Notes: generated by a model from the sequence alone, not told the origin. Positions 1 to 60,918 are shown, counted from the first letter of the whole stretch. The stretch is 60,918 nt of DNA, filler included, from Globobulimina sp. (GCA_003354225.1; 19 parts of 19 records of this genome joined end to end with filler, not necessarily neighbours in it), one strand, 5' to 3'. A program made the numbers and translations.

Positions 1-243
1 ACAAAATATATCACAAATAAGTAATATCACAGAATTGTAATGATACAAAGTAAGATTATTGGTTCACAATGTGTGTTTCAAGGTATTCACTTCATCTGTC
101 GTCTGCATTTCATTTTCATTTGGTCCTTTCCATTCTGATCAATCATGAGACTGCTCTCGTCGTGGAATTCTTCGCATGATTTGATTTGCTATTGACATCC
201 ATTGGACCATTGAATCACCATTGTTTAATCGTATTATTGATAG

Positions 244-3115
244 TTATTTATATTGTACATTGAATTGTGATTCGTATTCAATAGTTTCGGGTCTATTTTT
301 ATATGCAGTTTTCACTATATTTCCCGTAATGTTTATTATTATTCCTGACGCTGCATCACTAAGGATGTAGTCAGTTACCAAGTATAAGTATTCTATTCGT
401 TCTATATCATTACATGTATTGTAGTTCGGTTTTAAGTGTCCATTTATATTATTAGGTATTAAAGACCATAGATTTTTTATATTATTTTCATATTCATTGA
501 AATAAATATTATCTTCGCATTCCCACATTAAATGTTCAGCAGTTTCTAATTTGTTTTTATCACATCTTGTGCATACTCCATTTACTCTATCGTTTAATAC
601 TAAACAACCAGCTTTTATTTTTAGCCAGAAGTCGCCTCCCGTCTGCAGATTTAATTTATAATTAATTTTTGGATATGTTTTGTCTCGATAATGCACCAGA
701 GTTCCTGCATTTTCAAGAATATTGTTATATTTCTGGATCCAATATAAATTTACAATTTCTTTTACTTTGTCAGGTTTAGGTATATTATAGGGGTCAATAT
801 TGTATTTGGTACAACATTTAATGGCATGTGTCAACCATATTTGTGGGTTTGTATGATTATTGTACATTTGAATTTGTTCGAGTAAAGCAATTTTTACTAT
901 ATTATTGTCGTTTAGTTTCAATATGTGGGATAAATAATTAATGGTTCGTTTTTCGGCTTCCATGGACATAGGGATTATTCCGGTTTCTCCATATAAGACC
1001 ATATTATTTGTGAATTTTGGTAATCGGGTGATGGTTCGTATAAATTCTCTTTCTTGGATTTCGATTTTTGTGAAAGTATCTTTAGTCCAAGTGATTGATG
1101 CTATTCCATGTAAAATTTTTGGTATTACGTATGTTTTCCATATTTTTGCGCCATACAGTATGGATCTAGCAGTGGCCAGAGCTGGTTTGAAACATCTGTA
1201 GGCTTCCTTTCGTGTCTGTTCACCTAACTTAGATTTATGTTGGTTCGTGATATCTTTATTATTATTACTAAGGGTTATTCCTAAGTATTTTGCTTCTTTT
1301 TCTTCTTTAATGTAAATATCTGTTTCATCCGTTTCGTTCAGATGTTTTCTCCCGAGTTTCCATTTTTTGTTGGTGTCGACAGACCTGTTTAAGGGTATTA
1401 TCAAACTTTTTGGTCCTGAGAATTCAATTTTCCATTTTTGGGCATAATCCCCTACTATTTTTAGTAATTTTTCCATGTTTTCCTCATTTTTTGCGAATAA
1501 GAGCATATCATCAGCGAAGAATAATCCAGACAAAATTTTATTATTTTCAGTATCTCCAATATTTATACCGTAATTACATTTTTCGATTTCTTTGCCTAGA
1601 TCTGAAATGAATATTGCCCATAAAAATGGTGACATTGTACATCCTTGTCTAAGTCCTACTGGCATATGTAATTTTTCAGTTGTTATGTTTTGGAAAGTTA
1701 TTGTTGCACCTGGGTCATTGTAACTACTTTTAATTGCTTCTATTAATTTTTCAGGGAAACCTAAATCTTTCAATTTTTTCCATAATCCTTTTCTCCAAAC
1801 TCTGTCATATGCTTTGCATATGTCTAATAGAGCGATTGTTGCGGAATTTTTACCCTTTTTTGCTTTATGTACCGTATGTTGTATTGTTAGTATGCAGTCC
1901 TCGATTCTTTTGTTTGATCTGAATCCATGTTGTATATATCCAAGTAGGTTTTTCTTTTCAGATATTTGTTCTAATCGTTTAGTCAAAATGATCAGATATA
2001 ATTTACATAAGTTACACCCCAGGCTTAATGTTCTATAGTTCTTTATATTGCTTTTAGATCCTTTTTTATGTAATAGGGTGACTTCCTGTGTTTTTCCTAT
2101 GTCTGGAAAGAAACCACTATTGAACCATTTATTGAATAAAATTCGTACAGCTTCGATCATTTCGTTCGGCCAGTTTTTCATAAATTCCGCAGGAATATTT
2201 GTTGTACCTGATGAAGTGTTATTTTTAAGTTTATCTATCGCTTGTTTCATTTCTGCTGATGATATATCATTTTCTAGATCTAGTTTGTCCGTTCCATTTA
2301 TAATGTCACATAGTCCTAGGCGTTTCATATTGTCATCAGCTTTAGGCCAAATACCTAAAGTGAAAATGTCATTCCAGAATTCTGCTATATGGTTTTTGAC
2401 TTTTTCAGGTTCAATTATTGGTTCTTTATTATCGTTAATCAAAGTGACATTTTCTCTAACTCCTCTTTTTAATGTCTTCATTGTATCATATAATTGGTGG
2501 AATTTTCGTTTCGGATTATTAATCCATTTATTATGAGCTTTTTCGATTCTGGCCATTTCAGTTCTTGTATTGATCTGTTTTACAGTTCTAATTTTTTCAA
2601 AAAGGTCATTTAATTTCACTCCTTTGAATTCATCACTAGTATTTCTAAGGTCTTTTCTTAATTCTCGGATTTCCGCTTTTAATTTTCTAATTTTCTTTGA
2701 TTTTTTCTTTTTGAAATTTTTCTGTTTTTTATATCCTATAGTTGTTTCACCCGATTTGTCTATTATTTCTAGAATATCTTCCATATTCAAATTATTATTA
2801 GTGTTTATTTTGCTATGTAGATTATTAATAGTTTCCTTTTTATATTCTGACCAGTCGGTGTCATCCTTTATATCCCATTTTTTCTTAGTTTCAGTTTTGA
2901 CATTTAACGTTTTTATAAATTTAGCATTGAAAGTTCCTAAAATAAAGCAATGGTCCCCATTTCCATTACCATATTTCGTATTCTCTTCGTCTATTTCAAG
3001 CTTTTCTACATGTATTTCATCGTTATTTAATACAAGGTCTAGGATCTGTGGTTTTGTGTTTTTCCTATTAAAACCCCAGGTCCACGTCCCAGTTGCGTTT
3101 TTGTCCTTGTTAGTT
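244..3115 (-). mobile_element. Non-LTR retrotransposon ORF2 (APE endonuclease end - reverse transcriptase - C-terminal CCHC), cut at contig edge
   Basis: The frame stays open upstream of 2790 to the edge and reads TWTWGF...QILDLVL...GDHCFI (APE C-terminus). RT motifs: NYRTLSL, QHGFR, LDICKAYDRV, GLRQGCTMSP, FFADD, KYLG. C-terminal CTRC-x9-HLMWEC. Confidence 0.93.
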
Positions 3116-3215
3116 NNNNNNNNNNNNNNNNNNNNNNNNNNNNNNNNNNNNNNNNNNNNTTAATTAATTAANNNNNNNNNNNNNNNNNNNNNNNNNNNNN
3201 NNNNNNNNNNNNNNN
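3116..3215. other. Artificial contig-joining spacer (first of 18)
   Basis: 44 N + TTAATTAATTAA (stops in all six frames) + 44 N. The same spacer starts at 6330, 9544, 12758, 15972, 19185, 22398, 25611, 28824, 32036, 35247, 38458, 41669, 44879, 48087, 51295, 54503 and 57711. Confidence 0.99.
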
Positions 3216-3244
3216 ATCCTGATAAATATTGAAAACATTTGTTT

Positions 3245-4708
3245 TTATTTTAAAGAAACAGTTTCTGCGATTTCACTAATTTCACTTAACAATACAGTTT
3301 CAGACACAACATTGGCAACATCCAACATAATAGAACTTAGATCCGTGACCGAGCTTTGATCCGCATTTAAACTTCTCTCTGTAGGTGGCACTGAAATACT
3401 ATTTAGAATGGCATCTATATTGAGAGAGTTTTCAGCCAATTCGTAGACTAATATTTGTTCAACTTTGTGCAAAATATTTCTGATACTTACATCCTCTCTG
3501 AGTTGTTCTTCACATTGCGATGTAATTTCTTCTTTGGCGACTCGTTTCTTTTCAAATGCAATCAATAAATCTATCTTATCCTCCAAATCATTCACTCTCT
3601 CCAGCAATGACAGCTGAAGGTCATCTGACTCTATTTCTTGATTTTCTTGACGGGGGCTTAACATTTTGGAGTTTAACATTTTCGCTTCTCTTTCTTGTTG
3701 CTTTTGCACAGACTTCCAAATAGTTTGGAAGTTGTTGTGTAAAATAGTTATAGGCATTGCCAGAAACAAGATAGCAACATGCAACACAACGATAGCTAAC
3801 AGTTTGCCGAAGTTTGAGGTTGGATACAAATCTCCGTAACCAACCGTTGAGATCGTAACAAATGCCCACCAGATAGCTTGCGGGATGCTGAAAAACGGAG
3901 ATTCTTCTAAGCCATTTCCAAAATAGGTGGGTCGCATGAAACAGTCCCTGTCGCCACCATTTCCATCATCGCATCCGTCCACAACCAATTGGCCCTCTTC
4001 CATGAAAAAAATCCAAGAGCCGAATATGGTGGAAATGATAATAGAGACAAATAGTAACATATAAATCGCCATAATTGATTGTCGCATTGTATCGATAAAC
4101 AAATTGGTCAAAAATAATAATTTTTCGGATTTCAATAATCTGAAAACTCTGAGCAATCTGAAAATTCTCAAAGTACTCACTCCTTTGACCCCAGAATAAA
4201 AGCCTATGCTTTCGAACTGAATCAATAATATTAAATTGGGAATTAATGAGATAAAATCGATAATGTTGAAGGGTTGAATGAAAAATGTGTATATTTTGTG
4301 TAAAAATGTTGGACAGTTTGTCATGCAACATTTACATTGTAAGTTGTCTATCAATTCATCTTCGTTTATGTTTGCAATGGATTTTGTTTTGTTGGTGATG
4401 ACTGTATATGGTACGGAGAAAACTGTCAATATTCGTAGGAGGTACTCAGTTAAAAAGATGCCGAATGCGATTGATTCGAACCGTGCGAAATATTCCCATT
4501 TATCACCGGGCTTCTTACCGACTTTTGGGTATTTATAATCAGGTAATGTTTCACATATAAATGAGATACACGATCCTATGATTACCAACGTCATTACAAT
4601 TGATAACACAAACGCAATGTTGCTAGTGGTTGGTTCGCTGAGCAGAAAATGAACTGTTTTTGCAAATTTCTTTATCTTTTTCGAAAGCATGATGTAGTAA
4701 GTATACAA
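3245..4708 (-). CDS. Voltage-gated potassium channel (6TM, Kv-like)
   Basis: S4 segment STLRIFRLLRVFRLLK; pore helix and filter WWAFVTISTVGYGD; S6 LAMPI; C-terminal coiled coil; intronless. Confidence 0.93.
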   Translation of the reverse strand: MYTYYIMLSKKIKKFAKTVHFLLSEPTTSNIAFVLSIVMTLVIIGSCISFICETLPDYKYPKVGKKPGDKWEYFARFESIAFGIFLTEYLLRILTVFSVPYTVITNKTKSIANINEDELIDNLQCKCCMTNCPTFLHKIYTFFIQPFNIIDFISLIPNLILLIQFESIGFYSGVKGVSTLRIFRLLRVFRLLKSEKLLFLTNLFIDTMRQSIMAIYMLLFVSIIISTIFGSWIFFMEEGQLVVDGCDDGNGGDRDCFMRPTYFGNGLEESPFFSIPQAIWWAFVTISTVGYGDLYPTSNFGKLLAIVVLHVAILFLAMPITILHNNFQTIWKSVQKQQEREAKMLNSKMLSPRQENQEIESDDLQLSLLERVNDLEDKIDLLIAFEKKRVAKEEITSQCEEQLREDVSIRNILHKVEQILVYELAENSLNIDAILNSISVPPTERSLNADQSSVTDLSSIMLDVANVVSETVLLSEISEIAETVSLK

Positions 4709-4815
4709 TGATTATTTCATAATGCGATGTGTGATTGTCAACGCACGTCAATGTAGACGTATAAATTAAAATAACTTATGCAAAACCAACAAAAATAAAT
4801 ATAATATAAATATCA

Positions 4816-6329
4816 TTATAGTTGGATAAGTGCTTGAATAGATTCCACGAAAAGATCAACAGATTTCTGTTGCCTTTCAACTTGTTTTCTCAACGAAAAA
4901 TACCCATCACCAAAATGGCCATATAATAATTCATTTTTGTTTATATTTTGTTTGGCAATCGCAAATTTGCCAGGCCATCCATTAATTTTTATAGTCACAA
5001 ATAAGACATTCTCTTTTTTTAAATCTTCCTTTGTAGTGACACACTTTTTTGTTAAATCAGATCTGCAATCTTCAATCAATAATAATGGAGAATATTGCTT
5101 ATTTTTGCCTAAACAATCCACCAACATATCATATTGCTCATATTTCAAATCATTGCAATCACTCTTTTTATCAATGATTGGAATATCTACTTCAAAAACC
5201 CATGAATGCATTGATCGGTTATATTCAGTAAAAGTGCCGGAATAAATCTGCACAAAAATATTTAACGCAAACAACATTGAGGAGATAAACACGAATTACA
5301 TACATCGTGAAACTCATTTTCAGCCAATTCATCCCCTATAAATCTGCCAAGTACTTCATATTGAAAAATATGATCTTTTGCTTCAAGTTTATTCTCAGCA
5401 TTTTTATGCAGAGAGGGATGAATATTTGACGAATATTCACCATTTTTATGTATCCATTCACCGATATATCCTTCAATTTGTTGTATATAATGATTAGACA
5501 GTTGATATTCATCATCATCTGTTCTGTACATATTAATGTTGTTTAAATAATTACGAAAAAAATATAAGTACACAACTTACCTGACAGTACAATGAATTTC
5601 TTGTTCAATATGACATATTTCAAATAATTTTTGCATTTTCGAAGATCTCAAATACGACGTATTATGATCAAAATTAAAAATAGAATGTGGTAATGGTACA
5701 ATGTCATATCTTGCTGGAATACCATTTTTAACTGCATTCAATAATTTGTTTGTCAAAACATCATCATTACACAACTTTGAATCGCGAAAATCAAAATTTA
5801 TTTTTAATAAACTAATGTCAATATCTTCATCTTTCTGCTCTTGTGCTGGTATTTCCTTTTTTCCATTTAATTATATTACGTAAACTGCAAATTAATTGAA
5901 TACTTAACTTGTATCAATGTGGCGTCAGTTGCGATTGGTAACAATCGGACATTTGCATTCAGATTGGTTCGCATTCTTTTATTTCGTGTGCCTGTTAACG
6001 ATGGATAGTCTGCCTTTCTTTTACGTGATACCCGCGGGATTTGTGGAATAGCGGATTGAATAATTTTTTGTGACACTGGGTTTGGGCCATTATCAGCTGG
6101 TGTTCCATTCATATTTAGTTGCTGTAAAATTCGTATTTCCGATTTTTGTTTTGTTTTGAATTAAATGCAAATATATACCTTCATGCAAAGTATTACTCTT
6201 TTTTTTAATGAGGCTCTCTCCCATTCATCAACATCATTTGGTATTTCTTCGTCATGTTTTTGTAAGTATTCAATCATTTCATCTCGATCTAATTCACCGA
6301 TATCTTTTGGGCTTCTAGGTCTTTCTTTT
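4816..6329 (-). CDS. Multi-exon protein with a divergent C-terminal SET-like domain, 5' partial
   Basis: ORFs 5876-6112, 5577-5774, 5262-5573 and 4816-5292 appear joined by GT-AG introns (e.g. 6122-6178). LGRFIG and NVLFVTIKINGWP...AKQNINKNELLYGHFGDGYF resemble SET motifs. Confidence 0.5.
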
Positions 6330-6430
6330 NNNNNNNNNNNNNNNNNNNNNNNNNNNNNNNNNNNNNNNNNNNNTTAATTAATTAANNNNNNNNNNNNNNN
6401 NNNNNNNNNNNNNNNNNNNNNNNNNNNNNA

Positions 6431-8641
6431 ACATTTAATGTCCCCGGACTGCATGTTTCTGCTCAACAACCATTGGCATTATATTCGTGTGGTCGCACCA
6501 CTGGATATGTTTTGGATTCTGGCTATAAAATAACTGATATTGTTCCAATCTATGAAGGCTATGCATTGCCGCATGCCATTCATTCTGTAAAATGTGGCGG
6601 ATATCATGCTACAGAACATTTAATGAATAAATATAATATTATCGATATTTCTAAACTACATTTATGTCAACAACAAACATATAAATTGCCAGATGGGACA
6701 GAGGTGCAATTGGACAATAAACTGGAGACTGAATGTGTAGATATATTATTTGATAAAAACAATGAAATTATAAAAATATTTCACGATTCAGTTATGAAAC
6801 TCGACATTGATATTCGCAAAGATATGTTAAATAATATATGTTTATGCGGTGCTAATTTTATGTGGAATGGTATGGACGACAGATTGTGGAATGACTTAGA
6901 CATAAAAACAAACTATGGATTGGATGGTAAATTAATAAAAACACCCAACATTGAAAGAAAATACGCAGTATGGATTGGTGGGAGCATACTAGCGTCATTA
7001 AGTACCTTTGAATCAATGTTTACATCAAAAGAGATGTATGACGAAAGTGGCCCAAGTATTGTGCATAGAAAATGTTTTGGAGGAGATGGAGGAAGCGGTG
7101 GTTCAAATATTGGATTTTCTGTTGGCGGTTCCAAAGATGTTGGAAATTTTCGACAATGCATCGAAAATAATATTATGCCAAAAGAAACATCGATTACAGT
7201 GGAAGGGATTTATTATGATTATTATTTTAAAACTGATCATGAACGCAAAGAAAATGAAAACGAAAACGAAGAACAAAAACAAAATGCGAATGCGTTATTT
7301 TATCCATCGTATTTATATTCAACCAGTAAAATTCCAAATGCTTTAATTGTAGATGATGGCGATAGTGATTATGATGGCGATACTGATGAATATGAATATT
7401 TTTTGACATTAGGACTAAACAGTAATTTGAAAGAAAGTGATTTTCAACGAAATAAATTGAATATCGTGATAGTTTTGGATATTTCAGGTTCAATGTCGTC
7501 TCCATTTAATTATACTGAAAATATTCAAAAAATGAGCATTGCAAATGATGCAATTATTGCATTGTTGAAACATTTAGATATTAATGATAGGATTGGTTTG
7601 GTATTGTTTAACACCGAAGCTTTTGTAAAAAAACCCTTGGAATTAATTAGCAAAATAGATTTAAATAAATTTATTGTCGAAATAACTAATATTACGGCCG
7701 ATGGCGGTACAGATATGCAAATTGGATATAAAACGGCTCTCCATTTATATGATAATATTGCGGATAATGATGAATATGACAATAGAATAATATATTTAAC
7801 CGATGCTCAACCAAATTATGGACAGAATAATGCACAAAGTTTGTTAGCTATGATTCGTGAATGCAGCGAAAGAGAGATTGGTAAAATATATACCACGCTG
7901 CTTGGCGTTGGGTTGGATTTTAATACGAATTTAATTGAAATTATTACTAAAGTAAATGGTGCAAATTATTATACTGTCCATTCAAAGCAAGATTTTATGC
8001 AAAGAATGGATCAACAGTTTGATTTTATGGTTACTCCGTTAGTGTTTAATTTAAAATTAAATTTAAAATCGGAAGGAAATAGTTGTTATATTTATAAAAC
8101 ATATGGTTCTGCAGCTTCCGCGTCTGTTACAACTGATAATGACAATGATAATGTGAGAGAGAAAGAGATAATGAGCATAAATACGTTATTTCCATCCAAG
8201 AAAAATGATAGTGGCGAGACTAAGGGTGGGATGGTATTGTTACAAATTAAAAAAAATGTAAACAATGATAATAATAATTTAAATATGAAAATCACGGTAA
8301 GTTATGAAGATAGGAAAGGTGTTAAGTATTCAACCAATGCAAATGTAGTGTTTCATAATAAAGGAAATAATAAGAATAAGAATGATATGATTGAGGAAGA
8401 TGATTATTTCGATAATGAAGGAATTAGGAAAGCAATATTATTGACACGTTATGTATTATTAATAAAACAATGGATCAAAAATATGAATATGACCCAACAA
8501 ACACAAATATTAAGTGTTAATCGTGAATATAGAGAAAAATTTGTTTCATTTGTGAAATATTTTGAGAAGGAAATGTTGGAAATTAATGATGAATCATTAG
8601 AAAAAGAATTGAAAATATTACACAAACTATCAAATATTTGA
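6431..8641 (+). CDS. Actin-like domain - vWA (MIDAS) fusion protein, 5' partial
   Basis: Frame open from the contig edge: TFNVPGLHV...LDSG...PIYEGYALPHAI...LPDG...RKYAVWIGGSILASLSTF...GPSIVHRKCF, then GGDGGSGGS, then a vWA domain with LDISGSM, GGT and LTDA. Confidence 0.88.
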   Translation, partial: TFNVPGLHVSAQQPLALYSCGRTTGYVLDSGYKITDIVPIYEGYALPHAIHSVKCGGYHATEHLMNKYNIIDISKLHLCQQQTYKLPDGTEVQLDNKLETECVDILFDKNNEIIKIFHDSVMKLDIDIRKDMLNNICLCGANFMWNGMDDRLWNDLDIKTNYGLDGKLIKTPNIERKYAVWIGGSILASLSTFESMFTSKEMYDESGPSIVHRKCFGGDGGSGGSNIGFSVGGSKDVGNFRQCIENNIMPKETSITVEGIYYDYYFKTDHERKENENENEEQKQNANALFYPSYLYSTSKIPNALIVDDGDSDYDGDTDEYEYFLTLGLNSNLKESDFQRNKLNIVIVLDISGSMSSPFNYTENIQKMSIANDAIIALLKHLDINDRIGLVLFNTEAFVKKPLELISKIDLNKFIVEITNITADGGTDMQIGYKTALHLYDNIADNDEYDNRIIYLTDAQPNYGQNNAQSLLAMIRECSEREIGKIYTTLLGVGLDFNTNLIEIITKVNGANYYTVHSKQDFMQRMDQQFDFMVTPLVFNLKLNLKSEGNSCYIYKTYGSAASASVTTDNDNDNVREKEIMSINTLFPSKKNDSGETKGGMVLLQIKKNVNNDNNNLNMKITVSYEDRKGVKYSTNANVVFHNKGNNKNKNDMIEEDDYFDNEGIRKAILLTRYVLLIKQWIKNMNMTQQTQILSVNREYREKFVSFVKYFEKEMLEINDESLEKELKILHKLSNI

Positions 8642-8894
8642 TGTCTATGTATATTAATTAATTAATTACATACATACGATTTCAAGCGCTTTCTTGTTTG
8701 TTTTTCTTTGTATCGTTTCTATTTCCTTGGATTGTATATAATCTTTGAGGTTTTGACATGATTGTATGAAAAGACATAACATATATATATATATATCATA
8801 ATATCTACTAAATCCAATCGAATTTAACCACATTCTGACATCATTTGTACCGTCTTCATCAATCTCATTAACAATTTCCACCACTCCTTCCAAT

Positions 8895-9543
8895 TCAAGA
8901 GTCATTTTCAGCAATTCCATTGACTACGCTTCGGTTACATTCCCCGAGCGGATCATCGACAAAGCCACCACTTGGAATATTACCTATGGTTTGTTTATAT
9001 TCCGCGAAAGGGTCATCAACAAAGCCAACACTGGCAACCACACCAAAATCTGTTTCATTCACAGTTGCAATAATATCATCATCGCATAAGTTATCTGCTG
9101 GGTTGGGCATTACCGCTAAGTCGACATCATTCGCTCCACAAACATTAGAACTCACACTAGTGACACTACCTAGATCTGTCATTTCAATTGCAATATTAAC
9201 ATGATTTCTTTTTGCTGAAATATAAACAAATACTGCGGCAATACTAAATATAACACATATAACAATTATAATGATAACCATTGCAATATACAGAGTAGAA
9301 TTACTATTTTTTTGTGTGTTTATAGCACTGTCATCATGCTGTCCGGTCCTATGTACTGTTGTTTGGATTTGCTGTTCCGCCATTGTGCCAGCTGTATTTA
9401 CAGATGTATATATAGATGGATTTGCAGATGGATTTACAGATGGCATTAAAGTACTTGGTGATGTAGTTGGTGATGTTGTAGTCGGTGATGTAGTCTGCAT
9501 TGTTGGCGAACATGTAGGTGCGTTGGAAGGTGGCGTAGGTGCA
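8895..9543 (-). CDS. Single-pass membrane protein with Thr/Ser/Pro-rich stalk, 5' partial
   Basis: TTSP/NPS repeats; hydrophobic helix LYIAMVIIIIVICVIFSIAAVFVYI; cytoplasmic duplicated GFVDDP. Confidence 0.7.
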
Positions 9544-9643
9544 NNNNNNNNNNNNNNNNNNNNNNNNNNNNNNNNNNNNNNNNNNNNTTAATTAATTAAN
9601 NNNNNNNNNNNNNNNNNNNNNNNNNNNNNNNNNNNNNNNNNNN

Positions 9644-10533
9644 TCAATGGGAATGGAGCCCAAATACTGTGTATTCAACTGCTTGCATAGCACTTTTGCG
9701 CCGCCCGTGGTCGGTTTGAATATCTGTGTCTTTTTACTGCAACACGGACACACAAAGCCAGACATATTCTCAATGACACCCAACACGTTCAATCCTACCT
9801 TATTAGCAAACGACATCTCTTTCCTCACATCCAATAAGGCGACCTCCTGCGGCGTAGTCACCATCAATGTGTACACATCTTTCTGTCTGCCGCTCAATAG
9901 CTGCGTGATACTGATATGTTCGTCCGAAGTGCCTGGCGGACAGTCAATGATCAGGAAATCTAAATTATTCCACTCCACATCAATCAGAAACTGCTTAATC
10001 AAGCCGTTCTTACGAGGACCACGCCAGATAATCGCATCGTTTTTGTGCGATAATAGGAAGGCCACACTCATGACGGATAGATTCGTTTTCCTATAAACCG
10101 GTGTCCAGCCAAACTGAGCTTTATGCACTTGCTCACATTCGACGCCCATCATGCGGGCAATGGAAGGGCCACAGATATCGATGTCTAAGATTCCGACATC
10201 ATAGCCGTAATAACATAGACTCCACGCCAATTGAGAGGAGACGGTGGATTTGCCGACGCCATCTTTGCCCGACAGCACTAATAAGATATTTTTCACATTT
10301 TCTAAGCGAGCTAAAATTTGAGATTCGGCTTTTTCGTTTTGCGTCGCGTTGGCGGCTGCTTCTTTGGCGTATTTGCCAGAGGCGCAAGCTTGTTGGTTGG
10401 GGCAACCTGTACAGGAGTTGGCTTTGCCTGCTTTGTTGCTCTGTGGGCCAACACATTCTGAATTGCGATTGGTGAGCAGTGTGTTGTTGTTGTTATTGTT
10501 TGTTTTGGCGTTTGTGTTTGTATTATGTGCCAT
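9644..10533 (-). CDS. NBP35: Cytosolic Fe-S cluster assembly factor NBP35/NUBP1, 3' partial
   Basis: N-terminal CX13CX2CX5C (CVGPQS...SCTGCPNQQAC), SGKDGVGKST, DIDICGPS, WRGPRK, DCPPGTSDEH, ENMSGFVCPCC. Confidence 0.95.
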
Positions 10534-10726
10534 AATTGAGTTGCTATTGATTATAATGAATTGTGTGTTGAATAAAAGCAGTGAATTAGAGTGTATATCT
10601 GCAGACGAATTTAAATTTAGTGACGTGAATTCGCGTATTCAGACTCAGCAAAATCTCAAAAACTCATTATTTTCATCAACTTTAGTCTGTAGAAAGCATC
10701 CTTTCGTGATCAACAAGTCTTCATAG

Positions 10727-11176
<450 letters not shown>

Positions 11177-11458
11177 TCTGACTGACTGCCATGTTTAATA
11201 TTAACAATCATTGTTTTTTAATATTGTTTGTTTGCTTGTTTTTCAATACACATTTTTTAAAATAAATTAAAATTTAAGTGCAAGGATAAAATTGTTTTTT
11301 TTCTTCGGTGAATCTAAGTTTAATGTTCATAATTTACTAGAAAATTGGATATTTAATTCGTTGTTGACACAACATAACTGAGTGCAAGGTAGGTAGGCGT
11401 AAAAAATAAATAAAGAGTACAATAATGGTTATACCGGTTTGAATTGAATGGTATTAAG

Positions 11459-11887
11459 TTAATATTTGTATTTTGTGGAGTAATCCTTTGGTGATATGAC
11501 CAATCCTCTCCCTTTTTTAGCTCCACGATAGACACATTCGATAATATCAATTAATTCTTGTTTCTCGTTCATCAAAAAGTTAATTTTGTTGTTATTACCG
11601 GTCCCTAAATCAACCATAATGTGTTTGTTACGATAAAAGAACATAATGGTGCAAGGATCATACAGTTCGTACATTGTGTTGAAATCCGGTATTTTTGTAT
11701 TATCCACTAGGTAAATTACAGCAAATTTTGAAACATCCTCAGCGATGGCAAATAATATTTCATCCATTAACATACAAGTTTTGTCCCAATCATGGCCAAA
11801 TCTTATTACTATAACACGTTCTTCCTCATTTAGAATTGCTTGATCCACATCCCATCCACTTTTTAAGTGTGGCAACATGTATGACAT
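11459..11887 (-). CDS. TXNL4A: U5 snRNP thioredoxin-like protein Dim1/Dib1
   Basis: MSYMLPHL..GWDVDQAI..EEERVIVIRFGHDWD...NKHIMVDLGTGNNNKIN...GRGLVISPKDYSTKYKY; typical 142 aa length. Confidence 0.97.
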   Translation of the reverse strand: MSYMLPHLKSGWDVDQAILNEEERVIVIRFGHDWDKTCMLMDEILFAIAEDVSKFAVIYLVDNTKIPDFNTMYELYDPCTIMFFYRNKHIMVDLGTGNNNKINFLMNEKQELIDIIECVYRGAKKGRGLVISPKDYSTKYKY

Positions 11888-12224
11888 TGTCTTAATTATT
11901 ATTTAATTAAAATACAGAAGAATTAATGAAAATAACAGCTGCGGATTCACAAAAAAGTTTCGGACTTAGTAGTCTTAGTTGGATCTGGTCATTTCCAGGA
12001 AGTCCATGATATGAATCAAAGATACGTGACAATACAAATAATAACACAATTTAACCTGGAAAGAAGCAGTATGACAAATATATTAATGTATTGATCATAT
12101 TCTGGAAATTTCTTTATATCATTTTGTTTAATTCAAAGATTTTATTCAACTGCAACACTTATCACGATCACTAATCAGCACACAATCTAAGCAAAAACAA
12201 TGGGATGTTATCCATGCAACAAAA

Positions 12225-12757
12225 TTGATCAAAAAGTTGCAAATAAATAACTACAAACATGTCATCCAACTGACTGAAACCGAAAGAGAGCGCATAGTGA
12301 CAAAAGCATTTGACATTTATAATAACACGCAAGGAGACAAAGATCACGTTTTAATAAACGGAATGTTGAAATTACTTTTATACTTCCAACATCAGTACAA
12401 AATAATATTAATATGGGATGATATCATAGCCATTCTTTCAAAGCAAACAGCCGACCAAACACACTACATTTCATGGCCATTATTGCTTACATGTTGCATC
12501 AAATCGCGTGATGTCGACATTAGTAAATGTGTAAAAGTGCTGCAATGCTTACAATTAACAAAGAAAACAGTAAAACTGCACAGTTCATTGCTGCACAAAC
12601 TGATCGACAAATGCCATAACAAAGAAGCATTGCACTCATTGCAATTCATCCATTCATTGTTATGCGACGCTTATATTTGCTGTACCGACGGCAAAACACA
12701 TTTCATTAAAACAGCATTGATCATCGCATATGGAAAGTGTTTGAGTATTACGAGTGC
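12225..12757 (+). CDS. Helical repeat protein, probably PPR, partial
   Basis: Helical repeats ending HFIKTALIIAYGKC at the contig edge, resembling a PPR motif. True start unresolved. Confidence 0.5.
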
Positions 12758-13048
12758 NNNNNNNNNNNNNNNNNNNNNNNNNNNNNNNNNNNNNNNNNNN
12801 NTTAATTAATTAANNNNNNNNNNNNNNNNNNNNNNNNNNNNNNNNNNNNNNNNNNNNGACATTACTGCCCGAAACGTCGACAATTTAACTCAAATATACT
12901 GTTCAACATTCACTTTTCCTAGAATCTAACACCACAAACCAAAACAAACATATTATGTTCTCTGCCCTCCATGTTCCGCAATAGTAAGTTTAATTGAACA
13001 TGGAATCACATATCAAGTAATATATGGTTTTCATGAGTTTGCTTTCAG

Positions 13049-13888
13049 AAATATACATCCGTTGATGTACGAAGCAATCATTTGTTTAGGTGGTCGAACT
13101 GCGGTGCACGAAGCACACAAAGTGAAATGGATGGAAAACGAACTCAAATTCATTACAACGGCTTTAAGAGAGAAAGTGCCCATTTTAGGCATATGTTTGG
13201 GCTGCCAAATATTAGCAAAGTGCGCCGGAGGCCAAGTATTTACAGGTGATAAAGGCACAGAAATTGGATATCGAGATTGGGGATTCCATAATGATGAAAC
13301 TGAAGAAAAAGGTAATGATAATTTGGATGAATTGGATCCATTCCTTCATGCTTTGAAATATAAAGACATGGACAAATATGTGGTATTATTCCATTCTGAC
13401 ACCTTCAGTTTACCACAAATCTGTGCATTAAATGGTCAAAAAACCAAAATCTTGGCAAAAACAAACAAATACACAATGTTGTATAAAATTGGCAAATATA
13501 GTTTTGTAATTTGTATACCTGATTATCTGTATTCTGTTCATATTTATATTATATATTTATTATTTAAAAAGATTACGGCTTTCAAGGCCATCCTGAATTG
13601 AATCATGATTTGGTAAAGATTTGGTGTCGAGGTTGGGATCAATCATTTTTGGATAAAGCGGATGTTGATATTGAAAGGGACGTGATTGAGTACAGTAAGA
13701 AAAATAAAGATTTGATTGATAAGTCGAGCAAAATATTATTTGATATTTGGATTGATATTGCTTTGATGAAAGATGTACCCGAATTGAAAAGGTCTGATAC
13801 AAATATGTTTGATGAATATGCCTCTACGCATTGGAATACTGTTGATGATAAGAACGAATCTCCAATAGCATTTTCCAGTTTGTTTTGA
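13049..13888 (+). CDS. Class I glutamine amidotransferase-like protein (spliced; 5' exons unresolved)
   Basis: PILGICLGCQ nucleophile elbow, EIG and HSDTF. After an intron near 13506-13571, GFQGHPE completes the Cys-His-Glu triad. Confidence 0.85.
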
Positions 13889-14048
13889 TTTGATTTAATT
13901 TTCATTTAATTTCCATTCAATCTTTATCTACTTTAACGAGTGTTTACTTTTGACGGACAAATAAAATAAATTGACCACAACATACAAACGAAGAAAAAAA
14001 AAGGTTACAAGTAATATACATTGAACATCAAACTATATATTTACATTA

Positions 14049-15820
14049 TTATTGTTTTTTAGTATCAGTATTTTGAAAGTTTTGCGCCATTTCACTCAAC
14101 GCATTATTAACACTATCTTGATTTTCATCAAATGCGACAATTGCAACTTGCTTTGATCTTTTCTTGCGTCGTTTTTTTTGATCATTGCCATCATTGTTCT
14201 TATTATAAATATTTTGTGTATGATTCTCCAAATGCAATAGATAAGGATCGCAATTTTGAATTCCTAAAAACGAATTTAAATCGATTAACTTTAATAACTG
14301 TGCCTCAATATTTCGATTCAGAAATATCTTGAGGTCATTAACATTCTTAATCACCTGATTATATTTCAAAATATCAAACATTGTTTCAAAAATTGGGTTA
14401 AATAAATTAAGATAATCTTCAGACGCCATCTGTCCATAAAACACACATTCCACAAACATAAAATTCGTATCATACATAGCTTTAAACGCAAATAATACGT
14501 CATGCAAAGCCTGTAAATATATATCTTGTATCATATCAAAATCCACATTCTCATATTTCACTGGCGAATCTTTCTCATTCTTGTCATAAAGAAATGAGTT
14601 CGTACCAAACGTTTTAAATATTTGTTCCAATGCAAATATAGAAACATAAGCGGCGATCAATGGGTCAGATATGCCTCGTAACCGTTTGATTAACATTTTG
14701 GTATAACTTAATAATTCAGGCAATGTGTATAAAAATCGCAAAATCCGATATAAGGAGATCTCGATCAAAATACGTGGCACTAATTCGCGGATGGCAGATA
14801 TTTTGAAAAACCAATTTCCACATTTTATTTGACACAAATTACTGCAATGTGAGGCGCGGAAGTTTGCCGGCAATGATTCAATATGTACTGCTTCATTGTT
14901 ATGTTTATGTTCATGCTTTTCATCGTCATCAACTGCAACGCCATAGATTTGTTTATCAGATTCTGAGTCATCGGAGAGCTTATTATATCGATGGGGGTTA
15001 TTATAAGTACTGCCATGTGGTTCGTTATTATTATTGTTATTGTCTTCAGCATCTGGTATGAAATTATGTTGATACTGGTCATTGACATTACTATCGCCAC
15101 CATACAATGCTAATGAATACAAGCGATCATATACTAAATCACCAAATTTATCCAATAATTTCGAGACCAACACGTATATTGCGGGGTAAAACTGCGGCTC
15201 TGTTAATACCACATCGTCAATCAAGAATCGCGCAGTCTGTCAAGTATGAGATAGAGATATGTCATATATGGGAATGGGACATCGTGTATGTTGCCTGTAA
15301 CTTGGATGGCAAGTTTGAGAGCTTCGACTCGATTTTGCTGTAAAAAGTGTTCTTTCATTAAAACGAGATTACGTTTGGTTGCATTTAAATAGTATGGAAA
15401 TTCAAAGAGTAATGGCGCAGTATCGTCCACATCGATATCTTCGTTTGCTTCATCGCTGCTGCTGTTAAATTTGCTATTGTTGTTGCTATGGTTGTCTTCT
15501 TCATCCATATCATTTGTTAGTTTTTGTGTTGGTTCAGAGATTACATTATTTGTTGAGGTTGGAAGCTGGAAATGCATCGATGAAAATTGTTTTAAAATGG
15601 CATCATGTTTATTGGATACGAATTTATAACGAGAGGATCTATTTGCAAATGGATTATCTTTAAATTGGCGATTTAGTGTTACGGTTGGTGATGGTGATAG
15701 GGATTCGTTTGCGTCATCAGGTAATGGACCGACACTGTATCCATCACTTGCTGTGGCGTCTTGTTCATATTGCGAGATGATAATTTTCTCAGTGCCAGAC
15801 ATGGTTTGAACTGGCCACAC
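14049..15820 (-). CDS. VPS35L: VPS35L (retriever subunit)-like protein, apparently C-terminally shortened
   Basis: Removing intron 15237-15301 gives RVEALKLAIQ|TARFL...QFYP...LLDKFGDLVYDRL...CGNWFFKISAIRELVPR...LRGISDPL. Confidence 0.8.
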
Positions 15821-16071
15821 ACCACATCATCACACCTGAGTAGGCATACACGGCCCCACAGGATAGCATCGTCTCTTCTACTCTGACACCAATCTGCGAC
15901 CGATCTCACTGACCCGGATGATGCACCTAGGGCCAATGAGCCTGTCGCTCCTGTGACTTCTGACCCCACTGNNNNNNNNNNNNNNNNNNNNNNNNNNNNN
16001 NNNNNNNNNNNNNNNTTAATTAATTAANNNNNNNNNNNNNNNNNNNNNNNNNNNNNNNNNNNNNNNNNNNN

Positions 16072-16644
16072 TACAAAATATAATTCTTTCACCGCATTCT
16101 CATTCAAGCTACGTCTGCGTTGGTTTCGTCTCAACATTATACACTTTGTCAGGTCACAAGTAACAGCTAATGCGTTATAAATATCTTCAAACTCAGTTGA
16201 ATGCTTAAATAATAAATGATTGTAATCGTTTAATAAAGCAATATTATTATAACTGGGTTCGAATTCGTATAAATCCTCTCTGTTCCACGAGCTTTGCGAT
16301 TTGATATGATATCGTTTCAGGATATTTGCTATTCTTTCAAAATGGGAGCATTTTCTTAAAATGCATTCAGTATTATCATCCATTTTATTTTCTTGTTTCC
16401 GCGGTCGTTTGTGACGAATCGGTGCGGGATCGAATAAATAATGTGAATCAATGGCGTTATGTGTGGTGCCTTATTTTAACATGACATGTGTGGTTATATA
16501 ATGTTGACAGACAACAGAACTTATTGTGTTTAGTCCCTTAACCACTTGTTCCAATAGTTTCATATTTTCTGTCTCTTCTGTATCATATTCTTCCTTTATC
16601 GCAATGTCTCCTGTTGAAGCACTTGGATTTTCAGGATGTGCCAT
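16072..16644 (-). CDS. Hypothetical Cys/His-motif protein, two exons, 3' partial
   Basis: MAHPENPS exon splices in frame to STTHNAIDSH...MDDNTECILRKCSHFERI...LLNDYNHLLFKH...CDLTKCIMLRRNQR. Confidence 0.55.
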
Positions 16645-16880
16645 TGGACACAGTACTAAACGATTTTTTACTTCAGATAATTAATCTAAACCATTCTACC
16701 GTTTTCATCAGAAAGCAGCATATGCTGTGATTTGCTTTGACTTTTCATATCGATCAACACTAAAAAGCAGAACATGCCGATATCGGATAATATACACTGG
16801 AACATATATTTGAACTGACACACATCACAAAAAAAACAATAATATGATTACTGTCATTATACACATACATACAGTAATTA

Positions 16881-18143
16881 TCATCGACTATCCATCAAAT
16901 TATGTTTATTTATGAAAGCATGCAAATCCTCAATTTGTAGTGTTAGCTGCAACTTTTCGTCACTTAATTTATCCAACATATTCATCAAAGTGGCACACCG
17001 TTTATCCATCGATTTAAGTTCTTTTTTGCTATTATTCCATTCATTTTGTTCCTGTTTCAATTCAGCAATTTGCAGTTTCAATTTGCTATATTCCTTACTC
17101 AATATTTCAAAATCTTTCTTTTCCTCACCACCACCAAACATATTTTGCAATTTATCCTCATCAAAATGCGCATCCCCAAACCCCCCAAATTCATCCACAT
17201 TTAATGATTGTTCCAAGGCAGCAACCTTTCGTTTATGCGCCGAGATGGTATAATATATTTTTTTTAATCGCGCGTGGATCATCGAAGTGTCTCCAATCGA
17301 TTGCAACAACCGATTGATATCATTTTCAGCGCCGGTCATTTTGCTTATTTCTGAGCGTAAACTCCATCGCACATTCTCTATGGTTGACTCTTCCGTTTGT
17401 GTCTGGGTCACGGATTTCTGTCTGCGGTGCCTATTTAATGTCGGCGCAGATCCATGGCCACTGTTTGTGTCGTGGCTGTCATTCAATTCATCCAATTCAA
17501 GTCGTAATGCGTGGATTATGTCATCTTTTTCACGCAATTGGGTCTGTAATGAATGTATCTCGTTATCTTTATTATAAATATTAATATGTTTGTCGTTATT
17601 TGTAGCATTTGCTAACATGAAACGTGAATATGTTTTGTTGATTGAGGTTGCTGATTTGTTGTGGGATAATCTATATTGTCTTCTTCGTTTCAAATCGTTT
17701 ATTATTTCATCCACAGAGGGTCCGTTTGTATGTTTGTGCTCGTTATGTGTGTATTGTTTATATTGCTGATTGTTGTGAATATATTTATGATCGTTGTTAT
17801 CGTTTCCGTTTCCGTTCAGTATGTTGTATTTATTGCTGTTCTCATTTTGGTGGATTGCAATTGAGTTAAATGTATGATTTGGCTTTTTTTTCTTTTTCTT
17901 TTTCTTTCTCAAATCAATCACAATGTCATTGTTATACTAAGTAGTTATAGAAAATTAGGAGAGGTTTTGTCATCAAATAAATGTGAATGTTTCCGTTATA
18001 AACTTGTTGTATCGAATTTTGTAACGCGTCGAAGCCACCCTTTACATATGGCATAATTTAGAATGATTCCAATCAATGTAGTATTGGACACATACCACAC
18101 TGAGACGTTGGAATTCACGTAGTATTCTCGAGTCATCCTCCAT
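16881..18143 (-). CDS. Coiled-coil protein with two short 5' exons
   Basis: MEDDSRILREFQRLSV | GGFDALQNSIQQ | YNNDIVIDLRKK joined by GT-AG introns; heptad-rich C-terminus. Confidence 0.6.
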
Positions 18144-18321
18144 GTTCAGTTAGTAGAAAACTTTAGTTAGTAAATTTAAATGAAAAAAAAAACTTTCTGA
18201 CAGAAAAAAAGCAGAAACGGTTCATATAAAAATATATTATAATATAACGAATATTGACATTCAAAGGGAAAAAAGAAAAAATCTGTCTGTATGACTGTAT
18301 GATTATTTCATGCATTATATT

Positions 18322-19184
18322 CTAAATCACCATCAATTCTTCAGACAGCTCAGCATCATCGGATCGAGAGAGTTTATATACTAATTCATCCATTGTAACA
18401 GGAGCAATGTTGGGTGTGCCTAATTCAACTATTATAGTTTCAGCTGGTTTTTGGGATTCCGATTTTGCCTCAATTTGCAACGTAGAAACACTGCCTCTAA
18501 ATGTACCCACCGTCATTGTAATATCGTCCGTAATGTGACGATGTTTGAGTGTTTTTTTAGACAGAAATCAAAACAACAACATAATTTCACATAAAATGAA
18601 TGACTGTAATCAATTAATAAAATAATACACAAACTGTTCAATGCAGCATCGAATGGCAATAAAAAGGTAAAATTTGGATAAAATGGTACAGCGAATGTAT
18701 AACATATAAAAGTTGAACAAATTGCAATTGCGCCCACTATGGTTAATTTGCGAATGAATTGTTCGGCTTCGACATCGTTTTTAAAGCGTTTGTTGGTTGA
18801 TAAATCTTTGATTTTTTTAAAAAATATATAAAATAAAATAATTCCAACCAATATGTCTTGGAATAATGGCAATATTTTATCAAACGTAGTCATTTGTAAA
18901 ATTGAGTCTGAATTATATAATGTACAGATTTCTAAATCTGAATTTGAGTGCGCTGCAACTCCAACTCTCACATTTTCAAAACAAACGGGAACATAAAGCA
19001 TTACAAATATCAAAAAACTAATAGTGATCAATACAATCAATGATTTAATGAACTTTTCGTTTATTTCGAATGGAGTGCTTTTAAAAAGAAAGTATAAGCC
19101 ATACAGAAAAACAATGTGCATACAATATTTAGCAATAAGATATGATAAATAATTTGTGATATATATTGCAATGCATTTTTCATT
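18322..19184 (-). CDS. Multi-pass (7TM-like) membrane protein, 5' partial, apparent frameshift
   Basis: Several hydrophobic helices followed by a CCC motif. Adding one A to the A7 run (18552-18558) joins ORF 18513-19121 to ORF 18322-18516. Confidence 0.55.
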
Positions 19185-19312
19185 NNNNNNNNNNNNNNNN
19201 NNNNNNNNNNNNNNNNNNNNNNNNNNNNTTAATTAATTAANNNNNNNNNNNNNNNNNNNNNNNNNNNNNNNNNNNNNNNNNNNNATGTTATGTATGTCCA
19301 TACTCATGTTGT

Positions 19313-22300
19313 TTGTACATGCACCAGTTTCGAAATACAGGTTTACCATTATCCGAAATCGAAAATAAATTAGCAACTTTGCAATCGGTAATCAAAGATG
19401 ACACTGTCCAAAAATCTGTATTGTTGGATTATTTATTGAAATCAGATCTAAATCTTCAACAAGCAGCTAATATTTATTTTAAATCAACCAATGACAAATT
19501 TAATATGAATAATATTTCAGTATCTCCTGCAACAAATATTAATAACAAAAAAAGAAAAAGAAATATTAATTCGAATCACAATGATAATTTAAATCAATAT
19601 TTACCATTAAATAAACGACGAAAATTAGAAACAAATAATTCCGCTCATCACCATAATCACAACCATAACCATAACAATTGCAATACAAATTACATAACAA
19701 TTGAGTCAGATGATGATGATAATGACGATATTGATATAGATATAGCTATGGATAGGGATTGGAATAGAAAAATATTTGGTTCATTAAAAATGGAATATTG
19801 CTTAAATCGGAGATATGATAAAATATTTTTAATACATCATATCTCACAAAGTATTATTAAGGGCGATATTTGTATCGATAAATATTATCAAATCAATAAA
19901 TATATGACCAATAAAGATAAAATAAATGCATATTATAAGCAATCATTAAATGAATTAAAATCAATCTCCACAAAATCAAATATTAAAATATCTTTAAAAA
20001 AAAAGAAATTAATTGCTGGTAAATCAGAACAAGAACTAACAAATCAATATAAAGAGAATGAAAAACAATTATTGATTGATAGTAAATATATGATTGAATT
20101 TGAAGTTTCTTTATGTCGCACTAATTTATTACAAACATCATTTCGCAAATTAAAAATCCCATATACCATTGGCTTGTTATCCAATTCACAACAATTATTA
20201 CGAGATATTAATAATATATTATGTGTTCGGACACATTTCAAACGAAAACGTCTCGAATGGCATCAATTAGCGGCTTTATTAGACTTTTCATGCAAATATT
20301 CATATGCCATAAATGCCAATAACAATAATGAAAGTTATAAACATGGATTAAATATAAAATTGCATGAATATCAATTACAATCACTTGATTGGATGATAAA
20401 AGAAGAAAAAGATAAAATTGGATTCAATCGACATTTATATTCAAAAGGGATGTTTAAAGATAATAAAACACCGTTTTTTTATTCGACAGTTTTTCAACAT
20501 TTGCTAGTTGGACATGCTCAGAGTGTGCCAGTCGCACACGGCGGCTTCTTATGCGAGGAAATGGGTTTGGGCAAAACTATAATATCATTAGCTTTAATTA
20601 ATTGCAATAAACCAAGAGATTTAAGTACATATAGTACACCGAATGCATTAAAAATCAGTTGTACAAATGGCAATTTTACATATTATAAAAGTAGAGCAAC
20701 ATTGATCATTGCAAAAACAACCTTAGTTGGACAATGGGAAAAAGAAATCGACTGTAAAAATGCAAATAGAAATATAAAATATAAGACATATTATGGATCG
20801 AATAGATCGCGGCAGATTGGCGATTATGTTGATAAAGATATAGTATTAACCACATATGATTTAATTGGCTTAGAAAACGGTCTTAATAAAGACAAACATG
20901 TTTTGCATTGTATCGAATGGCATCGTATAATATTGGACGAATCGCATGAAATAAAGAATGGCAATACACAAAGATCAAAGAGTATCAATCGATTACGAGG
21001 CATAAATAAATGGTGTGTGACCGGTACACCTTTTAATACAAATATAAGAGATTTGGAAAATCAGTTAAAGTTTATAGGAATGACACAAGATAACATAAAC
21101 AGATTGGATTTAACCAGTATTGCACGAAAGAAATTATTCAATGGAAGTGGTAGCTTTAACGCAGCATTTCCATGTATTGCCATCATGTATGTCATTAGTA
21201 AGTTAGTCATGAGACACAAAAAAAATCAACGATTTAACCAGAAAGCGATTGTGACATTAGCTGGAAAAGAAGAAGATGTCATTTATATTCCATTCAGTAA
21301 AAAACAAAAAGAATATTATGAGAAACTATATGAAATTGCCAAACAAAAATATAATTACTTTAAAGCCACTGGCAACATTGGAAGAGGTACCTTAGCCATT
21401 TTATCCTCATTGTATCCAGCACGACAATCCTGTTCTGGCTATATTTATAATAAAACGGAGATTAATCAGCAATTATATGCCGCACAAACAAAAACATTTC
21501 GCATTAAATTAATGGTGAATGAAAATAAAAGGAAATCTAATAAGGAATTATATGAAATGGCAACGGATAAAGCATATAATAACTATACAAATGGCGAATG
21601 TGCCATATGTTACGAGTGTCCGTTAGATGCACCATTACAGACTCCGTGCAGACATATATTCTGCGGTGAATGTATAAAATCTGTATTGTCGGACAAATCC
21701 GAGTGTCCATTATGTCGCGAATCTGTTGTTATAAAACAACTTAAAAAAACCACCACAAACCCATGTAGAAACAAAACAAAATGAAGAGAAAGTAATGGAT
21801 GCGGATGGCGAGAATGATAAAGAAAGTGAGCTAATTAAGTTTGATTCCAAAATAAAGAGATTAATGCAGGAAATAAAGAGAATAAAAGAGAATTCTCCGC
21901 AAGATAAATGTTTAATATTTACATCATTTTCTAATTCGTTAGATTGGATTTGTAATGAATTACAAAAAAATAAATTAGAATATCGAACATTGATTGGTTC
22001 CATGACTATGAATAAAAGGAAAAAACAAATGGAAGAATTTGCAAACAATCCAAACGTCAAAGTATTTGTATTAACAGTAAGAACCGGTGCTGTTGGTATA
22101 ACACTTAATTCTGCGAATCATGTATTTATGTTAGAACCAACAATGAATTTTGCATTACATCGTCAAGCAATTAATAGAGTTTATAGATTGGGACAGAAAA
22201 AGAAAGTATTTATTCATACATTAATTATGAAGGATTCAATCGAAGAAAGGATTTGGAACATAAATAAACATAAAAATAGTAAAACAAATTTATGTGGAAA

Positions 22301-22361
22301 TATTAATGCTGATAAAAATGTTAAATTACAACAACATGAAATATCAAAATTGTTTGAGTGA
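19313..22361 (+). CDS. RAD5/HLTF-like SNF2 helicase with RING finger; frameshift at A7 run
   Basis: UBA-like N-terminus, GGFLCEEMGLGKT, RIILDESH, TGTP, C3HC4 RING (CAIC...CRHIFCGEC...CPLCR). The HELICc part (GAVGITL, QAINRVYRLGQ) is one frame over; removing one A at 21743-21749 joins them. Confidence 0.9.
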
Positions 22362-22497
22362 TACTTATTTAGATACTGTAGTTTTCTATTTTTTTTTNNN
22401 NNNNNNNNNNNNNNNNNNNNNNNNNNNNNNNNNNNNNNNNNTTAATTAATTAANNNNNNNNNNNNNNNNNNNNNNNNNNNNNNNNNNNNNNNNNNNN

Positions 22498-22990
22498 TCC
22501 AGTTAACTCTTTTTCGAACATTTTTGATCGGCCACCATATCATACCACCCATTCTGTATTTTTCTGAAGTTTTAACTCGAGCATCAGAAATATGCCATGC
22601 TTTTTTATGTGGTCTAATGCGAACTTCTGGGTCTCTCCATAACGAATTCCAAAAACAATAAAATGGAAAAATACTACCAGCAGTAAATAAAAAATATAAA
22701 ACCGATCCTGCTTTTCTCCATTCTACATCTGAAAAACATAATGCTTCCCATTCACGAAAATAATTCACAAAACCATGTCCATCTCTCCTTATTACATTAA
22801 ATTTATTTGGCGGTGATACTGGATGACCGTAACGTCGTTTTGCTATCTTACTAAGTTTTGTATTATTTACTGTACGGTATATGCCACGATACAAATTTCT
22901 GGTTACCATTCTTCGAATTGGTAATCTTATTATTTTTCTATTATATGCTGCACGATATATTCCTCGATATAATGATCGAACTGTTACCAT
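22498..22990 (-). CDS. NDUFA4/B12D-like mitochondrial membrane protein, 3' partial
   Basis: Arg-rich presequence-like N-terminus; one TM helix followed by LWRDPEVRI. Confidence 0.5.
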
Positions 22991-23542
22991 TCTCCCAATT
23001 GATACGAGGCGAAACAAACGATATAAGAAAAGGTACAAACAAGAAAATGTATGACGTATTCTGTGGAAAAAAATGATTGGGTGTCAAAAAATTGCAAATG
23101 CTTTGTTTTTATATGTTGGATTAAAGATGATACCACGAATTATGTCTGGTAACGGTCGAAACATTGAATATCACGTTTCTCAAAGTTGAGAGTTGGTGCG
23201 TTTTACATGATGAAATTTTCTAAGCAAAAACGTTTTCTTTGATGTTTTTCTTCGATATTTGGATCATACACATACCTCTATCTTCGATCAAGGTAAATTA
23301 ACGTACACAATAAATGCAATATTAATGGATGTACCATTGAACATGCACTCAATGTAATGATACTTAAAATAACAGAAAACGCTAAATGACGTCCATCAGC
23401 ACCAACATATGATTATTGTATGGCGGTAATAACTAATAAGTAAAATCAGCTACAACACAGAGTCTCATAATTGACAATTAAAAGAAGCACATATTATACA
23501 TTTACATTCTATTTCTGCATTTCACCAATATTCGAATCAACA

Positions 23543-24577
23543 ATGATCATCAACAAATATTTAACATTGTGCTGCATACTGTTATTCCATCAAATCAATT
23601 CCCAAACACGTCCATTACTTTCAACACGTCAGCCTTTACCAAATGGTGACGATCCAACAAAGAATAAAAAAATCTGCGAAGCATTATTTGCAGCCTGGGC
23701 TTATGCAATGATGAAGCCAAGGAAACGTAAAGCAGAAATTGCCAAAGATTTTGGACTAAAAAAAGTTGATTACCATTTTTCTGGAAATCAATATTATATC
23801 TCAGGAACACAAGAAAAGGGCGCAAAAATCGACGCAAATAGTCCATGGAGTGTCTGTCAAGAATTAATTGATGAAGTCAAGCAAGGTCCAAATGGTGCGC
23901 ATGCAGACAACGCTCGATATCGATATCAAAATATCAAAGTATTTATCGATCCGAATGATCCACGAAGAGCCAAAATGCGGGTAAAATACAAAAAACACAC
24001 AGGTTTCCTTCGTAATAAAATTGGGAACACTTATTTTCATGCACCAGTGCTTGATCGTCAATTTACAGGGAAAGGATATTATGATTATGTAGCTCGCAAA
24101 GATCATGATTATGAAACTTATGGAGAACTATATTATGGCACAGATAATCTTTGGTGGCCTGGCATTGATTTAGTGATTGCATATATTGAGGGAAACAACC
24201 TTGATTTGTGCCCTACCATTACAGAAACATTCGGTATGCAAAAGGAACATGATTCGGGTCTGAATCAATGGTTTTTAGCACCAGCAGGAACCACAGAAAT
24301 TGGCATAGATTTTGAAAATGCACAAAGCAATGCAGCCTATTTAGGTTTGTATAAAGAAATCATGAAAGATTTGCAGACAAAGGTGACTGACATAAAAAAG
24401 CGTGCGGGGTTTGATGGAGAGCTGACTGATCTCAAATTGGAGATGAAATATATCGGACCTGGACTTGTTGCCTACACATTTTATATGGAACTGCAGAGCG
24501 CAGATCTTCGAATAACTAGGTATGAACCAGAATACCTGAGAACTTTGTATAAAACAGAGTACGTAATAGAAATGTAA
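23543..24577 (+). CDS. Secreted hypothetical protein
   Basis: Long intronless ORF with signal peptide-like MIINKYLTLCCILLFHQINS; no family recognised. Confidence 0.7.
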   Translation: MIINKYLTLCCILLFHQINSQTRPLLSTRQPLPNGDDPTKNKKICEALFAAWAYAMMKPRKRKAEIAKDFGLKKVDYHFSGNQYYISGTQEKGAKIDANSPWSVCQELIDEVKQGPNGAHADNARYRYQNIKVFIDPNDPRRAKMRVKYKKHTGFLRNKIGNTYFHAPVLDRQFTGKGYYDYVARKDHDYETYGELYYGTDNLWWPGIDLVIAYIEGNNLDLCPTITETFGMQKEHDSGLNQWFLAPAGTTEIGIDFENAQSNAAYLGLYKEIMKDLQTKVTDIKKRAGFDGELTDLKLEMKYIGPGLVAYTFYMELQSADLRITRYEPEYLRTLYKTEYVIEM

Positions 24578-25000
24578 ATACTCCGAATAAGGTCACATAT
24601 CAAAATCAAGAAAGACTGTCATAAAAAAGGGTGCTGGGTTTGATGGACACAATATTATCTTTTTCTATTTTCACACAACAAACTTTGAAATGATATTCTT
24701 GTACTTGTTCTTGTTCTGTGTATAAATTATATAATTATTCTGAATATACTTCACTTGTATCTTGTTTTGAGATTGGTGCAATAAGTCGTGAATTAAATTG
24801 ATAAGAATAATTTGTATATTCTTGTTGTTTATGACGTTCAGATAAAATAAAAATGAACGTAATATTTAGCAGTCATATGATTGTGCCGGGAATGATTAGT
24901 TCCAAAGAGTGCAAGGATACAATTAATTGAAAACAAAACAATAAGTTCCAGTGAATCGACTTAATTCATTACAAAATTGTCATGCATTTATACTTTCTAT

Positions 25001-25610
25001 TTATTCAGATTCTGGTTCTTGTATTTCAATTTCGCCCGATTTTATTTTCTTTTGTATATCTCTCGGATCCTGTCCTTCCACCGTACATCCAATGGACACG
25101 CATGTCCCTAACATCTCCATCACAGTGCCCACAAATAGCCGAGCATGCGACCGAGTTCTCATTGTCTTAGCTGCTTCTATCACATCCGTCAATTTTAAGT
25201 TTCCATTATGCAATATCCCCTTCTCTACGTATTCATATTTATCAATGTATCAGAGTAACAATGCGAAATCCCGTAACAACACATACCTTTTTTCCTATCT
25301 CTTGGCGGCTCTTTCAATGCTTTTATGATCAAAGCAGACGCGGACGGGATCACAGAAATCGTTGCTTGCCGGTTCTGAATGTCCATTTTAATTCTAACAA
25401 CAGTGGAAATTAATAATATGTATTTATTTAGTCAGCAAACAACATACGTTACGCCCATTCCTTTCCACTCCATAGTAGCTTTTGCAATATCATCACCCAA
25501 TTTTTTCGGTGACATACCCAATGGACCAATCCTCGGAGCCAACACGGCCGGAGGCGCTGGCTCACCGCCGGTCACTTTCATTATTATTGTTACGACTGCT
25601 GCTGGGGGAC
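25001..25610 (-). CDS. RPL12: 60S ribosomal protein L12 (uL11), three exons, 5' partial
   Basis: GGEP...[74 protein letters not shown]; two GT-AG introns. Confidence 0.95.
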
Positions 25611-25827
25611 NNNNNNNNNNNNNNNNNNNNNNNNNNNNNNNNNNNNNNNNNNNNTTAATTAATTAANNNNNNNNNNNNNNNNNNNNNNNNNNNNNNNNNN
25701 NNNNNNNNNNATCGAGTCGAGCCGAGTGACTTTACTATTATTATCAGCTAACCAAACCCATGGCACTCGATCACTACACTCGGCTCGGCTCTGACTCTGA
25801 CTCATAAACGACAAAGACTTATTATAC

Positions 25828-28581
25828 TTGAGTCAAATGTGTGCAAAGTTTGGTACATATTTGGAAGAATTGTCCGACAAAAATCAAATGGATTTTAACA
25901 GTATAATAGCATATGCGATGCATGAATATAATATGGATATATTACACGGATTAGATTTCAAACCCAAATATAAAATATGCGATAATTATTATCAATTTGT
26001 GAGTAACGTATTTGGTTTGAATAAAGTGGTAAAAAAATTAGTATGTGATGACAATATATATCCATTCCAATTGGATGTGTGGTTGGTACCGCATACAATT
26101 GTGCACAGCGATGATTTTGAAGCATTTGAAGGTATGGGTCCATGTCCAATACATTCGTCTGCCATGTTGTTAATTGTTATGTGATAAAAACAAATAACTG
26201 TCATACGCGAAGAGAAAAAGCAGTGCGGTGATATTGAGGAGACATTGCTTGAAATCGATTATGGCGAAGAGTATTATGAGCACGAACTGCGAGAATATGA
26301 GGATGCGAACAATGACAAACCATATGTGTTCCGCCTGGCTAATCATAACCGAATGGTTGAGTTTATAGAGGATAGTTTTGCCGGGAAAGAGATTGTAAAT
26401 ATAGCGAAAAATATGCGCTATGTCTTAATGATTGATCGGAGACATGAAAGCTCTGAGCATGATGGCTATTGTTTGATTCATATGCATCAAGACAGCGTTG
26501 GTGAGCACTGTTATTTTGACCAACAATACTTTGAGAAGTCGCAAAATTGTCTGTTTGGCACTGAAGATGAAGAGGAGGCAAATTGGAGCTTATATGAGAA
26601 TAATGCACATATTTTTGGTTTGAGTTATCATGTTTTGGATAAAAACACAGTGAAAATGTATTGGAATGTGGGCAATAAGAAAAGTAGATTTTTGATGAGT
26701 GATTTATACAATGTTTGGCCTCTATATTTTGATGAGAAGTTAAACGATTTTTCCGTATTGGATGGCATTGCGGAGTTATTGGATGAGGATAATTATAATG
26801 TGCCCGATGTTGAATTCAATGCGTTCTATCAATGCATTACCAAAACACAACAGAAAGAGCAGATTATCATGAATGAGAAATGGAGAATAAGCAGTGTGCC
26901 CAATGCAGAATTAATGGAAGAAGTGGAGGAAGAAAAAAACGTGGAGTTGAAAGAGGAAAACAGCTTTGAAAATGAAGAGGAAATATTGAGCGAAGATGTG
27001 GATATGAATGAAGCGGTATGTTCGCGGGACAATATATCCTCGCAATCATCGCAAATATCCTCGCAATCACAGTTATCGAATGCGTATAATTCTAATTATA
27101 ATAATATTGATTATGTCGAAAATGAGAATGGTAATTATCACGAGCAACATTATGAACATGAATATAAAAAACAAGATAATGAGGATGTGGATGAGGAGAA
27201 GAAAATAAATAATCCAATGACAGCAATGAAGGAATGGCTGAGAGAGAAAGACTTTACACGTAAATATTCGGCACAACATTTAATATTTGAGAGCACATTG
27301 AAGGAGCTATGGGATGATGGCGACGACGACTTTGAAGTCGACTGTGTGTTTGAAGAATTATTGCCATTTAATGACGGAGATATCGATAATTCAGAGATAT
27401 TGACCACAATTCGAGATGATGAGCATTGTAAAGAACAGGATTTTAATGCGTATATTAGCGGTTTAATTGATAGTTTGAAGGAATATATTGCTATAAATGA
27501 TGATGATGAAGCTGTAGAATATGATGGCTTGGAAGATAGAGTTGAAGATATCGGCAATAAATATGGCGGCGGAGGTAATATAAAGACATTATATAAAGTG
27601 AATAACAAACATTTTTCATTTTATTGTTGTGGGGATTGTAAGAATAACTTTGCTCGATTTATTTTTTGCGATATTACAAAACAACAAAAATTAGAAATAT
27701 TATCAAATTATTTTTGGAGCTTTGATTACGAATTAAGACAACATTTAATTCAACTTTTAACCGAATATTATGATGGCAAACAATCTGAAAATATAAATAA
27801 TTTATTATCTGAATTAAATGGACCAAATGTGTTTATTGATAATGACGAGAAATGGATCAATATGTTTGTAAATGTACTAAATGAACGAAATGGAGATATT
27901 TTATTGTCATTGTCACAGTTAACTTGTCATAAAAAGGGAAATAATTTAATTCGAGAATTGCGAGAGAATATATTTGATATTAATAATAAAGATATTATGA
28001 AAAGGTTACAAATTAATATTACTAAAATCAGAAATAATTTAAATAGATTAAATCTAAATATCCATTTAACGAATGATGAGATATCTGTATTATATATAAT
28101 TGCAAATGATAATTTATTTAACATTTTACGTAATATCGAATCCGCATCGTGTCAATGGAAATCGTTTCATTTTAATGTGATTTCTGCAATTAATAAATTA
28201 AAAAAACATAGATACCATTTTGAAATACCAAACAATTTATATTGCTATGCTTCAAATATAAAAAATAATAGTAATTTAAATTCATATTTGAATCAAATAA
28301 CTCTGTGGCATTCAGATCTATCACAGCAACAAAAATATATGAACGATAAAAATACAATATTGCATTTACAAAATATAAAACATTTAAAAAACAATATTCA
28401 AATTATACCAATTGAATGGATTGTTAGTGCTGATAAGGAGAATAATAATTTATTTTTAGTTTTACCATTAACAATTACAAAACTTTCGTGCGTAACAAAG
28501 CGTCCTTTTTCTGATTCAATTTGCCAATATGTTATACCAAGTAAAGCAAACTATAAATCGATTGAAATCATTACTTTATGA
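25828..28581 (+). CDS. Large acidic hypothetical protein
   Basis: ORFs 25828-26184 and 26245-28581 are in the same frame and can be joined by an 81-nt GT-AG intron (26132-26212). Confidence 0.7.
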
Positions 28582-28923
28582 ATATAAGATAAAGTACAAT
28601 AATAATAATGTCTCAATATATTTGATTTCAACTTTTTTCTGTTTGTTTGTTTGTTTTTGTGCAGATCATATATTCATGTTATTGGTAGCCAACAAACTGA
28701 ATATCATTTCTTTTTAATTCCGATAATAAAAATATAGATATCGACTAAATTGTCGGATTTATTCTCGCTGTTTTTTAATAATCCTAACTTAACCTATTTA
28801 ATGGCAGATCCAAGCCCAGATCANNNNNNNNNNNNNNNNNNNNNNNNNNNNNNNNNNNNNNNNNNNNTTAATTAATTAANNNNNNNNNNNNNNNNNNNNN
28901 NNNNNNNNNNNNNNNNNNNNNNN

Positions 28924-29031
28924 CAGCCACAACACACCCCGACCACCATCACCTCGACCACGACCACCACGACCAGCACCAGCCAGACCACCCCCACCCC
29001 CACCAACACAACCAACCAACCGTCAGTTTAA
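28924..29031 (+). CDS. Thr-rich C-terminal fragment of a gene cut by the contig edge
   Basis: Reads QPQHTPTTITSTTTTTTSTSQTTPTPTNTTNQPSV* from ACC/ACG-rich sequence. Confidence 0.35.
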   Translation, partial: QPQHTPTTITSTTTTTTSTSQTTPTPTNTTNQPSV

Positions 29032-29408
29032 ATTTTCAAACCAGCAAATAGTCGATCCCTAAAGATGTGGCTAACACAAATCAATGAAAAAGGAATTGAG
29101 AATGTTAGAAAGTGGTGATTTGATTTTGATTTTCGAAAAAATTGAAATAAATGAAGTATAATATTATTAATACGTTATATGACACACAAAACATGCACAT
29201 GTGAGAAAAAACAAAGGAAAACGAAAAAGAAAAAAAAAAAAAAGATAAACTTTTTTCATAAGGTATGGTAAAGATATTAAGTAATAAGGTAAGGGGTAAT
29301 GGGTAAGGTAAATAAGTCTATATTATAAGGTAGAATTTATAATTTAGAAATAGAGAATAATAATTATTATACGCTAAGCTTAAATTTGAATTGCATGAAT
29401 TTGAAATC

Positions 29409-31926
29409 TCAATCTTGTGTGGCACCATATCCACTTTTTGCTTTTGCGGCTTTCTCCACCGTCACGACGGGCGGCGGCTGTTTCTCTTCCACAATGTCTT
29501 GTTTCTGCGGCGTAGCGCCCGGCAGAGTGGCGGGCCGGATCGAGCGGTCCATGGTGTCCCCCAACGACGTGGTCATGGCGCCGCCCTGTCCCGCTCCCGA
29601 CGACTTCTTCCTCTTTTCGCGCTTCTCCCGCTTCAGCGACATGTAGTACACAAAGCGGTCGCTCTCCGACGGCCTACTGATGGCCCAAAACGCCACCACC
29701 AACAACACCAAAGCGAAGCAGCAGCCCACTGTCACCATCACGATCTGCCAAATCTCCAGGGCGTCCGCATATTTGTCCACCACATACGTCCGCATATACG
29801 TCTCCATCGAGGGCTGCCAGTCCACTTTCCAGACGCCGCGAGCATAGATATTCTCCAAGGTCTGCTGCACCACTCTCTCTCCGGCATCTCGACCGACAAA
29901 AAAGGCCTCAACTTCTCCATATTTCGCCTCAGACGCAAACACATCGGGCAATGACGTCAATGGTTCCCGCGAAAATAAGCCAGAATCCGCAAATAACGAA
30001 TCAAAGACAGTGTTTCCATCGCTGTCTGGCGTGCTCATATACGTCCATAATGGCTGTCGCGCAGTGCATTTTTTCATGGAAACCAAGGCGTTCACCTTCA
30101 TATTGCTGCGCACCGTCGGCGACATAATGAAATCCAACGCTTTGGTCACTAGGATGTTGTTGGGATCTTCGTAGACCGCGCCCAACGCCGCCAAGATGTA
30201 AGTTTGCTGCTCGATGTTCACCAAATCATACAACGCGATGATGTCATTCAAGGTGGCTTCGTTCCGGACATCGTAGGCCAAGGTGCCGGCGATCAAAGCT
30301 TGTAACACGTCCTCCTGCACAAAGGCTAAACGGCCATCTTCGATTTTCGGCTCATTGCCTTTTTTTAAATAGATTTTTTATATTATAACATCTATAGAAT
30401 TTATAGAATCACATACATCCGTAGCACAAGTCGGGATTCTCACAGATACGGTTCGAACATTCATAAAATAGTTCGTAAGCCGCGTACAAAATGCCCGCGT
30501 CGTTGAAGCGAACCAATGCTTTCAAACTCACAGATTTCAAAATGTTGCAGTCAGAATTGGCCGGACAGTCTTCGTGATCGATTCGAAACGGCTTCGCAAT
30601 GTCGTTGACGACCAACACCAATACCCTCCGAATTATATCAGATGCGAAGTCGCGGAAATATCCACGTAATGCCCTGTCGTCGCGGCTATTATTTTCAAAC
30701 ACTAACTCACAATAAACATCGTCAATGTATATGAACGACTCGATAATCACGTTAAAGACGGCAAATTCCGGCAACTCTCTGGCTTCCAAAGCAGCCAACA
30801 TTTGGTCCACAATATTTCGGATAAAATCTAAATACGATTCAGGCGAAATATACGACGCCTGCATCAATGCAAAGCGGTCCGAAATGATGGCGATTTGGTT
30901 CAATTTGCCAACTCTTAACCAATTATCCATCAATAGCTGCATGGAAAAGTCGTCATATTGCACGCGGAAGAAATTGAACAAAGCTTGGTCGGAGCTCTCG
31001 GGATCACCGTCGATGGGATTAACTAAATAGAATTCAGGCCGTTGATTGGTGCTCGTCAAATTGCGCGAAGTCATCATATTATCGTCGTCCGTGCCGGCAA
31101 TCTCAATCAAGCCACCTTCGGCATCACGCCACGACATCGGCACTCTCCAGGTTTGCGCCCTGAAACTGTCAACTACAAACCATCAAAATGTCACAATTTC
31201 ACACGTTTTGCAAGAATATATTTTAAAAAATAGACGTACCCATTTCTTGCGTTACAAAGGGCATATTCTCGGCCGCTCCACTCTGATAAAAGGCGGGTCC
31301 GTGTTTTACAAATCTTTGCTGTTTGATGTTAAATATCAAATCGTCGCCATCCTCGACGGCATCCACCGTAATCAAAGGAAAGCCTTCCTGCAAAATAAAG
31401 GAGTCCATTAATTGCGAAACATCACTGCCTAACTTATCGCCTAATTGCTCACTCGTCGCAGTGCCGAATTTATACTCCTCCAAATAGTCATGAATGGCAT
31501 CTAAAAAATCTTCGTGTCCCATCACATTGGCAATGGTGTTGACCACACCCATTCCTTTCTGGTACGTGATGGAATTGAACAGGGACAATATTTGCGAAGG
31601 GTCGCCAGACACGTCTTGCTTCACTGCGTTGGTGAATAGCGAGGAATCGTCGAACATCACATTGGTGATGGCCTGCACTTTATTCTCGTTCAGGTTGTAG
31701 CCGGGCTGCATATAATTGCCACCGAGGTAGGCCATGTATGTGGCGAAGCCCTCATTTAGCCACAAATCGTCCCACCACGCGGGAGACACTAAATTGCCAA
31801 ACCATTGATGTGCTAATTCATGCGCAATGATCAAGATCTGATCGCTCTTACTCGCTTGAGACGAAATCTCGCGATCTACTAATAACCGCGCGGTACGGTA
31901 GATGATTAAACCCCAATTCTCCATGG
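29409..31926 (-). CDS. M1 family aminopeptidase with C-terminal TM helix, multi-exon, 5' partial
   Basis: AMENWG, HELAH-x18-E (WLNEGFA), ITYQKG, ERAP1_C-like region, TM helix IWQIVMVTVGCCFALVLLVVAFWAI. Confidence 0.9.
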
Positions 31927-32135
31927 CTGAGCACACAAAAAAAGCACGCAAGCATGGTCAGGCTGAGAGTAGTAAGCACACTAAAAAGTTTTTTGTTGCA
32001 TATCGGGAACAAATTGAAAACCGGATTGACAAACTNNNNNNNNNNNNNNNNNNNNNNNNNNNNNNNNNNNNNNNNNNNNTTAATTAATTAANNNNNNNNN
32101 NNNNNNNNNNNNNNNNNNNNNNNNNNNNNNNNNNN

Positions 32136-35100
32136 ATTGTTTGTAACATAAATAATGCGTGGCTTATCATGATAGATTTTGTTTAGTCTGAATTTATTAA
32201 TTAAACCTTGTATCTTCTCAAATCCATGAGGTGGCTCATCGTAATTATCATCATTTTCTTTGTCAGACAACACTTCTTTTATTAAATTGATGCGTACTTT
32301 GCATCTGCTCCAATATGTACATAAACACATAATGTATGGTATCAATAATATTAAACCCCCATCGTCTGCGATCCACCAAACATCGATTATATTTTCGAAA
32401 CAATGGGTCAAATTCCAGTCAATTTTATGGTACTTTTCTAAATCACAAAGACCGTGACATATCATCACACCATATCCGTACAACAATGAATCCCGTAATA
32501 TCTCAATATATTCTGCGCATTCTATATCTGCTCCTTTGTCTTGGTCTTGTTTGTGCTTATAACCATTATCGTTTTTATAGTCTTCTTCGTCATTCTCTTC
32601 GTTATCAATGATCTCTTCGTCCAATCTCAATAAATTCAAAATAATTGTATTTGGTCTCAACGCACCTTTATTTGGATGTATATATCAATATTGTTGGAAG
32701 ATGCTGACATGATTTAAGCTAAAGTTTTTTTTTACTTTACTTTAAATCATGACGTCCATGCAAAGCATACCTAAGCCACTATTTTGCAGTACAGTTTGCA
32801 TGCAGTTCCTATACGATCCATCCGTAGTAATTACGTCATTAAACCCGAGTGATCTTTTCGATGTATATTTCATGTGTTTATGTGCAAATTGCCTAATTGG
32901 TAAATACCCGTCTTTTAAACTGACATAACTCTTATTCACGCCTCTTTTTTTACATGTTCTCATTTTGGCGATGGCTGTATTTTCATCTAATTTCTTGATC
33001 ACCGATTTCCGATAATTTTCTTTAATCACAGAACAACAAAATATCAACGAATGACATTTTCGTAACGTCTCCACATATTTTGTTAAACTGTATTTCCGTC
33101 CAAATGCAACCACTAAAAAAGCCGGTCTCCAGTTAAATTCCGTCGCGTTGGAATGGTCCGATTTATCCGTCAATGCCAAATTTAACAATGCGCGGTATGT
33201 CTCATACATTGCTCTCGAATGGAAAGCTCCGCCCCAACTCACATTGGGGTCGTTGATATAAATATAAATGTAAAAGAACAAAGCAATGGACACAGTGATT
33301 GCGCCATAGATTGGCGACAATAGAAACATAATCACGCCGCATAAAATGGCGCCGCTTAATGCCGTAATCCAGCTAAAATACTTAAATCCCGGCCTCCAGC
33401 CTGGAGAGCGACTGATATCCATTATGAAGCAGGAAAAATTGATTAATAAATATACCATAATGAAAAATAGTGATATTAGCGGTGCGACGGAGTCAAGTTT
33501 CCCGATTGCGTTCACACATAATGCGACCGCAGCGGTTAAATAATATCCGCGGATTGGATTGCCGTCGGCATTGGCTCTGGTAAAGAATGACAAACCCGGT
33601 ATGTTGATAATATTATCCTCGCCAACCGCCTGTAATATGCGTGGGGCGCCCACCAAACTGGCAATTGCCGAAGATATGGTGGCTGCGTACGTGGCGATGT
33701 AGATTATATACTCATTGATGCAAATATTGGTCATCACCATTTTATTGTTGATGAGGGAGTCCCGCGGCGCTGTGGAGCCTATCAGCATTACCAAAATGAT
33801 ATAGGTCGTGGATGAGATAAATATTGCCCAAAATGTGCCTTTCGGAATGTCCTTGGATGGGTTTCGCAAATCTCCTGACAAATTGGCACCGGCCATGATC
33901 CCAGTAACCGCTGGAAAGAATATTGCCAAAACTGACCAAAAGTTGTAACCGTCCGTATAACCGGAAGTCAGATTATCTTTGAAATTCTGTTGGAATCCTT
34001 TCAAAACGCCGTCAATTTCCGGATCGTCAGAGGTTCGATAAAAAGAACCGATCGCTAAGGAAACCACGCTGAATAATATCCAAATTAGAAGCAATATTTG
34101 CGCCTTAATTGCAGTTAAAAAGTGTTTGTGTATGTTGACGACAGCTTGATTTATAAGAAAAGCTCGGTTTTATATAACTAAATAACACTTATATGTGCTT
34201 ATTTCATTTAGATTTGGTTGTTGTATCATACCTTAATGACATATTTTAAGCCAACAATGGCTAAAACTAACACAATGGCCAAGAAAATGGTGGACCATAA
34301 GCGAATGTCATTGATTTGCTGATCAAAAACTGAGAGTCCAGCCTGAGTCTGCAAATTATCAGAAAGTGATTCAGCAAAACCAATTAGGTATAAACTGACA
34401 GCAAACATCGAAGCAATGGATAATATCATTCCGACGCTACCACCGAATTCAGGTCCAATCGTCCTCGAAATAATGTAATAAGCACCACCCGCTCGCACAG
34501 TGCCATTGGTGCATATGGCGCTCATTGAGATCGTGGTCAATGTGGTTACAACGGTCGACAACAGGATGATTAAAATCGACCCGATTATTCCAGCTTGCCC
34601 TACAATCCAACCTTATTTATCCCAAAAGCCCATCAAAAACACGTTTTTTGTATAGATATAGATCAAAAAACATACCTAAGCGCAGAAATAAGATAACGCC
34701 CCAAATGTTTAACAAAGCACCGGTCATCACGCCATCCCATGGCCCAAATTTGGTGGAGGTCTTCCCAACGTCGCTAGAAGTGATTGCAGCTAAATCAATG
34801 GGTAAACAATCGCCCTTTGCGTCTAATAACGGTGCTTCTAATTCGTCCGCATTGCTGTTAGCATTGTTTTCGTCAATAACCTGTATGCTGAGACTGTTGC
34901 TACTGTTTAATTTCATATTTGATAGCGAATACAAGTTGTCATTGTTGAAAAAGGAATTTGGCAAAATGCTGGAGGCTACAAGTTGCCTGGTAGGGGATTC
35001 GTAGTTTTTTTGGTAGAATTTAGCAGATGGCGTCATTTCCCATGGATCTATCCACGATCTGTCGATATTGCCTTGCAATAAGTGCAAGTTTAAATTGCGT

Positions 35101-35246
35101 GTTTCTGACGTTGATGAGATAAATGAACTGGATATGCTGCCGACGCTGCTATTAATACTATAGGGCGATTTGGATTTGTAGAGATTAAAAGAATCGTCTG
35201 ATATGTTTGAAGGTAATGATTCCAATAATGACGGCTGGCATAAACT
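32136..35246 (-). CDS. SLC12 cation-chloride cotransporter, multi-exon, partial at both ends
   Basis: KFGPWDGV...[87 protein letters not shown]. Confidence 0.95.
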
Positions 35247-35420
35247 NNNNNNNNNNNNNNNNNNNNNNNNNNNNNNNNNNNNNNNNNNNNTTAATTAATT
35301 AANNNNNNNNNNNNNNNNNNNNNNNNNNNNNNNNNNNNNNNNNNNNATCAAGTATTAATTATTACCACATGAAACTGTAACTATAGTTGATTAAAAACTG
35401 TAAAATAATATCTTTATAGA

Positions 35421-37730
35421 ATGTCGACCACTTTGCACCGTCCTCGAAGAAATACAAGAAAACGTAAACGAGCGCACGATTTTGACGATAGTAACGATAT
35501 TAATATTCACCACGAACCAAAAAGAAGAAAGAAAATTGAAGTATGCCATATATTCTTTTTCCGATGAAATATATTGTATAAACAATTAAACAGACATTTT
35601 CTGAGCGATCTGCTGATGGATTTTGTAATTATTGTACAGATCCATATAAATTAATATGTTGTAAACAATGTTCTAGATCCTGGCATCTTAATTGTTTAAA
35701 AAAATATCTTCGAAATGGTTCGCAAAATCACAGAAAACATGAAAACGATTCTCAAATCCCATTAAAACCGATAACAAACAATACAATAAATACTATCAAT
35801 AATCACCAACATGAATGTAATCCAAATAACAATGCTGAATTAGCAATAAATATGCCCAAATCTTTACAATTCCCACCAATATCTGACCACGAAGAAGTGA
35901 ATGGAATAGAAATTGAGATTTGTGAATGGGAAAAGAATGAAAAAGAAATACGAAATAAAAATCCTGATCCAATACAATTAATTAATATGACACCCAACGA
36001 ATCGTTAAATAATATTAGAAAATGGGTTAAAAATATCACGCCGAGTATTATGACACACTCTCAATTATATAACGATACATTGAAAAAACAAATCATTGCT
36101 TTATTTGTTTGCACAGATTGTTTAAATAAGACACATCAATGTTTTATATGCAAAACGAGAGAAAAAGAGCAAGAATTACCACAAAAATGCAATGCTCGTC
36201 CATGTGGCAAATATTATCATCGTTCGTGTTTATTATCAGATAAATGCTATTCATTCCATACACAATTTTATATGAATGGAAACATCAAATGTCCAGCTCA
36301 TCATTGTTGGAGTTGTTATGAACTATCCACAAAAACAAAAAACAACAACATTGCACGCAAAACCTGTTGGTATTGTCCTCGTTCATATCATCGAAATTGT
36401 GTACCATTAACTGCGGAATTAATGAGTTTACAAATCACCGACAATGATGTGCAAATACAACGATATCCTGACTTTCGATACGATTTAATTACATGCTGTT
36501 GGAATGACAGTGATAAACTAAGTATTGATCAAAGAGTTCCATTTCATCCAAAACCAAAAGATTTACAATTTGGTAGAAACGACGTTAAAGCCGGTATATT
36601 TAAATGGAAATTGTGGGACAAAAATGGAAGCATTGCGCAGTTTTATCGGTTGGAAGATGACCCATTCTCCATCGATATAAGTCTGGTGAATCAATATAAG
36701 GAAAAACGAAACAATAAAAACAAAAAACGAAAAAAAAATCCATATCCAACAAATTTCAGAAAAATACGAAAATGTATATTTTATTTTTATATGTCTTGTT
36801 TTCTACAATTTCATTTATTTGGATACATTTTATTTAGTGAAATATGGAAAAGATTATAAAAAAGCTCCAACTAAGCCAGATTATGGGCGGTGTTCCTGTG
36901 TCAACGGCTGTTCATTGGATTGGAGCTGTACTAATTATTCAATGGACATCGAATGTAATGGACACAACTGCGGTTTGAGCGAGAGAGATATTGAAGAGGG
37001 TTTATGCGAGAATCGACAATTTGCGTCGTTGATCAGTAGCGATAATGTTGAAATAAAATCGACATTTAATGGGCGGGGATTTGGTTCCTTTGCGAAAAGA
37101 GATTTGCGATCCAATCAATTAATTATTGAATATGTTGGCGAAGTTATAAGCAAACAAGAATCAACTCGACGGATAAAAGAATTGAATGCTATAAAATCCC
37201 AAAACTTTTATTTTTTTCAAGTTGATTCGAAAACAGTGATTGATGGCACTTTATGTGGCAATGAATCGCGATTTTTAAACCATTCGTGTGATGCAAATTG
37301 TTATACGCGGCGATGGAGTGTTGATGGCGAGGATCGATTGGGCATATTTGCTGCTGTCAATATTAAAAAGGGAGGCGAATTAACGTATGATTATCAGTAT
37401 GAAGTGCCAGATCCCGATGATACGCAAACGTTAGCAAAGTGTTTGTGTGGTACGAAAAAGTGTAGATTTTTTTTAGGTTTTAATAAAAAAAAAGAAGCCG
37501 AATGGAAAGAAAAACAAAAGAAGGAAGGAAATAAAGTAAAATGTGAGGATGAGGAGGAAATTAAGAGGAAAAAGAAAAAAAAAAAGAAAAAAAGAAAAAA
37601 ACACAAACACCGATCTAAAAAGAAAAAGAAACATCGATCTAAAAAGAAAAAGAAATCTAAAAAGAAACATAAATCTAAAAAGGAAGAGAAGGATATTGGC
37701 AGTGATATGAATATAAACAATATTACCTAA
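35421..37730 (+). CDS. NSD/ASHH-type SET2-family histone lysine methyltransferase (PHD fingers, AWS-SET-postSET)
   Basis: Exon 1 MSTTLHRP...KIE, intron ending 35593, PHD fingers, intron near 36774-36838, then GRGFG, EYVGEV, SRFLNHSC, ELTYDY, CLCGTKKCR and a Lys-rich tail. Confidence 0.9.
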
Positions 37731-38013
37731 TTTTTGGTTGACATTTTATAACTTAATTTGGTTTGTTTTATTTATTGCTTGCTTTACCTGAATTTTATTT
37801 AATGCATATCGTAATCGTACCTCATCTTGCATTAGTTCCTTAATTTCATTGCTAAAAACGTATTACAATGGACAAATAAATGGAAGTACATACAAAAAAT
37901 CATGTTAATTACTGCTGATCTGTAGTGAAAATATTGGTCAAACCTACAAACCTCTAAACATAAAAAACATGAAACCTAAAATCTCTGCGATAAATGCAGT
38001 TCTTTCAATCAAT

Positions 38014-38371
38014 TACACACGACTTTCTCATCAACGTTTTTTTAATCAAATAATGATGAGAAACCAATCTGAGAAACCAACCCTTAAATAACGGTCAATC
38101 ACCATCATAATAACAAAAATCTGAGAAACCAACGAGTTTCTCACTGGTTTCTCATGAGAAACCGGCCATATTTGAGAAACCGACGGTTACTCATCCAAAA
38201 TCCACGCATATATATTTTAATGGTTCGTCATATTATATTCCAGAAAGCATCTAAACCATATTCCAATCATTCTCGAGCAGGTATAATTTTATTACAATCG
38301 ACACATTTTGTAAAAACACACAATATAAAATTCTATTTTTTGAAAAAAAACAGGTGAGAAAGTCGTGTGTA
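38014..38371. mobile_element. MITE-like non-autonomous TIR element
   Basis: Perfect 17-bp inverted ends TACACACGACTTTCTCA (38014-38030) and TGAGAAAGTCGTGTGTA (38355-38371), including a flanking TA; internal TGAGAAACC copies in both orientations. Confidence 0.75.
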
Positions 38372-38558
38372 GAGTTTTCCTATTTGACCTTGATTTTGCT
38401 CATGATCAACTTTTTTTAATCATTTGTGAATTGTTAGAGAAAAAGCTTAAGTAACTGNNNNNNNNNNNNNNNNNNNNNNNNNNNNNNNNNNNNNNNNNNN
38501 NTTAATTAATTAANNNNNNNNNNNNNNNNNNNNNNNNNNNNNNNNNNNNNNNNNNNNT

Positions 38559-39447
38559 ACCTGATTTGAGAAATTCATACCAGATTCAAATTTGTCAAAT
38601 CTCTCATGAATTTCTCAAATCAACTAGTTTGTCTGAATTATGTGATTCATAAATTTCTCAAATCTATCAAATCTATCAAATCTATTCAAATTTCTCAAAT
38701 CTAGAGCCATTAATACAATACACACGCATTGCCATGGATGATAGGATGGATTCAATTGTGTATTCATTCATTAGTAAGTAATATTGCATTTTTCGATGCA
38801 TTTTTATTTGTTATATTGGTGTGGTATTATTTTATTAATTGAATCATCCATCCAACTCCGGTGCTTTAATTACTCTTTGTATAAACAGCCAAGAATCTTT
38901 GTATAAACTCCGGTGCTTTAATTAATCATCCATCCAACTCCGGTAGTCATTACATTTTGTATAAACAGCCAAGAATTGCCATATCCAATAGCACAAATTC
39001 CGACCATTAGTATATCATCGTATGTATCAGCAATTAATTTAAATGATACTGATACTCAAACTCATATTGCTTCATTATTTGATGAAGGATTTCATCGATG
39101 GGATTATGAAATTAATTTGTTGATTATGAAATTAATTCGACTTTGATGCAAAACACTAAATGGATTCAAACAAAACGGATGTATTTATGGATGTTCTATG
39201 GATGTATTTATGCAAACCATTATATTGATCGAATAGTTTTGAACTGTAAAGCCATGTATATCAGTCTTACAATGGCTAAATTTACTGTAGATTTTGAGAA
39301 ATTTGATAAATTGAGAGAAATCTGATGAATTTTGAGAAATTTGATAAATTAATATCAAAGTAATATGTTTGAGAAATTTATGAGAAATTTGAGAAATTTG
39401 TATAGATTTAAAGCGATTAAAATTTCTCAAAATTTCTCAAATCAGGT
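38559..39447. mobile_element. Foldback-like non-autonomous element with modular subterminal repeats
   Basis: Perfect 17-bp TIR ACCTGATTTGAGAAATT (38559-38575 / 39431-39447). TTTCTCAAA-type arrays on the left and TTTGAGAAA/TTTGATAAA arrays on the right. Confidence 0.75.
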
Positions 39448-39962
39448 CTTGGCTCAAATGATTGTACATTTTCAAGTGGCTCCACCTTTGAATGGGATGG
39501 ACAAACAATTACAGACTGGATATATGGCGGAAGGAGGAGAAGCCAATGATGTTCAACAATTTTTAAAACCTGTCACTGTTTCCAATACTATTCGTAATCC
39601 AGCTCAATTAACGTATGTTTTGTACTGTGATATGATATGATATGTTTTGTATTTTGTTGTTGTTTTTTAGTGATTATTTGAAGGATTATGAAAGATTAAA
39701 GAAATATGTTTGTGATAATCAGCCATCGCATGAAGTGTGTGGTGTAAATGCAACATCGGAGCAAAGTGAGCTTTATAATGAAAATAATCCATCAAACTCA
39801 CCAACAATCGCAGCAACGCCGCCTTTGCAAATCTGGGCATGGCAAAATATTGTGATTTATGTGGCATGCATGGTCATTGTGATTGGAATTGTAAAAGCAT
39901 TGGGATGTTGGGAAAAGAGTTTAGAAACAAAAATTATTGAGGCACAAATGCGTGCCATGTGA
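39448..39962 (+). CDS. C-terminal part of a single-pass membrane protein (spliced, possibly disrupted)
   Basis: ...NTIRNPAQLT | DYLKDYERL... followed by TM helix IVIYVACMVIVIGIV; 5' structure unresolved. Confidence 0.45.
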
Positions 39963-40170
39963 TCTTTGACTGATTTACATTTATATTGTTCCACAACATA
40001 TTTAAACGCAATCTTGTTTTCTATTCGTTAGTCTACAAAAGATGAGAGAGATTAGATTTTAGGATTTTTTAAAGCAAAAATGCCTATTAGCATTAAAAAC
40101 TTTCAGTGAAAGGCGTTCATCATCGTTCTTTAATTAAAAATACTTGTAATATATAAAAAAAAAGACAAAC

Positions 40171-41458
40171 ATGGCCCAAAATCCATATGACCAATACCAT
40201 GCACACAACCAACATAGTCATCACAATCATCATAATAATCACAATAATAATAATAATAATCACAAAAAGGAGCAACAACAACAACAACCACAACCACCAC
40301 CACAACAGCAGCAACAGCAACAAAATGGTAAAAAAAAGATGCCACGATATTCAGCAGAAAGAGTGATTGGTTCAGGATCATTTGGCGTGGTTTACAAAGC
40401 AGTTCAGATTCAAACACGACAGACCGTAGCAATAAAAAAAGTTCGTGAAGATCGGCGATATAAAAATCGGGAATTACAAATTATGAAAGTGGTAAAACAT
40501 CCAAATATTGTAACATTATTAGATTGTTTTTATAGTAAGATTCAACGTGATATTTATTTAAATTTAGTGATGGAATACATTCCAGAAACATTATATGTGA
40601 CAATAAGGAACCATGCCAAGGCCGGGCAATGTATACCATTTTCATTGACCAAATTATACGCATATCAAATATGCCGTGCCTTATCATACTGTCATGCGCG
40701 CAATATCTGTCATCGAGACATCAAGCCTCAAAATCTCTTATTAGACCCAGAGAGTCATACAGTTAAATTATGTGACTTTGGCTCTGCCAAAAGGTTAAAA
40801 GACAATGAACCAAATGTGAGTTATATCTGTAGTCGCTATTATCGTGCACCAGAGTTAATATTTGAATCATCATATTATAAAACCACAATTGATTTATGGT
40901 CGTTAGGATGTGTGATTGGCGAATTATTTTTGGGTACACCGCTCTTTCAAGGCGACAAATCCGTGGACCAATTGGTGGAAATCATTAAGGTGTTGGGCAC
41001 GCCGACAAAGGAAGAGATCATGGCAATGAATCGCGAGTACACACAGACCAAATTCCCGGTGGTCAAGGCCTTGCCGTGGAAGGTCGTATTTAGCGGTGTT
41101 CAGTACGAAAACAAATCTGTCCCTATAGATGGCATTGACCTCATCTCCAAATTCTTGATATTTACTCCGCATGCGAGATCTAACGGTTTTGATGCCTTAG
41201 CACATGCTTATTTTGACGAATTACGACAACCAAATTATACGTTAAGTAAATTTATTTATTTCCATTTATTTTTACGTTTAAATTTACGCAAATTCGCACA
41301 GATTGCCATCTGGTAAAAAATTACCGCCATTGTTTAATTTTACTGATGACGAAGTTAAATATGCCAAAGCAAAAGGTTTTGCACATAAAGTTGTACCAAA
41401 ATATTTGTGGGATAAATATAATATCGATGAGAAAAAAAAAAGACACAATAAAAAATAA
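40171..41458 (+). CDS. GSK3: Glycogen synthase kinase 3 / shaggy-like kinase
   Basis: [48 protein letters not shown]. Intron 41241-41301 leads to LPPLFNFT. Poly-His/Asn/Gln N-terminus. Confidence 0.97.
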
Positions 41459-42094
41459 TAACATTCAATTAATACAAATGAGAGAGAAAGTTTTGAAAAA
41501 TTGAGGGCATCTTTCATTTATAATTTCTTTTTTTTGTTTTTCTGTTTTAAATGTAAATGTCAATAGTTTCAAATCTTTTTTCTTAACTTCCTCATTTATT
41601 ATGCAGTGAATTACAATGACACTCTTCAGATTTATTATTATTTTTATATTTATTTTTACCTTTTCATCNNNNNNNNNNNNNNNNNNNNNNNNNNNNNNNN
41701 NNNNNNNNNNNNTTAATTAATTAANNNNNNNNNNNNNNNNNNNNNNNNNNNNNNNNNNNNNNNNNNNNCAAAATTCTTTCAAACAAATATTCGATTTATT
41801 GACAAAGCAAATGGAAGAAATGTTTGAAGATCAAGATGATTCAAAAGGAAATTTCAGTTAATTAGACGCCATTTACTGGAACAACAATTAACTTTATACA
41901 CTGTAGTGACTGTACCGTTTTTGGACATATGGTTGATCAACAACTGCATTATTTGTATTGTTTTGTTTTTAATTTTATATGAGTCCAGTGCTTGCATTTA
42001 GAGTGACACTATACAATAACTGATATATTGACGATTCCACATTTATAATATATCAAAAAATAGAACAACCTGCACAGAAAAAGTATATACAATA

Positions 42095-44878
42095 TCATTG
42101 GTAATTTGCTTTTGGAGATTGAAGATATTTATTGTGAGTTTTATTTTTATTTTTCGCAAAATCAAAATTAAAATCAAACATTGATTGTGTAACCTTTGCC
42201 CGATTGTTTTGCCTATTTCTTTTCCTTCGGTGCATACTATTGGGAGATCCCGGCGGCGACTTTGCCTTTTTATGTGCGTCCATAGTGGAATATCGCATAT
42301 GTTTCCTTATAATTTTGCCATCAATAAATATCATCCCTTGCAATTCACCAACTTTTGCGCCTTGCTTTGAAATCACAATTTTAAATCCTTTATGATTCAC
42401 TATTTCCTCCCTTTTCTTATTGGATTTGCGCGACGGCTGCGGTACGATTTGCGCAGATTTCATAGTATTCATTTGGGTGTTGGTCATCATATATTCATTC
42501 CGCAATTTCTCAGTATTGATCAGTGTCTTTGGGAAGGCATTGAACAACGAAATCACCGCATATCCCAAGATCTTATTCTTTTGTATAAACGACAGCGAGA
42601 TATGCGTGGTACACAAGAATGAGGGATCCGACACAAATGGTTCAATCTTAAGATCATCCAAAGCTATCATTGGCCATCGGAAATAGCAAGATTTTGTGTC
42701 ATATTTACCATCGCATAACTTATGCTGCGTTGGTTGAGAATAAATGAAATTAAATAAAATATCAATATTTCCCTCCTTACTATGCCCAATGTTTGCGTTT
42801 TTAATTTGCGCTTTCAACTCCACAAAACTTATAGTAATGCCACCAAACCGCCTTCGACTGCGACACGAATAGCTAAAGTATGGAATGCGTGGTTTGAAGC
42901 GGAACACAGATAAAATCGGCCGATGGTCCGAGCCAAAGCAGCATGGATGTCCGGTATAGCTCTCTTGCCACAAACTCAACGAATTTGGCAACGTTCTGTA
43001 CAAGATACGATCCGTATAACTCGGCGGCTGATTCCTTTTATTCGACACAATGTTCTCTGTCTTATCCCATCGGTACGTCGGACAAAACGATATATTGCCT
43101 TCAGCAAAGCCACTGAACACTGCATCAAAGTTCATAGAGTGGTACAACTGGTCAAATTTGAGTATTTCAGTCCATTTCCTGGCATCAATTAAGTGAATAA
43201 CGTCGGCAAACTCCTTTTCAATGCGATAATTTAAGTCCCCGAACCAAAACACGTGCTGGAACTGGTGCAGAATGTCCACGTCGTGGACCAAGCCGAGGTT
43301 CAACTCCTTGACAATGCGCGTAAAGTTCTTGGCCCTTTTCTCAAACCGCTCAGCTCTCGCAGCCAAATGGCAGTTAACGAACAAAAAAGTAGTCTCCATG
43401 AACTGGAAGGAAATGGCAGTGGCACCTTTGTTGCCGATAATGTTGCCCTTCCCAGTCGCCACAGTCTGCGATTCAATGTGCGATATTTTAGCAATATGCG
43501 AATGGTGAATGATGACAAAAATGCCAATGCTCATTAAAAACTTGCTGTGCAAACATAAATATTGGTCGCTATTATCGTCGATGAATGCTAATATAGTGTG
43601 CATCCATTGCTTCTTCGATTTGGATTTGACTTCTTGCAGACCAAAGATGTATAAATCATGGTGTTGGCCGGGAACGGTGCTCGGAGATAGCCAATGTTTG
43701 ATGTTTTGCAGGTTACACTCGGACTCACTTACATTGTAACTGCCGATTATGATCGACATTAAACTTTGTTCCTTGTCTGCATATTGCGAATATTCCAAGA
43801 TTTCACCGACAAACAGTTCCCGTTTACTGGGGGTTTCGAATTCGTAGTGGTATTCTTTCTTATCTTTGAATTTTAAAGTCAATAAATATATATTTTTATA
43901 CGATTTCTCCACTTTTTCAATATCGGATAGCTCATAGCAACGAATGTTCTTCTTCAACGACAATAGTTTTACGATTTTCTTTTTTTCAGTGCTGTCTACG
44001 TAGATTACGCGATTATATTTCTTTGACTTCTTGCTTTCTTTGTTTTTTTTGCTGTTTTTGATATTGTTTGGATTGGTCACTCGTTTTACTGTATATTTAG
44101 TGATATCGTTGTTGATGTCGTTAAAGCCCGTTTTGCTGTCAATCTGTTCGATGTTAAAATCAATTTCAAATTTATAGTCATCGTCATCGTCGTCTTCAGA
44201 GCCATTGCCGTCATCTTTGGTGTCTTCATCGCGTAAATTTAAGCAACGGGACACAATGTTTGTTTTTGTGTTGCTTAGATTTACAAAGGAACGCCAATAC
44301 GAATCTATGTCATTCAATAAATTGACGTTGGAATCATATTTTAGTCGCAAGATCTCGCGGTGAAGTTTATATTTTGTGTCGTTGAATTCATTGAACATAT
44401 TCAAATCACTTAAACTTAATTGCTGTGGTTGCTGTCGGTGCTGACTTTTGAGATATTTCTTTTGAAGACGTTTATATTTCAATTGTAATGGATATATTTT
44501 ATTGAATTGAGAGTCTTTAAAATGCTTTATAGGTTTAACTAGATTCTCATTTAGTTTTTGTAAGTAATCCTTTTCAATCAATTCAAACTTAGCGAGTTCC
44601 ATTCCCATTGAATGGCAGAACGAAGCAAATGGGTCCTCCGGATTTGAAAATGGATTATCGAGCTGTGCTGAGCTTAAATGTGTGCCTTTGAGTTGCTCGA
44701 CAAATAAATTCATTATTCTATGGTGCGTTTGTTGACTATGTTGATATTTTGATAAAGTATCATTCATTTGCTTTATTGCGCTTTGTGTGTTGTTTATTGA
44801 TGCCATAAGTTCAGACATGCGATCCCCAGAACGACTTTTCGTTTTTCTATTCTGTCGTTTTTCAATGTTATTTACCAT
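42095..44878 (-). CDS. Inositol polyphosphate 5-phosphatase with BAR-like and PH-like N-terminus, 5' partial
   Basis: GSYNV, FGLQE, GNKGA, FVNCHLAA, FWFGDLNYR, PTYR, PSYTDRIL, SDHRP. Confidence 0.93.
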   Translation of the reverse strand: MVNNIEKRQNRKTKSRSGDRMSELMASINNTQSAIKQMNDTLSKYQHSQQTHHRIMNLFVEQLKGTHLSSAQLDNPFSNPEDPFASFCHSMGMELAKFELIEKDYLQKLNENLVKPIKHFKDSQFNKIYPLQLKYKRLQKKYLKSQHRQQPQQLSLSDLNMFNEFNDTKYKLHREILRLKYDSNVNLLNDIDSYWRSFVNLSNTKTNIVSRCLNLRDEDTKDDGNGSEDDDDDDYKFEIDFNIEQIDSKTGFNDINNDITKYTVKRVTNPNNIKNSKKNKESKKSKKYNRVIYVDSTEKKKIVKLLSLKKNIRCYELSDIEKVEKSYKNIYLLTLKFKDKKEYHYEFETPSKRELFVGEILEYSQYADKEQSLMSIIIGSYNVSESECNLQNIKHWLSPSTVPGQHHDLYIFGLQEVKSKSKKQWMHTILAFIDDNSDQYLCLHSKFLMSIGIFVIIHHSHIAKISHIESQTVATGKGNIIGNKGATAISFQFMETTFLFVNCHLAARAERFEKRAKNFTRIVKELNLGLVHDVDILHQFQHVFWFGDLNYRIEKEFADVIHLIDARKWTEILKFDQLYHSMNFDAVFSGFAEGNISFCPTYRWDKTENIVSNKRNQPPSYTDRILYRTLPNSLSLWQESYTGHPCCFGSDHRPILSVFRFKPRIPYFSYSCRSRRRFGGITISFVELKAQIKNANIGHSKEGNIDILFNFIYSQPTQHKLCDGKYDTKSCYFRWPMIALDDLKIEPFVSDPSFLCTTHISLSFIQKNKILGYAVISLFNAFPKTLINTEKLRNEYMMTNTQMNTMKSAQIVPQPSRKSNKKREEIVNHKGFKIVISKQGAKVGELQGMIFIDGKIIRKHMRYSTMDAHKKAKSPPGSPNSMHRRKRNRQNNRAKVTQSMFDFNFDFAKNKNKTHNKYLQSPKANYQ

Positions 44879-44978
44879 NNNNNNNNNNNNNNNNNNNNNN
44901 NNNNNNNNNNNNNNNNNNNNNNTTAATTAATTAANNNNNNNNNNNNNNNNNNNNNNNNNNNNNNNNNNNNNNNNNNNN

Positions 44979-45695
44979 AACAAACAACGAACATTCTCGA
45001 TTAAAAAACGCCAATATTTGATAGGCGGTTATGTGAGACAATATTTTAACAAAAACGGAATTAACACAGTAGTACCACCGGAAATAATGAGCATAATTGA
45101 CGAATACGAAATGGATGTTTGGGATATTACTACAAGCAATGTTTTAGTTTATTACAATGAAGCAGCACAAATCGGATTGGAAATTGATAATAAAAAAGGA
45201 TTGATAAAATTTATAGCAGATGAAAGGTTTGGATATCTCAATGCCTTCTCATCGCACATTATATCGAAAGGCATCAAGCATTGGGCGATTCGCATAATTC
45301 AGGGCGAACATTTCTGTGTCGGTGTTATTGATCATGTTTCTGTTTCTATTCATAAAAGCATGCAAGTGGAATATACAGACCCTTCGAGTCTGAAATTGAT
45401 CAAAGGATATGGATGCTTTATAAACTATGGAAACTCGTATGGTTATCTGAGTGATGGGTCGTTGATAGCACAAGGCAGTCAAAAAACAGTTGGATGTGTT
45501 GAAAAACAGTTTGGTTCTTCCGATGTTATTGGCATAATACTGGATATGAATCAGCATAAATTAACTTTCTACAAAAATGATAAGCCAACGCATGAGTGTT
45601 ACGTTGCAGAAAAGCAAAAATATAAACTAGCTGTATCTGCGATATATATACATGTGGAATTGCCGTTGCCTCCAATGTTGATGTTGTTCGAATAA
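44979..45695 (+). CDS. SPRY/B30.2-domain protein, 5' partial
   Basis: GIKHWAIRI, FCVGVI, DVIGIILDMNQHKLTFYKND, YKLAVS; N-terminal LIGGYVR...VPPEI motif. Confidence 0.75.
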   Translation, partial: NKQRTFSIKKRQYLIGGYVRQYFNKNGINTVVPPEIMSIIDEYEMDVWDITTSNVLVYYNEAAQIGLEIDNKKGLIKFIADERFGYLNAFSSHIISKGIKHWAIRIIQGEHFCVGVIDHVSVSIHKSMQVEYTDPSSLKLIKGYGCFINYGNSYGYLSDGSLIAQGSQKTVGCVEKQFGSSDVIGIILDMNQHKLTFYKNDKPTHECYVAEKQKYKLAVSAIYIHVELPLPPMLMLFE

Positions 45696-46128
45696 AATAA
45701 TATAAATCATTAAAATTAATTACAGAGTGATGATATCAAAAGTCATTGCAGCCATTTGCATGGTTTTTGTATAAACTCATTTCAGCCGTCTGTCAGTTTT
45801 TGAATAACGGAAAATCACTAAAACAGCTTAAAAGAAAATTCTGTTCGTTACTGGTAAAAAAAAATATTATCGATAATATGTGCATGAATCACAAAAAAAA
45901 CACTTAAAACGCATAAAATGACAATATAATTATATAAACTCGAAGAAATTCGCATGGGGTCATTGGCAACAAAAAACAAAAAAAAACACACAGCGAACAC
46001 TAACACGTTAAATAACAATAATATTCAACAAAAAAAAGCATACATCTGCAATTATTAAAAAATAAAACATTTCATACATAGAATATGGTATCGAATACAC
46101 ATTATATTTATATTTGTGGTTGAAATAT

Positions 46129-46918
46129 TCAATTTAATTTAATATTTAATTTGTTTTTATTATTTTTGCTATTAATATTTCTGTATAAATCATGTTCAAT
46201 AAAATATTCAATTGCTTTGTTCCATAATCTGCCAAACTTTTTCCTCCGATTATCTTGCAATGCTATCTCTGCCTCGTCGATATTCATCTGCATAAAAAAC
46301 AAAACGCATACAAATTGTGACTCTGTTTTTTTTATTTTCACTTTACGCAAATTCGAAACAACTGCATTTTCAATGATAAGTACAAACTGAAAGTGAACAG
46401 AAACAAACCCATTTGCGACGACGTTGGGATTCTGGCCATGTATCTTCGACCAATGTGACCTGCAATAAAAAGCCCCAAAGTCTGGATTTATTGCCTTTGT
46501 CCGATGTATACTGTTGATCCGATATCAATTGCTTTGTAATATTGCCTCTGATCCCGGCCTCTTCCCAGGATTCGCGAATTGCACATTGTGGGCCATTTTC
46601 ATTCCTTTCCCATCCGCCACCGGGAAATATGTAATCGTGCCGATTACGAGAGGTTATCATAAATATTTCAACTTTATTATTCTTGCTAATGCGATATGGA
46701 ATGGCTACACATTGATATCGTGTGCCATCGTCATCATATCGCGTTTGTGGATCTCGTTTACGATATTTTTGATTTGGTTTTGGTTTGGCTTTCATTGTTA
46801 GTTTGGTTTTTTGATACATTAAAACTGAGACCATTACAAAGAGACCGATAAATATTAATGGTATATACTGTTCAGGAATTTGAACCATGTCTCTGATTGT
46901 AACTATGTCCTGTTTCAT
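46129..46918 (-). CDS. Nudix hydrolase, DIPP/NUDT3-like, with N-terminal TM helix
   Basis: Nudix box GGGWERNENGPQCAIRESWEEAG, MITSR, WPESQRRRKW; intron 46288-46408. Confidence 0.88.
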
Positions 46919-47072
46919 TGACTAACACCGATATATATACGAAAACCTCACAAACAAAAAACGTTTTGTAAAAAAATCAAAGGTTTGGTGTACTACACGT
47001 AGATGTTGACACAAGATGATAAAATCAATCAAAAAAAATAATAACATATATAACATATTCAAATATTTTTAT

Positions 47073-48086
47073 TTATTTTTTCTTTAAAAATTTTGTAACC
47101 ATTTTATGATAATGTTGAGCTTGTCTTTTATCCATATTATATATCTCAATTTCACCCTTTTTAAAATATATTTTGAATCCTCTTTTTCGCTCAATATGAA
47201 TAGCAGATATTTTCTTAATTTGCTCTCTATTTACAACAAACCAGTCCTCCCATTTATGTCCATTTAATTTTGTAAAAATAATGTTTTTACCAATCTGTAT
47301 TCTTCCGACCATATCGTCCTTATCTCCTTTTAAATGCATTGTCGATGACATATTTCTATTTTTAGCAAATACTAACTTATCCATTTTAGGATCACCTTCT
47401 TTCCACGCAATTTGTTTATTGCTGCTCAATTGTTTTAAATCCTGACCAATGTTAATGGCCACATCTGTTAATGTCAACGTGTTACTTTTATTTTTATCTT
47501 TAAACTGAGCAATTAAACACCGACTAAAATATCCGCCCTTTGCAGTTTCTTCCACTTCAACACCCTGACAATTTCCATAAAGACTACAAATCAAATCCAT
47601 TTTATGTCCGATTGTTGGATCGCCTCTTATTAAATGGCCGCCATTTTTATCATCACGACAACAGTCAATAATAAATAAGCGAGGTATTTGAGCTGCGGAT
47701 TGCTTCCATGCTCTACTTACCATCGCATGCAATTCCTGAATGGCAATATTTTTTATTTTTTTATTGCCATCATAGTCGCTCGGATATATCACATTATTCC
47801 CGCCGTGGCCACAGATTATAATCATAAGAGAGTCATAAATAAGTTGCCGTTTATTGTATTTACTGACTAATAATTCCCGGCCATCTTCAATAAAATCAAT
47901 TATCTCTTTTTGGAGCCATCTTTTTTTACCAAACCACTCTTTGTCATTTGCGGTCGGATAAATATCATATCCATACTCTTCATGCCATAGTTGCCGATAA
48001 TTATTAATATCCGTTGGGACACCCATTAGGTTTTGAAGTTGGCCATTATCATATTCTGAGATACCAATCAATAAAACCAACACATT
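47073..48086 (-). CDS. Caspase-like (clan CD, C14) protease domain protein, 5' partial
   Basis: VLLIGISEY...NLMGV..D, IIICGHG, PRLFIIDCCR (His-Cys dyad), GGYF. Confidence 0.8.
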   Translation of the reverse strand, partial: NVLVLLIGISEYDNGQLQNLMGVPTDINNYRQLWHEEYGYDIYPTANDKEWFGKKRWLQKEIIDFIEDGRELLVSKYNKRQLIYDSLMIIICGHGGNNVIYPSDYDGNKKIKNIAIQELHAMVSRAWKQSAAQIPRLFIIDCCRDDKNGGHLIRGDPTIGHKMDLICSLYGNCQGVEVEETAKGGYFSRCLIAQFKDKNKSNTLTLTDVAINIGQDLKQLSSNKQIAWKEGDPKMDKLVFAKNRNMSSTMHLKGDKDDMVGRIQIGKNIIFTKLNGHKWEDWFVVNREQIKKISAIHIERKRGFKIYFKKGEIEIYNMDKRQAQHYHKMVTKFLKKK

Positions 48087-48186
48087 NNNNNNNNNNNNNN
48101 NNNNNNNNNNNNNNNNNNNNNNNNNNNNNNTTAATTAATTAANNNNNNNNNNNNNNNNNNNNNNNNNNNNNNNNNNNNNNNNNNNN

Positions 48187-48466
48187 TGTAATGTTTTGTA
48201 TTATAAATTTATTTGAAGGCATATTATTTGGTTTATTTACAATGATAATGTCCTGCGATCAAATCTCATCAATCATATCGAATGTGACATATATTGATAC
48301 ACTTACAATGAATATAAAGCAATTACAAAAAAGGAAAAAACAATCGACTTCTATGGATAATTTAACATTTATCTTTGGTGAGCCATTTGGTGTCGGATGG
48401 TTTCTGCCCAAAGTGTTGACTCCTAAAATTAAAGAGAATTTCAAAAATGTATGCATGCAGTTCTAA
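48187..48466 (+). CDS. DHHC palmitoyltransferase C-terminal fragment
   Basis: TM helix, then DQ..I.SNVTYID (TTxE-like) and NLTFIFG...WFLP. Confidence 0.7.
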
Positions 48467-49154
48467 TCAACCTAATCTAATCTCACTTTAATTTAATTTA
48501 TTTCACATTTTAATTTTGTTTGTGCAGCATTCATTCTTTGAGTGAGATTATTGTTTTTGTTGTTCATTGGTATTATGGAATTGCATGTTTGTAAATGAAT
48601 ATTTCAAAAAATTTAGATTACATACTGCCCCGTCATGCGACATGCGTCTCGGTCTCTGCGCATACAAAAAAAAGTCAATTCGCTTGCTGAGTTGAGCTAT
48701 TTTATCAGCATTTTCTGTTACATTCAAAATAGCATTCGGATTCTTTTTTTTTCGAGCAATAAGAAATGATATTAATTAAAGTTGTTAATAACTATCAATA
48801 CCCTACAACACTGTACACTATGTATGTCAGTCTGTTTATGTATTAAAGAATACAATACAAAAAACAACAAAAAATCACACAAAATAACACTGCTTAATCT
48901 AATCAACAGTGAATACAAAAGGATAAACAACAAAACAAGGGAAAAAAAATAGAGATTAGATGGGAAAATTACAAATATTATTTTTATCAAACAAAATGAA
49001 TCCAAGATCAATTTGGAATTACTTCATTCAAAATAAATAGTTTTTTAATATTTAAAAAAGAAAAAATAACAAAAATCATAATAAAAGACAGAGAACAGAG
49101 AAATTTTGTATGTAAAAAGAAAACACAGCAACGCAATAAATACCAAAAACAATT

Positions 49155-50153
49155 TTACAAATCATCATCCTCAGATATATCACATTGACCTTGAGCCCAT
49201 GGAAAGGAAATAACACTATTTTTTTTACTATTATTATTGCCAAATACATCATCACAAGATATGCTATCACTGCTATTCATGACACTGTCGCTTATTAAAT
49301 GGTTCCGCATTCCCGACACATTCAACTGATCCAATTGCAATCCAATATCATCATCCTCCTCAACATCAACACCCTCCTTATTCTCTGCTTTATTATCAAT
49401 GGATAAATCCCGCATATACTGATTGATTAATATCGCCTCACCGACGCCGCTGTAATTACTTGACAGCGGCGATAGCTGTAAACCGCGCATTTTGTCATTG
49501 AACTTATTCATATCATATCTGTATTCACCATCATCTCCAAAGATGCCATCACCAAATAATGCCATACACGATTCCTTATTTAAGGTCATAAACTTATTCA
49601 AATCGTCATAGCCTTTGGCAATAATAATAGGCAAATATTGTGCATTCCCAATTCGTTTCTTATACCATTTGATAAACAGAAACTGTTGTTTTGTGACTGC
49701 AGCACCGGAATAATACAAATAGGACATCTCCTCCATCTCACCTTGACAGTTACGACCAATTATTTGATACTTATTATTTGAATCCACTGCTCTGCTTCGC
49801 ATTAATTTTGGTACAGTTAATGCTAATACACTGCCACCACTTTGCAATGACAAAAAAGTAGATGGCGTATAATTATTATTATTGCCATCAGGGCACAGGG
49901 ATGAATGTGTACTATCAGTGTCCGTATAGGTGTTATATGACATATTTGTGTTGAAATAGGAGTTTGTGTTTAAATCAAACGGAGTTAATTGCATTGGCGG
50001 TAATGGCGGTAAGGGAGAGGGCGAAACATTCGGCCGTGACGGCGTAGTTCGCAGATAACTTCCAGAACTGTTCAATTTTCTGCGTTTTGAGGGATAATTG
50101 CTTGTCGTCGCTAGCGATGCATTATAATTTTGCTCGTCAGCATTCTCTGCCAA
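49155..50153 (-). CDS. Hypothetical protein (may be the last exon of the ankyrin gene)
   Basis: 332-aa ORF preceded by an AG acceptor; Pro/Ser-rich start and acidic end. Confidence 0.55.
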   Translation of the reverse strand: MAENADEQNYNASLATTSNYPSKRRKLNSSGSYLRTTPSRPNVSPSPLPPLPPMQLTPFDLNTNSYFNTNMSYNTYTDTDSTHSSLCPDGNNNNYTPSTFLSLQSGGSVLALTVPKLMRSRAVDSNNKYQIIGRNCQGEMEEMSYLYYSGAAVTKQQFLFIKWYKKRIGNAQYLPIIIAKGYDDLNKFMTLNKESCMALFGDGIFGDDGEYRYDMNKFNDKMRGLQLSPLSSNYSGVGEAILINQYMRDLSIDNKAENKEGVDVEEDDDIGLQLDQLNVSGMRNHLISDSVMNSSDSISCDDVFGNNNSKKNSVISFPWAQGQCDISEDDDL

Positions 50154-50324
50154 TGACTAAACGCAAACAAGTGACATGCCACATAATATTATATGGAGCG
50201 TTTCTGGCGAATCAGAAATAAGTACTTAACAGATTGGCGACATCTTTTTCGGGAACAAATTGTAATTGCTCTGCATGCTTTTTCTGTCATTTTTGATGGA
50301 GATGGAGATGCAGTCTGTGATATG

Positions 50325-51100
50325 TTACGTTATTTTTTGGGACAGAATTTTCTTTTTTTTTCGCGTGGATACATGCGATATATATATATACAGTAAATAT
50401 AAAATTATCAGAACTTGTTGCTTTGTTTCGGATTTAGTGTTAATTAATATTTTGTTATTAACCATATCCATGTCTTGACAGTAACTGTCATGATCACTGT
50501 CTTCGTTGTTATTCTTGTTGTTATTGTTGATGTTGATGTTGTCCTTATTATTAATATTGTTGTTGTTATGTCTGGCAATGTGGTGATATTCACTCCATGT
50601 GTCATGCATAATGGTTTCAAATGATTTTGTAATTCGTCTATTATGGCATTGTGTCGATATATCTTTGGGAAGATTGCCATTGATATCTCGCTTCCACACT
50701 AATTTGTTGTAACTGAACTTCTTATTTGTGATTAATTCTACCATTTGGTTAGAATCTACTTTACTTGATGCTGTATACGTAAATTGTTTAAAAAATTAAA
50801 ATTCAATTTGATGAGTTTCAAAAAAAAATATAATTATAAGAAATTTCAAAAATTATATGTACCGATATAATGCATAATATTCATATCTTTATCATCATTT
50901 TTCAACAATAATTTAGGATAATTATTAATTAAATATGTCAATACTTCAAAATGATAATTTTGGGCAGTAAACATTATTATGGTTCGTTTGTGTTGATCAA
51001 TATGATAAATGTTGACATTTTTATTAATGTATTTTCGAAAATCACTAATTTTTTCATCAGTTTGTACCCGATCAAACAAGAGACTTCTTTTCCGTTTCAT
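50325..51100 (-). CDS. Ankyrin-repeat protein exons
   Basis: DQHKRTIIMFTAQNYHFEVLTYLI, DDKDMNIMHY, RDINGNLPKDI; intron near 50771-50862; ends unresolved. Confidence 0.6.
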
Positions 51101-51394
51101 GCATTGGGCAATCGATTGAATGTTTTGGTCTCTTTAATATGAATTAGTTAATAATGTGAATATGTCCATGTTATGTACAAATTAATGAACATAGAAAACA
51201 AACCACATACCGGTTGAATGATTGGTACCGTAACATTAAGATAAAATAAATGTGGCTGTTGGCAAAAGCCGATCGATGCTTTTTGAGATTACAANNNNNN
51301 NNNNNNNNNNNNNNNNNNNNNNNNNNNNNNNNNNNNNNTTAATTAATTAANNNNNNNNNNNNNNNNNNNNNNNNNNNNNNNNNNNNNNNNNNNN

Positions 51395-52620
51395 CCAGGT
51401 TCCTGGAACAATGTAGCTTCAATGTTATTTATAGAACAACCAATTGGTGTTGGATTTAGTTATAGCAATGATAATAAAGACTATATTATTGGCGATGAAG
51501 GAGCTGCCAAGGATATGTTTGCGATGATACTTGCTTTCCTGGATCAATTTCCTCGCTATAAAACAAATGATTTCTATATAACATCAGGTATTTTCACTCC
51601 CTCATTACACAAAATAATATAATATAGATAACAAATGATATGATAAGAATCATATGGTGGACATTATATGGTATGTATTACTCATTTGCTTCAGCAAATA
51701 ATCATATATTAACAGTGTACACTTCTTGACAGCCAACGTTAGCAAAATATATTGTGGATAATAACAAAGACAAAGCTATAAACTTTAAAGGTTTCTTTGT
51801 AGGCAATCCGATGACGGACCCAATTGAAAATGCGATTGGTTCATATGGTACTTATTACGGTCATCAATTATTACCAAAACCGCTATGGGATAAATGGGCA
51901 GCAAACTGTGCAACTAATATCCATCCGGAGGTTTGTCCTGAGTTAGAATTGGAAATGATGCTGAAAGTGGGAGATACCTATCCGTATGGTATAGATTGGC
52001 CTGTTTGCCTCGATGATAAACATGAGCAAAATGCATGGTTTATGCAGAAAATTGTGCATGATACATTGGGCAGACCTATTCCAGCAAAATATGAATTGCA
52101 TACTGCGGCAGATACAAATCAACGGAAATTATTACAATATGACGCTTGTGCTACAGATTATATGGCCACTTATTTAAACAGAGCCGATGTTCAATCTGCG
52201 TTGCATGTAAAACCTACACAATGGAGAATGTGTGGAGGTGTTGTCTATAATTATGCAGATTCGGCCATTCCAATGCAACCAAGATATCAATATTTATGTG
52301 ATGGGGATTATAATTTAAACATGGCAGTGTTTTCTGGCGATGACGATACGGTTTGTGGAACCATGGGAACTCAATATTGGATGAATAATATGGAATGGAA
52401 TTTAACGTCTGATGGAGCTTGGAGAGTTTGGATATTTGATGGACAAACTGGTGGTTATCAAACAAAATGGAAGTGTGGGAATCAGCAAAATATATCATTG
52501 GTTACAATACATTCTGCGGGGCATCAAGTCGGATGGTTCAAACCAATGAGAGGATTATATTTTTTTGAACAATTTCTTAAAGGTTCGTATAGTTTACTGT
52601 TGCCACAAGGACTCATATAA
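51395..52620 (+). CDS. Serine carboxypeptidase (S10), three exons, 5' partial
   Basis: WNNVASMLFIEQPIGVGFSYS; spliced TS|ESYGGHYM|PTLA; GFFVGNP; SGDDDTVC; AGHQV. Confidence 0.93.
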
Positions 52621-52712
52621 TAAATATTAAATATATAGTTTAACCACATGATTTGTATAATAATATTATCTTGTTAAATAAAACTTTTTTAGTCATCAAA
52701 AAACCGTTGGGA

Positions 52713-53939
52713 ATGTTAGGTGTAGAGTTTGCACAAGTACTACAAAGAGTATTTGATGATAAATTCCCCGCAATAAATAAAACAATATGCTACGGATCAA
52801 AAGTATTTCCTCAAACCATTTCCATTGCACCTAAATCGACTAAATCATCTGAAACTGATACCGAAGCCACATGTACAAAACTTGATTATTTAAAAAAGCA
52901 ATTAAGTCGGTCAATGATGGATTGTATATTTATTGTTGATAATCCACGTCAATGGCATGCAAAAAATCTATTATTGAATGCCAAACATTATTCATTATTT
53001 ATGCGATACTGTGGTGCTAAAACTATAACAAATGTACAATCATTTGGTAGTGGAGTATTGTACAATGTATATATTGATATAAATTGGAATGCGTATAATC
53101 AAAGATTGCAAAACAATGATTTACAAATAAAATATGGCGTCATAGCTACATCTCAATTAATATCAGATTTATTATATTGGAATTCATGTTATATCGCGGG
53201 ACGATTACATAAACCAACATTAATGGTACAAAATAACAATGAAAATGCAAATGCAAATGAGTGTCAATATGAATATAGCAATGCTATGATGGCTAAATAC
53301 GATCAAGATACAAATTCATTAAGTCAGAAATTGGCGGAAATTTATAACCGTTCAACAAAGAAACAATCAGTGAATTTAAATGATGCTATGCTATTAAACT
53401 GGGACTTTGCGGTCAGAGTTGCTTTATTATTAACCATATGTAAAAAATTAAAACATGGCGAGTCTATTCATACATTTACATTCGATGATATTTTATATAA
53501 AATTGTATCAATATCATATTTGGGTGATGATAGGATGAAGATTGGCGAGGATAGGCATAAAGTTACAAAAATAATCACTGGATCAAAGGATTATTTATTA
53601 CAGATTTATGAACCGTTTCTGATGCAATATATCAAGCAATGTAACAGTAATAATGGATGTTATGAGTGTAAGACAAGTATTGCTGATTTGTTAGCGCAAT
53701 TACCTCGGAATGTAATTGATGGGATACATGAATATGATCCATCATTGTTTGTGGTGAAGGAGAATATTCCACGCTATGAGGAATGGCTAGGAATTGCATT
53801 ACAAGAGTCACTCTCAAAAATAATTCGAAAATCATCTAGGAAGCAAGTACTTAAATCATTGGTGACAGCGGATGCTCATAAAATAGCTTTGTATTTCTGT
53901 CAGAAAGTGTATAAACAAATATTATCTGGCTATGAGTGA
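52713..53939 (+). CDS. TAM41: Mitochondrial phosphatidate cytidylyltransferase Tam41
   Basis: YGSKVFPQ, MMDCIFIVDNP.QWH..N, IKYGVI, DLL.W...YIAGRLHKP, ISYLGD.RM..GED..KV. Confidence 0.9.
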   Translation: MLGVEFAQVLQRVFDDKFPAINKTICYGSKVFPQTISIAPKSTKSSETDTEATCTKLDYLKKQLSRSMMDCIFIVDNPRQWHAKNLLLNAKHYSLFMRYCGAKTITNVQSFGSGVLYNVYIDINWNAYNQRLQNNDLQIKYGVIATSQLISDLLYWNSCYIAGRLHKPTLMVQNNNENANANECQYEYSNAMMAKYDQDTNSLSQKLAEIYNRSTKKQSVNLNDAMLLNWDFAVRVALLLTICKKLKHGESIHTFTFDDILYKIVSISYLGDDRMKIGEDRHKVTKIITGSKDYLLQIYEPFLMQYIKQCNSNNGCYECKTSIADLLAQLPRNVIDGIHEYDPSLFVVKENIPRYEEWLGIALQESLSKIIRKSSRKQVLKSLVTADAHKIALYFCQKVYKQILSGYE

Positions 53940-53943
53940 CAAA

Positions 53944-54502
53944 TTATTTGTCTGCTTGGTTTTGTTCAATATACTGTAAATATTTACAGTTGAATGTGAT
54001 AACAATCCTATCCTCCCCTTTTTTCCCTTTCTCCACATCACACTCACAAAACATATCAATCGCAGACGGTATACCATCGCCACATTTTTCATTTATAATC
54101 ATTTTTATGGATTCACCATAATGTTGCACCGCTTCCATCAATCGATAAACGGTGGGTTCTTGCCCGATATCTGGATCATATCTCCTTAATCCTGCCTTTT
54201 CCATCTCATTTAATGTTGTTTTGGGTAAACCCAAGAGTTGTCCCAATAATTCTGCTTTTGCCGGATTTAATGGTGCTTTTAATGATAATATTTGCGCAGT
54301 ATATAGATTGGTATACCCCAGTTGTGATGCGATATCATCAACACTTAATTCCTTTTTCCCTTTCTGTTGGAATACTTCTTCAATCAATGCGTTTCTTACG
54401 TCATCATTCCCACAACAATATGGAACGACTGGTTGCGTTTTTATTTTTTCTCCTTGCACAAAAGCTGCACTAAAACCTCTATTAATCTTAATTATATTGT
54501 TC
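53944..54502 (-). CDS. cynS: Cyanate hydratase (cyanase), 5' partial
   Basis: HTH-like N-terminal part; PTVYRLMEAVQHYG.SIK.IINEK.GDGI.SAID; DRIVITF..KYL.Y. Confidence 0.92.
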
Positions 54503-54602
54503 NNNNNNNNNNNNNNNNNNNNNNNNNNNNNNNNNNNNNNNNNNNNTTAATTAATTAANNNNNNNNNNNNNNNNNNNNNNNNNNNNNNNNNNNNNNNNNN
54601 NN

Positions 54603-55562
54603 TCGCATAAACAAACAAGCTGTCAATCATCGCGTTATGCTCGTAAACAGATATTAAAATTAAAAGTGCATTGTCCATATTCAGCAAACATGAATCAACC
54701 AAATATCAAAATGATTTGTGACACAATCGATGAGAAAGAAGGATCCAATGCAAATACGTGTATTTGGACAGGAACCTTAAATGATTTGATTACAAATCAT
54801 ATAAAAACATGCCAATTATCAACAAATGATATTATAAAAGAAAAACTATATGAAATCGAATTGAAATTATCCAAAAATGATAATGTTGTAAATAATTTAC
54901 AAAAGGCAATGAATGAGGCATTGTCAGCCAAGGAAGTTGAAATTATTGCGTTGCACCAAAAAATTGAGAATTTAGAAAAGAAACATAACTCCGAATTAGA
55001 TAAAATAAAAAAAGTATTAAACTCGTTAACAAATACAGAGCAAAAAGAAGAAAGAAAAGAAAATGAGTTTCCCAAAGATAATCCAGTTAGGATTCAATTG
55101 CAACAACATTCGTGTCTCAAGGCTTATGATTCATCATGTTCTCCTAAAAATATGTTAAGTTCCGATGGTAGTTTATATTATGCTAGCAAACACAACAAAG
55201 AGTTTACAAACAATGAGAATGATTGGGTTATTTTTAAGATGCAACAAAATGAATTATATTTACCTACAAAATTTACCATAAAGAATAGTGGTTCTTATAG
55301 TGACTGGCAGGGAGTAAAAAGAATGAGAATATTGATTGGCGATGGATATAATGAATGGTTTGCATTCAAACCTGACCCAATTAATGTTGCTAAGAATGGT
55401 GATTCCCAATCATTTAATATTGATGGCGTGGATCATAAAATAATAAAGAAAAATGGGTGGAGACATATAAAACTTGAATTTTGCACAAATCATGGTGATA
55501 CTGGTTCTTATAACTGTCGCTTTGCTGTTAAAGAATTTCAATTGCATGGTATTAAATTGTGA
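54603..55562 (+). CDS. TRAF-type Zn finger / coiled coil / galactose-binding-like domain protein, 5' partial
   Basis: LKVHCP...CIWTGTLNDL..H...C, coiled coil, then SPKNML...YYAS...DWVIF...HIKLEF..NHG...EFQLHG. Confidence 0.65.
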   Translation, partial: SHKQTSCQSSRYARKQILKLKVHCPYSANMNQPNIKMICDTIDEKEGSNANTCIWTGTLNDLITNHIKTCQLSTNDIIKEKLYEIELKLSKNDNVVNNLQKAMNEALSAKEVEIIALHQKIENLEKKHNSELDKIKKVLNSLTNTEQKEERKENEFPKDNPVRIQLQQHSCLKAYDSSCSPKNMLSSDGSLYYASKHNKEFTNNENDWVIFKMQQNELYLPTKFTIKNSGSYSDWQGVKRMRILIGDGYNEWFAFKPDPINVAKNGDSQSFNIDGVDHKIIKKNGWRHIKLEFCTNHGDTGSYNCRFAVKEFQLHGIKL

Positions 55563-55607
55563 CACCAATGAACTTTGAAAGCTGTATAAATTATTATTAA
55601 TTAACAA

Positions 55608-56891
55608 CTATAAACCAACTATAATTATAGTGGTATGTTCACCAGCTATAACCCTCGTAATTCCACCATCAGAAATATTCATTTCTTTCAACGTAAACCA
55701 ATGTGGATTTCTCACAATTGCATCATTTGTTGTCGAATCAGATTGTTTGTACTTATTACCACCAAAACCGATAAAAACTTTGCGATTTTTCTGTCCCGCT
55801 GCAGATAAAAACGTTTCTCAAGGTTTTGAGCAGGTTTTTCTGTCAATCAGCAACGCATTTGTTACCATATAACGTTTTTGTCAGCCAGCAATTCATTTCT
55901 GTACATACGCAAAGTTCTAAAAGTCCTGTAATTCCTAAAAACGACAATGATTATGAAAAGAAACTGAGCGACAATGATTTTGAAAATATGTATAAAAATA
56001 TAATGTTAAAAGAGTCGCACATCTGGTGAAATGATTGGTTTCTTAGTGAACATCAGGTTTTCAGCGTCAGATTTTTATTGTTTCTGAGAAACGAAGGCAA
56101 ACCTATATTATTTTTACCTTTATCAGTCACAAGAAACGGTTGGCTTACACCTTACCCCAATAAAAAGCTGACGCTGAAGACTGGATGCTCTTTGAGCAGA
56201 TTACAATATGCAATATATTCCTAACAGAGACATCTCTGGCGGGGAATGGACGCTGAAATTATAGCATGCTCTTATTTTCTAAATTTTAGTGTGTTTTACG
56301 TCGTTTGGCAGCTTCCTAATTGGCCCTCCTCATTGGATCCAGTGGCAAAAAGTGTGCCGTTGGAAAGCGAGAAAAATAAATGGTTGGCTCCATTCGATAC
56401 ACAGTCGATATAATGAGTGGAATGCACGGATTTAGTTTTTGGCAGAGAAACGTTTAACATATTGATGGGTGTAAATATGCGAATTCTGCTCGTATTGGTA
56501 CCAATGCCACAGTCGCCGCAACTATTTTTACCAATGGTGTATAACTTATTTCCTGTTGTTTTGATGGTGAATCTGTAACATCCAAAGTAGAGAGCACTTG
56601 GATTGAATGTCAGTTTGGAGAATGCAGATAATTGATGGAATGAATCTAATTTACCATCTTTCCCCAGTTCGTTATATTCGTTTTGTCCAATTCCATATAC
56701 TGTGCCTGCAGTACGTAGTTATTTTATTTCTCAATGTAATATAAAAAATGTATAACAACTAAACAACGCTTGGGATAAAACAAAAAGATTATCTCTTTGA
56801 TGGGGTCGGGTACGTAATGTGATAAACTTAGAATTTCTTCATGTTTCCGAACGTAGCCAGATATTAGTTTACTAAATCTCACGTCCATCAT
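55608..56891 (-). pseudogene. RCC1-repeat gene, apparently disrupted (absent from ORF track)
   Basis: MMDVRFSKLISGYVRK...YPK, intron 56707-56768, then RTVYGIGQNEYNELG...LYTIGKNSCGDCG...LFATGSNEEGQLG. Distal part GFGGNKYKQ...VIAGEHTTIII*. Stops and an inverted repeat lie between the two parts. Confidence 0.65.
56051..56187. repeat. Imperfect 30-bp inverted repeat pair (small MITE-like)
   Basis: CATCAGGTTTTCAGCGTCAGATTTTTATTG (56051-56080) matches the reverse complement of 56158-56187 at 26/30 positions. Confidence 0.65.
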
Positions 56892-57141
56892 TCAAATTCA
56901 ACAAAAACTTTCCTTCCAAAACTCAATAAAGCAGAAGGCCAACATTAAAATTCCTTTGCATACATCAAAATGGTGGTGGTAACAGTTATTAATATAAAGC
57001 ATATGAAACATTGTGATGAATCAATATTTACATAATTATTACTGCAATTATACCCCGCTATAATTATGATGTTTATCTAATAATAGAACATTGCATTGCT
57101 CAGAAAATAGCATTTCTTAATTTCAACCAAAAAACAAAAAA

Positions 57142-57710
57142 ATGAACGTATCTGCAAAAACGCAAACAAGTACAAATCAAAGTTATGTGGATGTGGATTG
57201 GGACGAAATCCGTTCCAAAGCTATCAAGCGTGCTACAGGAGGCGGTGTGGCTGGTTCAGCAGCAATGTTTGTTCAGGTTTTATCATTGATGTGGATGAGA
57301 ACTACAATGAACTATCAATATCGTCATGGCTCAACAACAACGGAAGCATTTAAAAAATTATACGCAGAAGGCGGTCTAAGAAGATTTTACCGCGGTGTTG
57401 GCCCTGCATTACTTCAAGGACCGTTGGCACGGTTTGGTGATACTGCTGCCAATACGGGAACGTTGGTGCTATTAAATGCTTCGCCACAAACAAAAGATCT
57501 GCCAATTTTGGCCAAAACCCTCGGCGCGAGGTACATAACTACATACTGTTTTTCTTTTTCGCAGGAATTCATAAATTCTTTTCATTGATGTTTTTCACAT
57601 TTACACAGTGCAGTAGCAGCATCGTGGAGGATAACATTAATGCCAATCGATGCCTGCAAAACGACATTACAGGTTGAAGGGAAAAAGGGATTACAAGTAT
57701 TGTTTACTAA
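57142..57710 (+). CDS. Mitochondrial carrier (SLC25) family protein, 3' partial
   Basis: GGVAG, LYAEGGLRRFYRGVGPAL, intron, then MPIDACKTTLQVEG (PxDxxK signature). Confidence 0.88.
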
Positions 57711-57810
57711 NNNNNNNNNNNNNNNNNNNNNNNNNNNNNNNNNNNNNNNNNNNNTTAATTAATTAANNNNNNNNNNNNNNNNNNNNNNNNNNNNNNNNNN
57801 NNNNNNNNNN

Positions 57811-59501
57811 AATCGTATTGCTGCCCGCTAACGTTTTTATCTCTTTTTCAATCCTTTGAGGAATGCCTTCATATAACATGTTCCCTCCACTCAATACAAC
57901 AGAATTATATAAAGCACTTTTAATGTCCATATCCGTTTTCATAATGGATGAATATAACGATTTATGAATACCTTCTGCTTCTAAACCAATCAAATGTGGT
58001 TTAAATAATATTTCCGGTGCTTTAAACCTTTCAGATCCAATGGTAATAATGTTTCCATCCGGCAATTCATACATTTCTTCGATAGCAGAACGTTTTTTCA
58101 TTGCGTCCTTATAATCCAATGCAACATAACATAGCGTTTCTTTTATATCTCTGACAATTTCTTTTTCTGCAGTTGATATAAATGAATATCCTCTTTCTCT
58201 CAATATCTTTTGCAAATATTCTGTTACATCTCTTCCGCCCAAATCCATTCTTTTCACGGCATGCGGGAAGGAATACCCTTCGTACACTGGCACTGAATGT
58301 GTGATACCATCACCTGAATCTAATACCATTCCCGTTAGTTTTCCAGTGGAATATAATGATAATACTGCTTGGATTGCTATGTACAATGCTGGACAGTTAA
58401 ATGTTTCAAACAGAATTTGCGCCATTTTTTCTCTATTTTGTTTGGGATTTAACGGTGCTTCAGTCAATAACATGCGATAATCTTCGGGATTGATTTGTAA
58501 TTCATTGTAAAATGTATGCGACCATAGTTTTTCCTTTTGTTAGCGCACAATTTATATGTATATAAATACAGACAACAACAAAAAATATGTACCATATAAT
58601 TCCAATTTGTAACAATGCCACGTTGGATGGGATAGTGTAACGACAGTGCACCTCTCCTCGTTTGAGCTTCGTGACCAATATAATAATCTTTTTGTCCATT
58701 CATCATAACTTGTTGGTATTTGGGGATACCAATAATGGACGGAAACGTTGTCGGGATATCACAATTTATTGCGCCTGCTTTAATGCTCCCGGATCCATTG
58801 TCAACCACTAATACCATTTCTGTCGACATATTATAATTATCGATATCATTATATTCGAATTCTTCATTGCAAGCATTCAATGTGTGATTTTTCACATTAT
58901 TTCCTATCATTGTTGTATTATTTGAGATTGCTACGTTTGGTTCTTTACTAATGGTCTTGATCGATATTGTGGTGATCATATGGTTTTGGTCCATAGTAAA
59001 TGTTGTTTTTGGTTGTGGGATGATATTATATTTCTGGCATACTTTAACATACAGCTCATATGGATCATTTTTATATTTTGTTAGCGATAACCACTTAGTA
59101 ATTTTGCATATTTGTGATTTGTCGTTAAATTGGCACAAAATGTTTTCAATTGTTGTTTTATATTTGTTTGTGTTTGTGCTCAAATTGTTATTTGTTTTCT
59201 CATTTCTTGTGTTCCTGTTTTTGATTATATTATAATTGTTATATTGTGATTGAGCGACAATATTATGTTTCCGGCATACTTTTACATATAACTCATGTGG
59301 ATTAGTTTTGTATTTTTCAATGGCAAACCATTTATCAATTTTGGATATTTTTGTGTTATCGTTACATTCATCAAAAATATTTTCTATTCTTGCTCTATAT
59401 TTCTTCAATACTTCCCTTTGTTGAGCTTTTTGATAGGAAATGAATGAATGTCTGCCACTGTAATACTGCGCTGATTGAGCTGATACAGATTTATTTGACA
59501 T
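57811..59501 (-). CDS. Actin-like protein with long N-terminal extension, 3' partial
   Basis: [19 protein letters not shown]; intron 58534-58592; [37 protein letters not shown]. About 225 aa precede the actin fold. Confidence 0.9.
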
Positions 59502-59518
59502 GCAGTTATATATTGTCT

Positions 59519-60277
59519 CTATGTTAGCAGTGATTGTTTGTATTTGTGCATACCTCTGAGTCTAGCAATTAAGTCCGCTTTTTTGTTTGATTGCAGCAAC
59601 TTAATCCATTGTCTGTTTAATTCTAATTTATATCCCTTTTCATAAAACTGTTGTTTATTTTCATGGAATACTGAGAATGTTGTTGATGATAAATCCGATG
59701 GCCACACAATTTGCAAAGAAGTTAATTTGCAATATTCAAGATTATGCAACAGCATCTTACATAAATGTGGATTAAATTCAAAATCATGATCAACTTTTGT
59801 TATCATTGATTTTCTACCATTTGGGTCCATATATGTATCGTTTTTGAGTTTAATGTTTGTGTCCGTCAAAGCAATGAATGTTTCTAAATCCGTTGGATAT
59901 CGTTTAAATAAATACTTGTTCCACCATAACTCGACAAAACGCAAATAATAATTGTTGTATTTTTTTAAATATTGATGAATCCAGAAAGGAATATTTGATA
60001 AACGCGCACCAAAGAAATAAGCAATCAGTTGGTTCAATTTGTCTCCACAATCATCAGATATTAACAAATCTGGGTACCTTTTAAACTCAGTTAGCCAGTA
60101 TAAAAAAGAACAGACAGCTTTGTTCCACGAACAATCAACATCCACAATATAATCGATGCATAACCATGCAATCTCTGTTGGTATCACACATGGATCCAAC
60201 GTATCTGTTCTTATGAACCCAAAAATAATGAAACTTTGAATCGTTTTCTGTTTGTCTTTGTTTTCCGATGTTGCCAT
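59519..60277 (-). CDS. Hypothetical ORF, probably the 5' exon of the actin-like gene
   Basis: Starts MATSENKDKQK; FIIFGFIR...IPTEI motif; a candidate intron at 59519-59553 splices in frame to the ORF at 59501. Confidence 0.65.
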   Translation of the reverse strand: MATSENKDKQKTIQSFIIFGFIRTDTLDPCVIPTEIAWLCIDYIVDVDCSWNKAVCSFLYWLTEFKRYPDLLISDDCGDKLNQLIAYFFGARLSNIPFWIHQYLKKYNNYYLRFVELWWNKYLFKRYPTDLETFIALTDTNIKLKNDTYMDPNGRKSMITKVDHDFEFNPHLCKMLLHNLEYCKLTSLQIVWPSDLSSTTFSVFHENKQQFYEKGYKLELNRQWIKLLQSNKKADLIARLRGMHKYKQSLLT

Positions 60278-60324
60278 TACAATTAATAGTACAAAACTCA
60301 GCTGGTAACGATAATAATCTAATA

Positions 60325-60918
60325 ATGACACAAGTGAACAGGAAAAAAAGAAAATTAGGTAAACAAGAAAAGGCAGATTCAGACAGTGATTACCAGCCAC
60401 AAGAACCACCTCGAAAAAAAAGTAGAAAGAATAGAAATAATAAACAAACTCCAAAAGCAAAAGCTAAACCGGAAAAAAAACGCGGATTAACGAAAAAAGC
60501 AGCAAATGAATTTAAGAAGAAAATGAATGGATTCGTTAAAAGTCTGGCTCGAATGGTGAATTTGGACTGGCACGATGGCTATGAAGAGCAAGGCGAAGAG
60601 TTACAAGAATATTTTCAATATTTACAGCAACCGGCAATGTGTGTTTATGAATATGTTATCAAACAGCGAGATTATGCTAAATTAAATGAAATATTAAAAA
60701 ATATGGCAGATAGTTGCGATAATATCCATGCCATTCCATTTCGATGTGGTGTAGAATTTGGTGATACTGAGTTTGATTTGCAAATAACTGAAACGAATAT
60801 GACAAAAAGATTTTACTCGCCTGAAACATTAATATCATTTTTATGGAGTGTAATGTTGTACGGAGTGAGTGGTAATGAGAATGTCGAAGATGAGGATATA
60901 TATCGATATATTAAATAT
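60325..60918 (+). CDS. Hypothetical protein, 3' partial (absent from ORF track)
   Basis: Open frame from ATG 60325 to the window end: MTQVNRKKRK... (basic, NLS-like) ...DWHDGYEEQGEEL... Confidence 0.7.
   Translation, partial: MTQVNRKKRKLGKQEKADSDSDYQPQEPPRKKSRKNRNNKQTPKAKAKPEKKRGLTKKAANEFKKKMNGFVKSLARMVNLDWHDGYEEQGEELQEYFQYLQQPAMCVYEYVIKQRDYAKLNEILKNMADSCDNIHAIPFRCGVEFGDTEFDLQITETNMTKRFYSPETLISFLWSVMLYGVSGNENVEDEDIYRYIKY

Follow-up and report, generated by a model that had tools for sequence, protein, structure and literature searches.

A three-exon foraminiferan gene joins a lineage-specific N-terminal domain and helical repeats to an actin domain

In the AT-rich genome of the foraminiferan Globobulimina sp. 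(GCA_003354225.1), a eukaryote with short introns, a minus-strand protein-coding gene of three exons encodes an N-terminal domain of ~230 residues, a low-complexity linker with two 54-residue repeats and a C-terminal actin domain, in this order (Table 1). The window analyzed here is a stretch of 60,918 nucleotides, in which 19 contigs of ~3.1 kb each are joined by N spacers; the gene lies on the last contig (57811-60918; G+C = 32.6%). The model backed by RNA-like contigs comprises 778 codons with 0 stops and is interrupted by the contig end, so that 778 residues are visible of a full-length product expected to reach about 830. Its open frames are not chance occurrences, since stop-free frames in this contig reach 365 codons and those in 300 shuffles of it reached 161 at most. 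A divergent gene on the opposite strand begins ~48 bp upstream of exon 1, and thus there is no space for more upstream exons unless they are nested. At the other end, assembled contigs from two sequencing runs (X7 record 15 and X8 record 21) extend 144 and 212 nt beyond the contig end at 57811. Taken as a whole, we consider our explanation, a three-exon fusion gene whose product may be a filament-decorating actin subunit, to be likely.

Table 1. Features of the fusion gene, with coordinates counted from the first letter of the window.
Feature	Coordinates	Strand	Description
Exon 1	59554..60277	-	Start codon 60277; 241 codons and first base of codon 242
Exon 2	58593..59479	-	Linker with two repeats and first 75 actin-domain residues
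Exon 3	57811..58533	-	Actin residues about 83-323; ends at contig edge, ~50 residues missing
Intron 1	59480..59553	-	74 nt, GTATGC...ATCAG; absent from RNA-like, present in DNA-like contigs
Intron 2	58534..58592	-	59 nt, GTACAT...AAAAG; absent from RNA-like, present in DNA-like contigs
N-terminal (X) domain	59555..60247	-	Residues 11-241; outside known families; lineage-specific
G-F-I-R ... I-P-T-E-I ... D-x-x-W motif	60125..60220	-	Conserved in P0003 and P0002
F-G ... N-I-P-x-W ... L-K-K-Y	59957..60016	-	Residues 88-107; weak likeness to villin headpiece C-terminal subdomain
Predicted beta-beta-alpha-beta-alpha-beta-beta segment	59582..59857	-	Residues 141-232; ends F-Y-E-K-G-Y; weakly GNAT-like
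Repeat 1	59253..59420	-	Residues 262-317; repeat HMM i-E 6.5e-29; predicted three-helix bundle, AF2 pLDDT 75-86
Repeat 2	59016..59177	-	Residues 343-396; repeat HMM i-E 4.1e-27; predicted three-helix bundle, AF2 pLDDT 77-83
Actin N-terminal part	58593..58817	-	Actin residues about 8-82; PF00022 at 6e-12; DNGSG; D-loop one residue short

The exon structure was read from assembled sequencing runs. Eight runs match parts of the window; none is recorded as RNA, and three of them (X6, X7 and X8) were guessed to be RNA and compared on this contig with X1, the best match, which behaves like DNA. X6 and X7 are two runs of one sample from one study, carry an organism code different from that of X1, and represent a relative ~96% identical to the window (differing by ~3-4%). 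Their evidence takes the form of contigs rather than raw reads, in which levels, ends and rare isoforms are invisible and rare variants are dropped.

A single X6 contig (record 9; 1926 nt) lies consecutively on 57813-58532, 58592-59479 and 59554-59823, so that it covers the three exons and lacks both introns. Both exon joints recur in X7, that of intron 2 in record 17 and that of intron 1 in record 18, and on the minus strand each missing segment starts with GT and ends with AG. By comparison, records 2 and 7 of the DNA-like run X1 are continuous through introns 2 and 1, respectively. The skip over 59480-59553, with its donor at 59553 and its acceptor at 59481-59480, is seen in one X6 contig with at least 255 nt on each side and in one X7 contig with a side of 100, and exon 1 itself is gapless in RNA-like contigs over 59554-59823 (X6 record 9), 59687-60153 (X7 record 19) and 59976-60279 (X6 record 10). 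X8, the sole RNA-like run that shares the organism code of X1, covers parts of the gene and bridges neither junction. We favor an RNA origin for X6 and X7 because the missing sequence corresponds exactly to the two GT-AG segments and because depth is very uneven between the gene and its neighbor. In these runs, whose RNA status is a guess, 59480-59553 and 58534-58592 thus have the properties of spliceosomal GT-AG introns. The second of these, with a GCTAAC just before its AG, had been named in an earlier note, made from sequence alone, and the same RNA-like contigs skip exactly that segment. Another joint, from 58132 to 58397, occurs in X6, X7 and X8 and skips 264 nt; it was set aside because it lacks GT-AG ends (AG..AG), has a short side (22) and falls in bins with depth in the thousands, and it likely stems from abundant conventional-actin contigs of other genes or organisms.

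Exon 2 of the related contigs varies in length in a manner that preserves the reading frame. In X6, one base is lost and another is gained 5 bases away, and these changes are accompanied by insertions of 30 and 15 bases, for a net change of +45; the net change is +30 in X7 and −6 in X8. Because the indels sum to whole codons, they show the pattern of coding sequence under selection.

The same arrangement was found in a second foraminiferan. An HMMER scan of 1.84 billion proteins returned 2 matches to the N-terminal domain, P0001 (1.8e-34) and P0002 (5e-4); these and P0003, a longer member of the same cluster, are labelled Bolivina argentea in EukProt (EP01084), and Bolivina is a rotaliid foraminiferan. 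The published sequence resources for B. argentea are transcriptomic and metatranscriptomic, as far as the accessible part of their description states (bioRxiv 10.1101/2022.07.20.500910), and the EukProt set probably derives from those data. In BLASTP, P0003 matches residues 11-241 with 35% identity (3e-41), and the alignment reaches the end of exon 1. P0003 continues from this domain into four repeat copies and then into 26 terminal residues that match the N-termini of actin and Arp1 (45 of 46 PDB matches at E ≤ 1; best E 0.13). Thus, P0001 and P0003 share with the fusion gene the N-terminal domain (35-38% identity), 3-4 repeat copies and the actin N-terminus, in the same order, but they differ in having ~900 more residues upstream, more repeats and an actin part that ends after 20 residues. 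Because the proteins end 20 residues into the actin fold, a Bolivina actin domain is inferred from this short match. Pfam searches of P0001, P0002 and P0003, including the ~900 upstream residues, gave nothing beyond chance-level rows; an ADP-ribosyltransferase-like pattern (R...S-T-T...E-x-E) that visual inspection suggested in the upstream portion of P0003 was not supported by the Pfam or PDB searches. Since the same three modules occur in the same order within a single ORF of a second foraminiferan, the fusion is independently supported and, judged by sequence comparison, is conserved, with B. argentea sharing the arrangement; the match also speaks for a foraminiferan origin of the window.

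Outside Bolivina, the N-terminal domain did not resemble any annotated family. Pfam searches returned no family at E ≤ 1 for the exon 1 product (241 aa), and none beyond chance-level rows for the whole extension of ~460 residues, linker included. The ESM Atlas gave no usable match, and word-index protein searches at near and longer lengths found nothing, missing the Bolivina proteins as well. A metagenome scan with the N-terminal alignment yielded 322 pattern matches, of which 0 were confirmed. The GFIR (60220) and IPTEI (60184) motifs reported in the earlier note are present at the start of this domain. Within the window, a regular-expression twin of the motif, located at 45027 ahead of a SPRY domain, was not significant against the HMM of the domain (E = 4, rank 29).

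Structural modeling of the domain gave hints of two folds. The AF2 model built from the three-sequence alignment has a pLDDT of 49.5, and only residues 141-232 reach 56-79. Foldseek with this low-confidence model returned GNAT-type domains as its best matches (E 3e-3, for the GNAT-type domain of ICL2), and in VIA-align 3frm_A reached Z 6.4 and FemX/FemA Z 5.2-5.5, values below the noise level. GNAT enzymes hold acetyl-CoA with a glycine loop of the form Q/R-x-x-G-x-G/A, and inspection by eye found none at the expected place. In a PDB profile search, the best match of the domain was the villin headpiece (1wy3_A; E 1.1 over 21 residues), which is not significant. These GNAT-like and villin-headpiece-like features may serve as leads, both lying below significance. 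Prediction of a complex between the N-terminal domain and Ammonia actin gave a score of 0.00 in a run lacking controls, and is evidence neither way.

AF2 predicts that each of the two 54-residue repeats folds into a small helical bundle and that the spacer between them is disordered. Repeat 1 matches the repeats of P0003 at 1e-15. Searches beyond Bolivina were uninformative: Foldseek found nothing at E ≤ 1, VIA-align found only generic three-helix bundles (best Z 5.6), the best PDB profile match was Nsp1 at E 0.1, the ESM Atlas offered no usable match, and a metagenome scan with the repeat alignment gave 598 pattern matches, 0 of them confirmed.

The C-terminal part of the protein belongs to the actin family. 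Exon 3 matches PF00022 at 6.2e-77 (259.3 bits) and the end of exon 2 scores 45.3 bits, above the cut-off of 27. The best PDB matches are actins, at 2.3e-106 for exon 3 and 5e-23 for the exon 2 part, and the best 60 are all conventional actins. Alignment to actin residues 83-323 required one 3-residue gap and that to residues 9-83 two 1-residue gaps; no ARP-type insertions were seen in these alignments to PDB actins. Identity to Ammonia actin is 207/308 (67%), and among the best 120 of 8000 proteins scored (132-422 aa) no neighbor exceeds 70%. The actin fold begins after ~460 residues, and the RNA-backed model places DNGSG at residue 468.

The motifs that the earlier note called intact, DNGSG (58802; phosphate 1), DSGDG (58320; phosphate 2) and SGG (adenosine), are all present. 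All of the phosphate-loop, catalytic and adenine-pocket residues that we checked are kept (D11, G13, S14, G15, K18, Q137, D154, G156, D157, G158, H161, K213, E214, G301, G302 and Y306), and the hydrophobic plug and W-loop are close to those of foraminiferan actin. The substitutions are H73 to R, T148 to L and T303-T304 to N-M, the last giving N-M-L after SGG instead of T-T-M. From these residues, the domain looks competent for nucleotide binding. Polymerization is not assured, because the C-terminus is missing, positions 73, 148 and 303-304 are changed and the D-loop is short.

Other proteins combine an actin fold with unrelated sequence. In filactin, the extension contains an Ist1-like region together with filamin-type repeats. 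Filactin (Fia) of Dictyostelium discoideum and Physarum has a C-terminal bona fide actin domain after several hundred unrelated residues, and it associates with actin structures, according to the accessible portions of the papers that describe it (PMC2441452, PMC4758236; PMC5225641). The layout is the same as in the fusion gene, in that a long protein ends in actin and an unrelated extension precedes it, but the N-terminal parts are unrelated: the foraminiferan gene has a domain found only in Foraminifera and repeats that belong to no Pfam family. The actin of the fusion is also more divergent, and the two lineages lie in different groups (Rhizaria vs. Amoebozoa). Because the extension is unrelated and only the layout is common, the fusion is not a member of the filactin family, and filactin may be called its closest known kind by analogy only.

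Plant ARP8, an F-box domain followed by an actin-related domain, had been put forward as a parallel. It likewise carries an N-terminal extension before the actin fold, and the I/L-P-x-E-I motif superficially recalls an F-box. The parallel did not survive profile searches, which detected no F-box at E ≤ 10 in residues 1-80 or at E ≤ 1 in residues 1-241, and no other Pfam family in the N-terminal part; moreover, by the best 60 PDB matches, the actin part is nearest to conventional actin and not to an ARP. Within the same assembly, the claim of a second and different actin fusion held up. ORF 6431-8641, on another contig, contains the C-terminal half of actin, a glycine linker and a VWA domain in one continuous frame. 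It, too, builds the actin fold into a larger protein as a module, but with actin first and VWA after it; its actin copy is 31% identical to that of the spliced fusion and has a degenerate phosphate-2 loop (D-S-G-Y-K). This second fusion is real at the level of the ORF, and 2 of the 19 contigs therefore carry actin fusions. No actin fusion in Foraminifera was described in the literature searched, a scope that excluded the 2014 foraminiferan genome paper (PubMed 24332546) and supplements; the accessible portions of PMC5455982 and PMC13371060 mention none.

Other readings of the gene structure have to be set against a single three-exon gene. The earlier note had joined the two frames through a shorter intron of 35 nt (59519-59553). 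As it described, ORF 59519-60277 lies on the minus strand, with its ATG at 60277 and its stop (TAG) at 59521-59519, and the next ATG (59501) follows after 17 bp. The segment 59553-59519 reads GTATGC...GCTAACATAG, with GT and AG ends and a CTAAC just before the AG, like intron 2. Its removal leaves 791 stop-free codons, compared to 778 for the 74-nt intron, the frame being kept in either case because 35 and 74 are both 2 mod 3. In the ranges scanned, however, 24 GT..AG pairs join both frames without a stop, so that an in-frame pair by itself is uninformative. The proposed donor stands but the acceptor does not: both bridging contigs join 59554 directly to 59479, using an acceptor at 59480, 39 nt further on, and no joint at 59519, and hence none over 59518/59554, is among those listed. 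The product of the longer intron (R-L-R-A-Q-S-A-Q-Y-Y) also fits the P0003 sequence (K-L-R-N-A-Q-K-E-Y) better by eye. On the other side, contigs drop rare variants and the spliced contigs come from a relative rather than from the same strain. We regard use of the 35-nt intron, whether it predominates in this strain or reflects an alternative acceptor, as very unlikely. Because the intron is 74 nt rather than 35, the extension ahead of the actin fold, long as had been supposed, has about 460 residues and not the ~470 first estimated. If the locus were instead two genes, it would encode two products, an independent protein of 252 aa and an actin whose ~225-aa extension begins at the ATG at 59501, and the bridging contigs would be artefacts or read-through. 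Both ORFs do start with an ATG and the first is closed by a stop codon, and the runs were only guessed to be RNA. But that ATG, together with the proposed acceptor (59520-59519), lies inside the removed 74-nt intron; the sequence missing from the contigs is exactly that of the two GT-AG segments, both of which would persist in read-through or DNA; and the Bolivina protein joins both parts in a single ORF. Two separate genes are thus extremely improbable, and the claim that the upstream and actin ORFs form one spliced gene is borne out by the single contig that spans three exons and by the conserved arrangement in B. argentea. Finally, the gene could be a decaying or neutral chimera, a pseudogene devoid of function. 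RNA-like depth is ~6 for the fusion gene vs. 50-190 for the neighboring gene, which would suit such a pseudogene, depth being a poor measure. Against this, the 778-codon frame is intact, the indels of the relative are net whole codons, the actin catalytic residues are kept, and the same architecture is found at 35-38% identity in another foraminiferan, and we judge decay highly improbable.

What the three-exon gene product does is a matter of mechanism. The actin N-terminus sits on the outer face of the filament, and because it points outward, the extension should not block incorporation; other actins extended at this end, filactin among them, do enter actin assemblies. We propose that the actin domain would bind ATP and either insert into or cap filaments of ordinary actin. 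The N-terminal domain and the helical repeats would thereby be held on the filament surface, and the protein would act as a built-in filament-decorating subunit that brings along a surface module, a role also proposed for filactin. Tentatively, then, Foraminifera may possess conserved, lineage-restricted self-decorating actins, in which a polymerizable actin bears a novel (possibly GNAT- or headpiece-like) domain and repeats on its exposed N-terminus. The main rival, possible though less likely, is that the protein is fused as described but that its actin is non-filamentous, serving as an ARP-like monomeric nucleotide-binding scaffold or as an auto-inhibited module. Its 67% identity to Ammonia actin, well under the 98.9% that two conventional actins of the same hit list share, would agree with a non-filamentous role, as would the changes at H73, T148 and T303/T304 and the shortened D-loop; the D-S-G-Y-K loop of the actin-VWA protein indicates, moreover, that this genome includes actin folds in which normal ATP binding is improbable. 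The lack of ARP-type insertions, the conventional actins that make up the best 60 PDB matches, and a hydrophobic plug and W-loop near those of foraminiferan actin argue instead for a domain that could enter filaments.

Actin is among the most constrained of eukaryotic proteins and almost always a stand-alone protein of ~375 aa. To our knowledge, natural actin fusions are rare, filactin being the documented case. The gene described here is a conserved actin fusion in Foraminifera with a wholly unannotated N-terminal module, and it is expressed if the RNA-like contigs are what we guess them to be. It also shows that in a fragmented, short-intron assembly, ORFs or motif-based intron guesses alone are insufficient for gene models, because 24 in-frame GT-AG pairs were possible and a plausible-looking one was wrong. 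As a single gene that can be tagged, expressed and assayed, it offers a concrete handle in the Foraminifera, a group whose biology depends on an exceptionally dynamic cytoskeleton. Self-decorating actins, taken with the actin-VWA gene, would suggest that this lineage habitually employs actin in fusions, and the filaments of the reticulopodial network would carry an accessory or enzymatic module from the time of their assembly.

The actin fusion is read from the minus strand, and the neighbouring gene on the plus strand, which has a lysine-rich N-terminus, has its ATG only about 48 bp away from that of the fusion. RNA-like contigs of this neighbour first start at 60293-60309, and the two genes therefore have a common, very short head-to-head promoter region. 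RNA-like depth over the neighbour was 50-190, vs. about 6 over the actin fusion. A Pfam search of the neighbour gave no clear family, with AUX_IAA alone appearing, below the cut-off (0.0034).

Within the fusion, the best-conserved part of the actin sequence (58331-58538) shows a sharp rise in the depth of the RNA-like runs, into the thousands. In the same region, X6, X7 and X8 (sequencing runs whose contigs we took to be RNA) contain a joint from 58132 to 58397 that lacks GT-AG ends. Both features most likely reflect contigs that belong to other genes or organisms, carry abundant conventional actins, and align here at 90% likeness.

Other genes and domains in the window

Feature	Position	Strand	Basis
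Actin C-terminal half, linker and VWA in a single uninterrupted ORF	6431-8641	+	Pfam and PDB matches
Motif twin, then SPRY domain	44979-45692	+	Motif regex; PF00622, 7.7e-8
Caspase/metacaspase-type domain	47073-48086	-	PF00656, 2.9e-12
Divergent neighbour of the actin fusion	60280-60918	+	ATG at about 60325

The actin-VWA ORF is incomplete, cut by the contig start. Its actin part (PF00022, 6.3e-46) matches conventional actins best in the PDB (3.5e-52), through to the actin C-terminus, and is followed by a glycine-rich linker and the VWA domain (PF13519/PF00092). Judged from its phosphate-2 loop (D-S-G-Y-K), ATP binding by this part would be doubtful.

In the Bolivina argentea homologue (EukProt proteins P0001/P0003), about 900 extra residues (1-900) precede the shared module; they had no match in Pfam or PDB, and by eye contain an internal duplication near 90-210 and 270-390.

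The SPRY ORF, which shares its contig with the caspase-type domain, is truncated at its start by the contig end. It opens with G-Y-V-R ... V-P-P-E-I ... Y ... D-V-W, and this motif is the twin of the one in the N-terminal part of the actin fusion. A regex for this motif, written post hoc, hit two places in the window vs. a mean of 0.01 over 200 shuffles; the X-domain HMM (the lineage-specific N-terminal part of the fusion) gave no significant match to the twin (E=4). The motif in the actin fusion and the SPRY ORF may represent a short N-terminal module common to the lineage.
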